NCBI GenBank assembly: GCA_001770205.1
Contig: MEQL01000052.1
Span: 1-64,000, forward strand
DNA length: 64,000 nt
Source of the DNA: Bdellovibrionales bacterium RIFOXYD12_FULL_39_22
Lineage (GTDB): Bacteria; Bdellovibrionota; Bacteriovoracia; Bacteriovoracales; Bacteriovoracaceae
Direction: 5' to 3'
The notes under the pieces are model-generated. The model was given only the letters and a program-made list of their open reading frames with translations, made no database searches and was not told the origin of the DNA. This document shows, piece after piece, positions 1 to 64,000 of the stretch; positions within the stretch are counted from its first letter, which is position 1, and the number at the start of each line of letters is the position of its first letter. The position numbers and the translations under genes were made by a program.

Positions 1-360
1 AAAAAACTGATCGTGAAATTTAATTTGTCATTGGAGAAATTATGATCTTTATGAGGTTTTCAAATTGTAGTGAGCAAAATCCAGGCCAAAGTCAGGTTTA
101 AATTACGCTAACTTAATAAAATAAAAAATTTACCCTGGGTACAACTAAGATGGAATGCAAAGTTTTGCGTTTTTAACAACTGTAATATTTTAACGGCTCA
201 CATAAAATCACTAGGATTGTAAGTGGTCGGTGGCCACAATCGCTGGCGGATAATGAGCAATGCTCGGAAAGGCGAGCTTTTGTGAACAGTCGCGTTAAAA
301 GACAGTCTCCCAACCTTAATATTTTATGATGGACGAAAGATCAATTTAAAGATAAAATGA

Positions 361-381
361 GGGTAAGATAAATTCTTATCC
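361..381. promoter_or_regulatory. Inverted repeat GGGTAAGA-N5-TCTTATCC, probable RHH antitoxin operator
   Basis: 7/8 inverted repeat 10 nt upstream of the antitoxin ATG; autoregulation at such sites is typical of RHH TA operons. Confidence 0.45.
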
Positions 382-391
382 GGGAGAATAT

Positions 392-616
392 ATGCCATCA
401 GCTAAAACAATCACAATTTCACTGCCTGTTGCAATGGCCAAGGAAATGAGTGTCGTTGCTCGGGAAGAACATCGAACACTTTCAGAGCTTCTTCGAGAGG
501 CATTTCGCCAATATAATGCCCAACGGCGATTGAAAAGTGTAGCGGCCAAAGGACGCAAACAAGCGAAGAAGTTAGGACTTACGGAAAAAGATTTTGGTGG
601 GCCTTTTGAAAAGTAA
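392..616 (+). CDS. Ribbon-helix-helix (CopG-like) antitoxin
   Basis: 74 aa; TITISLP beta strand followed by SELLREA helix; GGGAG RBS; overlaps the downstream PIN gene. Confidence 0.85.
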   Translation: MPSAKTITISLPVAMAKEMSVVAREEHRTLSELLREAFRQYNAQRRLKSVAAKGRKQAKKLGLTEKDFGGPFEK

Positions 617-1049
617 GTCGTCTAATTCAGAGCTGATTGTTTGTTTAGATGCCAACGTAATTATTTCAGCAATCGCGTTTAAAGGTAGGCCGTATGATGT
701 AGTTAATGCGGCCCTTTCGCGGGACTATTCGTTGGTGCTTGGAACAAATATTATTGAAGAGGTGCAGATAAATCTGTTACAAAAATTAAAGCTAAGTAGG
801 GGAGATGTTGATGCTGTATTAGATGAGTTATTGGCGGTAGCTTCAATTTATTCTCCTAGTGGGCAGTACAAAATTATTGAGCATAAAAAAGATAACCAAG
901 TTTTGGATGTGGCGTTAACGGCACAATGTGATGTGTTGGTTACTGGCGATAAGCGACATTTGCTTCCTCTAGATAAAGTTGGCAATTTAGTCATTGAATC
1001 TCCCTCTAGATTTTTAGCGCGTCTGGCACACTTTATAAAGACCACCTAG
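606..1049 (+). CDS. PIN-domain toxin (VapC/PIN_3-like)
   Basis: LDANVIISA, E, KDNQVL, VTGDKRHLL acidic PIN motifs; likely TTG start at 606 after GGTGG (ORF track starts at 594). Confidence 0.88.
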   Translation: MKSKSSNSELIVCLDANVIISAIAFKGRPYDVVNAALSRDYSLVLGTNIIEEVQINLLQKLKLSRGDVDAVLDELLAVASIYSPSGQYKIIEHKKDNQVLDVALTAQCDVLVTGDKRHLLPLDKVGNLVIESPSRFLARLAHFIKTT

Positions 1050-1410
1050 TAAAGTTAGATAAGCATTTTCGTGTGGGACTTTGTGTGGGAATGTAGGCGA
1101 AAATTGGCAAAAATGAGAGAAAATAGACGAAAAGAAATGAACCTAAAAAGTTAAGTTAAGTTGTTAATAATAAAAATAAAATCAGTAAAAATAAGGTCTT
1201 GCTATTTTTCTGAAAAATTGGCCTTGTGACTTCCCTACCGGTATCGACGCTGTATCCAGGCCCGCGATCAAAACTTCTGAATTATAAAATTCCCTTTGAG
1301 ATCATGAAATAAAAAGAAACGTAAAAAAGAGAAGGCAAGAAAAGGTATGACGTACCTTTTAAATTGCTATACTGTAAAACTCCACCACAAAAATCATGGA
1401 GTGAAATTAT

Positions 1411-3375
1411 ATGAATAATGGGGTATCCGATTTAAAAATCAATGAAACGATCAATGAGCTGGCAGCAACGCTGAATAGTTCATCCAAAACAATAGCAGCA
1501 AAAGGTATAAAACATGCAGGCTCACTTTGGAGAAAAGAGGATGGCTCAGAAGATGAGTTTAAACTATTTTGTATTAAATATTTTGTTTCTGACAGCAGCG
1601 AAAAAGCAGAAGTCTTTAATAAGGCCTGCAAGAATTTTGAATCGCTTTTTGGCCACTTCTCGCAATTATCTCTTGAACTTCGTGAAAATATCGATTTAGA
1701 TCGTGGCCCGCTACACTACATTGACGAGATGTTCGGATCTTATAGCGTTGGAGCGCATTTTAGTGATGATTTTTTTAGTAATAAAATTGCCTTTATTATC
1801 GCTCTGAATTTCCCTTACTATTCGCTAACAGAAAAAAATGAGTTAGGAAAAAACTGGAGTGCAAAAGATTGGGCTTATGCTCGACTTGGAGATTTTTTTA
1901 TCAATCGTATTCCGGCAGAATTGCAGCAAAAGGCCACTGCGGTTTCCAGTAAGGCCGGACTCTACGTCTCTGAATATAATATTTATATGGGGAAAATAAC
2001 TACCGATAACGATAAGCAATTGTTCCCAATCGACATGGTCTTACTTTCTCACTGGAATCTTAGAGATGAATTAAAATCAAATTATGGAAATAAAGAAGAT
2101 GGAATTGAAAAGCAAAAAACTATTTATGAGATTATGAAGCGTATTATTGCTCAGGAAATCCCACAAAAAGTAATCAACTGTGGTGAATATTTTTGGAATC
2201 CTTTCAGCAATAAAACTTTTAAAGATGGACGCGAAGTTAGCTTAACTGCTGAGGCCGATACTCGCTATCAGCATATTCTCAACAACTTTCACGCAATGAA
2301 AGCGATCGACTCTTATACCCCAGAAATGAATACATATATTATGAGAACATTTGCCGGGGAGATGGAGATACCTCAAATTGAGGTGGAAAATATTTTTGAT
2401 GAATATCTCCGTGCACCACTTTTAAAAAAACTTGCTGAATTAATCAAACAACGCCTTGGCAGAGATCTTTTGGCATATGATATCTGGTACGATGGTTTTA
2501 AGGCCAGATCATCAATCTCAGAAGAAAAATTGAACGCTATTACCCAAAAACTTTATCCCAACACAGCTGCCTATGAAAAAGACATGGCAAAAACTCTCGA
2601 AAAATTAGGATTCGCACAAGAAAATGCCCAAAACATATCTTCATTTATCGCAGTAGATGCTGCACGCGGTTCTGGACATGCCTGGGGTGCTCAGATGCGT
2701 ACAGCGAAAGCACATCTTCGAACAAGGATTGGTGCCGCTGGTATGAGCTACAAAGGATACAACATTGCTACTCATGAGTTTGGCCACAATGTTGAACAGA
2801 CCATTTCGCTTCACCAGACTCCCTATTATACACTCAATGGAGTGCCGAATACTGCTTTTACGGAGGCACTTGCGTTCTTATTTCAAAAGCGTGATCTAGA
2901 GATTCTTGGTATCAATAATAGCGACAAACAAGTTGATAATTTTAAAATTCTAGACATTTGTTGGCACACTTTTGAAATGATGGGCGTGTCTATGGTGGAT
3001 ATGGGAATTTGGAAATGGATGTATGAAAATCCACAAGCGACTCCTACCCAACTGAAAACCCAGACGATCAATATTGCAAAAAATATTTGGAATAAGTATT
3101 TTTCAGCGATTTATGGTTCAAAAGATGAGCCAATTCTTGCGATATACTCACACATGATTAATTCTCCACTATATCTTTCCAACTACTCTTTTGGTTCTCT
3201 CATCGAATTCCAACTAGGACAATATTTAAAGGGGAAAGACTTTGGTAAAGAGGTAGAACGAATTTGGAGTTTAGGTAGATTGACGCCTAGACATTGGATG
3301 CAAAAGGCCGTTGGCCAAGATCTACTTTCGAAACCATTATTGGAAGCGGCAGAAGAGGCGCTTAAGAACATTTAA
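1411..3375 (+). CDS. Conserved hypothetical protein, putative gluzincin (M3/M32-like) metallopeptidase
   Basis: 654 aa; THEFGH (HExxH) followed about 25 aa later by NTAFTEALA; H..YL..Y segment near the C-terminus; GGAG RBS. Confidence 0.65.
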   Translation: MNNGVSDLKINETINELAATLNSSSKTIAAKGIKHAGSLWRKEDGSEDEFKLFCIKYFVSDSSEKAEVFNKACKNFESLFGHFSQLSLELRENIDLDRGPLHYIDEMFGSYSVGAHFSDDFFSNKIAFIIALNFPYYSLTEKNELGKNWSAKDWAYARLGDFFINRIPAELQQKATAVSSKAGLYVSEYNIYMGKITTDNDKQLFPIDMVLLSHWNLRDELKSNYGNKEDGIEKQKTIYEIMKRIIAQEIPQKVINCGEYFWNPFSNKTFKDGREVSLTAEADTRYQHILNNFHAMKAIDSYTPEMNTYIMRTFAGEMEIPQIEVENIFDEYLRAPLLKKLAELIKQRLGRDLLAYDIWYDGFKARSSISEEKLNAITQKLYPNTAAYEKDMAKTLEKLGFAQENAQNISSFIAVDAARGSGHAWGAQMRTAKAHLRTRIGAAGMSYKGYNIATHEFGHNVEQTISLHQTPYYTLNGVPNTAFTEALAFLFQKRDLEILGINNSDKQVDNFKILDICWHTFEMMGVSMVDMGIWKWMYENPQATPTQLKTQTINIAKNIWNKYFSAIYGSKDEPILAIYSHMINSPLYLSNYSFGSLIEFQLGQYLKGKDFGKEVERIWSLGRLTPRHWMQKAVGQDLLSKPLLEAAEEALKNI

Positions 3376-3519
3376 TTTTTCTTGATCGTCTAAAATTAAT
3401 AATTCATCCCTAATTCGATTCACCCGAGACAATCCCTTTGTCAGATACGATAACAACTTTTGAACGAATGTGGATAGTAGATTTGATTTTTTTATCTAAG
3501 TTGGGTGTTGGTCAAACAC

Positions 3520-3618
3520 CTAGCACTGTCTCTCTTCAATGATTTCTAAAAAATCTTTTCTCTCCATCTCGTTGAGTCTTGAGAGGCCCCAGTCATCAAT
3601 GATTAGCAAATCAACTTT
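3520..3618 (-). pseudogene. istB: IS21-family IstB helper ATPase fragment
   Basis: Minus strand reads KVDLLIIDDWGLSRLNEMERKDFLEIIEERQC*, the IstB/DnaC Walker B region; no Walker A or start in frame; no istA nearby. Confidence 0.75.
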
Positions 3619-3935
3619 ATTATCCTTTACAAAGACCAGCTTAGCTTTCAGGTAAAGGCTAAGTGGCAAGTGAATGGAAAATTTGTAGATGATCCGACAC
3701 TTGAAACAGATGAATCGGAAATAACTCTAAATTAGTGATTGGGATGCGGGGAAAAGCGCTACCTGGCTAAATTTAAACTATTAGGCAACTGACTTTGTTC
3801 TATTTCTAGATGAAGGACGTCTTGAATAAGAGTGTTTTACTTTCAGCTGGGGTGTTATTTCATCATGACAGCTTGAAATTTTGATAATTATTTGTCAGGG
3901 GGACATGGCGCGAATTTGTAATATTGGTTTTGTGA

Positions 3936-4793
3936 TTAGATATCAATAAACATTAGATTCATATAAATTGACCAGAACTTATCCCATGCGGCCAAGTAGT
4001 CGCTGTCAGACCATTTCATTTTTAGCCCTGTTCTTTTTACGCCTTTGGGAAGCTTTAATTTCGAAATGTTTTTCGTTTTTTTCAATATATATTCAAACTG
4101 AAGTGGAGTTTGAAATGTAAGTGGTTTTATTTTTTTTCGATTGGAGAAGGATGTTTTAACGCTTTTAAAAATTTCCATTTCACATTCACCCAAATTCCGG
4201 AGCGCAACTCTACCATCCTTTAATTTTTCTTTTGTGGCAATTCCATGGATTCCTTTTATGAATTTTTTTGCCTCTTTGATTGCCTCCGTATCACCTGATA
4301 TGGCGATTGTTGGTATATTGAAATACCCCGCGACTCCCGCAATCATGGCAATTTCGCCGACTTCTGTTGAGTTAATTGTAACTTTTTTATTTTTACCTCC
4401 ATCAACAGTGTGAGATGCAAAACCGATCTTATTACTTTCCATTGGATGAAAGCCGATTAAGACCACTGCCCCAATGTCGTAATTTTGGTAGATATCTTTT
4501 ACGGTATCTAATGTGTGCATGTTGGAATTACAACTATGAGGAAGGAGTTTGTTCACTATATGCATTAGATACTTATCGTCAGTATTTTTTCCAGAGTTGT
4601 GTGCATCGCACAGGTATATCTTTTTTGCTCCTGCAGCTATGGCACCGGCAGCAGCCGAATTTATTTCCTTTGTTAATAATTTTCTCCCATACACTTCCCA
4701 CTCTTCTGATGAACCATTTTGTAATCTCATATCGGCAATTCCCATGGTTCCTTCCATATCAGCAATTATAAGTAAATTGTTTTTTGATTTCAT
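3936..4793 (-). CDS. dppA: M55 family D-aminopeptidase (DppA-like)
   Basis: IADMEG, DAHN, IGFH, SHT, GEI and ISGD motifs; ATG at 4793 preferred to TTG at 4814. Confidence 0.85.
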   Translation of the reverse strand: MKSKNNLLIIADMEGTMGIADMRLQNGSSEEWEVYGRKLLTKEINSAAAGAIAAGAKKIYLCDAHNSGKNTDDKYLMHIVNKLLPHSCNSNMHTLDTVKDIYQNYDIGAVVLIGFHPMESNKIGFASHTVDGGKNKKVTINSTEVGEIAMIAGVAGYFNIPTIAISGDTEAIKEAKKFIKGIHGIATKEKLKDGRVALRNLGECEMEIFKSVKTSFSNRKKIKPLTFQTPLQFEYILKKTKNISKLKLPKGVKRTGLKMKWSDSDYLAAWDKFWSIYMNLMFIDI

Positions 4794-5209
4794 AAATCCA
4801 ACCTTTCTGTCCAAATGTTAGCGGCCAATTAATCTAAAGATAAAAAATTAATAATAGGTTCTATAATTATGTTTGCTCTTATACCAAAAGGAACTGCTCA
4901 ATACTTTCTTAATTTAACATCCTGTAATTATTTCATAATCAGGGAATTAAAATATCGCAGTGGTATACTTACAGGTACATTTTTAAGACGACAAGCCAAG
5001 GGCGTAAGAAGGACTACTACCACAGAAGCGTTTTACTTTTGATCCGTATGTTATTACACGGCCAAGCTAGTAAAGTAATTGCGTAACGATCTGCTCTAAT
5101 TAACGTTTTTTTTGCTAATTATGTGTTGCCATCAGAGTTTTTAAAGATAGACAAAGAGGGTAATAAATTCTCTATTTTATAATCACTTTGAATAGTATAA
5201 AGTGCTAGT

Positions 5210-6382
5210 ATGCTTAAACTGCCCAAGATGCACATTGCAACTCTCACTTTATCTCTTTTGTTTCTTTTGAAATACCATTCTCTTCAGGCAGAGTGTCTAA
5301 AAAATATACCTGCTCTTACAATTGAGGAGGTTTTGATATCAACTGATCTCGAAAAACTTGAAAAGCTAATTGCTAAAATTAATGAAAAAATCTTAGAACT
5401 AAAAACGAGTGAAGTTGAACAAGAATTAACGAAATCAATAGAAGGTGGCCGTGAATTTAGTTGTGAAGAAAGAAAAATATATATAAAAGAAAAAATCGAT
5501 ACATCGCTTACACCTTTACAATTAATAAAAGACATTGCAAAAAATCCGCCACAAGTTTTATTTTTTGGTGATACTCATGACGTTATCGACTATGTAGCGT
5601 GGTTTACCGACATAGTGAAAGTTTATAAAAAAGAAAATCCCAAGCTTGATTGCCTTTTTGTAGAAGAGGCTCCAAAGCTTGAACAGCAAAAATTAATTAT
5701 TTCAGCTAAGCGTTATTATGATAAAAACAAGGATATTGAAACGGCTGTCAAATCTTACGCCAAAGATCATAACTTGCCTTTTAAGTCATTTAAGTCATCC
5801 GCAAAGCCTGGTGATGCTTTCTCAATGACATTGGGTGATGATCTTTGGGTTAACTCATATGAGCTAGAAATGTATTTTTTACATAACATCAAAATAATTA
5901 ATATAGATAATAGAACACATAATCGAGACCTCTTTATGTCTGAATATATAAGCTCTTTATTTTCAACAGGGCAATGTCACTATGCTATTTCAATGCTTGG
6001 TAAAGGACATCTCCGACAACAGAAATTTTTACTTAACAAAAATGGCATTACATCCAAAACTGTTGGCTTTCAAAACCTAAATGCTTATGAAAGAGAGATT
6101 GATTCATTTTTTCAAACACGTCTTCCAGATGGTACTCTTTCAAGACGAACTCATAAAGTGATAAGCTTTCTAGACTACGAAACTTGTCCCCCGTTCGATA
6201 AGAAGCCTAATCATGCTTTTGCTGTAAAAAGTAACGAAGATGGGCCAAGAGTTAATTTAAATGATGATTTTAAATTTCGTTGGAATTCTTTTGATGCACA
6301 AATAATAGGTCCGGTTTTTCCAACGGGTCCAAGCAATGAATCATTTGAACATAATGCAAGAATTATGGATCAAAAAGAATAA
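5210..6382 (+). CDS. Secreted hypothetical protein, EreA/ChaN-like fold
   Basis: N-terminal signal peptide; motif order FFGDTH / LFVEE / NRDLFM / LGKGHL matches the ChaN/EreA/TraB superfamily pattern. Confidence 0.5.
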   Translation: MLKLPKMHIATLTLSLLFLLKYHSLQAECLKNIPALTIEEVLISTDLEKLEKLIAKINEKILELKTSEVEQELTKSIEGGREFSCEERKIYIKEKIDTSLTPLQLIKDIAKNPPQVLFFGDTHDVIDYVAWFTDIVKVYKKENPKLDCLFVEEAPKLEQQKLIISAKRYYDKNKDIETAVKSYAKDHNLPFKSFKSSAKPGDAFSMTLGDDLWVNSYELEMYFLHNIKIINIDNRTHNRDLFMSEYISSLFSTGQCHYAISMLGKGHLRQQKFLLNKNGITSKTVGFQNLNAYEREIDSFFQTRLPDGTLSRRTHKVISFLDYETCPPFDKKPNHAFAVKSNEDGPRVNLNDDFKFRWNSFDAQIIGPVFPTGPSNESFEHNARIMDQKE

Positions 6383-6594
6383 CATGTTTTAAATCTTGAT
6401 CGATGGATATAACTTGTCTCATCTTTAGTAAGTTTATTTGTATGTTATAACCAGCATACCCGAGTAAACCTCCATCTATTTAGGGTGTGACATTAGAGAA
6501 GTAAGAAAATGCATCAACAAAACCTTTCTACCTTCACTAAATCCGTTATATGCGCTATATAGCGTAAATAACCAATAACTTCAGAAGGCCTAAC

Positions 6595-8193
6595 ATGAAC
6601 GAAGAATCTAAACGCTGCACATTTGCCATCATTTCTCACCCCGATGCAGGAAAAACAACCATGACGGAAAAGCTATTATGGTTTGGAAACGTCATTCGCA
6701 GCACCGGAATGGTAAAGTCTAAAACTGGAAACTATGCCACTTCTGATTGGATGGAATTAGAAAAACAACGAGGCATCTCCATTACCTCTTCAGTCATGTC
6801 TTTTCCCTACAAAGATCGCGCCATGCACCTCCTTGATACCCCCGGACACAAAGATTTTTCCGAGGATACTTACCGTACTCTAACGGCCGTCGAATCCGTG
6901 TTGATGATGATCGATTCTGCCAAGGGCGTGGAGGCGCAAACTATAAAGCTAATGGAGGTTTGTCGTTTGCGAGATACTCCGATAGTAACCTTTATGAATA
7001 AGTTCGATCGCGACTCTCTCGATCCTTTTGCGTTAATCGATAACGTTGAATCTATTCTTTCCATTCAGTGTATCCCTATGACTTGGCCAATCGGTGATGG
7101 TGTAAACTTTAAGGGGGTCTACGACATGGCCACGGCACAAATCAGAAGTTTTAAAGAGAGTGCTGACCCAACAAGTCCAACTATTATTGATGCTTCTGAT
7201 TTAAACTCTCCCGATCTGCGGGCCTTTATTGGAGATACTCTGCTGCAGAAATTAAAAGATGATCTACATATGTTAGGGGAACTAGTTCCTCCGCTGGACA
7301 TAAATGAATTTTTGGCCGGAATTCAAACGCCTCTTTTTTTTGGTTCAGCACTGCATACCTTTGGCATAAAAGAGACTCTGGATATGATCGCCACCAATGC
7401 TCCCGGCCCGGCCAAACGAGAGGTTAAGTTGGCACCCTATGATTCTTCTGCGCCTACCAGAATGATTTATCCCGAAGAGGAAAAATTCACCGGTTTCGTT
7501 TTTAAAATTCAGGCCAATATGGATAAAAAACACCGTGACCGCATGGCATTTTTAAGAGTTTGCTCTGGAAAATTCATGCGCGGACAAAAAATCTTTCACG
7601 TGCGCAGTGAAAAAGAGATCAAAATTTCCACTCCGATGATGTTACAGGCACAGCATCGAGAAATTTCAGAATACGCCTATCCTGGAGATATTATCGGATT
7701 GCACGATACTGGCAAATATCAAATTGGAGATACTTTTTCAGAAGGAGAAAAAATTCAATTTACCGGCATACCCAACTTTGCTCCAGAAATTTTTATGAAA
7801 GTCATGTTAAAAGATCCAATGAAAGGAAAGCAGCTTGAGACTGGATTAAAACAACTATCGGAGGAAGGAACCGTTCAGCTATTTACTCGTCTCAACATCA
7901 ACGAGAAAGTGTTGGGGGCCGTTGGGATGTTGCAATTTGAAGTAGTAAAATTTCGCCTTGAAGATGAATATGGTGTATTGGCCGACTATCAACAACACAA
8001 TTTTGTGGGAGTAAGATGGTTAAAATTTGTGGATGATAAGCAAAAAAATAAATTTGTTAGCGATTACGGTAACAATATTGTCTATGATAATAAAAACCGC
8101 ATCTGCTTTGCAGTAAAAAGCGAGTGGGATCTGAAATTGATTATGGAAAAAAATCCTACTATCCACTTTTATAAAAATTCTGATTACAAATAA
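6595..8193 (+). CDS. prfC: Peptide chain release factor 3
   Basis: FAIISHPDAGKTT, DWMELEKQRGISIT, DTPGHKDFSEDTYR, FKIQANMD, GAVGMLQFEV. Confidence 0.98.
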   Translation: MNEESKRCTFAIISHPDAGKTTMTEKLLWFGNVIRSTGMVKSKTGNYATSDWMELEKQRGISITSSVMSFPYKDRAMHLLDTPGHKDFSEDTYRTLTAVESVLMMIDSAKGVEAQTIKLMEVCRLRDTPIVTFMNKFDRDSLDPFALIDNVESILSIQCIPMTWPIGDGVNFKGVYDMATAQIRSFKESADPTSPTIIDASDLNSPDLRAFIGDTLLQKLKDDLHMLGELVPPLDINEFLAGIQTPLFFGSALHTFGIKETLDMIATNAPGPAKREVKLAPYDSSAPTRMIYPEEEKFTGFVFKIQANMDKKHRDRMAFLRVCSGKFMRGQKIFHVRSEKEIKISTPMMLQAQHREISEYAYPGDIIGLHDTGKYQIGDTFSEGEKIQFTGIPNFAPEIFMKVMLKDPMKGKQLETGLKQLSEEGTVQLFTRLNINEKVLGAVGMLQFEVVKFRLEDEYGVLADYQQHNFVGVRWLKFVDDKQKNKFVSDYGNNIVYDNKNRICFAVKSEWDLKLIMEKNPTIHFYKNSDYK

Positions 8194-8431
8194 ACAATAT
8201 CTAGCGGCCAGATCAACAATTTTTTGGCAATCTTGTCAATCGCCTTTACGATACAATCTTTCCTCGAAAGTGATGCGCCGTCTATATAATTATTAGATGT
8301 TAAATTATTCTACAAAAAAAAACTTCCCTTAGTATTTTGCTGTGCTAGCATTTCGATCACAAAATAAAATGACGCCGGATAATCCAATTTTGATATCTTC
8401 CTTTAGGCGCACACACCCGTAGGGAAAACGA

Positions 8432-9553
8432 ATGTTAAATATCACTTTCGCACTGATTTTCTTCTTAAACTTGTTCACATCTCTATTTGCCGCTACCTCT
8501 TATAACTTTGGACAATTATATTTTTGGCCATACGAGGAGGAGGGTTGCAACAATACTAAAGATAAATTTTTGGCCAAAACTAGTTCCATACGCGCCGTCT
8601 CAAGAAGCATAAAAGGGCGCTACGAATGCAACGTAGTTGGTGGCCGCTGGGTAGATTATTTCACCGGCGAAGAACTAAATGATGCTAGAGAAATTACAGT
8701 TGCTCCAATAGTTCCGCTGCTTCATTTAAAACGCCTAGGGGTTAATTGGGATCTCTCAAAAATGATCAACTACGTGCATGACGAAAGTAATTTGATTATT
8801 TTCAAAAAGGGCTCTCAATCAGAAGCGGCATATCTTACCAACATTCAGCAAGTAAAATACATGCCAAAACCAGAAGTCAATCAATGCGAATTCCTTGGAC
8901 GCTGGATGGACACTAAAATAAATTGGAATATTCCTTTTTTGAGTGGTGAAAAAGAAGACGTATCGCAAGCGGCACTAGACTGCTTGGCACGCATTCGCTT
9001 TAATCGGCAAGATACTTTTGGGCCATGGCTGGTAGCACCTGGACACGCTTGTCCTACTCGTGTCGAAGTGCTAAACAGAGACTCCTATGTAACTACCACC
9101 AGGGCCGGAGAAGAGATTGCGGCCAGCGGACAATGTGCTAACATTGTTTCTGGCAAGTGGTTTGACCCTTATACGGGAAATACTTTTACTACGGCAAAAG
9201 AGCTCGATATTGATCACGTTGTCCCACTAAAACAAACATATGAGGTTGGTGCTTGGAAATGGCCGGATTGGAAGCGAAAAGAATACGCCAACTATCAAGA
9301 AAACCCCTTTCACTTAATTGCGGTTGATCTTAGAGAAAACAGAAGCAAGGGCAGTCGTCATCCGGGGGAATATATGCCACCAAATAGGGCCTATCACTGC
9401 GAATATGTAGAAAACTGGATCGGCATTAAACTGCGCTGGGGACTTCCGATGGTAAGTAGTGAGAGTCAATTTCTTCTCTCCTTCATTAAAAGTTGTCATG
9501 GCCTAGATGTCCCTAAATACACCGCTATAATTCAAATGCTAAGCACGCAATAA
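8432..9553 (+). CDS. Secreted HNH (DUF1524-like) nuclease with a duplicated domain
   Basis: Signal peptide; C-terminal W.DPYTG...IDHVVPL...ENRSKG...YMPP...C.Y...W..IK; a homologous but degenerate N-terminal copy. Confidence 0.8.
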   Translation: MLNITFALIFFLNLFTSLFAATSYNFGQLYFWPYEEEGCNNTKDKFLAKTSSIRAVSRSIKGRYECNVVGGRWVDYFTGEELNDAREITVAPIVPLLHLKRLGVNWDLSKMINYVHDESNLIIFKKGSQSEAAYLTNIQQVKYMPKPEVNQCEFLGRWMDTKINWNIPFLSGEKEDVSQAALDCLARIRFNRQDTFGPWLVAPGHACPTRVEVLNRDSYVTTTRAGEEIAASGQCANIVSGKWFDPYTGNTFTTAKELDIDHVVPLKQTYEVGAWKWPDWKRKEYANYQENPFHLIAVDLRENRSKGSRHPGEYMPPNRAYHCEYVENWIGIKLRWGLPMVSSESQFLLSFIKSCHGLDVPKYTAIIQMLSTQ

Positions 9554-9676
9554 ACGATAATATCGTAGGCCATGAACTACGTTCTTTCGCTTAGATTACC
9601 AAAAGATTTTGGTCTTATATTTAAGTGCATTTTTTGCCCATTCGTTTAATTTTTTTATAATATATCCTATCAAATC

Positions 9677-9703
9677 TAACTTCTTTTTAAATTTCACCGA
9701 ATA
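9677..9703 (+). promoter_or_regulatory. Possible sigma28/FliA-type promoter of the gliding operon
   Basis: TAAC-N15-ACCGAATA versus consensus TAAA-N15-GCCGATAA, about 70 nt upstream of the 9771 ATG. Confidence 0.35.
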
Positions 9704-9770
9704 GGATCAAGACAATTACTGTTGGAACTTAAAATTTTCCAACACTATTTATACTTTAAGGAGTCCTGTT

Positions 9771-10595
9771 ATGGAAACTACCATTACCGAGGTCGCAACC
9801 CAGAGTTCTCTATTAAAAGATGTCGCTGTCTTTATGGATGAAGGTGGGATTTTCATGTGGGTTATTCTCTTCGTTTGGGCCATCGGTGTTGCCATCAGCG
9901 TAGAGCGAATTAAATGCCTTTTTTCCAGCGCCTCTGATGGGGCCAGTTTAATGAACATAATAAAAAAACATGTTCTATTAAACGAAGTTCAAAAGGCAAT
10001 TCAAGCATGCTCCAACACTAAGGCCATCTTGCCAAATATTTTACGCGCAGGACTGAAACGGGCCAATCAGACAAAAGAACAAATTCAAGATGCCGTAGAG
10101 GCCGGAATCTTAGAATTTGTACCCAAAGTAGAAAAACGAATGAACTATTTAGGTTTGGTGGCCAACCTATCTACCCTCTTTGGACTTCTTGGAACCATCC
10201 AAGGTTTAATTCAATCCTTTAGTGCGGTGGCCACTGCCGATCCATCCGAAAAATCTAAACTGTTGGCAATTGGTATTTCAACCGCCATGAATACAACCGC
10301 CTTAGGCCTTTTATCGGCCATCAGTATTATGGTTATTCACTCCATCCTCGCAAGCAAAGTTGAAACAATTATAAGTGAAGTAGAGGAGTTTTCGGTTAAA
10401 CTAATCGATCTCTTGGGAACAAAAAAAATGCATTCCCTGAGTGTTGTTAATCAACCAATGCCAGCAGAAGATGCGATGTTGTCCGTCGATGATGCCTCCG
10501 GCATAATTCCACCGCCTGCGGCAAAAAATATCTCCGACGATTTAAATTTACCAGCTCCTCCTAAAGCGCCAGGTAAAAAGGATGATGCGGCGTAA
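9771..10595 (+). CDS. MotA/TolQ/ExbB proton channel subunit (AglR-like)
   Basis: Three TM segments; STLFGLLGTIQGLI and AMNTTALGL motifs; AGGAG RBS. Confidence 0.93.
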   Translation: METTITEVATQSSLLKDVAVFMDEGGIFMWVILFVWAIGVAISVERIKCLFSSASDGASLMNIIKKHVLLNEVQKAIQACSNTKAILPNILRAGLKRANQTKEQIQDAVEAGILEFVPKVEKRMNYLGLVANLSTLFGLLGTIQGLIQSFSAVATADPSEKSKLLAIGISTAMNTTALGLLSAISIMVIHSILASKVETIISEVEEFSVKLIDLLGTKKMHSLSVVNQPMPAEDAMLSVDDASGIIPPPAAKNISDDLNLPAPPKAPGKKDDAA

Positions 10596-10629
10596 AACTT
10601 AAGAGAGATTTTTAAAGTGGAGAGATAAA

Positions 10630-11145
10630 TTGAAGAGAGTTCAAAGAAAAAATAAACCCGTTGACCGTCTAAACTTAACTTCTGTTTTGGACGCAATCTT
10701 CATCTTTATTTTCTTCCTACTACTTTCTGCGCAATTTATAAGCATATTTGAGTTAGAGTCCGAGGCACCTGCGGTAACGACACTTACTAACGAAAAGAAA
10801 GATGAAAAAAAACCTCTGAATTTAACTTTAGAAATACTACCAACACACATTATCGTAAAAACAGGAATGGAGGGCGTAGTATCAATGACAGTGGCAAAAG
10901 ATAAGGAATATGATCTACCTCGTCTTAATGATTTTTTGCGAGAACTTAAAAAAAATAATTCCACCGAATCAACGGTGATCTTCAAACCTGAGGCAACTAT
11001 TCCATACGATGACATAATTAAAATTATCGACATGGTCTCAGAGATACCGCGATCACAGGGAACAATCTCTATTTTGGATAAAAATGGGGCACCAATACAA
11101 ACAAGGATTCTATTTAATAAGGTAGTTTTTGACACTGTAATATAA
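10630..11145 (+). CDS. ExbD/TolR family protein (AglQ/AglS-like)
   Basis: LNLTSVLDAIFIFIFFLL TM with conserved Asp; PY..II..ID periplasmic motif. Confidence 0.88.
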   Translation: MKRVQRKNKPVDRLNLTSVLDAIFIFIFFLLLSAQFISIFELESEAPAVTTLTNEKKDEKKPLNLTLEILPTHIIVKTGMEGVVSMTVAKDKEYDLPRLNDFLRELKKNNSTESTVIFKPEATIPYDDIIKIIDMVSEIPRSQGTISILDKNGAPIQTRILFNKVVFDTVI

Positions 11146-11154
11146 GGATGGATT

Positions 11155-11688
11155 GTGAGATCTGGCAGGTTTAAAAAAATTAAAAGAAATAATATGCAGG
11201 CCGCAGACTTGGATATTACCTCTTTGCTAGATATCATCACTATCCTTTTGGCCTTTTTGCTAAGAAACTATAATCCCTCTGATCTAGAAGTAAACCTGGT
11301 AAAAAATATTGACCCGCCAACTTCCGTTTCCGAACGCATTGGCTCCTCTTCTGTTGTCGTAATGGTTACCTCCGATAAGCTAGTGTACGTTGATGGTAAG
11401 GAAATTGGGAAACTAGATAATATGCAAGTTGAGCAAGGGCTTATGAGTCCACTGCTTGCTTCTCTTACAGAAATAAAAGAAAAATATGACAACGCAAGAA
11501 ATATCGCCTCTGTTTCCCCTCCCTCGCAAGCAAGCATAACCGAAAATGCTCAACCCAAAGAGATGCGCAAAGTAAATATTTTGCTAGACAAAAGTCTGCC
11601 GTACAACGTCTTACGCCTAGTTATGCACACCGCGGCCACCGCGGGATATCCTGAATTTAAGTTGATCGTTAAAGGGATAAATCAATGA
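11155..11688 (+). CDS. Second ExbD/TolR family protein (AglS/AglQ-like)
   Basis: LDITSLLDIITILLAFLL; DKSLPY...VMHTAATAGY. Confidence 0.9.
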   Translation: MRSGRFKKIKRNNMQAADLDITSLLDIITILLAFLLRNYNPSDLEVNLVKNIDPPTSVSERIGSSSVVVMVTSDKLVYVDGKEIGKLDNMQVEQGLMSPLLASLTEIKEKYDNARNIASVSPPSQASITENAQPKEMRKVNILLDKSLPYNVLRLVMHTAATAGYPEFKLIVKGINQ

Positions 11689-14612
11689 TATGGCGAAGCA
11701 TTATTTTTATATTCCTAACATCTTTTTTCCTCTCCACCACACAAAGTGAAGAGGCCAATTCTAATAAACGTCCTGATCCAGAAGAGACAAAAAGAGTAAA
11801 ATTACTCAAACTTATTAATGAAGAAATTAAAACAATTACTACTGCCCGCAATTTAGGCCCACGCTTAAAAAACCGGCTGCTGGAATTGTACACCGAAAAA
11901 TTGGCAATTATAAAAGAACGAGAAAATATCGCCTTTTTAAATGCTAATCCAAATGAGAGAACACGCTTAGGAAAAGCACACTACTTTCAAGAATCAACCA
12001 AGCTTTTTCAACAAACTTTTGACTATGGAAAAAATATCATACGTGATTTTCCAACTTATGTTGACATTGGCGAAGTTTACTACACCATGGCCCTAAACTC
12101 TCGCGATTATGGGGATGGAAAATTCACCGAGTATTTTTTAAATAAAACACTAGAGGCCTCAAAAAAAAGGCCTGATCTTCTCCATGATGCCAAAGTCTCT
12201 TTGGCCGAATACTACTACAACGGAAAGGAATATAAAGAGGCCATTCGCTACTACAACGATGTAATTAAAAATTTAGAAGACGACTGGTACAGTCGCCACC
12301 TCTACAATATGGCATGGTGCTATCTAAAAACTTCCGATCTGGAAAAAGCGATTAGTAATGTCGTATTGGCCTATGATGCTAGCAAAAATAAAAAATATCT
12401 CTCTATCGAAGATCAAATCTTAGAAAATGCTGGAACTTTTTATATCTATGGAAGCAAAGTAGCAGAGGGCGTGACCTTTTACATACAACGAGTAAAAGAT
12501 CCTATCCAATTCCTGCTTAAGATGGCCCAAAGCACAACCGCCAAGGGAAGATTTGACGATAGTCACTTTATTATTCAAAAGGCCACCGCAGTAGCAATCG
12601 CGCAAAAAAATAAAATTGCGGAAGCCGCGATCTATCTTGATGCACTAGATATTTATCGTCAATTCGATAAAGAAGATCTCTACTTCAAGGCCGCAGCAGA
12701 TATCTTCAAAGTAAATAGTCTAGCTCCTATCCTAGAAGAGCAACGTGCTCGTGCAGTCGAAACTATCAAATCCATGGCAGGAATAAAGCAAGTAAAACTG
12801 GCCAAAGATTCCAAACTGCATAATGCAGATTATAAAGAGAGTGACCTAAAAAGAGTTATGGACTATTTTCGCATTTTAAGTGGCCTTGATAGCAGCAACA
12901 AAGATGAATATCAATTTTATCAAGCAGAATCTCTCTTTTCCGTGGCACAATATGCTGAGGCCATCAAGTATTACATTAGCGGCCTAAATTTCTCTAAAAA
13001 AGTTGCTCCCAAAGATCGATTGCCACTGAAGCAAAAAATCTTAGACTCCATGCTAGGTACCATAGAGTACGCTAATCTTCCTAAAGCACAAACTGATCAA
13101 TACTTGCTTTATGCTTATGGAAATTATGTTACCCTTTGGCCTAGACATGAACAGTCACGTAAAATTTATCCCAAACTATTCAACCTCAATATAGAGATAA
13201 AAGATCTAACTGAAGCTGTTTCAGTTTTACAAAAATATAATGCCAACTATCCTGAAGATATTGCTACTCATAAGGCAATGCTGGCCCAAGTTATTGATAT
13301 CTATATTTCTAAAAAAGATGTCGAACGTCTAACCTTCTGGATCAAAAAGCTTAAAAGTGGCTATTTATCTTTTGACAAAAAGTATATCGATAAAGCGACT
13401 CTCATTCTAGGAGATATTCTTTTTGCCAGCTATCAAGCAATGGATACCGCTGGTAATAAAACTGGTGCCATTGCTGGTTATATGGCGCTGTTTAAAAACG
13501 AGGAATATCCCACTGAGATTAAGGCCAAAACTTCTTGGAACATTAGTGTCTTATATCTCGAACAACTAAATGTAGAAGAATCATACAAATGGCTGCTAAT
13601 TGCGCTGGCCAAAAATCCTCCACAAGAAATTGAAAAACTCTACGATAAAATGGATGCCATGGCGGATCAATATTACCTTTTGCAAAACTTTGAAAAATAT
13701 TTAAAAATTGCCAAAATTCTCTATCCAAGAGTTTGCAATACAACTCTGCCAATGAAAACCAAACTCTTTAAAAATATTGTTCAATTTAATTTACTAGAAA
13801 AAAATCCAACACAGGCCATTTCAGAATACAAAGATGCCAATAGATGCCGAATAAACAAAGAAGTTATTGATGAAATGGGAAATTTAATCATCACTATGCT
13901 TTATAAGCATAATGACTATAAAAACTTCTTTAACTTCTATGAGACCTTTCAAGATCGAAACGAATTTGCTGATACTTTTGCTCTAACCATTCTCGAAATT
14001 TATTGGGAGGCAGTGGCCCGCGAAGATCAGGCCATAGGCCAACGAGCGCTGGCAATAATTTCTAAAAATAAAAGCAGTGGTAACAACGAAAAACTTAAAA
14101 TTAGTTCTGGCCCAATTTTTGATAATGAAGAATATAAAAAAGAACTTGCCGAAGTTAAACAAATTGTTCTTCGTGGCCATCGCCCTTTTGTAGAAGAAAC
14201 TTTTAACAGTGAACTTGAAAATTTGTTAACGAAACTCAAGGCCATCACTGATCGTGGGATGAAAATTGTTGCAAAAAAACAACCAGAATCAACCATGATC
14301 ACCTATCTTGGCCTTAGCAATTTATACAAACACATTGGCCAAATGCTACTCAACTTAACACCGGAAGGGGAAGATCTTCCGGAAGAATTTATTCAAGGGT
14401 TTAAAGATCAAATGAGTGGCATGGCAAAAGAGATTATGGCCAATGGCCAACAATATGAAAAAAACATTAAAAGTGGCATGAGCAAAAGTGATATCTTAAC
14501 CATTTACAATGAGGAAATCTTAGGTAATCCAACTTTATTTGAAATTGTAAAAATCAAATATAAAGCAAAAAAATTAGCAATAACCGCTGATAGCGCAAGG
14601 GGTATTCAATGA
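11685..14612 (+). CDS. Large secreted TPR protein (GltD/AgmU-like gliding component)
   Basis: 975 aa; signal peptide; many TPR repeats (LAEYYY...EAIRYY, YNMAWCY); ATGA overlap with the tolR gene. Confidence 0.75.
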   Translation: MIWRSIIFIFLTSFFLSTTQSEEANSNKRPDPEETKRVKLLKLINEEIKTITTARNLGPRLKNRLLELYTEKLAIIKERENIAFLNANPNERTRLGKAHYFQESTKLFQQTFDYGKNIIRDFPTYVDIGEVYYTMALNSRDYGDGKFTEYFLNKTLEASKKRPDLLHDAKVSLAEYYYNGKEYKEAIRYYNDVIKNLEDDWYSRHLYNMAWCYLKTSDLEKAISNVVLAYDASKNKKYLSIEDQILENAGTFYIYGSKVAEGVTFYIQRVKDPIQFLLKMAQSTTAKGRFDDSHFIIQKATAVAIAQKNKIAEAAIYLDALDIYRQFDKEDLYFKAAADIFKVNSLAPILEEQRARAVETIKSMAGIKQVKLAKDSKLHNADYKESDLKRVMDYFRILSGLDSSNKDEYQFYQAESLFSVAQYAEAIKYYISGLNFSKKVAPKDRLPLKQKILDSMLGTIEYANLPKAQTDQYLLYAYGNYVTLWPRHEQSRKIYPKLFNLNIEIKDLTEAVSVLQKYNANYPEDIATHKAMLAQVIDIYISKKDVERLTFWIKKLKSGYLSFDKKYIDKATLILGDILFASYQAMDTAGNKTGAIAGYMALFKNEEYPTEIKAKTSWNISVLYLEQLNVEESYKWLLIALAKNPPQEIEKLYDKMDAMADQYYLLQNFEKYLKIAKILYPRVCNTTLPMKTKLFKNIVQFNLLEKNPTQAISEYKDANRCRINKEVIDEMGNLIITMLYKHNDYKNFFNFYETFQDRNEFADTFALTILEIYWEAVAREDQAIGQRALAIISKNKSSGNNEKLKISSGPIFDNEEYKKELAEVKQIVLRGHRPFVEETFNSELENLLTKLKAITDRGMKIVAKKQPESTMITYLGLSNLYKHIGQMLLNLTPEGEDLPEEFIQGFKDQMSGMAKEIMANGQQYEKNIKSGMSKSDILTIYNEEILGNPTLFEIVKIKYKAKKLAITADSARGIQ

Positions 14613-15547
14613 AAATATCTCTGCTATTTAATACCTTGTTTATCTGCACGGCCTCCCTCATCTATCTATCCTCTTGTTCCTCAACTATTGGACTTGGTAT
14701 TTCCGACAGTAAGTATGATGCCCTTTCAAATGAGTCTCTGCTTCGCTACAATGATGATCGTAAAAAAGTTATCTATAAAAACACTGATAGCTCCTTTCAC
14801 AACGTCCTTTTGTGTCATGATAAAAAATTCACTGAAGGGATAGAGGGCCTAAAAAACAAATTCCCTATCGGCAAAAAAGATCCTGAATATTGGAATCAAC
14901 TGGGAACCTGCTACTACTTAAAAGAAGATTACTTGAAGGCACAATTTTTTTACAATCTCTCTCTTGATGCCGCCAAAAAACAAGGCATCAGCTATCCACC
15001 GGCATATAACAATTTGGGAATAATTTCTATCAAACAAGGCCATCTTCAAGAAGGCCTTGAATTACTGAAAACCGCATCAGAAATGAGTCCATCATTGCTA
15101 ACAGTAACTTTTAACTTATCGCAAATTTATCTACAATTTCACTTATATGATAAGGCCATTACTTTACTCGAAAAATTATATAATAGATCATCGAGTGATA
15201 TTGATGTGCTGGCCTCGCTGGGTACTGGATATCTTCACAAAGGAGACAGTAAAAAGGCCATCTTCTTTTTTGAAAAAATTAATACTCCTTATCAGAAGAG
15301 GATTGATATCTCTACCACTTTTGCCTTGGCGTTATACGTTGAAAAAGATTTTAAACGAGCAAAAGATATTCTCTCCGCACATGATCGAACTCCTTTTGTC
15401 GAATATGAAGAACCTGCACTCCAATTGGCAAAACTTATAGATATGAGGCTTGAAGAAATACGCAAAAAAGAAGAAGAGGAAAAACGCAAGGCCCGGGAGG
15501 CACAGCAGAATAGTTCTAATGCTGCCAACTCTGCAAAGGCCAAGTGA
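14609..15547 (+). CDS. TPR lipoprotein (GltE/AglT-like)
   Basis: Lipobox LSSC; TPRs YWNQLGTCY, AYNNLG, FNLSQIY; operon context. Confidence 0.78.
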   Translation: MKISLLFNTLFICTASLIYLSSCSSTIGLGISDSKYDALSNESLLRYNDDRKKVIYKNTDSSFHNVLLCHDKKFTEGIEGLKNKFPIGKKDPEYWNQLGTCYYLKEDYLKAQFFYNLSLDAAKKQGISYPPAYNNLGIISIKQGHLQEGLELLKTASEMSPSLLTVTFNLSQIYLQFHLYDKAITLLEKLYNRSSSDIDVLASLGTGYLHKGDSKKAIFFFEKINTPYQKRIDISTTFALALYVEKDFKRAKDILSAHDRTPFVEYEEPALQLAKLIDMRLEEIRKKEEEEKRKAREAQQNSSNAANSAKAK

Positions 15548-15554
15548 GGTTTAT

Positions 15555-17411
15555 ATGCTTAATTTACAAAAAGAAATAAAACCCAAATGTCTTAAAATCT
15601 GTAGCTACACGAATGGAATTCTAACCAGAGAATACACTTTAGATAAAAAACGAATGCTGCTTGGCAGAGTTCCTTCTGCAGATATTTCTATAGACAGTCG
15701 TCATATCTCAAACTATCACGCTTTCATCACCCTAGATGAAAATGGTGGTGGAAAAGTAATTGATTTAGATAGTGCTAATGGCCTCTTTATAAATGGAGAA
15801 AAAAAATCCAACTGTTTTTTTTCTATTGGAGATACCCTACGTTTTGGCGATATTGAATTCCATGTTGCCGAACATGCGATTGCAACTGATGTCCAGGATG
15901 ATGATGCCAAGGCAGTTGTAAAAATAGAAGAAACCGGAAAACACTATATTCCGGAATTAGTCCCCATTGATAAATTGGCCATCATCGATGGCGAATATTG
16001 TGACATTGAGTTTGATGAGAAGGAGAATTTTGTCGCTCAAAACACAATGGAGCTTTTAGATAAAAGCTTTGATTTCTCCGATTACGTTGATACCTCTGCT
16101 CCGATTGAATATATTCCAATTCTAAAAGAACACAAGCAACATGCCATAGAAGTTAGTATACTCTCCAATGGTAACATTATCTCTCTTGATTATTTCCCCG
16201 TAAAAAATCGAACATATTATATCTCAAGCGATACCGCTAATGATAGTACTGTGCTGCTAGATTGCCTGAATATCCATGGAAGAACTCCTTTTATTACCAT
16301 AAAAAAAGATAGCATTAAACTTTTTAAAATTCATGGCCTGACGGCAAAAAACCTAATCACTGGCGAAGCAGACCCTTTTGCGGGTAACGAAGTCTTACAA
16401 TGTCGTCCTGATGATGTAATCTCTTACGGAAATAAAACTGTACAAGTGGTAGTTAGGGTCGTTGGTTCACCTCCCACTCTTAAAGTAGCACCCTTTTTTG
16501 GCCGAGACCGAACCTTTAAACTGCATATGACCCTTTATGTTTCCCTTATAATGGCACTGGGAATGCTTCTACTTTTTGTGGATGTAAAAAATTACGAAAC
16601 CCCTCCCGAAAAACAGGTAGCAGTAATCTACAAAGAAGCTGAAAAACCCAAAGAACAACAGATTCCAATGAACACTCAACCAAGCGAAGAGTTACAAAAA
16701 GTGGTTGAGCAACCACAACCGATAGAGCGGCCGGCCCCCAAACCGAAGGAAAAACCCGCACCTCCTTCCAAGGCACCAGAGGTGGTGGCAGAAGCAAAAG
16801 AAAAACCTATGAAGGCGTACTCTTTTAAAATGAATAAATCACTTTCCTCGCTATTTAACTCCAAAAATGTTGCCAAAGTCGATGTCAATCCCACGGCCAA
16901 AAAGATGTTAAATAATAATTTTTCTACTACTGATATTAACCTGAATAACAACAACTTAATTGATAGTAAAAATAAGGCGAAAATAGGGAAAATGGGTGAT
17001 GACTATGTTGGCCGGTATGATAAATCCTCTGGAACCAAAGGCATTGCTTCTAAAAATGGTTTTGATACCGCCTATGTTGAACCCAAAACAGTTGTCCTTG
17101 GTTCTATGGACCCTGAGCTCTTACGTAAAATTTTGACTGAATATCTCCCTCAATTCAGACATTGTTACAATCAAGAATTGATGGAACACACTGAAGAAGT
17201 ACAAGGAACTGTTGATCTTAATTTTACCATAGGCAAAGATGGTAGAGTTACAAGACTAGAACTGGGCTCCAAGGGAATGAAGTTTTCTTCCCGAGGAAAA
17301 GACTGTATGGCCGGAGTATTGAAGGCCATTGACTTTCCTCGGCCCAAGGGTGGTGGAGTTGTAGATGTAAGGCAGCCACTAAATTTTTCTTCGGAAAGGT
17401 CGAATAATTGA
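15555..17411 (+). CDS. FHA + TM + Pro-rich linker + TonB-C-like (AgmX/PglI C-terminal) protein, GltG-like
   Basis: LGR..S..HA..DLDSANG FHA motif; single TM; PAPKPKEKP linker; C-terminal QFRHCY...G.V...F.I...FPRPKGGG; GAGG RBS before ATG 15555. Confidence 0.85.
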   Translation: MLNLQKEIKPKCLKICSYTNGILTREYTLDKKRMLLGRVPSADISIDSRHISNYHAFITLDENGGGKVIDLDSANGLFINGEKKSNCFFSIGDTLRFGDIEFHVAEHAIATDVQDDDAKAVVKIEETGKHYIPELVPIDKLAIIDGEYCDIEFDEKENFVAQNTMELLDKSFDFSDYVDTSAPIEYIPILKEHKQHAIEVSILSNGNIISLDYFPVKNRTYYISSDTANDSTVLLDCLNIHGRTPFITIKKDSIKLFKIHGLTAKNLITGEADPFAGNEVLQCRPDDVISYGNKTVQVVVRVVGSPPTLKVAPFFGRDRTFKLHMTLYVSLIMALGMLLLFVDVKNYETPPEKQVAVIYKEAEKPKEQQIPMNTQPSEELQKVVEQPQPIERPAPKPKEKPAPPSKAPEVVAEAKEKPMKAYSFKMNKSLSSLFNSKNVAKVDVNPTAKKMLNNNFSTTDINLNNNNLIDSKNKAKIGKMGDDYVGRYDKSSGTKGIASKNGFDTAYVEPKTVVLGSMDPELLRKILTEYLPQFRHCYNQELMEHTEEVQGTVDLNFTIGKDGRVTRLELGSKGMKFSSRGKDCMAGVLKAIDFPRPKGGGVVDVRQPLNFSSERSNN

Positions 17412-17490
17412 TAAATAATACTAATGTGATTAAAATAAAATAGTTAATACTATATATAATATAACCTCGGCGAATAAAAAAGGATCTGAC

Positions 17491-18240
17491 ATGGGATATA
17501 GCAAAAAACCTCTAATTTTTATTATATTGGGAACACTCCTGATATTAGAACCAATATTTAAAATCTTATACTTTAAAGCAAACACCGAGTTTCCCTTCGA
17601 GGCCATCATTCGCAACTTAAGCGCCATGGAGGGATTTAAAAATATTTTTGACTTCTGGATACTCTTCCCGCTAGGCGGACTAGCACTTTTAAATATTAAT
17701 CGCTTGACCTATTTTATCTTTTTCGGAGTGCAAATATACTCTATCTACTCTAGTTTAACCTATGAGCCATATACCTGGCCTTATGTGAATGCAACACCTC
17801 ATTTCTTCTCCATGACGATGCTATTCTTCAATGTTATGATAATGCTCTACTTTCTTTTGCCCAGTGTACGAACACCCTTTTTCAATAAAAGATCTCGTTG
17901 GTGGGAGACTGCCACTCGCTATACCATCCATCACCCCTGCACAGTCAACATCATCGACGTTTGCGAACTGGCAGGCTGTGAAATTCTTAACATTTCCAAA
18001 ACCGGTGCTTTAATATATGGGCCCAAAGAAATTTTTGACGAAAATTACATCGATTTATTATTTTCTCCATTGGAAGGAAAATTTAAATTCTCTCTTCGGG
18101 CAGAAGTAGTGGGTAAACATGAAGTGAACAATCGTGATGCCTATCGTCTACATTTTCACTTCGCCAGTATCTGGGAAAATATCTCGCTCAGAAGATATAT
18201 AATGGCCGTCCATAAAAATCATGATGTCCCAAGGAGATAG
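17491..18240 (+). CDS. Membrane protein (about 4 TM) with C-terminal PilZ domain
   Basis: Hydrophobic N-terminal half; RWWETATRY followed by NISKTG (D/NxSxxG). Confidence 0.8.
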   Translation: MGYSKKPLIFIILGTLLILEPIFKILYFKANTEFPFEAIIRNLSAMEGFKNIFDFWILFPLGGLALLNINRLTYFIFFGVQIYSIYSSLTYEPYTWPYVNATPHFFSMTMLFFNVMIMLYFLLPSVRTPFFNKRSRWWETATRYTIHHPCTVNIIDVCELAGCEILNISKTGALIYGPKEIFDENYIDLLFSPLEGKFKFSLRAEVVGKHEVNNRDAYRLHFHFASIWENISLRRYIMAVHKNHDVPRR

Positions 18241-18246
18241 ATATTT

Positions 18247-19017
18247 ATGAATATAGCTACTAACATTCGACTGCCACTTCTTTTCATTTTTTTGGGGATC
18301 ATCCACCTACTCTTCCCCTGGATAATGCTCTACATCTTAAAAGAGACCTCGACACTAGATTGGGAAAACTTCATGACTCACGTGACTGCCAACACAAAAG
18401 GTATTTCGTGGTTTAATTTCTGGCTTCTCTATCCTCTGGCGGGAGCGGCAATAATTTTCGCCCACCGTTTTACTTATCCAATAGTAATTGGTGCACATCT
18501 CTACTCAATCTTCTCTTTTTTATTAAGCGAACATATCAATTGGGGATTTCTTACCACGCAAATAAATGTCTCTCCCCTATATATTGCCATCTTTGATATC
18601 GGAGTTATTCTATATTTTTTGGCACCAGATTCCGCTCGAGTATTTTTCATGGCCGGCTCGAGATGGTGGGACACCAAAACTAGATATGTGACGGAGATAC
18701 CTTGTTCTGTTTTCTTAAACGAAATCCAGGAAATCAAAGGTTGCACCATCAGAAACATCTCACAGTCTGGCGTTTTTGTCATGGGAGATCTACCCAAAGT
18801 AAACTACATGAACAACGTGCTTCTAAAATTCTCCTTCCAATCAAAAAATTATAACTTCAAATGCGATATTGTCGGGAATCACACTACCAATAATGGCCTT
18901 GGACACGGATTAAAATTTATAGACAACTCTCTGGCCCAAAGTTGGCGACTAAGAATTCTTATTTGGAAAGTTAGTAAGAGTTCAGACGTAAAACAACGCT
19001 GGGAAGTTACCATTTAG
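18247..19017 (+). CDS. Paralogous membrane-PilZ protein
   Basis: Same layout; shares FW.L.PL.G with the previous gene; RWWDTKTRY; NISQSG; HGLKF. Confidence 0.8.
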   Translation: MNIATNIRLPLLFIFLGIIHLLFPWIMLYILKETSTLDWENFMTHVTANTKGISWFNFWLLYPLAGAAIIFAHRFTYPIVIGAHLYSIFSFLLSEHINWGFLTTQINVSPLYIAIFDIGVILYFLAPDSARVFFMAGSRWWDTKTRYVTEIPCSVFLNEIQEIKGCTIRNISQSGVFVMGDLPKVNYMNNVLLKFSFQSKNYNFKCDIVGNHTTNNGLGHGLKFIDNSLAQSWRLRILIWKVSKSSDVKQRWEVTI

Positions 19018-19057
19018 CTATGCTTTAAAACTAACCACAAAAATAGTGAGAAATAAT

Positions 19058-19432
19058 ATGTCCGAAATAAAAAGAAAAATAATGGTAGTAGAAGATGAAG
19101 AGTCTATTCGCGAGATCTATGGCGACTATCTTTCTGAATATGATGTTGCCCTTTTTGCTAATGCTACTGACAGTTTAGCAAAAATTACAGAAGTAAATCC
19201 CGAACTATTGATTGTTGATTTAGGCCTTCCGGATATGGACGGAATCGTTTTTATTGAAAAGATCCGAGCAACTTTTTCACAAAAGCTTCCGGTCATAATA
19301 ATTTCTGGCCGAATTGATATAGAATATTGCATTCAGGCCAATGGACAGGGAGTTACCGACCTCATAACCAAACCTTTCGATAAAACTCAACTCACAGATT
19401 TAGTCAAAAGAACTCTTCCTCCACTGGCCTAA
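19058..19432 (+). CDS. Single-domain response regulator (CheY-like)
   Basis: VVEDE, LIVDLGLPDMDG, IISG, TKPF. Confidence 0.93.
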   Translation: MSEIKRKIMVVEDEESIREIYGDYLSEYDVALFANATDSLAKITEVNPELLIVDLGLPDMDGIVFIEKIRATFSQKLPVIIISGRIDIEYCIQANGQGVTDLITKPFDKTQLTDLVKRTLPPLA

Positions 19433-21222
19433 CTCTTAGGTATTTTATCTACATTGGCAACAACTTGATCAGCGTTACTAACAACTTCAATCGGAGCGTC
19501 TTCTTTTATATTCATAGTCTGCTTGAGTCGATCCTTATTTTCCTGTTCTTTGGTATTTGCCGCATTAACACAGCGACGCAATAGCTTTCGCTGATTCTCA
19601 TCTACCGAGTGAATTAATCCTCTATAGGTATATTTGTAATCTTTATCAACAATTCGTAAGGTCCTTGCACGCATTTTGCTAGGAACAAGAGTAATATACA
19701 TTGTGGTTGGAATATCTAGACGTATTACCGAGTAATATTCCAGTGGATAACGAGAACTAATGGCAACATCTACTTCTGAAAGGCCAGTTAAAAATATGTC
19801 ATCCACTAAACTTCCAAAATATAAAGAATCTTCGCCAGAGATAAATATACTATCTTCTTGAAATGTTTTCTTACTAACCTTTAAGTACTTTGCAGGATCT
19901 TTGGCCTTTAATGACTTAATTACTTTATCAACATGCTGGTCCCGTTTTTTTTTGCTAATATTGAATTTATTATCACCTAGCTTATTCACCACTTCCGTAC
20001 TAAGTGCAGCACTAATAGGAGTATAACCTTCATAGTTCATTGAGTCTTTAAGTGCTATCGGATCAATTGAGCTATTGAATGAAAAAATTTCTGCATCAAT
20101 CTTATTCATTTTAAGTGTTTGCACAATTTCTTTAAAGACTTTTAAATCATTACTGCCACGAGGAATAAGTGGTAATCTATTCTTCTTTCGCAACTCATTC
20201 CTATGAGACCAGGGAGCTTCGGCCTTTTGTTTGGCCTCCTGAGCTAATACCTCATTTTTATCCTCATCATCAAAAACAAAAAATATTAGCTGCGGCCGAT
20301 ATTTTATAATCTCTTTTTCAGGATCAATTAAAGTCGACTGCACATTAATCACAAAGTTGTGATCTGCTAACATCGCTTTTTGCTTATACTCTAAACGGCG
20401 ATCAATAACCATAACGCGAATTTCTTTTTGTGTTATATAATATGCCTGCTGCGTCTTTAGCCAAGTGGCCAGCGCTCGCTTAATATTAACACATCTCTCT
20501 TCTCGTTCTTTTTCTCGCCGCTCTTTTTCCGTGACTGCCTCATTTTTCAGTTCTTCTAATGGAGGAGCATACTCCCAGATTGCAACATAGTGATTACTAC
20601 GCAATGGGTTGACGACAAATTCTTTTTTTATAGTAATAGAGACCCCTGTGTATGGTAAAGACTTTTCTGGAATAGCAAATCTTAATTCACAGCGATCCTT
20701 ATCAACTAAGGCCACATCCGACTCAAACTCTACTGAGCCAACTAAAATCTTATTCACATTGGCCACATGAAAGGCCTTTATTTTAAATTCTAAATCTGCT
20801 CGCGCATATTTTGGTTCATTAACTTCTTCGGGACATAAAACTGCTAGCGCATCATAAACCAAACCATCCAGCTCAACTTGTTTAAAATGATTAAAATGAA
20901 CGCCCGCATTTATTGCACGTCGCAAGCTAATGTTTCTATCATCTAATCCTAAAAGCCCAACGATAACAATGTGGCGAGTACTATTATCCATGCGCAGCAA
21001 GCGAATAAGTTCCAAATGCCTGACTGTATTAACCGAGTAGTCAACATATAGGATATCTATACATCTGCCACTAAGTTTAAAAAAAAGCTCTATGGGTGCT
21101 GCGGCCGGATCAAAAAAGGAGTCAAAAGAATATTTTAAATACTCATATTTCTTTTTAAAAAAATCTTGAATGTTCTGCCAGTAACGAAAATCATCACCAA
21201 CATACACAACTATTTTTTCCAT
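19429..21222 (-). CDS. Hypothetical protein with degenerate receiver-like domains
   Basis: 597 aa; IVVYVGDD...IDILYVDY at the N-terminus and a second RVMVID...PQLIFFVFD unit. Confidence 0.5.
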   Translation of the reverse strand: MEKIVVYVGDDFRYWQNIQDFFKKKYEYLKYSFDSFFDPAAAPIELFFKLSGRCIDILYVDYSVNTVRHLELIRLLRMDNSTRHIVIVGLLGLDDRNISLRRAINAGVHFNHFKQVELDGLVYDALAVLCPEEVNEPKYARADLEFKIKAFHVANVNKILVGSVEFESDVALVDKDRCELRFAIPEKSLPYTGVSITIKKEFVVNPLRSNHYVAIWEYAPPLEELKNEAVTEKERREKEREERCVNIKRALATWLKTQQAYYITQKEIRVMVIDRRLEYKQKAMLADHNFVINVQSTLIDPEKEIIKYRPQLIFFVFDDEDKNEVLAQEAKQKAEAPWSHRNELRKKNRLPLIPRGSNDLKVFKEIVQTLKMNKIDAEIFSFNSSIDPIALKDSMNYEGYTPISAALSTEVVNKLGDNKFNISKKKRDQHVDKVIKSLKAKDPAKYLKVSKKTFQEDSIFISGEDSLYFGSLVDDIFLTGLSEVDVAISSRYPLEYYSVIRLDIPTTMYITLVPSKMRARTLRIVDKDYKYTYRGLIHSVDENQRKLLRRCVNAANTKEQENKDRLKQTMNIKEDAPIEVVSNADQVVANVDKIPKS

Positions 21223-21313
21223 AATAATTTATTCTATAACTATCCTTCTTTGGAGTATATTATACTAGGACGTATAAAAATGTGTTACCGAATTATAAAA
21301 CAAAGATAAAAAT

Positions 21314-22450
21314 ATGAAGTCAATCAACAGAGCGAATCTGTCATGTAATATCCATCGAGTTGTAATCAAGCTTGGTTCTCTGGCAGTAACCAAAGAAGAT
21401 GGTGACATAAAACTTGATAACCTTAAAAGCTTTGTCGAAGATATTGCTGCTCTTAAAAAGTCAAATCCAAAAACGGAAATTGTTATCGTTACTTCCGGTG
21501 CCGTTAACGCTGGTAAGTCCTTCTTGGCACTTGACGATTTAACCTCCAATAAAGAGATGGCCATTAAACAGGCCGCGGCCGCAATTGGTCAACCGCTGCT
21601 AATGCATGTTTACTCCGAATTATTTAAAGGCCAGCAACTAACCGTGGCACAAATTCTTCTCATTCATGATGATATAAAAAACAAAGTGCGTTATCTCAAT
21701 ACGAAAAATTGCCTACAAAATTTAATGCAAAATAACATTATTCCCATTATTAACGAAAATGATACCGTTAGTTTCGAAGAAATCAGCGTTGGTGATAACG
21801 ATAATCTTGCTATTATGATTGCAGAACTCATCAGTGCGGATTTGATCTTGTTTTTAACTGAGGCAGATGGACTTTTTACTAAAAACCCAAAGGAAGATGG
21901 GGCCAAAAAATTTGAAACTGTTGCTTTGGAATCATTCAATATTGATGAAATTGATCTTTCCACTAAAACTTCTGTGGGCAGAGGCGGAATGCGCTCAAAA
22001 TTTGAGTCCATTCGCAAAGTCAACAAACTAGGAATTACCGTCATTATTGCTACCTATGAACGAGCAAGGCCAATCATGACGGCCATTACCTCCGAAGTTG
22101 GAACACTATTTCTTCCCTATCAGCAAAAAATTAAAAAACGTAAGTCTAGACTACTAACCACTTTAAAAAAACACAGCGCTATCATTATCGATGATGGTGC
22201 CTGGAAGGCCTTAAAATCTAATGCCTCTTTACTGGCCATCGGAATAAAAAATGTTCGTGGAGAATTTAAACGCGGTGATACGGTGGCCATTGAAATTAAT
22301 AAAAACACCATCGCCAGTGGTTTGGTTGAATATGATAGTTTTGAGATAAAAAAAATAATGGGACAAAAAAGCAGTACTTTCAAAAACCTGCTAGAAACTT
22401 ACCACTCTGACGTAATAATTCATAAAGACAACCTCATAATAATTGAATAA
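21314..22450 (+). CDS. proB: Glutamate 5-kinase with PUA domain
   Basis: VVIKLGS, VTSGAV, AAIGQ, INENDTV, GDNDNL, GGMRSK; C-terminal PUA. Confidence 0.97.
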   Translation: MKSINRANLSCNIHRVVIKLGSLAVTKEDGDIKLDNLKSFVEDIAALKKSNPKTEIVIVTSGAVNAGKSFLALDDLTSNKEMAIKQAAAAIGQPLLMHVYSELFKGQQLTVAQILLIHDDIKNKVRYLNTKNCLQNLMQNNIIPIINENDTVSFEEISVGDNDNLAIMIAELISADLILFLTEADGLFTKNPKEDGAKKFETVALESFNIDEIDLSTKTSVGRGGMRSKFESIRKVNKLGITVIIATYERARPIMTAITSEVGTLFLPYQQKIKKRKSRLLTTLKKHSAIIIDDGAWKALKSNASLLAIGIKNVRGEFKRGDTVAIEINKNTIASGLVEYDSFEIKKIMGQKSSTFKNLLETYHSDVIIHKDNLIIIE

Positions 22451-22466
22451 TAAACAGCGAGAAATT

Positions 22467-23702
22467 ATGGATATTTTACAACTAGCAAAAAAGGCCAAGG
22501 AAGCAGAAAATAAGTTACGCCACTTCTCTTCGCAAAACAAAACAGAGGCAATACTTTCTATTGCTGCTCACCTACAACAACGACTTGGTGAAATTATCGC
22601 TGCCAACAAACAAGATATTGAGACTGCCCAGGCCAACAATTTATCTTCGGCAATGATAGATCGCCTAACTCTCAATGAGCAACGAGTGATGGCCATGATT
22701 AATTCGGCAAAGGAAATTGCTAACCAAGAAGATCCGGCCTATAAAATTATCGATTCCATCACTCGCCCTAACGGCCTAGTGGTCAAAAAACAATTAGTCC
22801 CCATTGGCGTAGTTGCTATGATTTTTGAGAGTCGTCCCAACGTAGTCATCGATGCCGCGGCCTTGGCCATTCGCTCTTCTAATATTTTAATCTTAAAAGG
22901 AGGAAAAGAGGCCCACCATAGTAATAAGAAATTAGCAGAAATAGTCATTGATGCAATAACTCCTCATCTTTGCCCGAACGTGATAAATATGGTTAGTAGT
23001 AAAGAAGAAATCTCTCAACTTATTAAGCTCAATCAATATATCGATTTAATTATCCCGCGTGGTGGTGAAAAACTAGTGAATTTTATAATCCAAAATTCTA
23101 GCATCCCGGTTATTGCACATAACAAAGGCCTATGTCATACCTACATCCACTTTGATGCAGATTATGATTTAGCAGAAAAAATAGCTCTCAATGCTAAGGT
23201 ACAAAGGCCTGGCGTATGCAATGCCACCGAAACTTTACTAATACATAATAAGTGGCCTTCCCCATACATATCACAAATCATCCAGGCCTTTCTTACTCAT
23301 GAAGTAGAGATCCGCGGATGTCCCGCTATTCAAAAATATGATGTCAATATTAAGGCCGCTAGCGAAGACGATTGGAATACCGAGTATCTTAGTAAGATTT
23401 TATCTATCAAAATTGTCGATTCTTTAGAAAATGGCATCGCACATATTCAGAGATATGGCAGTAAGCATACCGAGGCATTTATTGGGAAAGAAAAAAATGC
23501 CATTGCCAAATTCCAACAAGAGATTGATGCTTCTTGTATTGTGATTAATAGTTCTACTCGCTTTAATGACGGCGGAGAACTCGGTCTCGGTGCAGAACTG
23601 GGTATTTCTACCAATAAACTACATGCCTATGGGCCAATGGGAGCACGCGAATTAACTATTCCACGTTTTGTGGTAATTGGACAAGGACAGATACGAAAAT
23701 GA
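22467..23702 (+). CDS. proA: Gamma-glutamyl phosphate reductase
   Basis: FESRPNV, IPRGG, RPGVCNATET, STRFNDGGELGLGAELGIST; ATG 22467 preferred. Confidence 0.97.
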   Translation: MDILQLAKKAKEAENKLRHFSSQNKTEAILSIAAHLQQRLGEIIAANKQDIETAQANNLSSAMIDRLTLNEQRVMAMINSAKEIANQEDPAYKIIDSITRPNGLVVKKQLVPIGVVAMIFESRPNVVIDAAALAIRSSNILILKGGKEAHHSNKKLAEIVIDAITPHLCPNVINMVSSKEEISQLIKLNQYIDLIIPRGGEKLVNFIIQNSSIPVIAHNKGLCHTYIHFDADYDLAEKIALNAKVQRPGVCNATETLLIHNKWPSPYISQIIQAFLTHEVEIRGCPAIQKYDVNIKAASEDDWNTEYLSKILSIKIVDSLENGIAHIQRYGSKHTEAFIGKEKNAIAKFQQEIDASCIVINSSTRFNDGGELGLGAELGISTNKLHAYGPMGARELTIPRFVVIGQGQIRK

Positions 23703-26368
23703 AAAAGCAAACTCTGATTTTTATTTTGGCAATTTTGTTAACTGCCATTTTATCAACTATCGCCAATGCCGTAGTTCCAAATGATCGCGACTATTTTTAC
23801 TTTGAACGCGGCAACTACCAATACATTTTTCCCGAAGAACATAAAGATTTAGCATTCAAAATATCGCTGCTCAATGAGGAAATAACTAATCTGTATGAAC
23901 AGGATTTTAATTGGCATCTTGATGGCCAAACCTCAATGGTGCTAACTTCCTCAAAAAATCAAATCGCCAACGCCTATGCCACTATTCTTCCATTCAACTT
24001 AACTACTTTTTTTGGTGGCGGCATTGAGTTAATTGATAACTTTGCGGAAAAATCTTGGGTAACAGGCCTATTAACTCACGAAACTGCCCACCTCTACCAA
24101 CTTAATATAAAACGTGGACTGGCCCAAACGGCCCACTCCCTTTTTGGTAATCAACCCTTCATCTGGCCATTTATGAATCTCCCTTTCTTTTGGATTTTTC
24201 CCTCTCCAAATATGCTTCTTCCCAAGCTGATAATCGAAGGTAATGCCGTTTTACATGAATCTCGTTTTGGCAATGGTGGTCGCCTATATAGTGGCGAAGA
24301 AAACGCTCTTTTTTTCGCCACACTTCGCAGTGATATCATGGATAAAACCGGGATGATTAACTCACAACTAGAATTCCCTTATGATCATGGCAAATATCTC
24401 TTTGGTGGCCACTTTTTTCTATATCTGGCCAGTAAATATAGTGTGCAAAAAGTTGATGAAATTTTTTATCACCATGGAGATAATTACATAAATCCTCTAA
24501 TTCTAAATGATGCGATAATTAAAGCATTAGGCCTAGACCTCTACGAACTACTCAACGATTTTTTGACCGAAAAAAAGATGCAGGCCATGGAACAAAAATA
24601 TATATCTTCAGACACGGCAATACTTGCTACCACTATTTCCTACTCTCCAATGAACAAAGTTAATGGGCAAATTTTAGTTATGGCCAATAACGATGGCCGC
24701 TCTCCACTACAACTTTTAACCTACAACATAACTGATAGCTCTGTTGTAAAAAAAGAAATCGATCTTCCCGATGGAAAAGTCTTTATCGTTGATGGCCGGC
24801 CAGTTACCGCCACCGCCTCTTACATTGGAAAAAACAACACCATCGAATATTCATTATGGGAAGATGGGATGATCCCGCTCCCGGCCTTTAACTCCAAGGC
24901 AGTGCAAGATTTAAAAGGGCAAAAACTTCTTTATGTCGATGTTCCCACCTCATTTGACACCTATCACCTCTATCTAAATGATAAACTAATTGGCGAAACA
25001 AACTCTTCTGCATTATTAGACGAAAACGAAAATGCCTACTACTTCAAGCAAGAAGGCAATACTCGCTCACTATTTAAAAACGATACAACACTTTTTTCCT
25101 ATGATGGATATTACGGTAAACTAGTAGAGATAACTAATGATAATATCTTCTTTATCGCCTCCAGCAAATTGGGCTCTTCTCTATTTAGATACTCTTTTGC
25201 CACAAAAAAAATAACTCGCGAATTACCATTTGATACCATTGTTGATGCCAAAGTGATTGCTACTAATAAATTTATCGTCACTGAAGTTACTGCCTCTGGT
25301 TATGAATATAAAGTAGTAAATTCATCTGAAGAGTCGATCGCCGAGACTCCTTTCTATCAACAACTTTCCATTGACACAAATCAACTAGAAACGCTGAACA
25401 AAAAAATTACTTCTCAAGATAATCCTCCTGAAATAAAAAAATACTCTCCTCTTGGCAATCTACGTTTTCAGGGTTGGAATTTATCTACCGTTCTTTCCAA
25501 TAAGAATGCGCTCAGTTTTGCTATTGCTTCGGCCTGGACAGATCCTTTAGGACAAAATATTGTCTCTTTAAATCTAAATCGTGACAGTATTGACGAAAAC
25601 AATAGTGCTAATGCTACTTACTACAATAGCAAATATCTACTCCACTGGGGAGTTGCTTCTACCTTCGAAAATAACTATTCAAATACTAATACTAATGATC
25701 TTCTTTTTTCTTTGTTGGCAGATCTACCATTTTTTCAAAGAGGAAATATTGGAGCATCCATTAATAGCAAGGCCAGTATTAACGCGCTAGATTCAGAAGA
25801 TCGAAATTGGATTATTTCGACCTCTATTTTCAAAACAAAATCCTATCCACTCTCTCTCTTCCCATATCGCGATATAAAACTCACACTGGGCGCAGAACAA
25901 GTGGACAAAATTGAACAAAAATATTTTGCGGCCGGCCACCTTATTTACGACTTATACAAAGAAAATATTTTCTCCTTAGATTTTGAACTGCAAAAATCTA
26001 ATCAAGATATTACCGAAACTGGTTATTATGAAAATACAATTCCTCACAACGAATATAGCATTTTCAATCCTGAGGCCAACAATCTCTTTTTGCGCACCGG
26101 AGTAATGTACCAATTAGTCATTAATCAGGGGATCTACTTTACAAAATTCCCAATAGGCCTACGACGCATTATCCCTTCTATTTTTACTTGCGGATATTTT
26201 GTTAACCCACTCGCCAAAAGTTATAACATCTTCACCGGCGGAGTCGGCCTTGATGGTGAATTTCTAATTGCTCACAATTTTCCGGCACTTCTGGGAGTAA
26301 AATTAACCCGCGAATATTCTTTGAATAATGAGCTATACGGAGAATTAACTTTCAAGACAAGTTTCTAG
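23699..26368 (+). CDS. Secreted/outer-membrane protein with N-terminal zincin-like domain, propeller-like middle and probable C-terminal beta-barrel
   Basis: Signal peptide; THETAH plus IIEGNAV; alternating-strand C-terminus ending in Phe. Confidence 0.6.
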   Translation: MKKQTLIFILAILLTAILSTIANAVVPNDRDYFYFERGNYQYIFPEEHKDLAFKISLLNEEITNLYEQDFNWHLDGQTSMVLTSSKNQIANAYATILPFNLTTFFGGGIELIDNFAEKSWVTGLLTHETAHLYQLNIKRGLAQTAHSLFGNQPFIWPFMNLPFFWIFPSPNMLLPKLIIEGNAVLHESRFGNGGRLYSGEENALFFATLRSDIMDKTGMINSQLEFPYDHGKYLFGGHFFLYLASKYSVQKVDEIFYHHGDNYINPLILNDAIIKALGLDLYELLNDFLTEKKMQAMEQKYISSDTAILATTISYSPMNKVNGQILVMANNDGRSPLQLLTYNITDSSVVKKEIDLPDGKVFIVDGRPVTATASYIGKNNTIEYSLWEDGMIPLPAFNSKAVQDLKGQKLLYVDVPTSFDTYHLYLNDKLIGETNSSALLDENENAYYFKQEGNTRSLFKNDTTLFSYDGYYGKLVEITNDNIFFIASSKLGSSLFRYSFATKKITRELPFDTIVDAKVIATNKFIVTEVTASGYEYKVVNSSEESIAETPFYQQLSIDTNQLETLNKKITSQDNPPEIKKYSPLGNLRFQGWNLSTVLSNKNALSFAIASAWTDPLGQNIVSLNLNRDSIDENNSANATYYNSKYLLHWGVASTFENNYSNTNTNDLLFSLLADLPFFQRGNIGASINSKASINALDSEDRNWIISTSIFKTKSYPLSLFPYRDIKLTLGAEQVDKIEQKYFAAGHLIYDLYKENIFSLDFELQKSNQDITETGYYENTIPHNEYSIFNPEANNLFLRTGVMYQLVINQGIYFTKFPIGLRRIIPSIFTCGYFVNPLAKSYNIFTGGVGLDGEFLIAHNFPALLGVKLTREYSLNNELYGELTFKTSF

Positions 26369-27807
26369 GCAGTAGGCCAGACCGAAAACACTACGCAATT
26401 ACGCCCATGTTCTTTGGCCAAATAGAGATTTTTGTCCATCAATTCAACAAAGTACTTAAAGACATCTTCTCCCCATTCCATAGGGCGCAACTTTTCACTT
26501 TTAATACTAACGCCGCCTAAACTCGCGGTAACTCGCAACAACTCTGATTCATTTTTAATATTGGCCACCGAAGATTCTTCGATATTTGCCCGTAGTTTTT
26601 CCAAAACAATTTTAACTCCAATACCATCGGTCTGCGGTAAAATGATAACAAACTCTTCCCCCCCATAGCGAGCAATGAAGTCAACTGCTCGCAAAGTTCT
26701 TCGCAACACTTTAGACACATGCCTTAAAACTTCATCGCCTTGTTGATGCCCATAGGTATCATTAAATTTTTTAAAAAAATCAATATCCAAAATGATAATT
26801 CCAAATTCATATAAGTGTCGGCGAGCTCGCTCAAATTCTAAATGAAACCTCTCTTTAAAAGCTCTATAGTTTTTTAATCCGGTCATTGGATCAATGGTGG
26901 CCAACTTAAATAATTCATCCCTCTGCTTTTGCACAGAGTCTAACTCTTTTTCCGCCTGTGACTTATCTTCCAGCTCCCTGGCATACTTATCTTTCAAATT
27001 GATTTCCAAAGAAACATTGTGCAAATAAATAATCCACCGCTTGCGAAAACTTGGCGCTGTATAATCCGGCAAAATTAAAATTTGTAACGTGCCACTTTCT
27101 GAATTATGCGTAGTATAATTTGATTCAATTATCTGTGTCGGATTGTTATATCCGACCACCCCATCTTTCATACAAAATAAATTGGTATTCTCAAATAAAA
27201 TTAAATCATAAATAAATGGGTTTTTAGTTAACAAGCGCTTTTGAGAGAACCCCAGTAAGTTTGCCGCGAAATCATTCCCATAATGGATTCGCTTTTTTTC
27301 ATCGATAACAAGTATGGCAGATTGAAAATTGTTGAAATTGGAGTATTGATACAGATCGTGTAGTGGTAGAAATTTAGTATAAGAAGAAAAATCAACCAAC
27401 GGAGTACTTTCACCCAAGCACCCTTCGCACTTTATTTTCTGATCAGACAACAGCATCTTAGTATCTAAGTCTATCTCTGAACTAACAACAAAGCGCTCAC
27501 TGATTTTAGAGCACTTGTTACAACAATACGGAATATAAAAACTTTTAATAACAAAACTACTATCTAGTGCAGAGAAATCTAAAAGATTATATTTTTCTAA
27601 AAAAGAGAAACCAACATGAGAGGCAGACACCTGCCCTTTTGACTCGGCCATTAGTGATAGATATTTTTTTATAATAACGATTTCATCCATCGTCACAGTG
27701 CCAAGTTTTCGAAAATTTAAAACAATTCCATCGCTACCATCAATACGATCCAGTCGATGATAAAGTTCTAAAAAATCAGAAACATTAGAGATAGAAAGCT
27801 CATCCAT
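26365..27807 (-). CDS. Diguanylate cyclase (STAS-like/Zn-ribbon - PAS - coiled coil - GGEEF)
   Basis: DPMTGLKN, DIDFFKKFNDTYGH, RAVD I-site, ARYGGEEF, AKEHGRN. Confidence 0.95.
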   Translation of the reverse strand: MDELSISNVSDFLELYHRLDRIDGSDGIVLNFRKLGTVTMDEIVIIKKYLSLMAESKGQVSASHVGFSFLEKYNLLDFSALDSSFVIKSFYIPYCCNKCSKISERFVVSSEIDLDTKMLLSDQKIKCEGCLGESTPLVDFSSYTKFLPLHDLYQYSNFNNFQSAILVIDEKKRIHYGNDFAANLLGFSQKRLLTKNPFIYDLILFENTNLFCMKDGVVGYNNPTQIIESNYTTHNSESGTLQILILPDYTAPSFRKRWIIYLHNVSLEINLKDKYARELEDKSQAEKELDSVQKQRDELFKLATIDPMTGLKNYRAFKERFHLEFERARRHLYEFGIIILDIDFFKKFNDTYGHQQGDEVLRHVSKVLRRTLRAVDFIARYGGEEFVIILPQTDGIGVKIVLEKLRANIEESSVANIKNESELLRVTASLGGVSIKSEKLRPMEWGEDVFKYFVELMDKNLYLAKEHGRNCVVFSVWPTA

Positions 27808-27965
27808 GCAAAATATTATCCCATAAAAAAAGAATTATCATAAAATTTTTGCAACTAGGAAAAAATGGACAGTATATTTAATATGAAATATTAAGTAGAA
27901 TTCCACTTGTTATAAGCAATTACAATGACAACAAAGGCAACAAAAACACCAAGGAGATTTTTATT

Positions 27966-28271
27966 ATGAAGAATTTTTTAATTATTGCAAACACCCTACT
28001 AGCACTATCAACAATTACCTCATGCGCTAATGCCGATAGGTTGACTGATACCGCTAGAGAGATAAAAATTGCAGAAAAACGCAGTATCAGCAACAGCTGC
28101 GAAGTAGTTGGCAGAGTTGAAGGAATCAATAAGGAGGGGTTGGTATCTCTGGCCCAAAATAGATTATTAAATCAGGCCGCCAAAATAGATGCTAACACTG
28201 TAACCATTGATGAGACAGTAACAAATGGCAAAGAACAAAAAGTCATGGGAACGGCATACATCTGTAGATAA
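27966..28271 (+). CDS. Small lipoprotein, DUF4156-like
   Basis: Lipobox ITSC; C..VG.V...A.N...N.AA...AN...AY.C pattern; AGGAG RBS. Confidence 0.75.
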   Translation: MKNFLIIANTLLALSTITSCANADRLTDTAREIKIAEKRSISNSCEVVGRVEGINKEGLVSLAQNRLLNQAAKIDANTVTIDETVTNGKEQKVMGTAYICR

Positions 28272-28283
28272 TGAATGTTATCC

Positions 28284-29327
28284 CTAAAAAGAAATACCTG
28301 CATTTAATAGATACCCAGATCCGGAAATATCTTGGACATCACCGGATCTGGAGAAAGAGAAATAGTTAACATCGAAAAAAATTGACTGAGAAAAGGCAGT
28401 AATAAATGCCCACTCTAATCTCAATTTTCCTCTTGTTTCACTACCAGAGAGAGTAACAGCATCCCCTCCTCCCTCTTCTAATTTGCCACTAGCTGAAAGA
28501 TCTAGCAAATACTCAAACATCAGTAAAATTCTAAAGCGATTAACTATCCAGCGATAAGAAATTCCCAGGCCACTATTTAAAACTGATTCCACTATGACGA
28601 TGGGAACGTCTTCCTCGATTTGTGTTACATAAGGAAAAGAGGAATAACCAAGAGACAAGTATGGATAAAAACCAACAATGCCAGCATCAACCCAGGCAAC
28701 TTCCGTTTTCAAATTGTAAGAAACAGGAAACTCTAATCCATCACTTGCGCTATAAGTGGCCACCGACATTCGATAAGTAAACGCAAGGTCTTCAATCTTC
28801 CATTTTTTCAAATTATGCAAATGAGTAAAATCGTAGTGAATCACCATAGAAGGAATAACTATTGAATTAGTTATAAACTCCTCATTAGTATCTTTTATTT
28901 GACTATACGAATAGCCAGAAGAAATTGCATGTCTATTGGGCCTTTTTTCTATCAGCGCAAAATTATTTTTCTGCGCTTCTGCTTCTGCCAATTTTTTTGC
29001 CTCACCCTCAACGCGCCGTTGTTCTTCCTTCGCAACATAATTTGTTAGTTCTTCATTACTCATCAGCTGTTCTGAAATAAAAATAACTAACGTCGTATTA
29101 ACTGGAACTGCACTCCAATCGGCCACTTGGGAATTTCTTTTTTTTATATCCTCACTTAATTGCATTTTGCTACTTTCATCTGCTGTGGCCACAAACTGGG
29201 CCACAATCTGTTCAAGACTCTCTACCTGTTGAGTAGTGTACTCAATTTTAAAAATCTTGGCCGCGAAACTACTATCATTGACAACTAGACACAAAAATAA
29301 AAAAACAATTCTCTTAAAACGCACCAT
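28284..29327 (-). CDS. Probable outer-membrane beta-barrel protein with N-terminal periplasmic domain
   Basis: Signal peptide from ATG 29327 (GGAGG RBS; ORF track starts at 29405); amphipathic strands; ends LNAGISF. Confidence 0.6.
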   Translation of the reverse strand: MVRFKRIVFLFLCLVVNDSSFAAKIFKIEYTTQQVESLEQIVAQFVATADESSKMQLSEDIKKRNSQVADWSAVPVNTTLVIFISEQLMSNEELTNYVAKEEQRRVEGEAKKLAEAEAQKNNFALIEKRPNRHAISSGYSYSQIKDTNEEFITNSIVIPSMVIHYDFTHLHNLKKWKIEDLAFTYRMSVATYSASDGLEFPVSYNLKTEVAWVDAGIVGFYPYLSLGYSSFPYVTQIEEDVPIVIVESVLNSGLGISYRWIVNRFRILLMFEYLLDLSASGKLEEGGGDAVTLSGSETRGKLRLEWAFITAFSQSIFFDVNYFSFSRSGDVQDISGSGYLLNAGISF

Positions 29328-29391
29328 CACCCTCCAGCTAGCTACAACCACTATTATAATGCTTATTGCTATAGAGTAAAACAAAAACTTA

Positions 29392-30288
29392 TTACCCTTG
29401 CTCAACCATTATAATTATGCAATCACCCTCAACCGTTATGTTACTTAGTGCTGCTGTCGCAACATCATTTAGTAGTTTCTCTTTTATATTAAATATTCCG
29501 GCCTTGGCTTTCAATATTTGAATAACAAGCAAATTACTACTCTCATTAAAAGTTATCATCGCCTCTATTTGCAACCTCACACGAGAAATGGCAGTAAAAT
29601 AGGCCTTTCCTTTTTTAATATTAAGTGACAACTCCTTCATTTTTTCCACATTCCGTGCAAGGTCATGCCTGACAATCTCTACTGTTTGAGCAGTTCGCAA
29701 AGTCTCAAAGATTCGACGCAAAAGTTCTTCTCCTCGCCAATTTGGAGAAGAATTAAATTGCAATTCATTTACCGCCAGATTGCCCTCTTCTAAGCAAGAA
29801 AGTAAAATGCCTTCCAAGAGTTCTTCATTCCCTCTTTCTACCAGCTCTTTTCCCTTGCCTTTTTGATAACAGCCGCCCACTAAGGTATCTATCATAAAAA
29901 AGCTCTGATCAAATCTATCAACAATCATAGATAGATTTTCTATTTTTAACTCTTGCTCATCATTGAATAATAAAGAAAATCTTACCTCCGCCGATGATAG
30001 ATCATTAAAAAATTCCATCGTGTTTTTGTCCGAAAATAAATACTCTTCTCCTGTCTGCTGATTTTGCAAAATAAGTTTTTCCCACTGAAAAAGAATCAAT
30101 TTTCCAAAAAAATTCTGACTATCAATTACCAACTCATCTGTTAACAATTTAAAGCGGTCGGCCGTAATATATCCGCCATAATTATCATACCGCATATTAA
30201 AATTTTTTATTTCTCCTCCCCCAATTCTTTCTACTGCCATCAAGTTTATGGCCAACATCATAAGAATAATCACTCTCAATAATCCCAT
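29392..30288 (-). CDS. Secreted hypothetical protein
   Basis: Signal-peptide-like MGLLRVIILMMLAINLMA; no recognisable motif. Confidence 0.6.
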   Translation of the reverse strand: MGLLRVIILMMLAINLMAVERIGGGEIKNFNMRYDNYGGYITADRFKLLTDELVIDSQNFFGKLILFQWEKLILQNQQTGEEYLFSDKNTMEFFNDLSSAEVRFSLLFNDEQELKIENLSMIVDRFDQSFFMIDTLVGGCYQKGKGKELVERGNEELLEGILLSCLEEGNLAVNELQFNSSPNWRGEELLRRIFETLRTAQTVEIVRHDLARNVEKMKELSLNIKKGKAYFTAISRVRLQIEAMITFNESSNLLVIQILKAKAGIFNIKEKLLNDVATAALSNITVEGDCIIIMVEQG

Positions 30289-30322
30289 TGCAATATCCCT
30301 TTTAAGCGTTGATATATCCTCC

Positions 30323-30349
30323 TCTTCGGCCAATCAGATCAAGATCTTA
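30323..30349 (-). promoter_or_regulatory. Sigma28/FliA-type promoter
   Basis: Minus strand TAAG-N15-GCCGAAGA, about 35 nt upstream of ATG 30288. Confidence 0.5.
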
Positions 30350-30466
30350 TTTTTGTTTAAACTAGTGAAACATTTTGCAAAGAGGAAATATCTGCCGATC
30401 TCCTCTACCTATGGCCTGTAGTATAATGACTAAGATGTGCCAATTAAAAAAAACAAGGAGACAAAG

Positions 30467-31303
30467 ATGAATCCTTTTTATCTATTTATTACCATATTTA
30501 TTACCTTTAATTCTTGGGCAAATATCGAAAATGGCCACACAATTGCCCCCACTTTTTTAGAGGAATGCTCCTCAACTAAAGAGTACATGACCACCTATAA
30601 CTTTCTAAAAGGCCATACTGAATTTAAAATTGCACCAATGGAGCAAACGCGTATTGCCGACATCATTTCTCAAAACTGTTCTGGTGCCTCACTTCGTTTC
30701 ATAAAAGTTACTAATTTATTAATTAAGGCCGGATTAGACACCAGCAACTCCATGAATAGTGCTTTAAAATTTATTGCCACAGATGATCAAACTACAGAAA
30801 CATTTATTAACATTTTTCGTGAAGCCTTTTTGGCAAAAGGCCTAGACCTTGACCTTTTAACTGCTCACAAACTAGCGATCTCACTCTCTTCTGAATTCAA
30901 TGGCCAACCAAAAAATGCTCAGGAAGATTTTTCTGCTCTGGTTAAATTTTGTGTATCAGAAGATGGAGTGAATCTGCCTCGGCCGACCTGTGCTCAATTT
31001 GCCGCACGCATAACAAAACTGGGAGAGCGCTTTGCAAATCCAGTGGCGAAGCCTTTTATCAATCTAGTCTATTTTCTTTCGGATAAAAAGAATGGCCCCC
31101 ATCGCCCAATGTTTGAAGCAATGAAGCTAGCAGAAAATATTATTAGCAATGGCCCAATGGCCTATGAAAATTTTTCACAAGCATATAAATTTGCCTCTGC
31201 TAAAAAAGGACTTGATCTACCTGATGATCAGGCACTATCCTTCGCCAGTAACATGGCCGCTCGAACCATTGCCAACAAAGATAAAAAAGAAAACATTAAG
31301 TAA
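30467..31303 (+). CDS. Secreted alpha-helical repeat protein
   Basis: AGGAG RBS; signal peptide; four or more F..(F)....G.(D/N)L....A..(L/F)A repeats. Confidence 0.65.
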   Translation: MNPFYLFITIFITFNSWANIENGHTIAPTFLEECSSTKEYMTTYNFLKGHTEFKIAPMEQTRIADIISQNCSGASLRFIKVTNLLIKAGLDTSNSMNSALKFIATDDQTTETFINIFREAFLAKGLDLDLLTAHKLAISLSSEFNGQPKNAQEDFSALVKFCVSEDGVNLPRPTCAQFAARITKLGERFANPVAKPFINLVYFLSDKKNGPHRPMFEAMKLAENIISNGPMAYENFSQAYKFASAKKGLDLPDDQALSFASNMAARTIANKDKKENIK

Positions 31304-31310
31304 TTAAGAG

Positions 31311-32102
31311 CTAGAAAGAAAACGCTAACATTATCCCGGGAACTAATCCTCCCTGCCCATCATTTAGGAGTGTTGCAGAAGAGCTAATTGGCGCATATAT
31401 TCTTTTTTTATAGTTTTGATGTTCACCGGCCACAATTGACCAGCGAGTTGGAAAAAGAAGTGGAGTAAATGCCAAAATAGCGGCCGTAGCATCAATAAGT
31501 GCAGCAGCAGTTCCTTCCCTGGCATGTGAGGCCATGTAAATATTTGCGGCAGCATTAGTGATAACGGAAGTCCAAACTAGTCTTGTAGAAAAAGAGCTAG
31601 CTCGATTAATGGACTCTTCTGCTAATCTTTCTCTCAGTAGAATTTGTCTCCGACTCATTCCCTTTTTTTCTCCATCGGCATATGGAGCAATTGCCGCTAG
31701 GCCGTCACTATAGGGGGTGAAAAACTTATTCAATAAAAAAGTTGCGGCCAACCATCCTCCTCCCACCGCCATCCCTACTAGCGGACTGGCCTGATTTTCT
31801 GCTAACTTCTCATCCCAACCATCATCGGGTGATGGCGCCAAAGGATCGCTACTAGTTTCCGTGTTAACATTTTCGTAATGGCCAATTTGATAGATACCGG
31901 CAAGTAATGTTGCTGCAGCAGAAATTTGCAGTTCACGATAAAAAGCAAGGCCCTCTTTTTTTTCTTCCATTTTTAAACGCTCAGAGGCCAAAGGCACTAC
32001 TTCTAACTCTGGATAAGTAAGCTCATCTTTGGCATAAGATTTTGTTAGCAGCATTACCAAGCAAATTAGTGCAATATTAAAATAACGAATCTTGATTACC
32101 AT
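31311..32102 (-). CDS. Hypothetical membrane protein with signal peptide
   Basis: GGAGG RBS before ATG 32102; several hydrophobic helices; C-terminal ...LAFSF. Confidence 0.6.
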   Translation of the reverse strand: MVIKIRYFNIALICLVMLLTKSYAKDELTYPELEVVPLASERLKMEEKKEGLAFYRELQISAAATLLAGIYQIGHYENVNTETSSDPLAPSPDDGWDEKLAENQASPLVGMAVGGGWLAATFLLNKFFTPYSDGLAAIAPYADGEKKGMSRRQILLRERLAEESINRASSFSTRLVWTSVITNAAANIYMASHAREGTAAALIDATAAILAFTPLLFPTRWSIVAGEHQNYKKRIYAPISSSATLLNDGQGGLVPGIMLAFSF

Positions 32103-32223
32103 GGTGGCCTCCGAAAAAATTAGAGATAATAGCAATGATGTACTATGATAAATACTTTTTGCTCAATTTTGCAATTTAAACTACACTTAATCATCAAAAT
32201 TAATTTCAACCACTGGGGGCACT

Positions 32224-33297
32224 ATGTCTAACCAATTTCTTTTTTTAATTTTATTTTTTGTTTCCATAATTTTACCGAAAACGTTATTGGCACAATCAAC
32301 TGAACACGCCGGAACTATCGTAAAAGTTCAAGGTACTGTTGATGTGTACACCCACCCTAGCAAAAGTCCACAAGGAGTATCCCCTCGCATCCTTTATGAT
32401 AATGAATATTACACCACAATTCCTGCCAAACTTGGCCATAAGGTGGTAGCAGGAGACGTTATAAGAACTGGGAACGGAGCAAAAGCACGCATCGTTTATA
32501 AAAATGGAGATCAATTCAATGTAGGAGAAGGAACAGAATATCGCGTAACCGTTCTGCGCACCAACATAGAGGGAAAAGATAAGTCTGTTATAAATATGAT
32601 GCGTGGCCAACTGCGGGCCATCATCTCCAAAGAAGGGCCTAGGAACAACATGGAAGTAAAAACTCAAAACGCTTCTATGGGTGTAAGGGGTACCGATTTT
32701 TTTGTGGCCCAAAATGGAAATTTAGGGAAAGCAGAAGTTTCAGTACTTAGAGGAGAAGTGGAAGTAAAAATAGCTCCTCCCAAAGTTGAAACAACAAAAA
32801 AAGAAACCACTTCGTCTTTGGCAAAAGCAGAAGTAATCAGCGTTAAACCTGGTTTTTCGGCGCAATGGCAAGCTCCGGCCACTGAAGAAAAAAAATCAGA
32901 CAACAACAAAGCAACTACTTCTGCTCCAGAACCAATTAAGGCCAACACAATCGTTTTACAAAAAACAACACAAACTGATCTAATTAAAATACAGCAAAAT
33001 TCGGTTATTCCGCAAACGCAAGTTACTGAAGAAAAAATGTCAGCAACAGTGGCCAAAGAAATGGCCATTTTAGAAAAGGCAGCGGTCGAAACAACCATGA
33101 AAGATATCAAAGCGCATGACCCACAACTTTACGCCAAACTAGAAAAAAATAATGTAAGTAGTGTCTCTGCAATAAATAGTGAAGTTGTAAAAGAAGTTTT
33201 TCAAGAAGCACCAAAAGCGCCTGGAAAACCAGGCGCTGCCGCTTTGAATGATTTGGATGAGGACGCATACGAAAAATATTTTGCCCCAGAAGAATAA
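32224..33297 (+). CDS. FecR-domain secreted protein
   Basis: Signal peptide; GDVIRTG...A.I...G; T.NASMGVRGTDF; V.VLRGEV. Confidence 0.85.
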   Translation: MSNQFLFLILFFVSIILPKTLLAQSTEHAGTIVKVQGTVDVYTHPSKSPQGVSPRILYDNEYYTTIPAKLGHKVVAGDVIRTGNGAKARIVYKNGDQFNVGEGTEYRVTVLRTNIEGKDKSVINMMRGQLRAIISKEGPRNNMEVKTQNASMGVRGTDFFVAQNGNLGKAEVSVLRGEVEVKIAPPKVETTKKETTSSLAKAEVISVKPGFSAQWQAPATEEKKSDNNKATTSAPEPIKANTIVLQKTTQTDLIKIQQNSVIPQTQVTEEKMSATVAKEMAILEKAAVETTMKDIKAHDPQLYAKLEKNNVSSVSAINSEVVKEVFQEAPKAPGKPGAAALNDLDEDAYEKYFAPEE

Positions 33298-33316
33298 GCT
33301 TTCCTCTAGCTAGCAA

Positions 33317-33658
33317 CTATTTGCCACGTCCTCGACCACTACCATCACAATTTCCACTGCCTTTGCCTTGTCTTTTCATTTTCATTTTCATTTTCTGTCC
33401 CTGTCCATCCATTTTTGCATTGGCCGGACGGCCACGATATTTAGCACGATCTTCCGCACTCATTGCGGCAATCCGCACCTGCCATTCCGCTCGAAAGGCA
33501 TCTCTTTGCTCTGATGTGGCATCCCTCAAAGTTCCACGAATAGCATTCAATTCTTCCACTGTTTTAGAACTGTAGTCATAATCTACGGCCATCACTGATA
33601 GCGATAGTAGTGACACAAATAATGTTGATACAATTTTCTTTCCTAAACTGTTACTCAT
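33317..33658 (-). CDS. DUF1104-like secreted protein with basic Gly-rich tail
   Basis: Signal peptide; DYSSKTVEELNAIRG...RDAFRAEWQVR; GGAGG RBS. Confidence 0.7.
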   Translation of the reverse strand: MSNSLGKKIVSTLFVSLLSLSVMAVDYDYSSKTVEELNAIRGTLRDATSEQRDAFRAEWQVRIAAMSAEDRAKYRGRPANAKMDGQGQKMKMKMKRQGKGSGNCDGSGRGRGK

Positions 33659-33891
33659 AAAAAGACCTCCGTTGTTATGCCACCGCCTCTATTTTTTTTA
33701 CTGCGCTGGCAGATCTGTTTTTCATACAAACTAAACGCTCCAGAAGAGAAGATGGTTGCAAAAATCTTTTCGCCTTAAGTTTTATCAGTAAATTCATCCA
33801 CTTATTTACGACTAAAACGCTCTACCTCTGAGCATTTTTTTGACTCCTTAGATAAAAATGGTTCTAATGGAGTATAAAAGGAGAGCTCTTG

Positions 33892-35019
33892 ATGAAAAAT
33901 AGATTAGCGCTGTTACTACTGGCCACCTTTATATTTTACCGGCCACTTCTTTATGCTACCGACTGGATTGCAAAGGCCCATATCTTTGTGCCAACTGCCG
34001 GACTCGTAGAGACAATTCTCCCTCCCAATTTGCATAAAATATTTCCGGACAACAGTGAATCTTTAGATGGCACTCTAATCGCCCCCAGCGGTGATCAAGT
34101 TGACATATACTCCTATTTTATTGGTAACGCTGAAGAAAAAGAACTAATTTTAGAGGCCAGCGCAACAGCACCAAATGAGTCAGGGAAAGTGGCCATAACT
34201 TATGACATTCCAGATAATTTTCTATCCTATCGCTTTTCGCTACTAAATAATGGCGCGGCCGAACTTGATTCCCCAGGAATCATGGCAGAGGCCATTTTTC
34301 ATGGCAACTGGATACCTATCAGTCTCAATCAAAAAGTAACCTCGGCATTCTACAAAAAAATTCGACTAACCTTCCCCTCTTCTACTACTAATGGCATGGA
34401 AAAAAAATTATCTGCTACCGGCAACTATGAGGGAGAGGATTTTTCCACAACAATGATTTCTCTACCTTTATCTGGAGATAATGGCGAGATTGGCAATACC
34501 ATGGCCATATTTCCAGGAAGCGGTCTGATCATTGAAAAATTAATAGTGGGGCTAAGTGAAAAGTTTGCTGGACAATGGTATCTTCCTCAATTCGCTCTGT
34601 CTGGTAATGCTGATGGAGATCAATTTGAAATTCCCCTGGACAAAATTTTAAATTTCACCACTCTTATTATTAAACTCAGAGCTACAGATGAAAGGCCCTA
34701 TGAAATCACCAGTATTCAGGCCAAATGCAAATTAAAAAAAATTGCCTTTCTCGCACAAACTGGTGGTGATTATATCTTTACCGTAGGCAGTGGACAGCAA
34801 ATTAAATCCTCGCCCTTGCCTGTTAGCGCTACTGATAACCAAAATCTTCCAATAAAACAGATTCTCGGTCTAACTGATATTATAAAAAATCCCGCGCTTG
34901 ATAATGATAAAAAAACAGCTAGCGGATACTCCAAACTCGTAATATATTTAATTGTTACTTTTTTTGTCATAATGGTTGGCACATTGCTGGCCCGTTTTTT
35001 TTGGGCAATGAAAAAGTGA
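33892..35019 (+). CDS. Secreted protein with C-terminal membrane anchor (DUF3999-like layout)
   Basis: N-terminal signal; beta-rich body; FLAQTGGDY...G; C-terminal TM. Confidence 0.5.
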   Translation: MKNRLALLLLATFIFYRPLLYATDWIAKAHIFVPTAGLVETILPPNLHKIFPDNSESLDGTLIAPSGDQVDIYSYFIGNAEEKELILEASATAPNESGKVAITYDIPDNFLSYRFSLLNNGAAELDSPGIMAEAIFHGNWIPISLNQKVTSAFYKKIRLTFPSSTTNGMEKKLSATGNYEGEDFSTTMISLPLSGDNGEIGNTMAIFPGSGLIIEKLIVGLSEKFAGQWYLPQFALSGNADGDQFEIPLDKILNFTTLIIKLRATDERPYEITSIQAKCKLKKIAFLAQTGGDYIFTVGSGQQIKSSPLPVSATDNQNLPIKQILGLTDIIKNPALDNDKKTASGYSKLVIYLIVTFFVIMVGTLLARFFWAMKK

Positions 35020-35876
35020 AGAAAGAGTCGTCGCTCATCGTAATATATAATTTGGCCATATTTTTACTGGCCCTAATTTATTTTAAAGTTTTTGTTTATC
35101 TGTACTTTGTCCCGATTGCCATCTTTTCTACTATTTTTTTTCTCCACCCTAAAATAATAAAACAATCACCCTCTATTCAACTTCTTGTCCAAATGGCCAT
35201 GCTTTTCATTCTCGTTACAAACGACTACTATTTGGTTGGCCTGATCGATAAGCTAAGTGGTGGCCTCCCTAGACTAGATCACTTCTTTGCTAATTTCGAT
35301 AGCTGGCTATTTGGAGATCAATTTTCAATCCTTTTCGAGCAGCTACTTGCTAATCTTGGAAATCTTCTTTCCAAACTACTCAATGACTTACTTATAACCG
35401 TATATGTCTCTTACTTCCTGAATGCCTTTATTGTCGGAACAATCTGTTATCAATTTGCAGGCCTTGATCAGGCCAAAACTTTCTTTTTTTCGCTAATGCT
35501 TTTTTATATGATCAATTTTTTACTCTACCTATTGGTTCCAGTAACTGGCCCACAATTTTTTCTATCTGAAAGCTACCAAAACCAGCCACTTTTTTCCGCT
35601 TGGGGTAGACTCCTTTACTCTTGGGTTCGCGAAGGCCAGACAACTTTCATTGATGGATTTCCTAGTGGCCATTTTGGAGTAACCTTTTTACTTACCATCT
35701 GGTTGTTTAACTTAGGGCATCGAACAAAATATCTTTTTCTGGCCATCTCTTTACTTATGGCCGGAGCAACTATGGCATTACGCTTCCATTACTCACTTGA
35801 TCTTCTGGCCGCAGTTCCACTTGCAGCTATAAGCTTCTATCTTGGAAAGCGCTTTAAGACACTGTCAATTATTTAG
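35016..35876 (+). CDS. PAP2-superfamily membrane phosphatase/phosphotransferase (PAP2_3-like)
   Basis: PVTGP, FPSGH and RFHYSLD motifs; multiple TMs; GTGA overlap with the previous gene. Confidence 0.85.
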   Translation: MKKESSLIVIYNLAIFLLALIYFKVFVYLYFVPIAIFSTIFFLHPKIIKQSPSIQLLVQMAMLFILVTNDYYLVGLIDKLSGGLPRLDHFFANFDSWLFGDQFSILFEQLLANLGNLLSKLLNDLLITVYVSYFLNAFIVGTICYQFAGLDQAKTFFFSLMLFYMINFLLYLLVPVTGPQFFLSESYQNQPLFSAWGRLLYSWVREGQTTFIDGFPSGHFGVTFLLTIWLFNLGHRTKYLFLAISLLMAGATMALRFHYSLDLLAAVPLAAISFYLGKRFKTLSII

Positions 35877-35995
35877 ACGGCCCAATAGTTTATATACAGT
35901 CAGGAAACAAAAACAACACAGTTAAAGCATAAAATCTTGGCAAACAAGTTGCAATGTATTGGCCAGGAGCTTTACAATTTTTTAGGGAGACAAAT

Positions 35996-36547
35996 ATGTT
36001 TACAAAAACCTCGATACCGCTTCTATTAATTACTCTAACCACTATGCTTCTTTCTTGTGGCCAGCCTCTTAATAAGATCAAATTGGATAAAAAACAGCAG
36101 GTCTCCAACAGTCAATCTGATGCTGGCCTGTTGCCCGCAGTTGCAGATTCAAGCTTTGATCCTTTTGATGCAACGGTTGCCTTAAACTACGAAGGTAAGT
36201 ATTACGGCTTCAATGCCTATAAGGGTGAAGATGAAATCTTCAAGCGCTGGGCCGATCAAGACAAACCATCGAATATAGTTACCGCGGCAACTTCTTACTG
36301 TGGAGATCTATCGAGTGATATTGTGGGCCCCTTAAGTGATACCAGTATAATCCGCTTTGATGCCAACGAAGTCGTGATGTTTCGTGAGACGGCCGGAACT
36401 CCCCAATACTGCTATGACAGTATTGGCTATGATACTTTCATGTCAATCATCATCTCTATTGGCGATGGAATCTTCTCTCTTCGCTGGTCACAACTAATAG
36501 AAGGGCCAACCCCAAGCACAAATGTAGAAGAAAGCACATGGATCTAG
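35996..36547 (+). CDS. Hypothetical lipoprotein
   Basis: AGGGAG RBS; lipobox LLSC. Confidence 0.7.
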   Translation: MFTKTSIPLLLITLTTMLLSCGQPLNKIKLDKKQQVSNSQSDAGLLPAVADSSFDPFDATVALNYEGKYYGFNAYKGEDEIFKRWADQDKPSNIVTAATSYCGDLSSDIVGPLSDTSIIRFDANEVVMFRETAGTPQYCYDSIGYDTFMSIIISIGDGIFSLRWSQLIEGPTPSTNVEESTWI

Positions 36548-36625
36548 ACAAAACAAAATGTCTAAAATTCTTGTCATAAAAAAGGCCAATTTTTTAAAAT
36601 TATCTTCCGACGATTTTATCAAGCT

Positions 36626-37249
36626 CTATTGCCAAGGCCGTTGATCACCCGAGCGGGCCAACAACACACGCGCCACCATAATATCAAGTGCTTTTTCTAA
36701 ATGTTTTTGAATGGTCTGGCCTTCAATAATTCCCAACATCCTAGCAATCGCTTCCAGGGTACAAACTGCCTCTGGATAAGGTTCGGTACGTAAACGATAT
36801 GCCGACAATGCTCCGCCTGGCGGCAATTTTACAGCAGGGAGAGAACGAAAAATCTCCTCTCGCTTTTTCATTTTAAATGCCTGCCGCCAACTTCCATCTG
36901 GAACAATTATCTGATACGGCCCGGGATTTTTTTGTAAGAAATTAGCATTAACTTCTTCAGCGTCTTGATAAGGAAAAAGAAATAATTGTCTATATCCAGG
37001 AAGCATTAGACTACTTAACGCCAACTCGTTACTACCTTTTTGTTCTCCCCTCAAGCGTATTTCCGAATTGGAAAGAAGAAGATGGGCCAATCTCGCAGTA
37101 TTATTTGATAAATTTGCCTCTCGCGCATGCATAATTATGGAAATACGCACCGAGGATGACATCGGAAGTAAATACTCACAAAAGCAAAAGCGATAATTAA
37201 CCTGACAACGTTTGCAACGATCAGAAGTGGAAGAGCGACGCTTACTCAT
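36626..37249 (-). CDS. tapT: DTW-domain tRNA-uridine aminocarboxypropyltransferase
   Basis: CxxC...CxC; H..E....NT; PDGSWRQA; YRLR; CTLEA. Confidence 0.9.
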   Translation of the reverse strand: MSKRRSSTSDRCKRCQVNYRFCFCEYLLPMSSSVRISIIMHAREANLSNNTARLAHLLLSNSEIRLRGEQKGSNELALSSLMLPGYRQLFLFPYQDAEEVNANFLQKNPGPYQIIVPDGSWRQAFKMKKREEIFRSLPAVKLPPGGALSAYRLRTEPYPEAVCTLEAIARMLGIIEGQTIQKHLEKALDIMVARVLLARSGDQRPWQ

Positions 37250-37326
37250 AATATTTCCCAAAAGTTGACTATCGTATATCAATCTGCAGACTGGCCGACC
37301 ACTAAATTTTGGTGGTATTATTAGCT

Positions 37327-38721
37327 ATGGACAATAATAAATTTGATGCAATAGTTATTGGCAGTGGCCCAGCAGGAGAAGGTGCGGCGATGAAAATCGC
37401 CAAGGCCGGGAAAAAAGTTGCTATTATTGAAAAATTTCACACCATTGGTGGCTGCTCTGCCCACTTTGGAACCATTCCCAGCAAAGTTTTGCGACAATCC
37501 ATCCAAGAAATTACGGCCATAAAAAATAATCCGCTTTTTCAAAATTTAAAACTAGCAGATAATCTCAATATATCCTATCCACAATTGTTGCAACGATCTC
37601 ATGATGTGATTGCCGAACAAGTTAAAATGCGCATTGGTTTTTATAAACGTAACAACATTAAAATAATTCATGGACACGCTAAGTTTTTAGACACAAATAC
37701 CATCGAAATTGTTAGTAACGATGGAATTGGCCAAACCAGTTCCTATCAGGCAAATGCTTTTTTTATTGCCACTGGCTCGGCCCCATACCATCCTCCCAAT
37801 GTTGATTTTAGCAATTCACAAATTTTAGATAGCAACACCATTTTAAATCTTTCTGCTACTCCCAAATCACTTACCATTTACGGAGCAGGAGTAATTGGCT
37901 GTGAATACGCCTCCTTTTTTCAAATGCTGGGTGTCAGTGTAAACCTTATTAATACACAGTCACGCCTTTTGAATTTTCTTGATGATGAAATAACCGATGC
38001 CTTAGGCTACCATCTCCGAGAGCAAGGGGTAACTATCTATCACAACGAAACTTACGATAAAGTAGATGCTAAAAATGGCCAAGTTACAGTTACCCTCAAA
38101 TCTGGAAAAAGCATTCGCTCGGAATATCTTCTCTGGGCCAATGGCCGCGCTGGCAATACTCAAAATTTAGGACTGGCAAACATTTCGCTGGTAACAAACA
38201 ACCGAATGCAGTTAGATGTTAATGAGTTTTATCAAACCACTATTCCAACCATCTACGCTATAGGTGATGTTATTGGACATCCAAGTCTGGCCAGTGCCTC
38301 CTTTGATCAGGGCCGTTTTGCCGCAACTCATTTCGTAGAAGGTAGTTGCCAATATAAACTCAACCTAATTCCTACCGGGATCTATACTGCCCCAGAAATT
38401 AGCTCTATCGGAAAAACCGAACGAGAATTGACATCAGAAAAAATACCTTACGAGATTGGCCACTCTACTTTTAAAAATCTCACTCGTGCTCAAATAATTG
38501 GCACCGAAACAGGTATTTTAAAAATTCTTTTTCATCGTGAAAACTTGCAAATACTAGGGGTGCATTGTTTTGGATTAAATGCGGCCGAAATTATTCATAT
38601 TGGCCAAGTAGCAATGGCCCAAGGAGCAGATATAAATTCTCTTATTAATACCACCTTCAACTATCCAACAATGGCCGAAGCATATCGCATCGCTGCACTT
38701 AATGGCATCAACCGTCTATAG
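37327..38721 (+). CDS. sthA: Soluble pyridine nucleotide transhydrogenase
   Basis: [50 protein letters not shown]. Confidence 0.95.
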
Positions 38722-38733
38722 GATAAAATTGTA

Positions 38734-40881
38734 ATGGCCCTCTCAAAAAAAACTTCCTCGGAACTTCTGGCACCTGCCGGAGACTTTCAGGCGGCGCTGA
38801 CCGCTCTCTCTGCCAGGGCAGATGCTATTTATTTGGGCCTTAAAAACTTTTCGGCCAGAAAATCTGCCGCCAATTTTTCATTCCAGGAACTACAACGACT
38901 AAAAACAAAGACCTCGGCCAGTGGACAGAAAATCTACGTGACATTAAACACTATTATCAAAGAGGATGAATTCGAAGAACTATTCCAAACACTATCAACG
39001 CTTTCCGCAATCAAAGTTGATGCTGTCATTATTCAGGATATAGGTCTTCTCTATTTTATTAAAAAATATTTCCCGCAAATGGCAGTCCATGCCTCTACTC
39101 AGATGGCCATACACAACAGCGCAGGACTGGCCATGGCCTATGAATTAGGAATTAACCGCGTAGTTTTATCTCGCGAACTATCTTTTAATGATATTGGCCA
39201 GCTACGAAAAGAGCATCCCAAAATGGAGCTAGAGGTTTTTATCCATGGGGCCCTTTGCTACTCTTTTTCGGGAATGTGCCTGGCCTCGGGGTTATTACTT
39301 AATCGTTCTGGAAATCGCGGACGCTGCGCCCAGCTTTGTCGCAACTATTTTGAACACGACAATAACTATAAATTTTTTTTCTCCTGCAACGATCTGCATT
39401 TTGGCAAGGCCATTTTAAAACTGCAAGACATTGGGATTAATTCCTTTAAAATTGAAGGACGAATGAAACCTAAGGAGTATATCCAAACCACACTGGAGCT
39501 ATACCGTGCAATCTTAGATAACCCCTCCCTAACACCTGCAGAATACGAACAACTACTTCAAAAACAGTCTCTAACTTTTTCGCGAAAAAAAACCTTGGCC
39601 TATTTTCATAATAATCAAGGCAATGAGTTAATTAACAATACAAATTCTGGCCATCAAGGAATTGTTTTGGGCAGTGTAAGCAAAGTTGAAGGCAAAAATA
39701 TTTCCATCAAGCTGATAAATGATTTGCATAAAAACGATCTGATGCTTTTTTTAAAAAATGGTATCAACAAAGTGCGCTTCGTGGCATTTTCTTTGCGCAA
39801 TGTCAGTGGAAGGCCAGTAGATTTTGTTCCGGCCGGAGCTACCGCCATTACCTCCACCCAAAATTATGACACTCCTACTATCGGCACAGAGATCTTGCTA
39901 ATTGATCATCCGGCCAATGCCATTCCCGATATCGATCACAAGAAGATCCTACCAACTCCCATAGATATCAACTGCGAAATCATTGCCTCAGATAGTGATC
40001 TAAGCTTTGAAATAAATTCAACACCCAAATTACGCTACAAGTTCGACCTGCCCATGGAACCGGCCAGGGGAGAAAGTGATTTTTGCCAAATTCTTCAAGG
40101 TCACTTCGACGAGCATGGTGATTCACTCTACAAAATAGTGATCAAAAAATTTTTAAATCGCTCCAATTTGGTAGCATTGTTTGCTCGGCCTTCTGCCATT
40201 AAAAAGATCAAAAACGAACTCTATCACCAAATCGCTAGCGATATTGCCGATTATCAAATAAAACGCCTATCGCCTATCGACATTAAACTTTCACCACTGA
40301 CAGAAAATTTGACAACCTTTTTACAAACAAGGAAAAATCTCAATCCCCCAGCAAAAAATCTCCCGTTTGCCTCTCTTGATGATCTCCAAACGAATAACCT
40401 CACCAACTATGAACACACCACTTTTATCCCTCTACTGCCCATACTGCTTGATGAGGTAATATACTTTGAAGAACTTGAGCGTCTAATCAAAAAAAATAGT
40501 ACTCAACATTTTTGCCTTGGCATCAACAACCTCTCTCATCTACATCTAGTAAAAAAACTAAACAATACTAGCTTCTTTATAGACTTTTATTTCTATGTGG
40601 CAAATACCTACACCATTGCCCAATTAATCAATTTTATCCCCACCCCAATTTTTGTATACGCATGGGCGGAAGAGAAATCTTGGTCTAAGCAACTAATCGA
40701 AATAAAGGACAAACAATCATTGCCTCTTTTTATTTCTCAAGGATGTTATCATAAACATAATATGGAAAATGGACACTGTCCGCACCAATGCCCGAAAAAC
40801 TTTAACTACTCTTTAACTAATGGTAAAAAAAAATACCAAGTAATTATCAGCGATTGTCTAACCTACCTATTTGCTAATTAG
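38734..40881 (+). CDS. U32-family protein (long RlhA-like RNA hydroxylase type)
   Basis: ELLAPAG, HASTQM, FIHGALCYSFSGMC, NRGRCAQLCR, KIEGRMK; long C-terminal extension. Confidence 0.85.
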   Translation: MALSKKTSSELLAPAGDFQAALTALSARADAIYLGLKNFSARKSAANFSFQELQRLKTKTSASGQKIYVTLNTIIKEDEFEELFQTLSTLSAIKVDAVIIQDIGLLYFIKKYFPQMAVHASTQMAIHNSAGLAMAYELGINRVVLSRELSFNDIGQLRKEHPKMELEVFIHGALCYSFSGMCLASGLLLNRSGNRGRCAQLCRNYFEHDNNYKFFFSCNDLHFGKAILKLQDIGINSFKIEGRMKPKEYIQTTLELYRAILDNPSLTPAEYEQLLQKQSLTFSRKKTLAYFHNNQGNELINNTNSGHQGIVLGSVSKVEGKNISIKLINDLHKNDLMLFLKNGINKVRFVAFSLRNVSGRPVDFVPAGATAITSTQNYDTPTIGTEILLIDHPANAIPDIDHKKILPTPIDINCEIIASDSDLSFEINSTPKLRYKFDLPMEPARGESDFCQILQGHFDEHGDSLYKIVIKKFLNRSNLVALFARPSAIKKIKNELYHQIASDIADYQIKRLSPIDIKLSPLTENLTTFLQTRKNLNPPAKNLPFASLDDLQTNNLTNYEHTTFIPLLPILLDEVIYFEELERLIKKNSTQHFCLGINNLSHLHLVKKLNNTSFFIDFYFYVANTYTIAQLINFIPTPIFVYAWAEEKSWSKQLIEIKDKQSLPLFISQGCYHKHNMENGHCPHQCPKNFNYSLTNGKKKYQVIISDCLTYLFAN

Positions 40882-40890
40882 AAAGTGAAG

Positions 40891-41991
40891 CTAAAGCAGA
40901 TGGGTAAATTCTTTTTTGCTTTTCAAAAAACTAACAACTTCTTTTACCCTTTGCGAATCCTTTTTAGGTAAAACCAAAAGTGCCTCATCATTTGAGACTA
41001 CAATCAAATCTTCTACATTAATTAGTGAAACAAATTGTTCTGGTGCAAAAATAATATTTCCGGAGGCATTTGCTAAAAAGTGTCCAGCATCTTTTACGAT
41101 AATATTTCCCTCTTGAGATGCTACAACCGCCTCTAACGCATCCCAAGATCCTAAATCATTCCAATCAAAGCGGGCCGGAATGGCCACCACTTCGCTAGAT
41201 TTTTCCATTATTGCGTAGTCAATCGACTCTGAAATAATTTGGCCATATACTGAAGTGAGTTTAATAAAATCATCCAATATCGCAAAGAGTTCCTCATAAA
41301 ACTTATAAATATAAGGAGCATTTTTCTTAAACTCGCTTAATAGTACTTCAATTGAGGCCACAAACATTCCGGCATTCCAAAAATAGTCACCACTAGCTAA
41401 ATATTCCTTGGCAGTTGCATAATCAGGTTTTTCTTTAAAACTTTTAACAAGAACGCCTCCTCCTTCAATTGCCTCACCTTTCTGAATATAGCCATAGCCG
41501 GTGTGGGGAAAATTTGGAGGTATTCCAATGGTTACTATTTTTCTTTGGGCCGCGGCCACTATTGTTGCATCTCTAACTACTTCGGCAAATCCTCTCTTAT
41601 TTAAAATAACATGATCAGCAGGAACAATGGCCACCACATCCCGCGCACTGGCACCCATTTTAAGTAGTTTTATTAGCGATAAAAATATGCATGGGGCAGT
41701 ATTCCGGCCAGCAGGTTCAAAAATAATTCCCTCCTTTCCAATCTCCTTCCCCGCACAATTTCGGGCCCAAGCTTCCTGTTCTTTGACAGTCACAATAAAA
41801 CGCCTATCCCGATCAACCACTCCATCAAAGCGCAACAACGTCTCTTGCAGTAATGATTTTTCGCTTACTAAATTCAAATATTGTTTCGGTCGCTTACTGG
41901 TGGATTCTGGCCAAAAACGAGTACCTGCTCCTCCGGCCATAACAAGGGCATAAAGATGGAAAGCTGGAATATTGTTTTTTTCCCCATTCAT
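40891..41991 (-). CDS. manC: Mannose-1-phosphate guanylyltransferase (monofunctional)
   Basis: MAGGAGTRFWP, PKQ, EPAGRNTAP, FKEKP, WNAGMF, SIDYAIME, WNDLGSW. Confidence 0.95.
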   Translation of the reverse strand: MNGEKNNIPAFHLYALVMAGGAGTRFWPESTSKRPKQYLNLVSEKSLLQETLLRFDGVVDRDRRFIVTVKEQEAWARNCAGKEIGKEGIIFEPAGRNTAPCIFLSLIKLLKMGASARDVVAIVPADHVILNKRGFAEVVRDATIVAAAQRKIVTIGIPPNFPHTGYGYIQKGEAIEGGGVLVKSFKEKPDYATAKEYLASGDYFWNAGMFVASIEVLLSEFKKNAPYIYKFYEELFAILDDFIKLTSVYGQIISESIDYAIMEKSSEVVAIPARFDWNDLGSWDALEAVVASQEGNIIVKDAGHFLANASGNIIFAPEQFVSLINVEDLIVVSNDEALLVLPKKDSQRVKEVVSFLKSKKEFTHLL

Positions 41992-42710
41992 TAATCAAAT
42001 TTGCCAATAACGTAGTCAGTCCCTTGAAAAAGAGATTTCTCTTTTATGATATAGTTTTTGGCCTCTGATGCGGTACCGAAGATACCAAGACTGATGCGAA
42101 ACCAAACGCCTCGCTCTTTTAAATTTGTCTCGTTAATAATCGGATTATAACCACGCACTCTAAAACCGTCTGCAAATTTTTCAGCGTCCTCTAATTTGCG
42201 ATAAGAACCAAGTTGAATGGTGTATTTTCCAGACAATTCATCTTTTTTCTTTAAACTATCCAACATCTCTTTCGGAAGAGAACTCTCCTCTGCCATTCTA
42301 TCATTTTCTACTTCGACATTACTATCCGCTGGTAGTGCGGCAGTCTCTTCTTTTACTTCTACCTTTGCTATTTCCTCTTTTGCGTCTGTCCCAATATATT
42401 TGTCACCGCTTTTATTTAGTTTATCCAATTCCTCTCGCAATTTAGCATCACTATTATCTAAGACTTGCTTTTCATCTTCACTTACTTCTGCTCCAGAACT
42501 TTTTACTAAATCATCAACCGCCTCTTCTTGAGCAGACATCAAATCAATTTTCTGTCGATCAGCGGCAGTAATGCCTCCTGTCTCATATGAGTATTGTTTT
42601 CCAATTTTCACTCCCAACACAAAAGAGATAATGGCCACTAAGACCATAAAAATGAAAAGTAGTGCAATCTCTTTTTTGGCAAATACAAACAGTTTTGTTT
42701 TTTCATCCAT
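41991..42710 (-). CDS. SPOR-domain membrane-anchored protein (FtsN/DedD-like)
   Basis: N-terminal TM, acidic linker, YTIQLGSY...A...WFRISLG.F. Confidence 0.88.
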   Translation of the reverse strand: MDEKTKLFVFAKKEIALLFIFMVLVAIISFVLGVKIGKQYSYETGGITAADRQKIDLMSAQEEAVDDLVKSSGAEVSEDEKQVLDNSDAKLREELDKLNKSGDKYIGTDAKEEIAKVEVKEETAALPADSNVEVENDRMAEESSLPKEMLDSLKKKDELSGKYTIQLGSYRKLEDAEKFADGFRVRGYNPIINETNLKERGVWFRISLGIFGTASEAKNYIIKEKSLFQGTDYVIGKFD

Positions 42711-42848
42711 AAAAATAATCCGTTATTTAACGTGAAGTTATCACCTTAATTATACTGTAGCGCTGGTATTTAAAAAAGACTAAATCCAAAAAAAACATTC
42801 CTTAGTGTTTTACTGGGTCTTTATTTGTTCAAAAAGGCCCTCTAAATT

Positions 42849-42865
42849 TAGGCACGCTGAATGCA
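42849..42865 (+). promoter_or_regulatory. Sigma54 (-24/-12) promoter upstream of flp
   Basis: AGGCACGCTGAATGCA = GG-N10-GC with GGCAC core, about 47 nt upstream of the pilin ATG. Confidence 0.65.
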
Positions 42866-42911
42866 ATATCGCAAATAACGACTTACCAACTATAAAACTA
42901 CAAGGAGCTTT

Positions 42912-43100
42912 ATGAAATCATTTTTAAAATACTTCAAAAAAATTTCAAACAATCAAGGGCAGGGAGTAATGGAGTACATAATAATCTCTAGTCTAATTGG
43001 CATCTTTTGCCTTGTGGCAGTTAAGCAGTTTGGCTCTGTGGTACAAACCCGCATAAATTACATGAAAACTTCCGTTGTAAAAAATATTCCCACAAAATAG
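42912..43100 (+). CDS. flp: Flp (type IVc) pilin
   Basis: Basic leader, then GQGVMEYIII (G|..EY); 62 aa; AGGAG RBS. Confidence 0.88.
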   Translation: MKSFLKYFKKISNNQGQGVMEYIIISSLIGIFCLVAVKQFGSVVQTRINYMKTSVVKNIPTK

Positions 43101-43102
43101 CA

Positions 43103-43384
43103 ATGATAGTCGTAATTGAAATTTTTTTTGCCACTCTTATCTTGATTACAACTGGCCTTGGCCTTGATCTTCTGCAAAAGGCCAGTTGTCAAAGTTCTAT
43201 TTTGCAAAACTCTTTTTCCCTAATTACAAAACAGTCAACAACCGATCTCAAGCCTTTATCCTCTCTTTCACGAAGTTCTTTTATCTGCGATTCGCCCTTA
43301 ATTATATCGGGTAATAAACCTAATCTGGTGGCGCGCTACCAAACCAATGTTGCCTTTAAAATGCACCTTGAGGGCAATTTATAA
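43103..43384 (+). CDS. Small pseudopilin-like protein (TadE-like)
   Basis: N-terminal hydrophobic helix with Glu; follows flp. Confidence 0.45.
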   Translation: MIVVIEIFFATLILITTGLGLDLLQKASCQSSILQNSFSLITKQSTTDLKPLSSLSRSSFICDSPLIISGNKPNLVARYQTNVAFKMHLEGNL

Positions 43385-43387
43385 TTT

Positions 43388-43984
43388 ATGACAAAAACTA
43401 TTTTTTTTAATACACGTGGGAATATTACTCTTTTAGGAATTTTTCTGGCCGTCATTTTGTCCGGAGTTATGACTATCACGATAAAAACAGTTCAAAAAAA
43501 TTATCTTGCGATTAAATCTCGCTCCAATACTTATCTTTGTATTAAAAACTTTACGCATAGTAGTAATTCCATTGTAAATACCGTTGGCAAGACGAACAGC
43601 ATTTTGCGATCTTTAAACCTCGCCAAAAAAATACCTAAACTTAAAATAGAAGCAGAGGCGGCAATCTTGGCCATTTATGCCGGCCAAAACATAGCTCATC
43701 TTGCATATTTGAAAAAGATAGCGCTATACCCTCGCTGCGCCTCGACAACTTCGGCAATTCTAGCGATAAAAACTCCATATCAACACGCTTTCGGAGTTCC
43801 GCTTCGAGATGCGAATGGAATTATAAAACCAAGGGCATTAAAATGGAAAATAGATATTCCTCTTTCTGGCCGATCAACACTTTCTTCCCTCTTTATCCAA
43901 CTAAAACTAGAACTAAACTCTCCTTTTTCTTCACAGCTTGTCGTCCAAAGTCGAGAAAACTCATTGCCGGCATTTCTGCAATAG
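43388..43984 (+). CDS. Pseudopilin-like protein (TadG-like N-terminus)
   Basis: NTRG|NITLLGIFLAVIL prepilin-type N-terminus. Confidence 0.55.
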   Translation: MTKTIFFNTRGNITLLGIFLAVILSGVMTITIKTVQKNYLAIKSRSNTYLCIKNFTHSSNSIVNTVGKTNSILRSLNLAKKIPKLKIEAEAAILAIYAGQNIAHLAYLKKIALYPRCASTTSAILAIKTPYQHAFGVPLRDANGIIKPRALKWKIDIPLSGRSTLSSLFIQLKLELNSPFSSQLVVQSRENSLPAFLQ

Positions 43985-44118
43985 AAACTGCCATCTGGTT
44001 ATCGATTATCAGTGGCATTTTGTTAGTAAGTTTTAGTATCACACAAAAATTCATGGCCGCCTCTTTAATGGAAACCAAAAAATTTGAAAAAGAATGGAAT
44101 AGGCTAGAATATGAATAA
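43843..44118 (+). CDS. Short pseudopilin-like ORF
   Basis: Basic stretch, then G|ISAIETAIWLSII (Glu at +5); overlaps the previous gene by about 140 nt, start uncertain. Confidence 0.45.
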   Translation: MENRYSSFWPINTFFPLYPTKTRTKLSFFFTACRPKSRKLIAGISAIETAIWLSIISGILLVSFSITQKFMAASLMETKKFEKEWNRLEYE

Positions 44119-44641
44119 CGATTTAAAAGAAAAATTCCAAGAGCAACTGGCCGAAGACTTTAAGCAGTCAAAAAGAAAACAAAAATTTAAGTTGATTATG
44201 GCCATTCTATTCTCAAATCTTCTCCTGTTTATATTGATGGCCTCCGCTAATCCTAACAATAATAGTTGCCAAGCAGAGCACAATAACTTGTCTCCCAAAC
44301 ATCCTCATCATGTGGCCATCAAACTATCCTTGGAAGTACACATTCCAATAGAAGATATCAACTCGGAATATTCAGTGAGCATCTATGATGACAATTTAAA
44401 TTTATTAGTTGCCAGAGCATATCTCTCTTCACTTCCAAATAGCGAAGAAGTCGGTGATAGTTATGATACTAACAACGAAGGGCCCTTCTATCGCTTAGAA
44501 ATACCCACAACTGCTCTCTTGCCAGTAATTAATAACACTAAGGGTAAGCTACATGCCTATCCACCAGAAATGGCCAATAACATTAACAGACTACCTTCCC
44601 TGCCAACCACACAAGTGAGTACATATGAAATTATTTTTTAG
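44111..44641 (+). CDS. Single-TM hypothetical protein in the tad cluster
   Basis: One TM after a charged N-terminus; overlaps both neighbours. Confidence 0.55.
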   Translation: MNNDLKEKFQEQLAEDFKQSKRKQKFKLIMAILFSNLLLFILMASANPNNNSCQAEHNNLSPKHPHHVAIKLSLEVHIPIEDINSEYSVSIYDDNLNLLVARAYLSSLPNSEEVGDSYDTNNEGPFYRLEIPTTALLPVINNTKGKLHAYPPEMANNINRLPSLPTTQVSTYEIIF

Positions 44642-44936
44642 TTTAACCAGTGCCATGTTTTTAACTTATACCCTTCATGCTCGAGATATTATTTTGGTGT
44701 CATATACTAAAGAAGCCGAATATGTTGCCAATTCTACAATTACCATACTTCGAGAACAGGAAAAAATCCCAGATTCCCTTATTACAAAAAGAGAGTCTAT
44801 AAACCCATGTCAAAAAATAGCTGAGGCCATTGTACAAATCTGCATTATAGACAGTGAACGCGTATTTTTCCCGGTGATAAAAAAAGAAATTATTCTATCT
44901 GCTTATCGGATTTTTAAACAAAAACAAATCGAATAA
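44625..44936 (+). CDS. Small secreted protein in the tad cluster
   Basis: Signal peptide ending LHA; two Cys. Confidence 0.55.
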   Translation: MKLFFSLTSAMFLTYTLHARDIILVSYTKEAEYVANSTITILREQEKIPDSLITKRESINPCQKIAEAIVQICIIDSERVFFPVIKKEIILSAYRIFKQKQIE

Positions 44937-44949
44937 ACACGAGGTATTT

Positions 44950-46476
44950 ATGAACTTTAGAAATCTGTTATTGCTTTACTATTTAGTGGCAGTTGGGTGT
45001 ATGGCGAATTTTGGCGTAGTTCCTTTAATTCGATTTTGTGCCTTGCGATCAGCTCCAACTTTTTTACGTTTTTTAGCTCTTCTTCTCTCGGTAACTTTAG
45101 TTCTTGAGGCCATTATAAAACTCCTAAGCTTTAATGATAAAAACGATCCAGGGAAAAGAGTATTTGTAACGTCCCCAATATTATCTGTCAAGTTGTTTGC
45201 CATCATCCCCATTATTACCATCGCATTTTGGCCAGTCCATTCTTGGGCATTGGATAATGGCCAGACCCAAAACGACATTGTCATTTCTATCGGAGAACAT
45301 TATGAACTTCCTCTGCCTAACATGAAGAAATTCACCATTGGCAACCATGAAGTACTTTCTCACAAACTTACCGAACAAAAGCGCTTAATAATCAAAGGAA
45401 TAAAACTCGGATATAGTGAATTGGTTGTTTGGGAACAAGCTGGTACTAAGCAAGAGTTCCAGGTATATATTCTTTCCAAAGAAAAGCAGCTAAAACTTTC
45501 TCATTACCTCCAAACCCTGCATAATTTTAATATTGATGCGACACTATCCGGCCCACTTATTGTCATTCGTGGAACTATCTCCTCACTTTCTCAGCTAAAA
45601 ATAATTCGGCAACTCACTAACAAGGCCCCCGACATTTTCCATCTAGCGGCGCACTTTAATCAGGCGCTTAGAAACGAAATAATTGGTGATATTTATAAAC
45701 AATTCTATGAACAATATATTGATCATATTATTTGCGAGGACAATCTTCTAGATATTAACTGTCGTTATACTGATACAAATGATGTTGATGAGAAGTTTTT
45801 AAGCATTATATCGCAGAAATATGGTGCAAATTTAGTCAAAATGGCCAGCAATGTCGCAGATAAAAAATATCTTCTTCGATTAAAAATAATTCAAATGGAA
45901 AAAATGAATGGTGAGGAACTGGGATTAGGACTCGACTCTATGTCCGGACAACTTTCCGATCTTTTCACTGGCGGACTAACGTCTCTACTAAAAAACAACT
46001 CCCTATTACTTGAAGAACAGGCCGTCGACATGTCTACTTTGGCCGAACCAGAAATTGTCATTATTCCAGGCAAAGAGGTTGAAATCGAAGTAGGAGGAGA
46101 TATTCCTCTGGCCATTAACAACCCTGATGACAACGACAAAAGAGTGCTTTTTTTTAAATTTGCCGGGATAAAAATAAAAATCAAAATTGAAAAGCACAAT
46201 GATAAATTTATGGCCAACTATAAAACCGAATTCTCCCGGCCAGGAGAAAATAACGACTCTGTAACCGGGAATAAAGAAAGTTCAGCGGCACTAGTGGCCA
46301 AAGGTACCCCATTGCAGTTATTTCAAATCGGCTTTAAAACAGTCGATAATGCAACTAGATCGCTACCGCTTATAAATAAGATCCCACTCATTAGAACAAT
46401 TTTTTCCTCAAAGTCTGGACATTCAAATCATAAAAAAATAAGCGGAATCATCCTTTTGGAGGAATATGAAATTTAA
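44950..46476 (+). CDS. CpaC/RcpA-like pilus secretin (start uncertain)
   Basis: ISIGEH...IGN.EV...IKG.KLG.SEL.VW pilus N-domain; LAEP...GG.IP...F.FAGI; LP....IPLI...F secretin motifs. Confidence 0.8.
   Translation: MNFRNLLLLYYLVAVGCMANFGVVPLIRFCALRSAPTFLRFLALLLSVTLVLEAIIKLLSFNDKNDPGKRVFVTSPILSVKLFAIIPIITIAFWPVHSWALDNGQTQNDIVISIGEHYELPLPNMKKFTIGNHEVLSHKLTEQKRLIIKGIKLGYSELVVWEQAGTKQEFQVYILSKEKQLKLSHYLQTLHNFNIDATLSGPLIVIRGTISSLSQLKIIRQLTNKAPDIFHLAAHFNQALRNEIIGDIYKQFYEQYIDHIICEDNLLDINCRYTDTNDVDEKFLSIISQKYGANLVKMASNVADKKYLLRLKIIQMEKMNGEELGLGLDSMSGQLSDLFTGGLTSLLKNNSLLLEEQAVDMSTLAEPEIVIIPGKEVEIEVGGDIPLAINNPDDNDKRVLFFKFAGIKIKIKIEKHNDKFMANYKTEFSRPGENNDSVTGNKESSAALVAKGTPLQLFQIGFKTVDNATRSLPLINKIPLIRTIFSSKSGHSNHKKISGIILLEEYEI
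44979..45113 (-). CDS. 44-aa Lys/Arg-rich small protein, antisense within the tad cluster
   Basis: MASRTKVTERRRAKKRKKVGADRKAQNRIKGTTPKFAIHPTATK*; AGGAG (45121-45125) 7 nt upstream of the ATG. Confidence 0.7.
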   Translation of the reverse strand: MASRTKVTERRRAKKRKKVGADRKAQNRIKGTTPKFAIHPTATK

Positions 46477-47620
46477 TTTAGCGACAGAATTCTCCACAAC
46501 AAATCATGTGGGATCACTTTACGATCAATTCAAGAATGAAGTTTTTAATCTTTTTATTCAAGTTTTTGAAAAGATGCTTGGCCAAGGTCAGCTTCCAACT
46601 TTTGATCCAACAATGAATAAGGTTTTGGCCGCCCTCAATCTGAGCGAATATGCTGCCATATTTTCAAAAGATTGCTCTTTATGGTTTGATAAAATAACCA
46701 AATTTGAATACCTGAAAAACTGGTTAGATGATGAAAAAATTCGCGAAATAATTGTGCACTCACATAATTTTTTGCAAATTGAACTTGCCGGTAATTTTCA
46801 CAACATTAATACTATTTTACTATCTGCTTCTGATTATCAGCTTTCAATAAACTACTTGGCCTTACAAAACGGACAAGAAATAAATTTCTCCAATCCTTTC
46901 GCTAGTTTTTATACACAATTATCTTCTCGTCATTTCAGGGCCACAATTATTCATCAATCTACCTCTCCCACAAACGGACTAAAAATTTTCTTGCGAAAAA
47001 TCCAAAAACAAATCTTTCCACTGGATCGTTTTGTCCCACCAAATGGCCGCGAACTACTGGCCAAAATAGTTGAAGAAAAGGCCAATGTAATAATTTCTGG
47101 AGCAACCGGTAGTGGAAAAACTGCGCTATTAACTTCCATGGCACAACAAATACCATCTAATGAACATCTGATTATCTTAGAAGATACTTACGAAATAATT
47201 ATGGAGCGTCAGAATATTACTAGTATGCTGGCCAATCACCAACGTCCTAATAATAGTCTTAAGGACTATTGTGCCTACGCTCTACGCATGCGTCCAGATA
47301 GGATTATTGTCGGAGAATTACGCTCACATGAAATTATTCCCTTTATTTTGGCCATGAATACCGGCCATAGTGGACTACTTAGCTCTATTCATGCCAACTC
47401 GGCAGTAGATGCTCTCCATCGATTGGCCACTTTATTTTGCCTATATGGAGAGTCACGAGATATCTCCTTTGAGTTAATAATGAAGCTAATTTGTAAAAAT
47501 TTACACTACGTAATTCATATGAATCAGCGAAGAGTTGCCCATGTCATAAAAGTAATTGGCGTGGACCGGACCACTCCTTCCTTTGAAACGGTATACCAGC
47601 AAGCCGCCAACTTCTCTTGA
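46466..47620 (+). CDS. cpaF: CpaF/TadA pilus assembly ATPase
   Basis: ISGATGSGKT, LEDTYE, ALRMRPDRIIVGELR, AMNTGH, SIHANS. Confidence 0.92.
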   Translation: MKFNLATEFSTTNHVGSLYDQFKNEVFNLFIQVFEKMLGQGQLPTFDPTMNKVLAALNLSEYAAIFSKDCSLWFDKITKFEYLKNWLDDEKIREIIVHSHNFLQIELAGNFHNINTILLSASDYQLSINYLALQNGQEINFSNPFASFYTQLSSRHFRATIIHQSTSPTNGLKIFLRKIQKQIFPLDRFVPPNGRELLAKIVEEKANVIISGATGSGKTALLTSMAQQIPSNEHLIILEDTYEIIMERQNITSMLANHQRPNNSLKDYCAYALRMRPDRIIVGELRSHEIIPFILAMNTGHSGLLSSIHANSAVDALHRLATLFCLYGESRDISFELIMKLICKNLHYVIHMNQRRVAHVIKVIGVDRTTPSFETVYQQAANFS

Positions 47621-47690
47621 ATTTTCTCTTATGTAATGTGTATAATCTAAGCGTATTAACTTTTACTAACAAACCCGAGATCCCATACTC

Positions 47691-49040
47691 ATGCGCATTT
47701 TATTTATCGATGATGATGACTCTGTAAGGCAACTTTATACTATGTTGCTAGATAATCTTGTCGATAATGTGGAAATTATTCCTGCTATTTCTGGAAATCA
47801 GGCCATTAAAATCTTAAAGGAGGATGCCAATTTTGACCTTCTACTTTGTGATTATCGCATGGAAGATGGTAACGGTGATATTGTATACCAATATATCAAA
47901 AAAAATCTTCCCAAAACTCCTTTTGTCCTTTTCACCACCGAAGATATAAACAACCTTGAAGTTTTTAAAAATTTTTTTCGAGACAACGTTCTTAATTGTT
48001 TTATTCAAAAACCAGTAAAACCGGCAAAATTCAAGCTGGATATGGCCGGACTAATCTCCAGAATAAGTAGCGGATATATACTTGAAAGTAACACCGCCTT
48101 TAAAAAAATTCGCTACATCTACTTTTTGCGATTTAATAAAGTTCTCTGTGACATCTACATAAAACTTTCAAAAGATAAATTCGTAAAATTTATCAATAGC
48201 GGTGATGAATATTCAAAAGAAAATATTAAGCGCTATTTGCGGCCAGGAGAGCAATTCCTTTACATTACAGAAAGTGATTACAATAGTTTTTCCACTACTT
48301 TTGCTCAAACACCATTCTTAATTCAAAGCGATAATTATAATAATAAACAAATTGAAAACACTGTTACCAGTACTATTGAAATCGTACATGAATTAATTCG
48401 TACAGTTGGTGTAGGGAGCACTGTTGTTTCACTTGTAGATAGCTGCGTTAGCAAAATCAATAGTGACAACAGCAATGATCCTGATCGTCTGGACGGCCTC
48501 CTCAAAAAAGTACGCAACCGACAAGATTATATTAACGATCATAGTTTTCTTGTTGCCTATATTGGCAGCGCCATCAGCAAAAAAATGGGACTTGGTAGTG
48601 ATGTTATGTTTGAAAAAGTAACATATGCGGCACTTTTACACGATGGCCTTTTAGATGATCCCCAATTTGCTTGGGAAGCCGATACCTCTCACCCTGCTCT
48701 TGTAAATTTTTCAGAAGCACAATTGAAAATCCTTCACTCCCATCCGTTGGAAACAGCAAAAATTATAAGTGACTCTCATCGTTTTCCCAAAGATGTTGAA
48801 CTAATTGTGGCCCAGCATCATGAAAATCCTGAGGGAACAGGATTTCCACGTCAATTATCTGCAGTAAAAATCTCTCCCATGGTGGCAATTTTTTTAGTGG
48901 CCCACGCCTTCGTAAATGAAATTTATAAGGTTGATTTTAACACGGCCAAGTATCGGGCCATTATCAAGCAAATGAACAAGCGCTTCAGTAAAGGTAATTA
49001 TAAACAGCCGATGAGTGCTTTGAGTGATCTATATATCTGA
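47691..49040 (+). CDS. Response regulator with HD-GYP-type domain
   Basis: N-terminal REC (FIDDD, CDYRM, QKP); ALLHD, HP, QHHENPEGTGFP. Confidence 0.85.
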   Translation: MRILFIDDDDSVRQLYTMLLDNLVDNVEIIPAISGNQAIKILKEDANFDLLLCDYRMEDGNGDIVYQYIKKNLPKTPFVLFTTEDINNLEVFKNFFRDNVLNCFIQKPVKPAKFKLDMAGLISRISSGYILESNTAFKKIRYIYFLRFNKVLCDIYIKLSKDKFVKFINSGDEYSKENIKRYLRPGEQFLYITESDYNSFSTTFAQTPFLIQSDNYNNKQIENTVTSTIEIVHELIRTVGVGSTVVSLVDSCVSKINSDNSNDPDRLDGLLKKVRNRQDYINDHSFLVAYIGSAISKKMGLGSDVMFEKVTYAALLHDGLLDDPQFAWEADTSHPALVNFSEAQLKILHSHPLETAKIISDSHRFPKDVELIVAQHHENPEGTGFPRQLSAVKISPMVAIFLVAHAFVNEIYKVDFNTAKYRAIIKQMNKRFSKGNYKQPMSALSDLYI

Positions 49041-49178
49041 TGATGTTATCTCATCATCAAGGTAAGTCCTTGACTATTTTACTTTGGCCGTGCTGGAAAA
49101 AAAATACTATGTCAAATTTTGCCTTTGTAGATTAAACTTAAAAAAGTAAAGAAGTTAAACACACTACTGAGGGTAAAT

Positions 49179-50057
49179 ATGTACGAACAGTATCTTGAAA
49201 AAACTAGCGAACTAATCAAAGAGCTTTTTGTTAAAATGACTTCGCTTGAAGTTAAAAATACTACTATTGAACAAAACAAGAGGAAAATAATAATCTATCC
49301 TATCGCGACTACTCATGCTTATGAAAATAGCGAAAATAACCTAACCGGCCAATTTGTACTAGGTTTTAACGATAAAACCACTGCAGAATTAGTGGCAAAC
49401 TCTCTAGGTAAACGCGCCGGTATTGCAGAAAAAGAACTAAATGAGCAGATGAAATCGGAGTTGCTCGCTGAATTTATTAACACCATCGTTGGACGAGTAC
49501 TAACTGAATGGTCAAAACTTGGATTAAAATTAAAATTCAAAGCTCCCGTATTTGGGCCTATGGCAAAAAAAGAGGCCAATGCTGAAAATTATCTGATCCT
49601 TCTTACCATGGCGAATAACATGTATATCTCTATTGGGATTACCTTTGATCAACGGGACAACCCCGAAATGAAAGGGAAAAAGGTATTGGTCGTAGATGAC
49701 TCTTTGGCAATCCGCCATGTCATATCAAAAGTTTTTCTTACCGCTGGATGCGTGGTTGAACAAGCAGTTGATGGAGTTGATGCAGTAGAAAAATTTAAAA
49801 CTTTCTCTCCCGATTTTGTTGTTATGGATCTAATCATGCCTAAACAAGATGGTCTAACCACCATTGGAGAAATACGCAAAATTGAAAAGCAAAAAACAGT
49901 TATTTTCATGCTAACGTCCACCGCAACAGACGAACAGGTTAAGCAAGCGCAGGAGTTAAAGGTGACCTCATATTTCATCAAACCTGTTAATACTGAAACT
50001 ATTTTCCACACCGCCTGCCAGGCACTAAATGGAAAAACTGTTCCTTTTCGCTTCTAG
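49179..50057 (+). CDS. CheX-like phosphatase domain fused to a receiver domain
   Basis: ELLAEFINTIVG (ExxN); VVDDS, MDLIMP, LTS, IKP. Confidence 0.82.
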   Translation: MYEQYLEKTSELIKELFVKMTSLEVKNTTIEQNKRKIIIYPIATTHAYENSENNLTGQFVLGFNDKTTAELVANSLGKRAGIAEKELNEQMKSELLAEFINTIVGRVLTEWSKLGLKLKFKAPVFGPMAKKEANAENYLILLTMANNMYISIGITFDQRDNPEMKGKKVLVVDDSLAIRHVISKVFLTAGCVVEQAVDGVDAVEKFKTFSPDFVVMDLIMPKQDGLTTIGEIRKIEKQKTVIFMLTSTATDEQVKQAQELKVTSYFIKPVNTETIFHTACQALNGKTVPFRF

Positions 50058-50134
50058 TTTGTAATAATTCGCCTTTTACTTATTCTTTTTTTTTGTAGTA
50101 AACTACTTCTGACAAAAAACATGGAGGTTTTGTT

Positions 50135-51358
50135 ATGAAGGCACGTTTACTCTTTATTACCCTTTTTCTTTGCTATTTTTTACTATCCTGCCAAAACGTT
50201 CTTGCTGACACCTGGATAACTACCAATAGCTCCACCTTGGATTTTCTTCGCATACAAAATCTCGATGAGGATCTTACTCCTACTGATTACATCTTGGGCA
50301 ACTATATTTCTGCAATTAGACTTTCCGAAAGTGGGGCAGAAAAATTAGCGTTCATTTTAAAATCTCAAAGCGCACAGTTAGGTGGATTCATCGTGCACTC
50401 AAGCTATGAGGAAGCACAAAAAGCAATGTACGAAGCTGAACAGAAGATATGGAGCGATTATGTTTCCATCATCCCCTACACTATCGACCAAGACAAAATA
50501 GTTACCCCGCTAATTGCCCAGGTAAATGAAGCGGACATTACTGCAACTATCGCCAAGCTATCGAGCTACGAAACCAGATATCATAAATCAGATAGTGGAA
50601 AGGAGTCGCAATTGTGGCTGGCCGACTATTGGGGTTCTCTGACAAAAGGCCGCAAGGATATTTCGATAGAAGTAGTAACTCACAAAAAAACTCCTCAACC
50701 ATCAATCATTCTGACTGTTAGTGGAACAAAATATCCTAACGAAATCGTTGTTGTTGGCGGACACGGCGACTCAATGCCAGGTGGCATTTGGGGGAGAATG
50801 GGATCTGGGCCAGCACCAGGAGCAGATGATAATGCCTCTGGTATTGCCACCATTACAGAAGTTATTCGTCTTATTGTGGCCAATGATTTAACTCCTAATC
50901 GAACGATCAAATTCATCTCTTATGCTGCAGAAGAAGTTGGCCTAGTTGGTTCTGGGGAGATTGCTAGTAATTATAAGAAAAACAAACAGAACGTTATTGG
51001 CGCCCTACAGTTAGATATGGTAAACTACCGAGGATCTGCCCTGGAAATGTATCTGGTAAATGATTACACCAGTTCCGCACAAAATAATTTCCTTGGAAAA
51101 CTCATTGATTACTACTTAAAATTTACCTGGGGAACAATCAAGTGTGGCTATGGCTGCTCTGATCACGCTTCTTGGAACGCTGCAGGCTTTCCGGCATCTG
51201 TTCCTTTTGAATCAACTATGGATGAATATAATCCGAATATCCATTCCAAAAAAGATACGCTGGATGTAACGAATGGGCACTCTTATAATGCTGTTAAATT
51301 TGCTAAATTGGCCCTGGCCTATACTATTGAGCTAGCAAAATTTAATTTTAGTCGATGA
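50135..51358 (+). CDS. Secreted M28 leucyl aminopeptidase
   Basis: GGHGDS, GADDNASG, AAEEVGL, QLDM, CSDHASW, IHS. Confidence 0.92.
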   Translation: MKARLLFITLFLCYFLLSCQNVLADTWITTNSSTLDFLRIQNLDEDLTPTDYILGNYISAIRLSESGAEKLAFILKSQSAQLGGFIVHSSYEEAQKAMYEAEQKIWSDYVSIIPYTIDQDKIVTPLIAQVNEADITATIAKLSSYETRYHKSDSGKESQLWLADYWGSLTKGRKDISIEVVTHKKTPQPSIILTVSGTKYPNEIVVVGGHGDSMPGGIWGRMGSGPAPGADDNASGIATITEVIRLIVANDLTPNRTIKFISYAAEEVGLVGSGEIASNYKKNKQNVIGALQLDMVNYRGSALEMYLVNDYTSSAQNNFLGKLIDYYLKFTWGTIKCGYGCSDHASWNAAGFPASVPFESTMDEYNPNIHSKKDTLDVTNGHSYNAVKFAKLALAYTIELAKFNFSR

Positions 51359-51369
51359 CTCTTACTACT

Positions 51370-52209
51370 CTACTCACAATTGTCTTTTATCTCTATATCA
51401 TCCGAATCGTCACCTATGGCCACCCGGATAGTGGCGGTATATGCATCCTCACATCCTAAAAAGCGTACCGTCGCACTTCCTTCTACTCCCCTAGTAAAAG
51501 TAGACGTAATTGTTCCGGAGGTAGGATAGCAACAAGAAGAATCATCCCATCTTAAATTGCGAAACACATGCTTCGCATTAAACTGCGCAACGTTATGATA
51601 TACCATTAAAGTTCCAGATTCTATCTGTCGATCTCCACGCGCAATGCTATTTAGATGAATGGCCGAAGATGTTTTAACGGAGACATTGACTAACTCTGCT
51701 CCGGCCGGGGTCTTAATAGATTTATTCATTCCCAAAATAGTTAACTCATAATCAGAGGAACTGTTTCTTAAAATTTTAATTCCGCCTCCTATGGTGGTTC
51801 CCTCCCAGTTTTGCGCCTCTTCACTAGTAGACGTTAGTTTTAAACTTGGTGTAGTTACCCTAATGGTAGCAGTGCGAATTAATTCCTCTCCATTTATATC
51901 GAGAGCACAATTATCATTATTGCTATCGTTATCCTTAAATGATTTGGTCACTTGTCCAGAGGTGGAGTAAGCCCCGGAAGTCCGATTAACAGTTGCAGTG
52001 CATCCTACTAGGTTCTGTTCTGTATAAAAATCCATTAGACGCTCTCCCGAATCTGCGTCCAGCGCACCACCATCAATTATTGGTAATGACGTATTAACTG
52101 ATTCCGCAACATAATCAAAACTTAATTCTTCTGCTGGCTTGGGAGCACATGACGCAAAAAGGCCGGCCAATACAATAATCATAAAACTAAGATGCAAAAA
52201 AAATCTCAT
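51370..52209 (-). CDS. Hypothetical beta-rich lipoprotein
   Basis: Lipobox FASC; Cys pairs, CCYPTSG; ATGA overlap with rsmJ. Confidence 0.7.
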   Translation of the reverse strand: MRFFLHLSFMIIVLAGLFASCAPKPAEELSFDYVAESVNTSLPIIDGGALDADSGERLMDFYTEQNLVGCTATVNRTSGAYSTSGQVTKSFKDNDSNNDNCALDINGEELIRTATIRVTTPSLKLTSTSEEAQNWEGTTIGGGIKILRNSSSDYELTILGMNKSIKTPAGAELVNVSVKTSSAIHLNSIARGDRQIESGTLMVYHNVAQFNAKHVFRNLRWDDSSCCYPTSGTITSTFTRGVEGSATVRFLGCEDAYTATIRVAIGDDSDDIEIKDNCE

Positions 52210-52988
52210 AGCTTTTCTCCCGAGGGCTCAAAATGAGTTGGGGTTAAATATACATCATAACGAGTGCTTTTACCCGCGAAAACTATATCTGGTGGCCTTT
52301 TTCCAAGTGTCGGTGCTGCCAATGAGCGTTTTACAACCACACGCGAAGTTGCGTGCTGCAAGGCCCACTCAAAAAGATTTTCGGCATCATAATGATCAAC
52401 CGGACCTAATAACTCTCGCAAAATCTGCATCTCTTTTTTCGGTAAGGAATTTTTTTTCTTTTCCGGATACATCGGATCCAAATATATAACGTCGCTCTTT
52501 TTATTATAAATACGACAATCGCCGCCAAACAAAGTGAAGCGACTTTTAAAAATATCCTTAAGCTGTGGGTCCACTTCGCTCGCGCGGCCAATGGCATCTT
52601 CAATTAATATGTGTAAAATAAAAGAGCGTTCAAAGGCAACTACCGATGCCCCCATTGCTAGCATCAAAATCGAATCATCTGCTACTCCACAAGTAGCGTC
52701 CAATATTTTCATCTCTTTTCCTGATGCTCGATGAAGTCCTAGCGCTTTGGCAAAAGGTTCACGCGAAAGAACATAGCGCATGCTTTGATGATATTGCCAC
52801 TTTTTCCACAAATCGATCAAAAGATGCAGTGGCCTTTTTGGGGTTTTATTCCCAATACAAACCAAAGAGAGAGTGCCGGATTGCTCATGTAAATACCAAG
52901 AAAACCCAGCAGGTTGCTCCACAACTTCTAAGTTGTGTTCTCGCGCTAATGCCTGCAATTTTTCTGGCAACTGCAAACCGTTCTCCAC
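52206..52988 (-). CDS. rsmJ: 16S rRNA m2G1516 methyltransferase
   Basis: ILDATCG, FERS, IYLDPMYP, LPKKEM, RVVVKR, GKSTRYDVY. Confidence 0.9.
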   Translation of the reverse strand: MENGLQLPEKLQALAREHNLEVVEQPAGFSWYLHEQSGTLSLVCIGNKTPKRPLHLLIDLWKKWQYHQSMRYVLSREPFAKALGLHRASGKEMKILDATCGVADDSILMLAMGASVVAFERSFILHILIEDAIGRASEVDPQLKDIFKSRFTLFGGDCRIYNKKSDVIYLDPMYPEKKKNSLPKKEMQILRELLGPVDHYDAENLFEWALQHATSRVVVKRSLAAPTLGKRPPDIVFAGKSTRYDVYLTPTHFEPSGEKL

Positions 52989-53123
52989 CCAAATTGCAAT
53001 TTTTTTGCTATTGTTCTGGATAAGTCACCTTGTTTTATGATAAAAATTCCACTCGTTACTATTTTTTTGCTCGCAATTATAATGCTAGCAAATCGTTACC
53101 TATCCAACAAGGAGAGATATAAT

Positions 53124-56100
53124 ATGAGCAAATCATTCGCTGAACTTCCCTACAATCCGCACAATCTTCCACGTGAATTAAAACAATTTTATATCTCTGC
53201 CAGTAATGATGAAATCAAATCCATGTTAAAAGAATTGGGCCTCTCCTCTTTGGAGCAACTGTATGAGCACATTCCAGAAGAAATTAAATTCAAAGAAGAT
53301 GTTGGCATCGGGCCGGGACTATCCTATCAAGAATTAATTGAACACATTTCTTCTATCGGAGCAAAAAATCATCTGGCCAGCTCCTTTATCGGCGATGGAT
53401 TAAAAAATTTCAAAGAAAGTGAAATTGTGAAATATGTTAGCAATATACGTGAACTTACGACCGCCTACACTCCTTATCAACCAGAGCGAAGTCAAGGGAC
53501 ACTGCAAACGCTTTGGCTTTATGCTCAGACACTCAGCAAATTGACTGGATTTGAAGCAATTAACTCCTCTATGTATGATCGGGCCACCTGCCTTTTTGAA
53601 GCATTAAATAGTGCCATTAAAATTGTTCGCAATAGCGATAGCGTTATTGTGTGTGAATCAATTTATCCGGGAGATATGAGCGTTTTAAAAACAATGGCCA
53701 CAGAATGCAAGATCAATATTGTGACAGTTCCTGTCGATAGTAAGACGGGTACCACTTCTCTTTCCACTCTAAAAGATGCCGCCAAATCCCTAGGCCCACG
53801 ACTAGCGGCGATTGCCTTCCCGCAAGTAAATGCTCTCGGCAATTTAGAAGATGTTAATGCTATTGTTGATTTGACCTCCGAATTTAAAACCTGTTCTATT
53901 GCTATTGTTGATCCTATGCTCCTGGCCACCGGAGGATTAATTCCGCCTTCTCAATTTGGCAGCAACAAGCAAGGAGCAACCATCCTGGTTGCCGAGGGAC
54001 AGCATTTGGCGATCGGCCCTAATTTTGGAGGCCCAGGCCTTGGTATTTTTGGTATTCGCTATGATGATAAAAATAAAAACAATATCCGCACCACTCCAGG
54101 ACGCTACGTCGGCAAAGGCAAGGATAATACTGGCAAAACTGCACTTTCGATCATTCTCTCCACTCGTGAGCAGCACATTCGCCGAGAAAAGGCCACTTCC
54201 AACATCTGCTCAAATGAGGCCTTTATTGCCTCCTTGGCCGGAGCATCTATATTGCAAAAGGGAGAGACCGGTATGCAAAAAAGCTGTATCACCGCTCGTA
54301 AAAATTGTGAGTGGGTGGCAACTCACCTTCTACAATTTGCCGGAGTAAAACTCGCCTATCCAGAAACTCCCTTTTTTAATGAATTTACCATAGAACTTCC
54401 ATGCAGTACCGCCACCTTCATTCAAAAAGGACGCCTGGCCGGATTGCATGTGGGCGTAGATGTTTCCAAAAGGGATAACACAAAACGCAATCTTTTAATG
54501 ATCTGTGTTACCGACATACAAGAAGAGACAGATTTTAAAAAGCTATTTTCCTTTTTCACTAGCGAATTTGGTGATCCCAAAACGGCCGCAAGCGAAATAC
54601 CTCACGGGCCTTATAAATTTAATCGCACAGCCAATATGATTAATAATCCCGTTTATACCTACGATAAACCACATATTCCGTCCATTCCTAGTGCCCTTTT
54701 ACGTCAAGGCCCAGTTGGCCTTCCCCATTTTTCACTCGATGAGTTAAAAAGATTTTATGATAAACTAGGAGCGCAAAATGTAAGTCCTGATAGTAACATT
54801 TACCCACTTGGTTCTTGCACCATGAAGTACAACCCCTACGTCAACGACTACTTGGCCGGACTTTCTAATTTTACACAAACTCATCCACAAGCACCTATCG
54901 AAGATGTACAAGGTAATTTAGAAATTTTGTACAATATCCAAGAGATGTTTAAAAAAATCACTGGCCTTGCGGCAGTTACTACTCAACCAGTGGCCGGAGC
55001 ACATGGAGAATTAACTGGAATAAAACTCTTCCAGGCCTACCATAGAAATAATGGAGAAGATAAGCAGCGCAACGTAATCATCATTCCACACTCCGCCCAC
55101 GGAACTAATCCGGCCACAGCAACAGTTGCTGGCCTTGAAACTAAATGTGTTGATGGAATAAATTATGGAATCGTTCTGGTGGAGGCGGGAGCTAATGGCC
55201 AAATTGATCTTACACAATTAAAAAAACTCGTCAGTGAATATAACAAACGCATCGTTGGTGTTATGATAACCAACCCCAACACCTCTGGAATTTTTGAAAC
55301 CAAATTTAAAGAAATTGCTGACCTTATTCACTCTGTCGGCGGACTAGTATATATGGACGGTGCCAATATGAACGCTATTGCTGGTTGGGTTAATATGGGC
55401 AAAATGGGGGTCGATGCTATCCATAACAATCTACACAAAACATGGTCTATATCTCACGGAGGTGGTGGCCCAGGCGATGCTATCGTTGCCGTCTCCAGTA
55501 AATTGATCGATTTCCTACCTGGTATTCAAGTGGTAAAAAAAGGTAATCTTTTCACCACCGAAATCCCCCAAAAGAGCATTGGCCAAATGCATCGCCATTT
55601 TGGAAACTTTGCGCACAAGATTCGTGGCCTTAGTTATCTCAAGGCCCTCGGAGACCAAGGCATTCGCCAAATGTCGGCAGTAGCAGTACTATCTGCACGC
55701 TACCTAGAGAAAAAGTTAAAAAATATTTACTCCTTTTTACCGGCCAATACCAATAATGAAATTCGTATGCACGAATTCATTATTACGTTAGCAGAGGAAC
55801 TTTTTGCTAAAATTGAAAAATCTGGAACTGCCAAAGCGCAAGTTATTGCTAAGGTTGGCAAACTATTTTTGGATTATGGACTACATGCTCCAACCGTGGC
55901 ATTTCCAGAAGTGTTTGGACTTATGATTGAACCAACCGAGAGCTATACCAAAGCAGAACTTGATCGCTTCATTGATATTCTAACTGAAATGCACTATTTG
56001 CTGAATGAAAACCCAGAAGTCTTAAAAACCGTTCCTCATTTTACCCCAATTGGGAAAGTGGACGAGGTAGACGCTAATAAAAATGTGCTGCTATCTGAAG

Positions 56101-56216
56101 CACTAACCTCTCTTCCAGAAGTTTATCCCAATAAAATTACTCCTACCGAACTAGCGCAAATGAGTGTTCGAGATATTACCAAGAAAATTGTTGAGGCACA
56201 TAAAAAAGCGATGTAG
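53124..56216 (+). CDS. gcvP: Glycine dehydrogenase (P protein), single chain resembling fused GcvPA+GcvPB
   Basis: TAYTPYQPERSQG, REQHIRREKATSNIC, PLGSCTMKYN, DGANMNA, NLHKT..HGGGGPG, IEPTES; AGGAG RBS before ATG 53124. Confidence 0.93.
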   Translation: MSKSFAELPYNPHNLPRELKQFYISASNDEIKSMLKELGLSSLEQLYEHIPEEIKFKEDVGIGPGLSYQELIEHISSIGAKNHLASSFIGDGLKNFKESEIVKYVSNIRELTTAYTPYQPERSQGTLQTLWLYAQTLSKLTGFEAINSSMYDRATCLFEALNSAIKIVRNSDSVIVCESIYPGDMSVLKTMATECKINIVTVPVDSKTGTTSLSTLKDAAKSLGPRLAAIAFPQVNALGNLEDVNAIVDLTSEFKTCSIAIVDPMLLATGGLIPPSQFGSNKQGATILVAEGQHLAIGPNFGGPGLGIFGIRYDDKNKNNIRTTPGRYVGKGKDNTGKTALSIILSTREQHIRREKATSNICSNEAFIASLAGASILQKGETGMQKSCITARKNCEWVATHLLQFAGVKLAYPETPFFNEFTIELPCSTATFIQKGRLAGLHVGVDVSKRDNTKRNLLMICVTDIQEETDFKKLFSFFTSEFGDPKTAASEIPHGPYKFNRTANMINNPVYTYDKPHIPSIPSALLRQGPVGLPHFSLDELKRFYDKLGAQNVSPDSNIYPLGSCTMKYNPYVNDYLAGLSNFTQTHPQAPIEDVQGNLEILYNIQEMFKKITGLAAVTTQPVAGAHGELTGIKLFQAYHRNNGEDKQRNVIIIPHSAHGTNPATATVAGLETKCVDGINYGIVLVEAGANGQIDLTQLKKLVSEYNKRIVGVMITNPNTSGIFETKFKEIADLIHSVGGLVYMDGANMNAIAGWVNMGKMGVDAIHNNLHKTWSISHGGGGPGDAIVAVSSKLIDFLPGIQVVKKGNLFTTEIPQKSIGQMHRHFGNFAHKIRGLSYLKALGDQGIRQMSAVAVLSARYLEKKLKNIYSFLPANTNNEIRMHEFIITLAEELFAKIEKSGTAKAQVIAKVGKLFLDYGLHAPTVAFPEVFGLMIEPTESYTKAELDRFIDILTEMHYLLNENPEVLKTVPHFTPIGKVDEVDANKNVLLSEALTSLPEVYPNKITPTELAQMSVRDITKKIVEAHKKAM

Positions 56217-56220
56217 CTTT

Positions 56221-57432
56221 TTAGAGAGTTGTCTGAACTGAAGTTGTTGTAGCAAAATTCTTAGAGATTATATATTTACGAGATATCCTAATTCCAATTG
56301 CTCCAATTGGGGCGGTAATGATAATGCTCAAAACAGAAATTGCTAATATTATCTCTCCGAAAGGAAGTCCCAATGCTAGAGGAATCGCACCGATAGCGGC
56401 CTGCACTGTGGCCTTTGGAAAAGAAGAGATTATGCAAAATAATTTTTCGTTCAACTCCAACTTCTTTCCATACAAAGAAAGTAAAACACCGCCAGCACGA
56501 CCAAATAGTCCAACAAAAATAAGCAAAATAGCATAAGGCCCAACCTTGGCCAATACTGATAAATTAACTTGTGCTCCTACTAGCACAAATAAAATAATCT
56601 CGGCCATAATCCAGACTTTGTTGAATTTGTCGGATAATCGATGTGCCAAGGCCTCATACTTTTCTAGAATAATAAATCCCATTCCCATTATTCCAACCAG
56701 GCCAGAAATTGGTATTGGAAGAATTTCTTCTATTTTAAAAAGGAAAATCGAGATAATTAAAAAGACAATTACTTTTTTTGTATCTCGAACGTGATACTTC
56801 TTAAAAAAACCAATAAATAAGTATCCTATCCCCGCACCCAAGATAGCACCCGAAATAATACCCAGAGGAATCTTGGCAATTGAATATACAATATGCTCAT
56901 TCTCATTTTGATAGGTTTGAACAAGAGAATTAAAAATTGTGATAACAAAAATATTATCGATGGCCGCACCGGCCAATAAAAAAGTGGGAATATATTTTTT
57001 ACTTCCGGCCATTTTAGTTTTCAAATCCATCATCTGGGGAACAACAATGGCCGGAGAGACTGAAGAGATAACAAGTCCCAACATCGCGGCCATTAAATAA
57101 GACATCTTAAAAAAATATGCTGCAAAAAAAAGAATAAAAATGGATTCAAATAAAACTGGCAGAACCCCTATCTTTATGGCGTCCAGCCCGACCACATTTA
57201 GCTCTGATTTGCTAACACCTAGGCCAACGCGAATCAAAATGATAATTAAAGCGAGAGACCTAAGATCAGCAGAAAATCGCAAAACATCTGAAAGAATAAA
57301 ATCAAATCCGCTAGGTCCTAATACAATCCCGGCCAATATCATTCCCAGAACACCAGGCAATCTAATTTGCTCAAACAGTACGTAGAAAATCAATGCGGTA
57401 GTAACAACTATTGCTATATTAAACAACACCAA
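56221..57432 (-). CDS. Cation:proton antiporter (NHA/SLC9B-like)
   Basis: About 12 TM; VSPAIVVP, IDN, PKATVQAAIG, IIITAPIG. Confidence 0.9.
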   Translation of the reverse strand: MVLFNIAIVVTTALIFYVLFEQIRLPGVLGMILAGIVLGPSGFDFILSDVLRFSADLRSLALIIILIRVGLGVSKSELNVVGLDAIKIGVLPVLFESIFILFFAAYFFKMSYLMAAMLGLVISSVSPAIVVPQMMDLKTKMAGSKKYIPTFLLAGAAIDNIFVITIFNSLVQTYQNENEHIVYSIAKIPLGIISGAILGAGIGYLFIGFFKKYHVRDTKKVIVFLIISIFLFKIEEILPIPISGLVGIMGMGFIILEKYEALAHRLSDKFNKVWIMAEIILFVLVGAQVNLSVLAKVGPYAILLIFVGLFGRAGGVLLSLYGKKLELNEKLFCIISSFPKATVQAAIGAIPLALGLPFGEIILAISVLSIIITAPIGAIGIRISRKYIISKNFATTTSVQTTL

Positions 57433-57660
57433 TGCCTCTTATTTTTTATCGTTAATTTGCCCACTTCAGTACCAATTCATTGCTATTTATATAGCTTTTC
57501 CGTATCTTTAAAGTCTTTGCATTATAATTCTTTATGTAATTATTAACTTTATAATCATCCATTATTACTCCAAATTCCTTGGTACAGCCAACACTGTTTG
57601 CTAGATCAGTATATGCCATATTTTTAAAATCTCACGCTTGACTTAACAAAGCAATGATGC

Positions 57661-57692
57661 TACTTAACCGTTAATTTACTTAACCGTGTTAA
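57661..57692. promoter_or_regulatory. Tandem operator-like repeats upstream of the TsoY-like gene
   Basis: TACTTAACCGT at 57661 and 57677, each embedding a TTAAC...GTTAA palindrome; TTGACT at 57638. Confidence 0.55.
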
Positions 57693-57715
57693 CTATAACT
57701 TCAATAGGGGGTATT

Positions 57716-58957
57716 ATGAAAAAACAGTTTGCTACAGAGTACAATCCACTCTACTTTTTATCATCATTGGGGAACGGAGGACTTGCCGTTTCCTTCTTCA
57801 TCTACCTAATGTTCATGGTCAAACACCCAGATGCACCGATGGCCACATTTGGCCACGTTTACCCACTACTAACTGGATCAAATACTCGTATCGCCTTTCT
57901 AGTTGGTGCTGCTATGGCCGCAATTTTATATTTTACGTTTAGACATTTTTGGCTACTTGCACGCAATCTTAGCGCCTTTTCTGAATATAAAAAGAGTGAA
58001 GAATATCAAAAATTAATTACCTCTAACTCCGAAGTATCTCTTATGGCAATTCCTTTGACTTTGGCCATGAGTGTGAATGTCAGCTTTATAATTGGCGCAG
58101 TTTTTGTTCCAGGCCTTTGGAATATTGTTGAAACACTTTTTCCTTTTTCAATTATTGCTTTCACGGCCGTAGGAATTTTGGCACTAAAATATTTCGCTCA
58201 CTATGCCGCCCGAGTAATTACCAAAGGTGATTTTGATTTTATTCAAAATAATCATTTGGGACAGATGATCTCTAGCATGGCCTTCATTATGGTTTCGGTT
58301 GGCCTTGCTGCTCCTGCGGCAATGACTAAATCACCTGAACTTTCTGCCTTGGCCATTGTTTTATCTATTTTCTTTGGCAGTATTTCCCTGCTACTCATGA
58401 TGGTGAAAATGGTATTAGGTTTCAAATCAATTTTGCGCCAAGGCTTGGCAAAAGAATCTGCTCCTAGTATTTGGTCAGCAATTCCCATTTTAACACTCAT
58501 TGGAATAACAGGCGTACGCTTAACTTCTGCTGCTTTCCATAATTTTCTACACACTAATCCACCGGCGCTACTGATGTTTTTTGGATTGGCATTTATTATC
58601 TCTTTGCAAATCATTACCGGTTTTATTGGATATATCGTATTAAAGCGTGTTGGTTATTTTGAAGAATTTGTCTCTGGCCCAAAGAAAAGCGCTGGCAGCT
58701 TTGCACTGATTTGTCCTGGCGTTGCTTTTTTTGTTCTAGGTATGTTTTTTATCTCCTGGGGCCTTGTTAAAACAAATATTTTAACCATGTTTTCCCCTGC
58801 ATACTTTTTGATTTTGGCACCACTTGTCTTTGTCCAATTCAAAACAATTCATGTTTTAGGCAAATTGAACAAGAAACTTCTTACTGCCAGCACAACAGAA
58901 GATGATTTTTCAATCATTGAAAATATTAACCAAGGGCCATTGACTACGACGACTTAA
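57716..58957 (+). CDS. TsoY-like polytopic membrane protein (Cys form)
   Basis: PLYFL.SLG.GGL.VSFF, MAIPLTLAM, ALICPGVA as recalled for the TsoY family; about 10 TM; no in-frame TGA. Confidence 0.65.
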   Translation: MKKQFATEYNPLYFLSSLGNGGLAVSFFIYLMFMVKHPDAPMATFGHVYPLLTGSNTRIAFLVGAAMAAILYFTFRHFWLLARNLSAFSEYKKSEEYQKLITSNSEVSLMAIPLTLAMSVNVSFIIGAVFVPGLWNIVETLFPFSIIAFTAVGILALKYFAHYAARVITKGDFDFIQNNHLGQMISSMAFIMVSVGLAAPAAMTKSPELSALAIVLSIFFGSISLLLMMVKMVLGFKSILRQGLAKESAPSIWSAIPILTLIGITGVRLTSAAFHNFLHTNPPALLMFFGLAFIISLQIITGFIGYIVLKRVGYFEEFVSGPKKSAGSFALICPGVAFFVLGMFFISWGLVKTNILTMFSPAYFLILAPLVFVQFKTIHVLGKLNKKLLTASTTEDDFSIIENINQGPLTTTT

Positions 58958-59185
58958 TCGGATTGCTCTCACAAGTAGCAAGAAGCTACTCCTCCTAACA
59001 AACTAAACAGGTCAGGTAAAAGACTTGGCGTATGTGCTTATGATCAGATTAAAGACCACTTCGGACAGTAAGGTATCCCCCTTGCTGTCCCATACTGCGC
59101 CAATCGGCCATATTAGGGTTTATTGAATAAACTAAAATTCCGATACTTAAACAGAGAGGTTACTAACAAAAGAGGGTTGCCCGAA

Positions 59186-60505
59186 ATGGCAAGAAACTGT
59201 TACAAATTCATATCAACTTTAGGGCCTTTGAGTCTATCATTCTATAACGTCGTCATTTCTAAATTCCTTCTAATCGCTTATTCCATCACTGGAATTATCT
59301 ATGCAAATGAATTTGTAAGGCCGAACTCTCCTTTTGATTATGCCACTCAATCCGCCTTAACCGTAGAAAATACTCATGCTGTTTCTGGCGTAAAAGTTGC
59401 GTGGGCCAACTACGAAGCACTCCGGCGAGATTTTGTAATTCTTCGCAACTACTCAAATGATCAAATCGACAAGTGGCTTTTAAAAAATTTTTCGCGTATT
59501 GGAGCAGATCAACCCCTTTTAAATAATATTAGAAATTCTCCAATCCCTATAGATGAGTCCGCGCCAAAGGCCGTGGCATACCGCCCAGCAAACTGGCGCA
59601 GATCTGCTGCTTTGGAAGCACTTGATGACGATGGTAACATTGTCGGAATGGTTGATATTAAAGGATTCGGACATGGTGCTCAATCAGAGTTTGTATACAA
59701 TGATGGAACGAGATCCGAAATTCCCTCTAGTAATTCTGCTTATAAACAAGTCGAAGAGGCGAAAAAACTGCAAGGAAAAATAGACGCGTTGAATAAATTA
59801 AAAGTCAGAGGACACAGCAATGGCCTTATGAGTTTAGGTGAGGCAATCGCTGAAATGATAAGAGAGCAGGCCATTTCCAAAATATTTAAACACTCGGCCA
59901 GCGGATTAGAGGCCGTTGAATCCTATGCGATACTAAAACTTCCATTTAATATTTTAAAAGAGGATGGACAAGAAGAGCCTGCTTCTCTTTACTTACGACA
60001 GGCCAATGAGGGAAGAAATAGTGGATTATTTACACCATCGTTTGCTTACCGTGATCGATCAGGAAAGTTTCAATATACATCTTCAGGATCTGCCATTGAT
60101 TTTGGAGGAGCTACTTTTGAGGAAATTGAAATTGCAAGACTATGGGGAGAATCAATTCTGCAACAACCTGGCAAATGGGATCCTCAAAAAACAAAACCAT
60201 GGGAATATGCCCATGACACAGCATGGGCATACGCCAAACAAGGTAATCGCCAAATTATTGAAACACATCGGCAAGAAATGTTATCAGAAATAGATAATTG
60301 GATTGCTAAACATCCAGAAATTTTTTCATCTAATGGCGACAATAGTGAATACCTCAACTGGGTGGAGAAACATAAGGATCTGCCATACTCTGAAAAAAAG
60401 CTTGCCTTTAATAAATTTCAAAAAACAAACCTCCTCCTTCTTGGATTGAAAAGGCCGTTCTCGGAAATGACTGGGAATATGCTGAAAAAGCAGTCCTTAC
60501 TTTAA
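59186..60505 (+). CDS. Secreted SelO/YdiU-like kinase-fold domain (5' part of a frameshifted gene)
   Basis: Hydrophobic N-terminus; MVDIKGFG, NGLMSLGEAIAE, AIDFG echo SelO LQLKG.G / DGR..LR..IRE / TIDYG. Confidence 0.5.
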   Translation: MARNCYKFISTLGPLSLSFYNVVISKFLLIAYSITGIIYANEFVRPNSPFDYATQSALTVENTHAVSGVKVAWANYEALRRDFVILRNYSNDQIDKWLLKNFSRIGADQPLLNNIRNSPIPIDESAPKAVAYRPANWRRSAALEALDDDGNIVGMVDIKGFGHGAQSEFVYNDGTRSEIPSSNSAYKQVEEAKKLQGKIDALNKLKVRGHSNGLMSLGEAIAEMIREQAISKIFKHSASGLEAVESYAILKLPFNILKEDGQEEPASLYLRQANEGRNSGLFTPSFAYRDRSGKFQYTSSGSAIDFGGATFEEIEIARLWGESILQQPGKWDPQKTKPWEYAHDTAWAYAKQGNRQIIETHRQEMLSEIDNWIAKHPEIFSSNGDNSEYLNWVEKHKDLPYSEKKLAFNKFQKTNLLLLGLKRPFSEMTGNMLKKQSLL

Positions 60506-61554
60506 ACAAGTACAACGACAAAGAATCACTATCCATTATTGGAAAAGTTTTTTCAGATCCAATTTTAAAAAAACGCGGAGGAAGAATCAGGGAAAATGCA
60601 ATAATGGCATTGATTAAAAATCAAGAAAAAGAGGTAATTGATTTAATTGAAATTGCATTATCAGATGAAAACGTAGACGTAAAAATAAGCGCACTAAAGG
60701 TACTGGCAGATGCAGATAGAGATGATCAGCGCTTTTTTACGTTACTTAAAAAGGCACTTAACGATGATAATTTGGCCGTCAAGCAAAATGCTATACTTTC
60801 CCTCTCCGGCAACCAAAATCCAGAAGCATTCGCTTTAATAAATGATCTTCTAGAGAATCCAAATGATGAGATTAGAAAATTTGCTGCGATGGCACTATCT
60901 GGGCATAAAAACAATCCACAATCACTAATGTTGATTAAAAAAGCACTTAACGATAGTAGTTTGAAAGTCAAAGAGAGCGCCTTGCTATCACTGGCCGGAC
61001 GCACTGATGATGAATCTATCGCTTTGATAGAAAAATATCTTTTTACGACAGATCCTTCGTTGATAAAACTAAAAGAACATGCGGCAATGGCCCTCTATGG
61101 CATCCATGACATAAAAGCGCTAGTTTTGATAGAAAAAGCACTCGATATACAAGAATACTTCGTACAGTATAAAGCAATTCTAGCACTATCTGGATACAAC
61201 GATAACGAGTCATTGAAGGTTATAAGGAAGGCCTTTAATATTAAAGAACATGATTTTAAAATTGATGTTCTAAAAACCTTGTGCGGACGAACCGACCAAG
61301 GCTCACTGGAGCTATTAGAGGAAATAATTCGCGGGGAAAATGGCAAATTACGAAATTTGGCAATTGATCTTCTGGCCCTACGAGAAGATTTTCATGCCAC
61401 TAAACTAATAAAAAAACTACTTGAAACAGATAAATCATTAAGTAATATGGAGCGCGGCCGTCTTGAGTATGGCCTATTAAAAGAAATGGTTGCCAAGAAA
61501 ACTACAACTGCAAAGTGCCTGGCCTTAGCATTGCAAAGACTTTCCTCCAAATAA
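60415..61554 (+). CDS. HEAT/PBS-lyase repeat domain (3' part of the frameshifted gene)
   Basis: Frame open from 60415; about 31-aa repeats (LIKKAL.D....VK..A..AL.G) begin before the ATG at 60604. Confidence 0.75.
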   Translation: MSKNKPPPSWIEKAVLGNDWEYAEKAVLTLNKYNDKESLSIIGKVFSDPILKKRGGRIRENAIMALIKNQEKEVIDLIEIALSDENVDVKISALKVLADADRDDQRFFTLLKKALNDDNLAVKQNAILSLSGNQNPEAFALINDLLENPNDEIRKFAAMALSGHKNNPQSLMLIKKALNDSSLKVKESALLSLAGRTDDESIALIEKYLFTTDPSLIKLKEHAAMALYGIHDIKALVLIEKALDIQEYFVQYKAILALSGYNDNESLKVIRKAFNIKEHDFKIDVLKTLCGRTDQGSLELLEEIIRGENGKLRNLAIDLLALREDFHATKLIKKLLETDKSLSNMERGRLEYGLLKEMVAKKTTTAKCLALALQRLSSK

Positions 61555-61572
61555 CTTTGAACATTGTAATAT

Positions 61573-61611
61573 AAAAAAAAGAGAGGCCCTCATCCTGAGG
61601 GCCTCTTCTTT
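61573..61611. terminator. Bidirectional intrinsic terminator
   Basis: A8-GAGAGGCCCTCA-TCC-TGAGGGCCTCT-TCTTT between convergent genes. Confidence 0.88.
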
Positions 61612-61677
61612 CATGTAGACACCAAATTAATGATGTCTATATTTAACTATTAATTTCGTGCTAATAGAAAAATTTGA

Positions 61678-62571
61678 TCAATTATTTGCCAAAATCTTCA
61701 TCAATGCTTTTATATTCGTAATTCTGGTAACATCCTCTCCCCGACAACCATCCTCAGTGCACTGTTGTGGACGGCGACAGCGTGAGTCGTAATCATAAAC
61801 ATAGTCATTTTCTCCTCTAACCAAGATTCCTTCAACTACTCCAGTTTGACTATCAAATACCGCTGACCCGGAATTACCTCCAAAAGTATCTAAATTAGTC
61901 ACAAAATATTTCGCAAAGGCCGTCTCGCGTACACGCGCTCCTGCAGAAATTTTAGTTGGCAGGCCAGATGGGTGGCCAATTACTACAACCTCAGTATTCA
62001 TGCCAATTTTTCCTTCTCTTCTTACAATAAGTGGGGCACGATCTGTCACCGGTCGGTCCAATTTTATCAGTGCATAGTCGTCACTATTTGATGAAGACTG
62101 GGCCCTTTCAACAATCGACACACAAGAATAAACACTACTTTTTAACAATGTTGAAATAATCGGACGGCCCTCGTCAGTAACATTATAATCAAAGGCCCAT
62201 TTGAATCCATCACAATCACTCTGCTTGGTCACGCAATGTCCAGCAGTAACCAGCAAATCTGGCCCCACCAAAAAACCAGAACATCGGGCAACGGCAGTTT
62301 GATTGGCAAAACGCTCATCAGCACAGAGATTCATTCCCGACTGTAAAGTTCCACCTTTGATCGTATAATAGTCACTAACACCGTCGTCAATAAAAGTAGA
62401 ATTGCCGATTTGTGCAGCAGTTGACTGCGCTAACTGAAGATGTAATCCATCAGTTGCTTCGAAGAGATCAAGTCGATTATCGTCACCGTATATAACTTTA
62501 TTGCGAGCAAACAATGACGAAGATAAAATTAATAATATGCCAACAATTGCAGAAACCATCCATGAATTCAT
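61678..62571 (-). CDS. Secreted trypsin-like (S1) serine protease
   Basis: Signal peptide; CSGFLV, TAGHC, DYAL, GNSGS catalytic triad motifs. Confidence 0.93.
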   Translation of the reverse strand: MNSWMVSAIVGILLILSSSLFARNKVIYGDDNRLDLFEATDGLHLQLAQSTAAQIGNSTFIDDGVSDYYTIKGGTLQSGMNLCADERFANQTAVARCSGFLVGPDLLVTAGHCVTKQSDCDGFKWAFDYNVTDEGRPIISTLLKSSVYSCVSIVERAQSSSNSDDYALIKLDRPVTDRAPLIVRREGKIGMNTEVVVIGHPSGLPTKISAGARVRETAFAKYFVTNLDTFGGNSGSAVFDSQTGVVEGILVRGENDYVYDYDSRCRRPQQCTEDGCRGEDVTRITNIKALMKILANN

Positions 62572-62706
62572 AAATACACATCCTTGGTAATTAATTAGCG
62601 TTTAAAACGAAAAAAGAACTGCCATGTTCTCATTCGTCAGAAGAAACCTAATGTTCCTCCCATTACTGCTTTGAATAATTATCTGGAAGCAATTTCTAGT
62701 TGACAA

Positions 62707-63087
62707 CTAACAACTTCTTACATGAGTAGAATCTGTTCGAAAACTCCAGCGCCGCCCATCCATATCAATCAGGTAAAACACTCCACTTTTATCCTCTATA
62801 ATAATTTCTCTACTCAGCTCTTCTTTGCGATACAACAAAAAACGCCCTTTCTTTATTAATGCTTCTAACTCTTCACTAGTATCCATGAGAAAATTTAAAT
62901 CTGTTGGAACAACTTTTTCTCTGTTATCTGAAGAAATATTCACAAAGCGAAAGCAAATACCATCATAGAATAAATCAACATCGCATCCGTTTGCCACTGT
63001 ATCAACATCCAAAAGCTGGCCCAAAAAATTGGCCAGCAAATTCTTATTAGTTGTATATATGGTTATACCAGAAAAAGAGATACTCAT
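62707..63087 (-). CDS. VOC/glyoxalase-like small protein
   Basis: ITIYT...F...LL; FYLID.DG.RW C-terminal motif; coupled to the ftsH stop. Confidence 0.55.
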   Translation of the reverse strand: MSISFSGITIYTTNKNLLANFLGQLLDVDTVANGCDVDLFYDGICFRFVNISSDNREKVVPTDLNFLMDTSEELEALIKKGRFLLYRKEELSREIIIEDKSGVFYLIDMDGRRWSFRTDSTHVRSC

Positions 63088-64000
63088 TATACCGGGGCAG
63101 GATTGGGGATTTTTCCATTACTAGCTAGGTCACTATCTTTGTTATCATTGGTGCTGATTTCTTGTGAGGCAGATGGATGATTATTGCCATCATTTTTCTT
63201 GTTATTAAATACTGGCACTCCAATATCTTTTCCATCAACGATATCACGAATCTGTGCATAATCTAACGTTTCCCAAATAATAAGTTTTTCTGCAAGTCGA
63301 GTTAGGGCCTCGCGATGTTGCGTTAAAATTCCCACCGCTTGTTTGTAGTTGTTATCAATCAGAGAAAATACTTCATCATCGATATCACGAGCTTTGCTTT
63401 CAGAATAACCATTTTGTTCAATGGGGTTAGCGAAAGGGGAAATTCCAGTTTTTTCAAAACGAATAGGGCCCAATTTTTTTGACATCCCCCAATGACAAAC
63501 CATTTTATGTGCTAATGCCGTTGCCCGTTCAATATCATTACTAGCACCGTTGGTAATTTCTCCAAAAACTAGCTCCTCGGCACAACGCCCGCCCATTAAA
63601 AAAGAAATATAGTTACGGGCCTTTTCTGAACTTAAGCTTAGCATGTCCTCATTTGGTAGTGTCTGAGTTACTCCCAGTGCTGCGCCTCGAGGAATAATGC
63701 TAACTTTGTGAATAGGATCTGTCTGCGGAAGATTCATGCCAACCAGTGTATGGCCGGCCTCATGATAGGCAGTATTACGCTTTTCTTTGTCGGATAAAAC
63801 CATAGAACGTCTCTCCGAACCCATTAAAACTTTGTCTTTAGCATATTCGAAGTCTACATTTTCCAATCCCTTCTTATTCAAGCGAGCTGCTTGCAACGCC
63901 GCCTCATTTACCAAGTTGGCCAAATCTGCTCCAGAAAAACCTGGGGTGCCTTTGGCAATATCATCCAAGCGAACATCACCATTAAGTGGCGTTTTTCCTG
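63087..64000 (-). CDS. ftsH: ATP-dependent zinc metalloprotease FtsH (3' part, truncated by the window edge)
   Basis: TPGFSGADLANLVNEAAL, AYHEAGH, IIPRG.ALG, MGGR.AEE, GASNDIERAT. Confidence 0.97.
   Translation of the reverse strand, partial: GKTPLNGDVRLDDIAKGTPGFSGADLANLVNEAALQAARLNKKGLENVDFEYAKDKVLMGSERRSMVLSDKEKRNTAYHEAGHTLVGMNLPQTDPIHKVSIIPRGAALGVTQTLPNEDMLSLSSEKARNYISFLMGGRCAEELVFGEITNGASNDIERATALAHKMVCHWGMSKKLGPIRFEKTGISPFANPIEQNGYSESKARDIDDEVFSLIDNNYKQAVGILTQHREALTRLAEKLIIWETLDYAQIRDIVDGKDIGVPVFNNKKNDGNNHPSASQEISTNDNKDSDLASNGKIPNPAPV

What the first reader, a model, noticed from the sequence alone, without database searches (positions are those of the whole stretch)
59186..60430. Exported SelO-like pseudokinase domain: candidate AMPylating or kinase effector
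Seen: after a hydrophobic N-terminus the motifs VAWAN, WRRSA, VDIKGFG, NGLMSLGEAIAE and IDFG occur in the same order as SelO/YdiU (GDGRA, LQLKG.G, DGR..LR..IRE, IDYG). The catalytic-loop NTDN is not evident. Established: SelO is a cytoplasmic or mitochondrial AMPylase. An exported, HEAT-repeat-fused version in a predator-like genome would be a new effector type (inference).
Basis: inference. Interest (0 to 1): 0.7.

Follow-up and report, generated by a model that had tools for sequence, protein, structure and literature searches.

The report
Exported SelO-like enzyme, split from HEAT tail
This gene encodes an exported, uncharacterised distant cousin of the protein-AMPylating enzyme SelO that keeps most of SelO's key active-site residues, but here a frame break has cut it off from the HEAT-repeat tail it carries in about half of its relatives.

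Summary
ORF 59186-60505 (+), 439 aa, carries all five motifs in the stated order, and they are near-invariant in 130 homologues.

The SelO reading is supported:
- AlphaFold models of this protein and of a short relative match SelO/YdiU best (VIA-align Z 14.2-14.9). NIS adenylating synthetases score 7-9 and kinases 7.1 or less.
- A short 'IRE' subfamily links the family to SelO by profile comparison (E 3.4e-5; reversed control 0.15).
- Counterparts of SelO's Lys, Glu, first Arg and DFG Asp are conserved. The second Arg is commoner than not, and the Mg-binding Asn is replaced by Gln.

It is not a Pfam SelO member: no hit in Pfam or NCBIfam.

A Sec-type leader is family-wide (112 of 119).

'HEAT-fused' is wrong for this DNA. 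The HEAT ORF (60604-61554) lies in the -1 frame. The break, near an A6 run, is identical in four independently assembled runs.

The break also removes a conserved C-terminal Cys motif (113 of 150 relatives) that recalls SelO's C-terminal Cys (27 of 30).

Most likely this is an exported nucleotide-transferring enzyme, truncated here. It is a new variant of a known kind.

The parts
59186..60505 (+). ORF of 439 aa plus stop: exported SelO-like (protein-kinase-like fold) catalytic domain, P0001
   Evidence: ORF. (AF2 pLDDT 85.4, pTM 0.84). (SelO/YdiU Z 13.6-14.3, rmsd about 4, 221-233 residues aligned). (453 representative clusters at E<=1e-3); no Pfam or NCBIfam family.
59168..59173 (+). Shine-Dalgarno-like AGAGGG, 12 nt upstream of ATG 59186 (the GAGGG core ends 12 nt before the ATG)
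   Evidence: Read directly. It favours ATG 59186 over the upstream TTG 59123 listed; inference.
59186..59305 (+). Predicted Sec signal peptide (residues 1-40; hydrophobic core about 21-39, ...IIYA | NEFVRP)
   Evidence: the best 10-residue hydropathy window is 2.49 here. 112 of 119 relatives with at least 15 residues upstream of the conserved R-P have a window >=1.8, ending in A-x-A-like sites before [ND]-E-x-x-R-P. No SignalP run.
59651..59671 (+). VDIKGFG: beta-3 Lys K159, aligned to SelO K113 (P. syringae) / K107 (YdiU)
   Evidence: hhalign. K159 kept in 129/130. SelO residue roles from review PMC8097203. YdiU numbering checked.
59819..59854 (+). NGLMSLGEAIAE: alpha-C helix, E223 aligned to SelO E136/E130 (the E of IRE)
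   Evidence: hhalign. E223 kept in 130/130. The short subfamily has GE.[IV]RE, like SelO.
59996..60016 (+). RQANEGR: R271 aligned to SelO R176/R170; R277 probably the counterpart of R183/R177 (gamma-phosphate-binding arginines of the flipped ATP)
   Evidence: hhalign searches align LYLRQA to iVLRVA. R271 kept in 128/130, R277 in 100/129. The R277 pairing rests on spacing (6 versus 7 residues); inference.
60053..60106 (+). Catalytic-loop to DFG stretch: D290, G293, Q296 ... I-D305-F-G
   Evidence: Q296 kept in 126/129, D305 in 129/130, D290 in 99/124. Q296 to D305 is 9 residues, the same as SelO N253 to D262. One search aligns them, but at E 0.23, so this is inference.
60415..60505 (+). Overlap of the two open frames. 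The frame break lies here, most likely at or beside the A6 run 60420-60425.
   Evidence: stop-to-stop frames. P0001 matches fused relative P0002 up to residue 405 (nt about 60400); frame 1 from 60415 matches P0002 through to its C-terminal Cys, E 6e-36; sequence identical in the contigs of 4 runs, 0 differences; no stimulatory RNA structure (z -0.69).
60604..61554 (+). HEAT-repeat ORF (316 aa from the first ATG; frame open from 60415, 379 codons), ending in the family's C-terminal Cys motif (..AKCLALALQRLSSK). It has no signal peptide of its own.
   Evidence: PF13646 HEAT_2, E 2.6e-24; the own-genome hits are collinear with the fused profile (positions 4-398, then 402-536). Cys motif in 113/150 relatives.
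61581..61607 (.). Bidirectional terminator-like hairpin after the HEAT ORF. None lies between the two ORFs, so they are probably co-transcribed.
   Evidence: 12-pair stem, 7 GC pairs, on both strands.

Best explanation
ORF 59186-60505 encodes the catalytic domain of an uncharacterised, Sec-exported family that is a distant homologue of the protein nucleotidyltransferase SelO/YdiU.

**Shown**
- The fold is protein-kinase-like and closest to SelO.
- Four of SelO's six named active-site residues have conserved counterparts by profile alignment: K159, E223, R271 and D305.
- The protein has a signal peptide.
- In relatives the domain continues into a variable arm (HEAT repeats in about half) and ends in a conserved C-terminal Cys motif.
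- In this genome a genuine -1 frame break near 60420-60425 cuts the domain off from the HEAT arm and the Cys tail.

**Inferred**
- R277 and Q296 stand for SelO's second Arg and its Mg-binding Asn.
- The enzyme binds a nucleotide triphosphate in the SelO manner, with the phosphates buried and the gamma-phosphate held by Lys and Arg. It then transfers a nucleotide monophosphate (AMP or UMP) to a protein or other acceptor outside the cytoplasm.
- The repeat arm would act as substrate adaptor, and the flexible C-terminal Cys as a redox or regulatory switch, like SelO's C-terminal Cys.
- The truncated product made here would be an unregulated or crippled version.
For: **Fold**
- Model of P0001: pLDDT 85.4, pTM 0.84.
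- Foldseek top nine rows are all SelO/YdiU, E 6e-4 to 1.7e-3.
- VIA-align against Foldseek's candidates: Z 13.6-14.3, rmsd 3.8-4.3, 221-233 residues aligned.
- Foldseek-independent scan of 48,161 chains: 6eac_A Z 14.2; next are NIS synthetases at 6.6-8.2 and kinases at 5.8 or less.
- A second model, of the 366-aa relative P0136 (pLDDT 93.2), gives SelO Z 14.9 with 250 residues aligned.
- ESM Atlas lists SelO/YdiU clusters among its rows, at scores the tool itself rates as leads only.

**Sequence link**
- The main family matches the short 'IRE' subfamily at hhalign E 1e-63.
- That subfamily matches 30 canonical SelO sequences at probability 72%, E 3.4e-5, over 240 columns. The reversed-SelO control gives E 0.15.

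**Residues**
- K159 129/130, E223 130/130, R271 128/130, R277 100/129, Q296 126/129, D305 129/130.
- They map onto SelO K113, E136, R176, R183, N253 and D262. The roles of those residues are taken from passages of review PMC8097203.
- YdiU numbering was checked.

**Export**
- 112 of 119 relatives have a hydrophobic leader.

**C-terminal Cys**
- 113 of 150 relatives have a Cys in the last 20 residues, against 5.4% expected.
- 27 of 30 canonical SelO sequences end in C-x-x.

**Split**
-.
Against: - Direct profile comparison of the main family with SelO is weak (E 0.0027 to 0.021, probability 2-11%, N-lobe only).
- The C-lobe alignment alone is not significant (E 0.23).
- Pfam SelO does not hit the protein.
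- Foldseek TM-scores are low (0.22-0.31).
- I could not inspect model coordinates, so the residue equivalences rest on sequence alignment and spacing.
- SelO's NTDN Asp has no conserved counterpart, and the helices between hinge and catalytic loop are missing in the main family.
- ATP is scarce outside the cytoplasm. No donor, acceptor or secretion route beyond the periplasm is known.
- In this genome the domain lacks the Cys tail that 75% of relatives keep, so this copy may be inactive.
- The tail Cys is not docked in the P0136 model (pLDDT below 50 at 362-366).
- No conserved gene neighbourhood gives a functional hint.
Confidence: 0.6

Rival explanations
1. It is a conventional exported kinase. 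ATP binds in the usual orientation, and the gamma-phosphate is transferred to a protein, lipid or sugar of the envelope or of prey.
For: - The Lys/Glu/DFG-Asp set is also the canonical kinase set.
- A fairly conserved Asp (D290, 99/124) lies 15 residues before the DFG, where a catalytic base could sit.
- Many kinases appear at Z 4-7.
Against: - SelO scores 6 Z units above any kinase.
- The next neighbours, NIS synthetases, also carry out adenylate chemistry.
- R271, which aligns with SelO's gamma-phosphate Arg, is kept in 128/130. To my knowledge canonical kinases have no counterpart of it (recalled).
- No HRD-like motif was seen.
Confidence: 0.15
2. This copy is a decaying pseudogene. The frame break removed the repeat arm and Cys tail that the enzyme needs, so nothing functional is made here, whatever the family does elsewhere.
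For: - The break is real in DNA: 4 runs, 0 differences over 501 bases, depth up to 91x.
- The downstream ORF has no signal peptide, so it could not follow the domain out of the cell.
- 113 of 150 relatives keep the C-terminal Cys, including the short forms without repeats.
- The gene is dispensable in the lineage: 2 of 35 other genomes of the family have it.
Against: - Both frames are still fully open (439 and 379 codons).
- A Shine-Dalgarno-like site, the leader and all conserved catalytic residues are intact.
- The truncation point lies beyond the last conserved helix of the domain (alignment A1).
Confidence: 0.3
3. The two ORFs are joined by programmed -1 ribosomal frameshifting, or by transcriptional slippage, at the A-run. 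This would give both a short catalytic form and a full-length HEAT-tailed form.
For: - The frames overlap by 91 nt, with an A6 run at 60420-60425 exactly where homology switches frame.
- Both frames are intact.
- There is no terminator between them.
Against: - In the zero frame the run reads CAA AAA ACA, which is not an X XXY YYZ heptamer (read).
- Six As are few for transcriptional slippage (recalled knowledge).
- Downstream RNA folds no better than shuffles (z -0.69).
- No close relative was available to test whether the site is conserved.
Confidence: 0.07
4. It is a non-catalytic exported scaffold or binding protein: a true pseudoenzyme that only keeps the fold.
For: - No activity is known.
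- The C-lobe is strongly reduced compared with SelO.
- The NTDN motif is absent.
Against: Near-invariance of charged residues at the expected catalytic positions in 130 sequences that are only about 30-50% identical overall. This is the pattern of an active site, not of a scaffold.
Confidence: 0.08

Closest known systems
SelO / YdiU protein adenylyltransferase (Pfam PF02696; PDB 6EAC, 6K20, 6III, 6LNA, 9JYM)
   Same: - Best structural match by far: Z 14.2-14.9.
- The motifs are collinear from the N-terminal extension to the DFG.
- Counterparts exist for K113, E136, R176 and D262, and probably for R183 and N253 (the latter as Gln).
- Both have a conserved Cys close to the C-terminus.
   Different: - No Pfam SelO hit.
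- About 15% identity over the structural alignment.
- A signal peptide instead of a cytoplasmic or mitochondrial location.
- No NTDN, GHQFG or NHSD..GRY motifs.
- The main family lacks the helices between hinge and catalytic loop.
- A repeat arm (HEAT in 38 of 77) is inserted before the Cys motif.
- The Cys lies 4-14 residues from the end, followed by hydrophobic residues, not at the antepenultimate position.
The genome's own 614-aa SelO-like paralogue (contig C5, L008:928-2772, minus strand)
   Same: It is kinase-like and SelO-related (PF02696, 21.9 bits). A similar 614-aa Bdellovibrionota cluster is the only SelO-annotated cluster among the ESM Atlas feature hits (score 0.86, a lead only by the tool's own bar). 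It has a Cys near the C-terminus (...ECREGL).
   Different: It has no leader peptide and keeps SelO-type GDGR and DGDN motifs. It was not found as a relative of P0001 in the own-genome search.
NIS siderophore synthetases (AsbB, AcsD, SbnC, IucA/IucC)
   Same: Second-best structural neighbours (Z 6.6-9.0). To my knowledge they are ATP-dependent adenylating enzymes (recalled).
   Different: They score much lower, are cytoplasmic and about 550-600 aa long. No sequence similarity was found.
Secreted or translocated kinase-fold enzymes with non-kinase chemistry (SidJ glutamylase; Fam20C and CotH as secreted kinases)
   Same: The concept is shared: a kinase fold working outside the producer's cytoplasm. 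SidJ appears at Z 5.4.
   Different: No specific similarity. SidJ is a T4SS effector that needs calmodulin (abstract of PMC6858067, listed). Fam20C and CotH are recalled only and were not tested.

Membership tests
SelO / YdiU (Pfam PF02696) | Match to the family HMM above its gathering score | tested here: not met
   Pfam scan at E<=1 returned no family for P0001. The PF02696 search of the own genome at E<=0.001 found only the C5 paralogue, not this locus. 77 relatives scanned at E<=0.01: SelO is not among the 25 of 35 families listed. 14 short relatives scanned at E<=5: none.
SelO / YdiU | Protein-kinase-like fold closest to solved SelO structures | tested here: met
   Z 14.2-14.9, rmsd 3.9-4.2, 233-250 residues aligned; next family Z 8.2-9.0.
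SelO / YdiU | Beta-3 Lys and alpha-C Glu (K113/E136 in P. syringae) | tested here: met
   K159 (129/130) and E223 (130/130) align to them in hhalign.
SelO / YdiU | Two arginines that hold the gamma-phosphate of the flipped ATP (R176, R183) | tested here: inconclusive
   R271 (128/130) aligns to R176. R277 (100/129) is assigned to R183 by spacing only. Nucleotide orientation is not testable here.
SelO / YdiU | Metal-binding Asn and DFG-type Asp (N253, D262), nine residues apart | tested here: inconclusive
   D305 (129/130) sits in IDFG versus IDYG. Q296 (126/129) stands nine residues before it, in place of the Asn. The alignment of this stretch alone is not significant (E 0.23); for the short subfamily it lies within the E 3.4e-5 alignment.
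SelO / YdiU | Conserved Cys or Sec at the antepenultimate C-terminal position | tested here: not met
   The ORF as it stands ends ...KKQSLL without a Cys. The downstream HEAT ORF has a Cys 13 residues from its end. Relatives have a Cys 4-14 residues from the end in most cases, whereas 27/30 SelO sequences end in C-x-x.
SelO / YdiU | AMP (or UMP) transfer to protein side chains | not testable with these tools
   Needs alpha- versus gamma-32P NTP labelling.
HEAT-repeat proteins (PF13646, PF02985) | HMM match above threshold, in the same polypeptide as the SelO-like domain | tested here: not met
   The HEAT_2 match (E 2.6e-24) is in a separate ORF, 60604-61554, in another frame. 38 of 77 relatives are fused.
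Sec-exported proteins | N-terminal signal peptide with a basic n-region, a hydrophobic core and a small-x-small cleavage site | tested here: met
   Hydropathy script: 2.49 for this protein; 112/119 relatives at 1.8 or more. Cleavage-type sites lie just before the conserved [ND]-E-x-x-R-P. No dedicated predictor was available.

The most novel reading that the evidence does not exclude
This is one (here truncated) member of a large, undescribed branch of SelO-type nucleotidyltransferases that works outside the cytoplasm. The enzyme would be exported by Sec, its repeat arm would pick the target, and a lone C-terminal cysteine would switch it on or off according to the redox state of the compartment it reaches. 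In predatory Bacteriovoracaceae-like bacteria it would modify prey or envelope proteins using nucleotides that leak from the prey. As far as my searches show, that would be the first extracytoplasmic SelO-like AMPylase or UMPylase.
Probability: 0.35. Interest if true: 0.75.

Novelty: new variant of a known kind. Interest (0 to 1): 0.58.

Why it matters
SelO is described as a cytoplasmic or mitochondrial enzyme, and it showed that a 'pseudokinase' can flip ATP and AMPylate proteins.

A sizeable family (453 clusters at 50% identity) with the same fold and four clearly conserved counterparts of SelO's six named active-site residues would extend that chemistry to the periplasm or the outside of the cell. 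This family also has a signal peptide, a repeat arm and its own C-terminal Cys motif. It would give a concrete set of proteins in which to test what SelO's conserved C-terminal Cys or Sec is for.

No Pfam or NCBIfam model covers the family. Three literature searches found no description of it.

The particular locus is less valuable than the family, because it is broken. Full-length relatives such as the 665-aa protein in L039 are better subjects for experiment.

Tried and rejected
- **Sequence searches against solved structures.** The single protein and the 130-sequence profile found no kinase. They gave only weak helical matches of the C-terminal region to amyloid-precursor E2 and designed repeat proteins, which I treat as composition or repeat noise.
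- **Complex prediction.** SelO-like domain (residues 41-400) with the HEAT ORF: no verdict, score 0.00 in two runs, controls not run. This says nothing either way.
- **RNA evidence.** No RNA holder was listed among the 10 sequencing runs returned, so expression and frameshifting could not be examined.
- **Conserved neighbourhood.** Seven related loci were inspected and 18 neighbouring ORFs scanned. The neighbours differ (FolC/FolP, MetG, QueF, a sigma factor, a GGDEF protein), so there is no operon-level clue. The 417-aa upstream ORF in L039 is unrelated to the window's TsoY-like gene.
- **Docking of the C-terminal Cys tail.** In the P0136 model the last five residues have pLDDT below 50, so no docked pose was obtained.
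- **Frameshift stimulator.** Downstream RNA fold z -0.69.
- **Pfam on 130 sequences.** This exceeded the residue limit and was repeated on 77.
- **Discarded alignment.** Alignment A4 (HEAT ORF with full-length relatives) misplaced the first 45 residues and was not used.
- **Earlier findings of this scan.** None on this locus or on look-alikes.
- **A 2026 preprint on new kinase-like families** (10.64898/2026.09.18.752743; passages seen) does not mention SelO or HEAT.
- **A search for 'TsoY'** returned only unrelated papers.
Full report
**What is in the sequence**

On the + strand an ORF runs from ATG 59186 to a TAA at 60503-60505, giving 439 aa (P0001). An AGAGGG lies 12 nt upstream. The upstream TTG 59123 is a less likely start.

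The HEAT-repeat protein is a separate ORF (60604-61554; PF13646, E 2.6e-24) in the -1 frame. That frame is open from 60415 and overlaps the first ORF by 91 nt.

**A real, sizeable, unnamed family**

P0001 has no Pfam or NCBIfam match, and no solved relative by sequence or profile. An exhaustive HMMER search found 453 representative clusters at E<=1e-3, 88 of them at E<=1e-30.

In 130 aligned homologues that are mostly 25-50% identical to P0001, a small set of residues is nearly invariant:

| Residue | Kept in |
|---|---|
| R139 | 127/128 |
| K159 | 129/130 |
| G162 | 130/130 |
| G213 | 130/130 |
| E223 | 130/130 |
| R271 | 128/130 |
| Q296 | 126/129 |
| D305 | 129/130 |

**Fold**

- The AlphaFold2 model built on that alignment is confident (pLDDT 85.4, pTM 0.84).
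- Foldseek's first nine PDB rows are all SelO/YdiU (E 6e-4 to 1.7e-3), though with low TM-scores of 0.22-0.31.
- VIA-align gives Z 13.6-14.3 (rmsd 3.8-4.3, 221-233 residues aligned, 14-15% identity) for seven SelO/YdiU entries.
- A Foldseek-independent scan of 48,161 chains again puts 6eac_A first at Z 14.2. NIS siderophore synthetases follow at 6.6-8.2 and protein kinases at 5.8 or less.
- A second model, of the 366-aa relative P0136 (pLDDT 93.2), gives SelO Z 14.9 with 250 residues aligned, NIS synthetases at 7.2-9.0 and Rio2 at 7.1.

**Homology to SelO at the sequence level**

I took 30 canonical SelO genes from genomes of the same phylum and compared profiles with hhalign.

- The main family matches SelO only weakly and only in the N-lobe (E 0.0027, probability 11%; E 0.021 once the 7 subfamily rows are removed).
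- A short subfamily of 20 sequences carries GE.[IV]RE, like SelO's IRE. It matches SelO over 240 columns, from the N-terminal extension past the DFG, with probability 72% and E 3.4e-5. The reversed-SelO control gives E 0.15.
- The main family matches that subfamily at E 1e-63.

The link is therefore transitive, but sound.

**Active site**

Passages of review PMC8097203 name the P. syringae residues. K113 and E136 hold the gamma-phosphate of the flipped ATP, helped by R176 and R183. N253 and D262 bind Mg, and D262 acts as the base. I checked the YdiU numbering (each residue 6 lower).

- hhalign aligns K159 to K113, E223 to E136, and R271 to R176.
- R277 (100/129) is six residues after R271, against seven in SelO.
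- Q296 lies nine residues before D305, exactly as N253 lies before D262, with a shared Gly at +5. The alignment of this stretch alone is not significant (E 0.23).
- The NTDN Asp has no conserved counterpart. D290 (99/124) lies six residues before Q296.
- The main family lacks the helices that SelO has between hinge and catalytic loop. The short subfamily has one helix there.

I could not inspect coordinates, so these equivalences remain inferences from alignment.

**Export**

112 of 119 relatives with enough N-terminal sequence have a hydrophobic 10-residue window of 1.8 or more. It ends in a small-x-small site just before a conserved [ND]-E-x-x-R-P. P0001 scores 2.49. There is no lipobox pattern. 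SignalP was not available.

**The tail**

- 38 of 77 relatives carry HEAT repeats after the domain.
- Whatever the middle part, 113 of 150 relatives have a Cys in the last 20 residues, against 5.4% expected from their Cys content elsewhere. It usually lies 4-14 residues from the end, with L at +3 (34/109) and L or F at +4 (64/109).
- In 57 of the 113 it is the only Cys beyond residue 45.
- In the short forms the motif follows the last helix of the domain directly.
- Canonical SelO also ends in a conserved Cys (..SCSS or ..FCGT in 27 of 30). The review reports a regulatory disulphide between C272 and C476 in P. syringae SelO.
- The window's HEAT ORF ends ..AKCLALALQRLSSK, so it carries the motif. 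The SelO-like ORF does not.

**The split**

- P0001 matches the fused relative P0002 up to residue 405 (nt about 60400).
- The -1 frame from 60415 matches P0002 through to its C-terminal Cys (E 6e-36).
- The family profile hits the two pieces collinearly, at positions 4-398 and then 402-536.
- The switch falls at or beside the A6 run 60420-60425.
- Contigs of four runs, assembled independently of the window, are identical over 60250-60750, with 0 differences and depth up to 91x. These runs may include the source sample, so this excludes an assembly slip rather than showing independent populations.
- No terminator separates the ORFs, and a strong bidirectional hairpin follows the second.
- The run is not a canonical slippery heptamer, and the downstream RNA folds no better than shuffles (z -0.69). 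I therefore rate programmed frameshifting as unlikely.
- The HEAT ORF has no leader of its own.

**Organism and distribution**

- GcvP in the window is 57-61% identical to proteins named Bacteriovoracaceae, Bacteriovorax and Halobacteriovorax.
- Six of eight related loci in named genomes are Bdellovibrionota MAGs.
- The gene is sporadic. It was found in 25 of 201 genomes of the phylum, own genome included, and two of those match only the HEAT part. In the window's own family it was found in 2 of 35 other genomes.

**Verdict**

The SelO-like reading is supported and can be sharpened: this is a distant, exported sister family of SelO, with four of the six named active-site residues clearly conserved and its own C-terminal Cys motif. 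It is probably an active nucleotide-using transferase. In this genome it is truncated by a frame break. 'Effector' and the choice between AMPylation and phosphorylation remain open.

Noticed in passing
window 57686-58957 (+): The gene directly upstream is a multi-pass membrane protein of the TsoY family of (seleno)proteins (NF047644, E 5e-140). In relative L045 the upstream neighbour is an Rcas_1661-family thioredoxin-like (seleno)lipoprotein. So in two of eight loci examined a family with selenoprotein members sits next to a SelO-like gene. The other loci have unrelated neighbours.
   Followed up: partly
own genome contig C5, L008:928-2772 (-): A 614-aa cytoplasmic SelO-like paralogue (PF02696 at only 21.9 bits; GDGR and DGDN motifs; Cys near the C-terminus). 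No canonical SelO was found in this 94.6%-complete genome at E<=1e-20, whereas 9 of 9 sampled genomes of the same family have one.
   Followed up: partly
proteins P0097, P0111, P0116, P0127, P0136, P0143, P0148 and 13 others: A short subfamily (about 330-480 aa) without repeats, with GE.[IV]RE like SelO and an extra helix before the catalytic loop. It bridges the main family and SelO in profile comparison and is the best material for structural work (P0136 model pLDDT 93.2).
   Followed up: yes
window 61678-62571 (-): A convergent neighbour: a 297-aa trypsin-like serine protease (PF13365, E 2.1e-16) with a hydrophobic N-terminus. It shares the bidirectional terminator 61581-61607 with the HEAT ORF.
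   Followed up: no
window 53037-56216 (+): A fused GcvPA-GcvPB glycine dehydrogenase. The listed ORF (1059 aa) is about 50 aa longer than its relatives (about 1005 aa), so the true start is probably the internal Met near residue 30.
   Followed up: no
window 62707-63087 (-): A 126-aa ORF with no Pfam or NCBIfam match. Its ATG overlaps the stop codon of the upstream FtsH gene fragment by one base.
   Followed up: no
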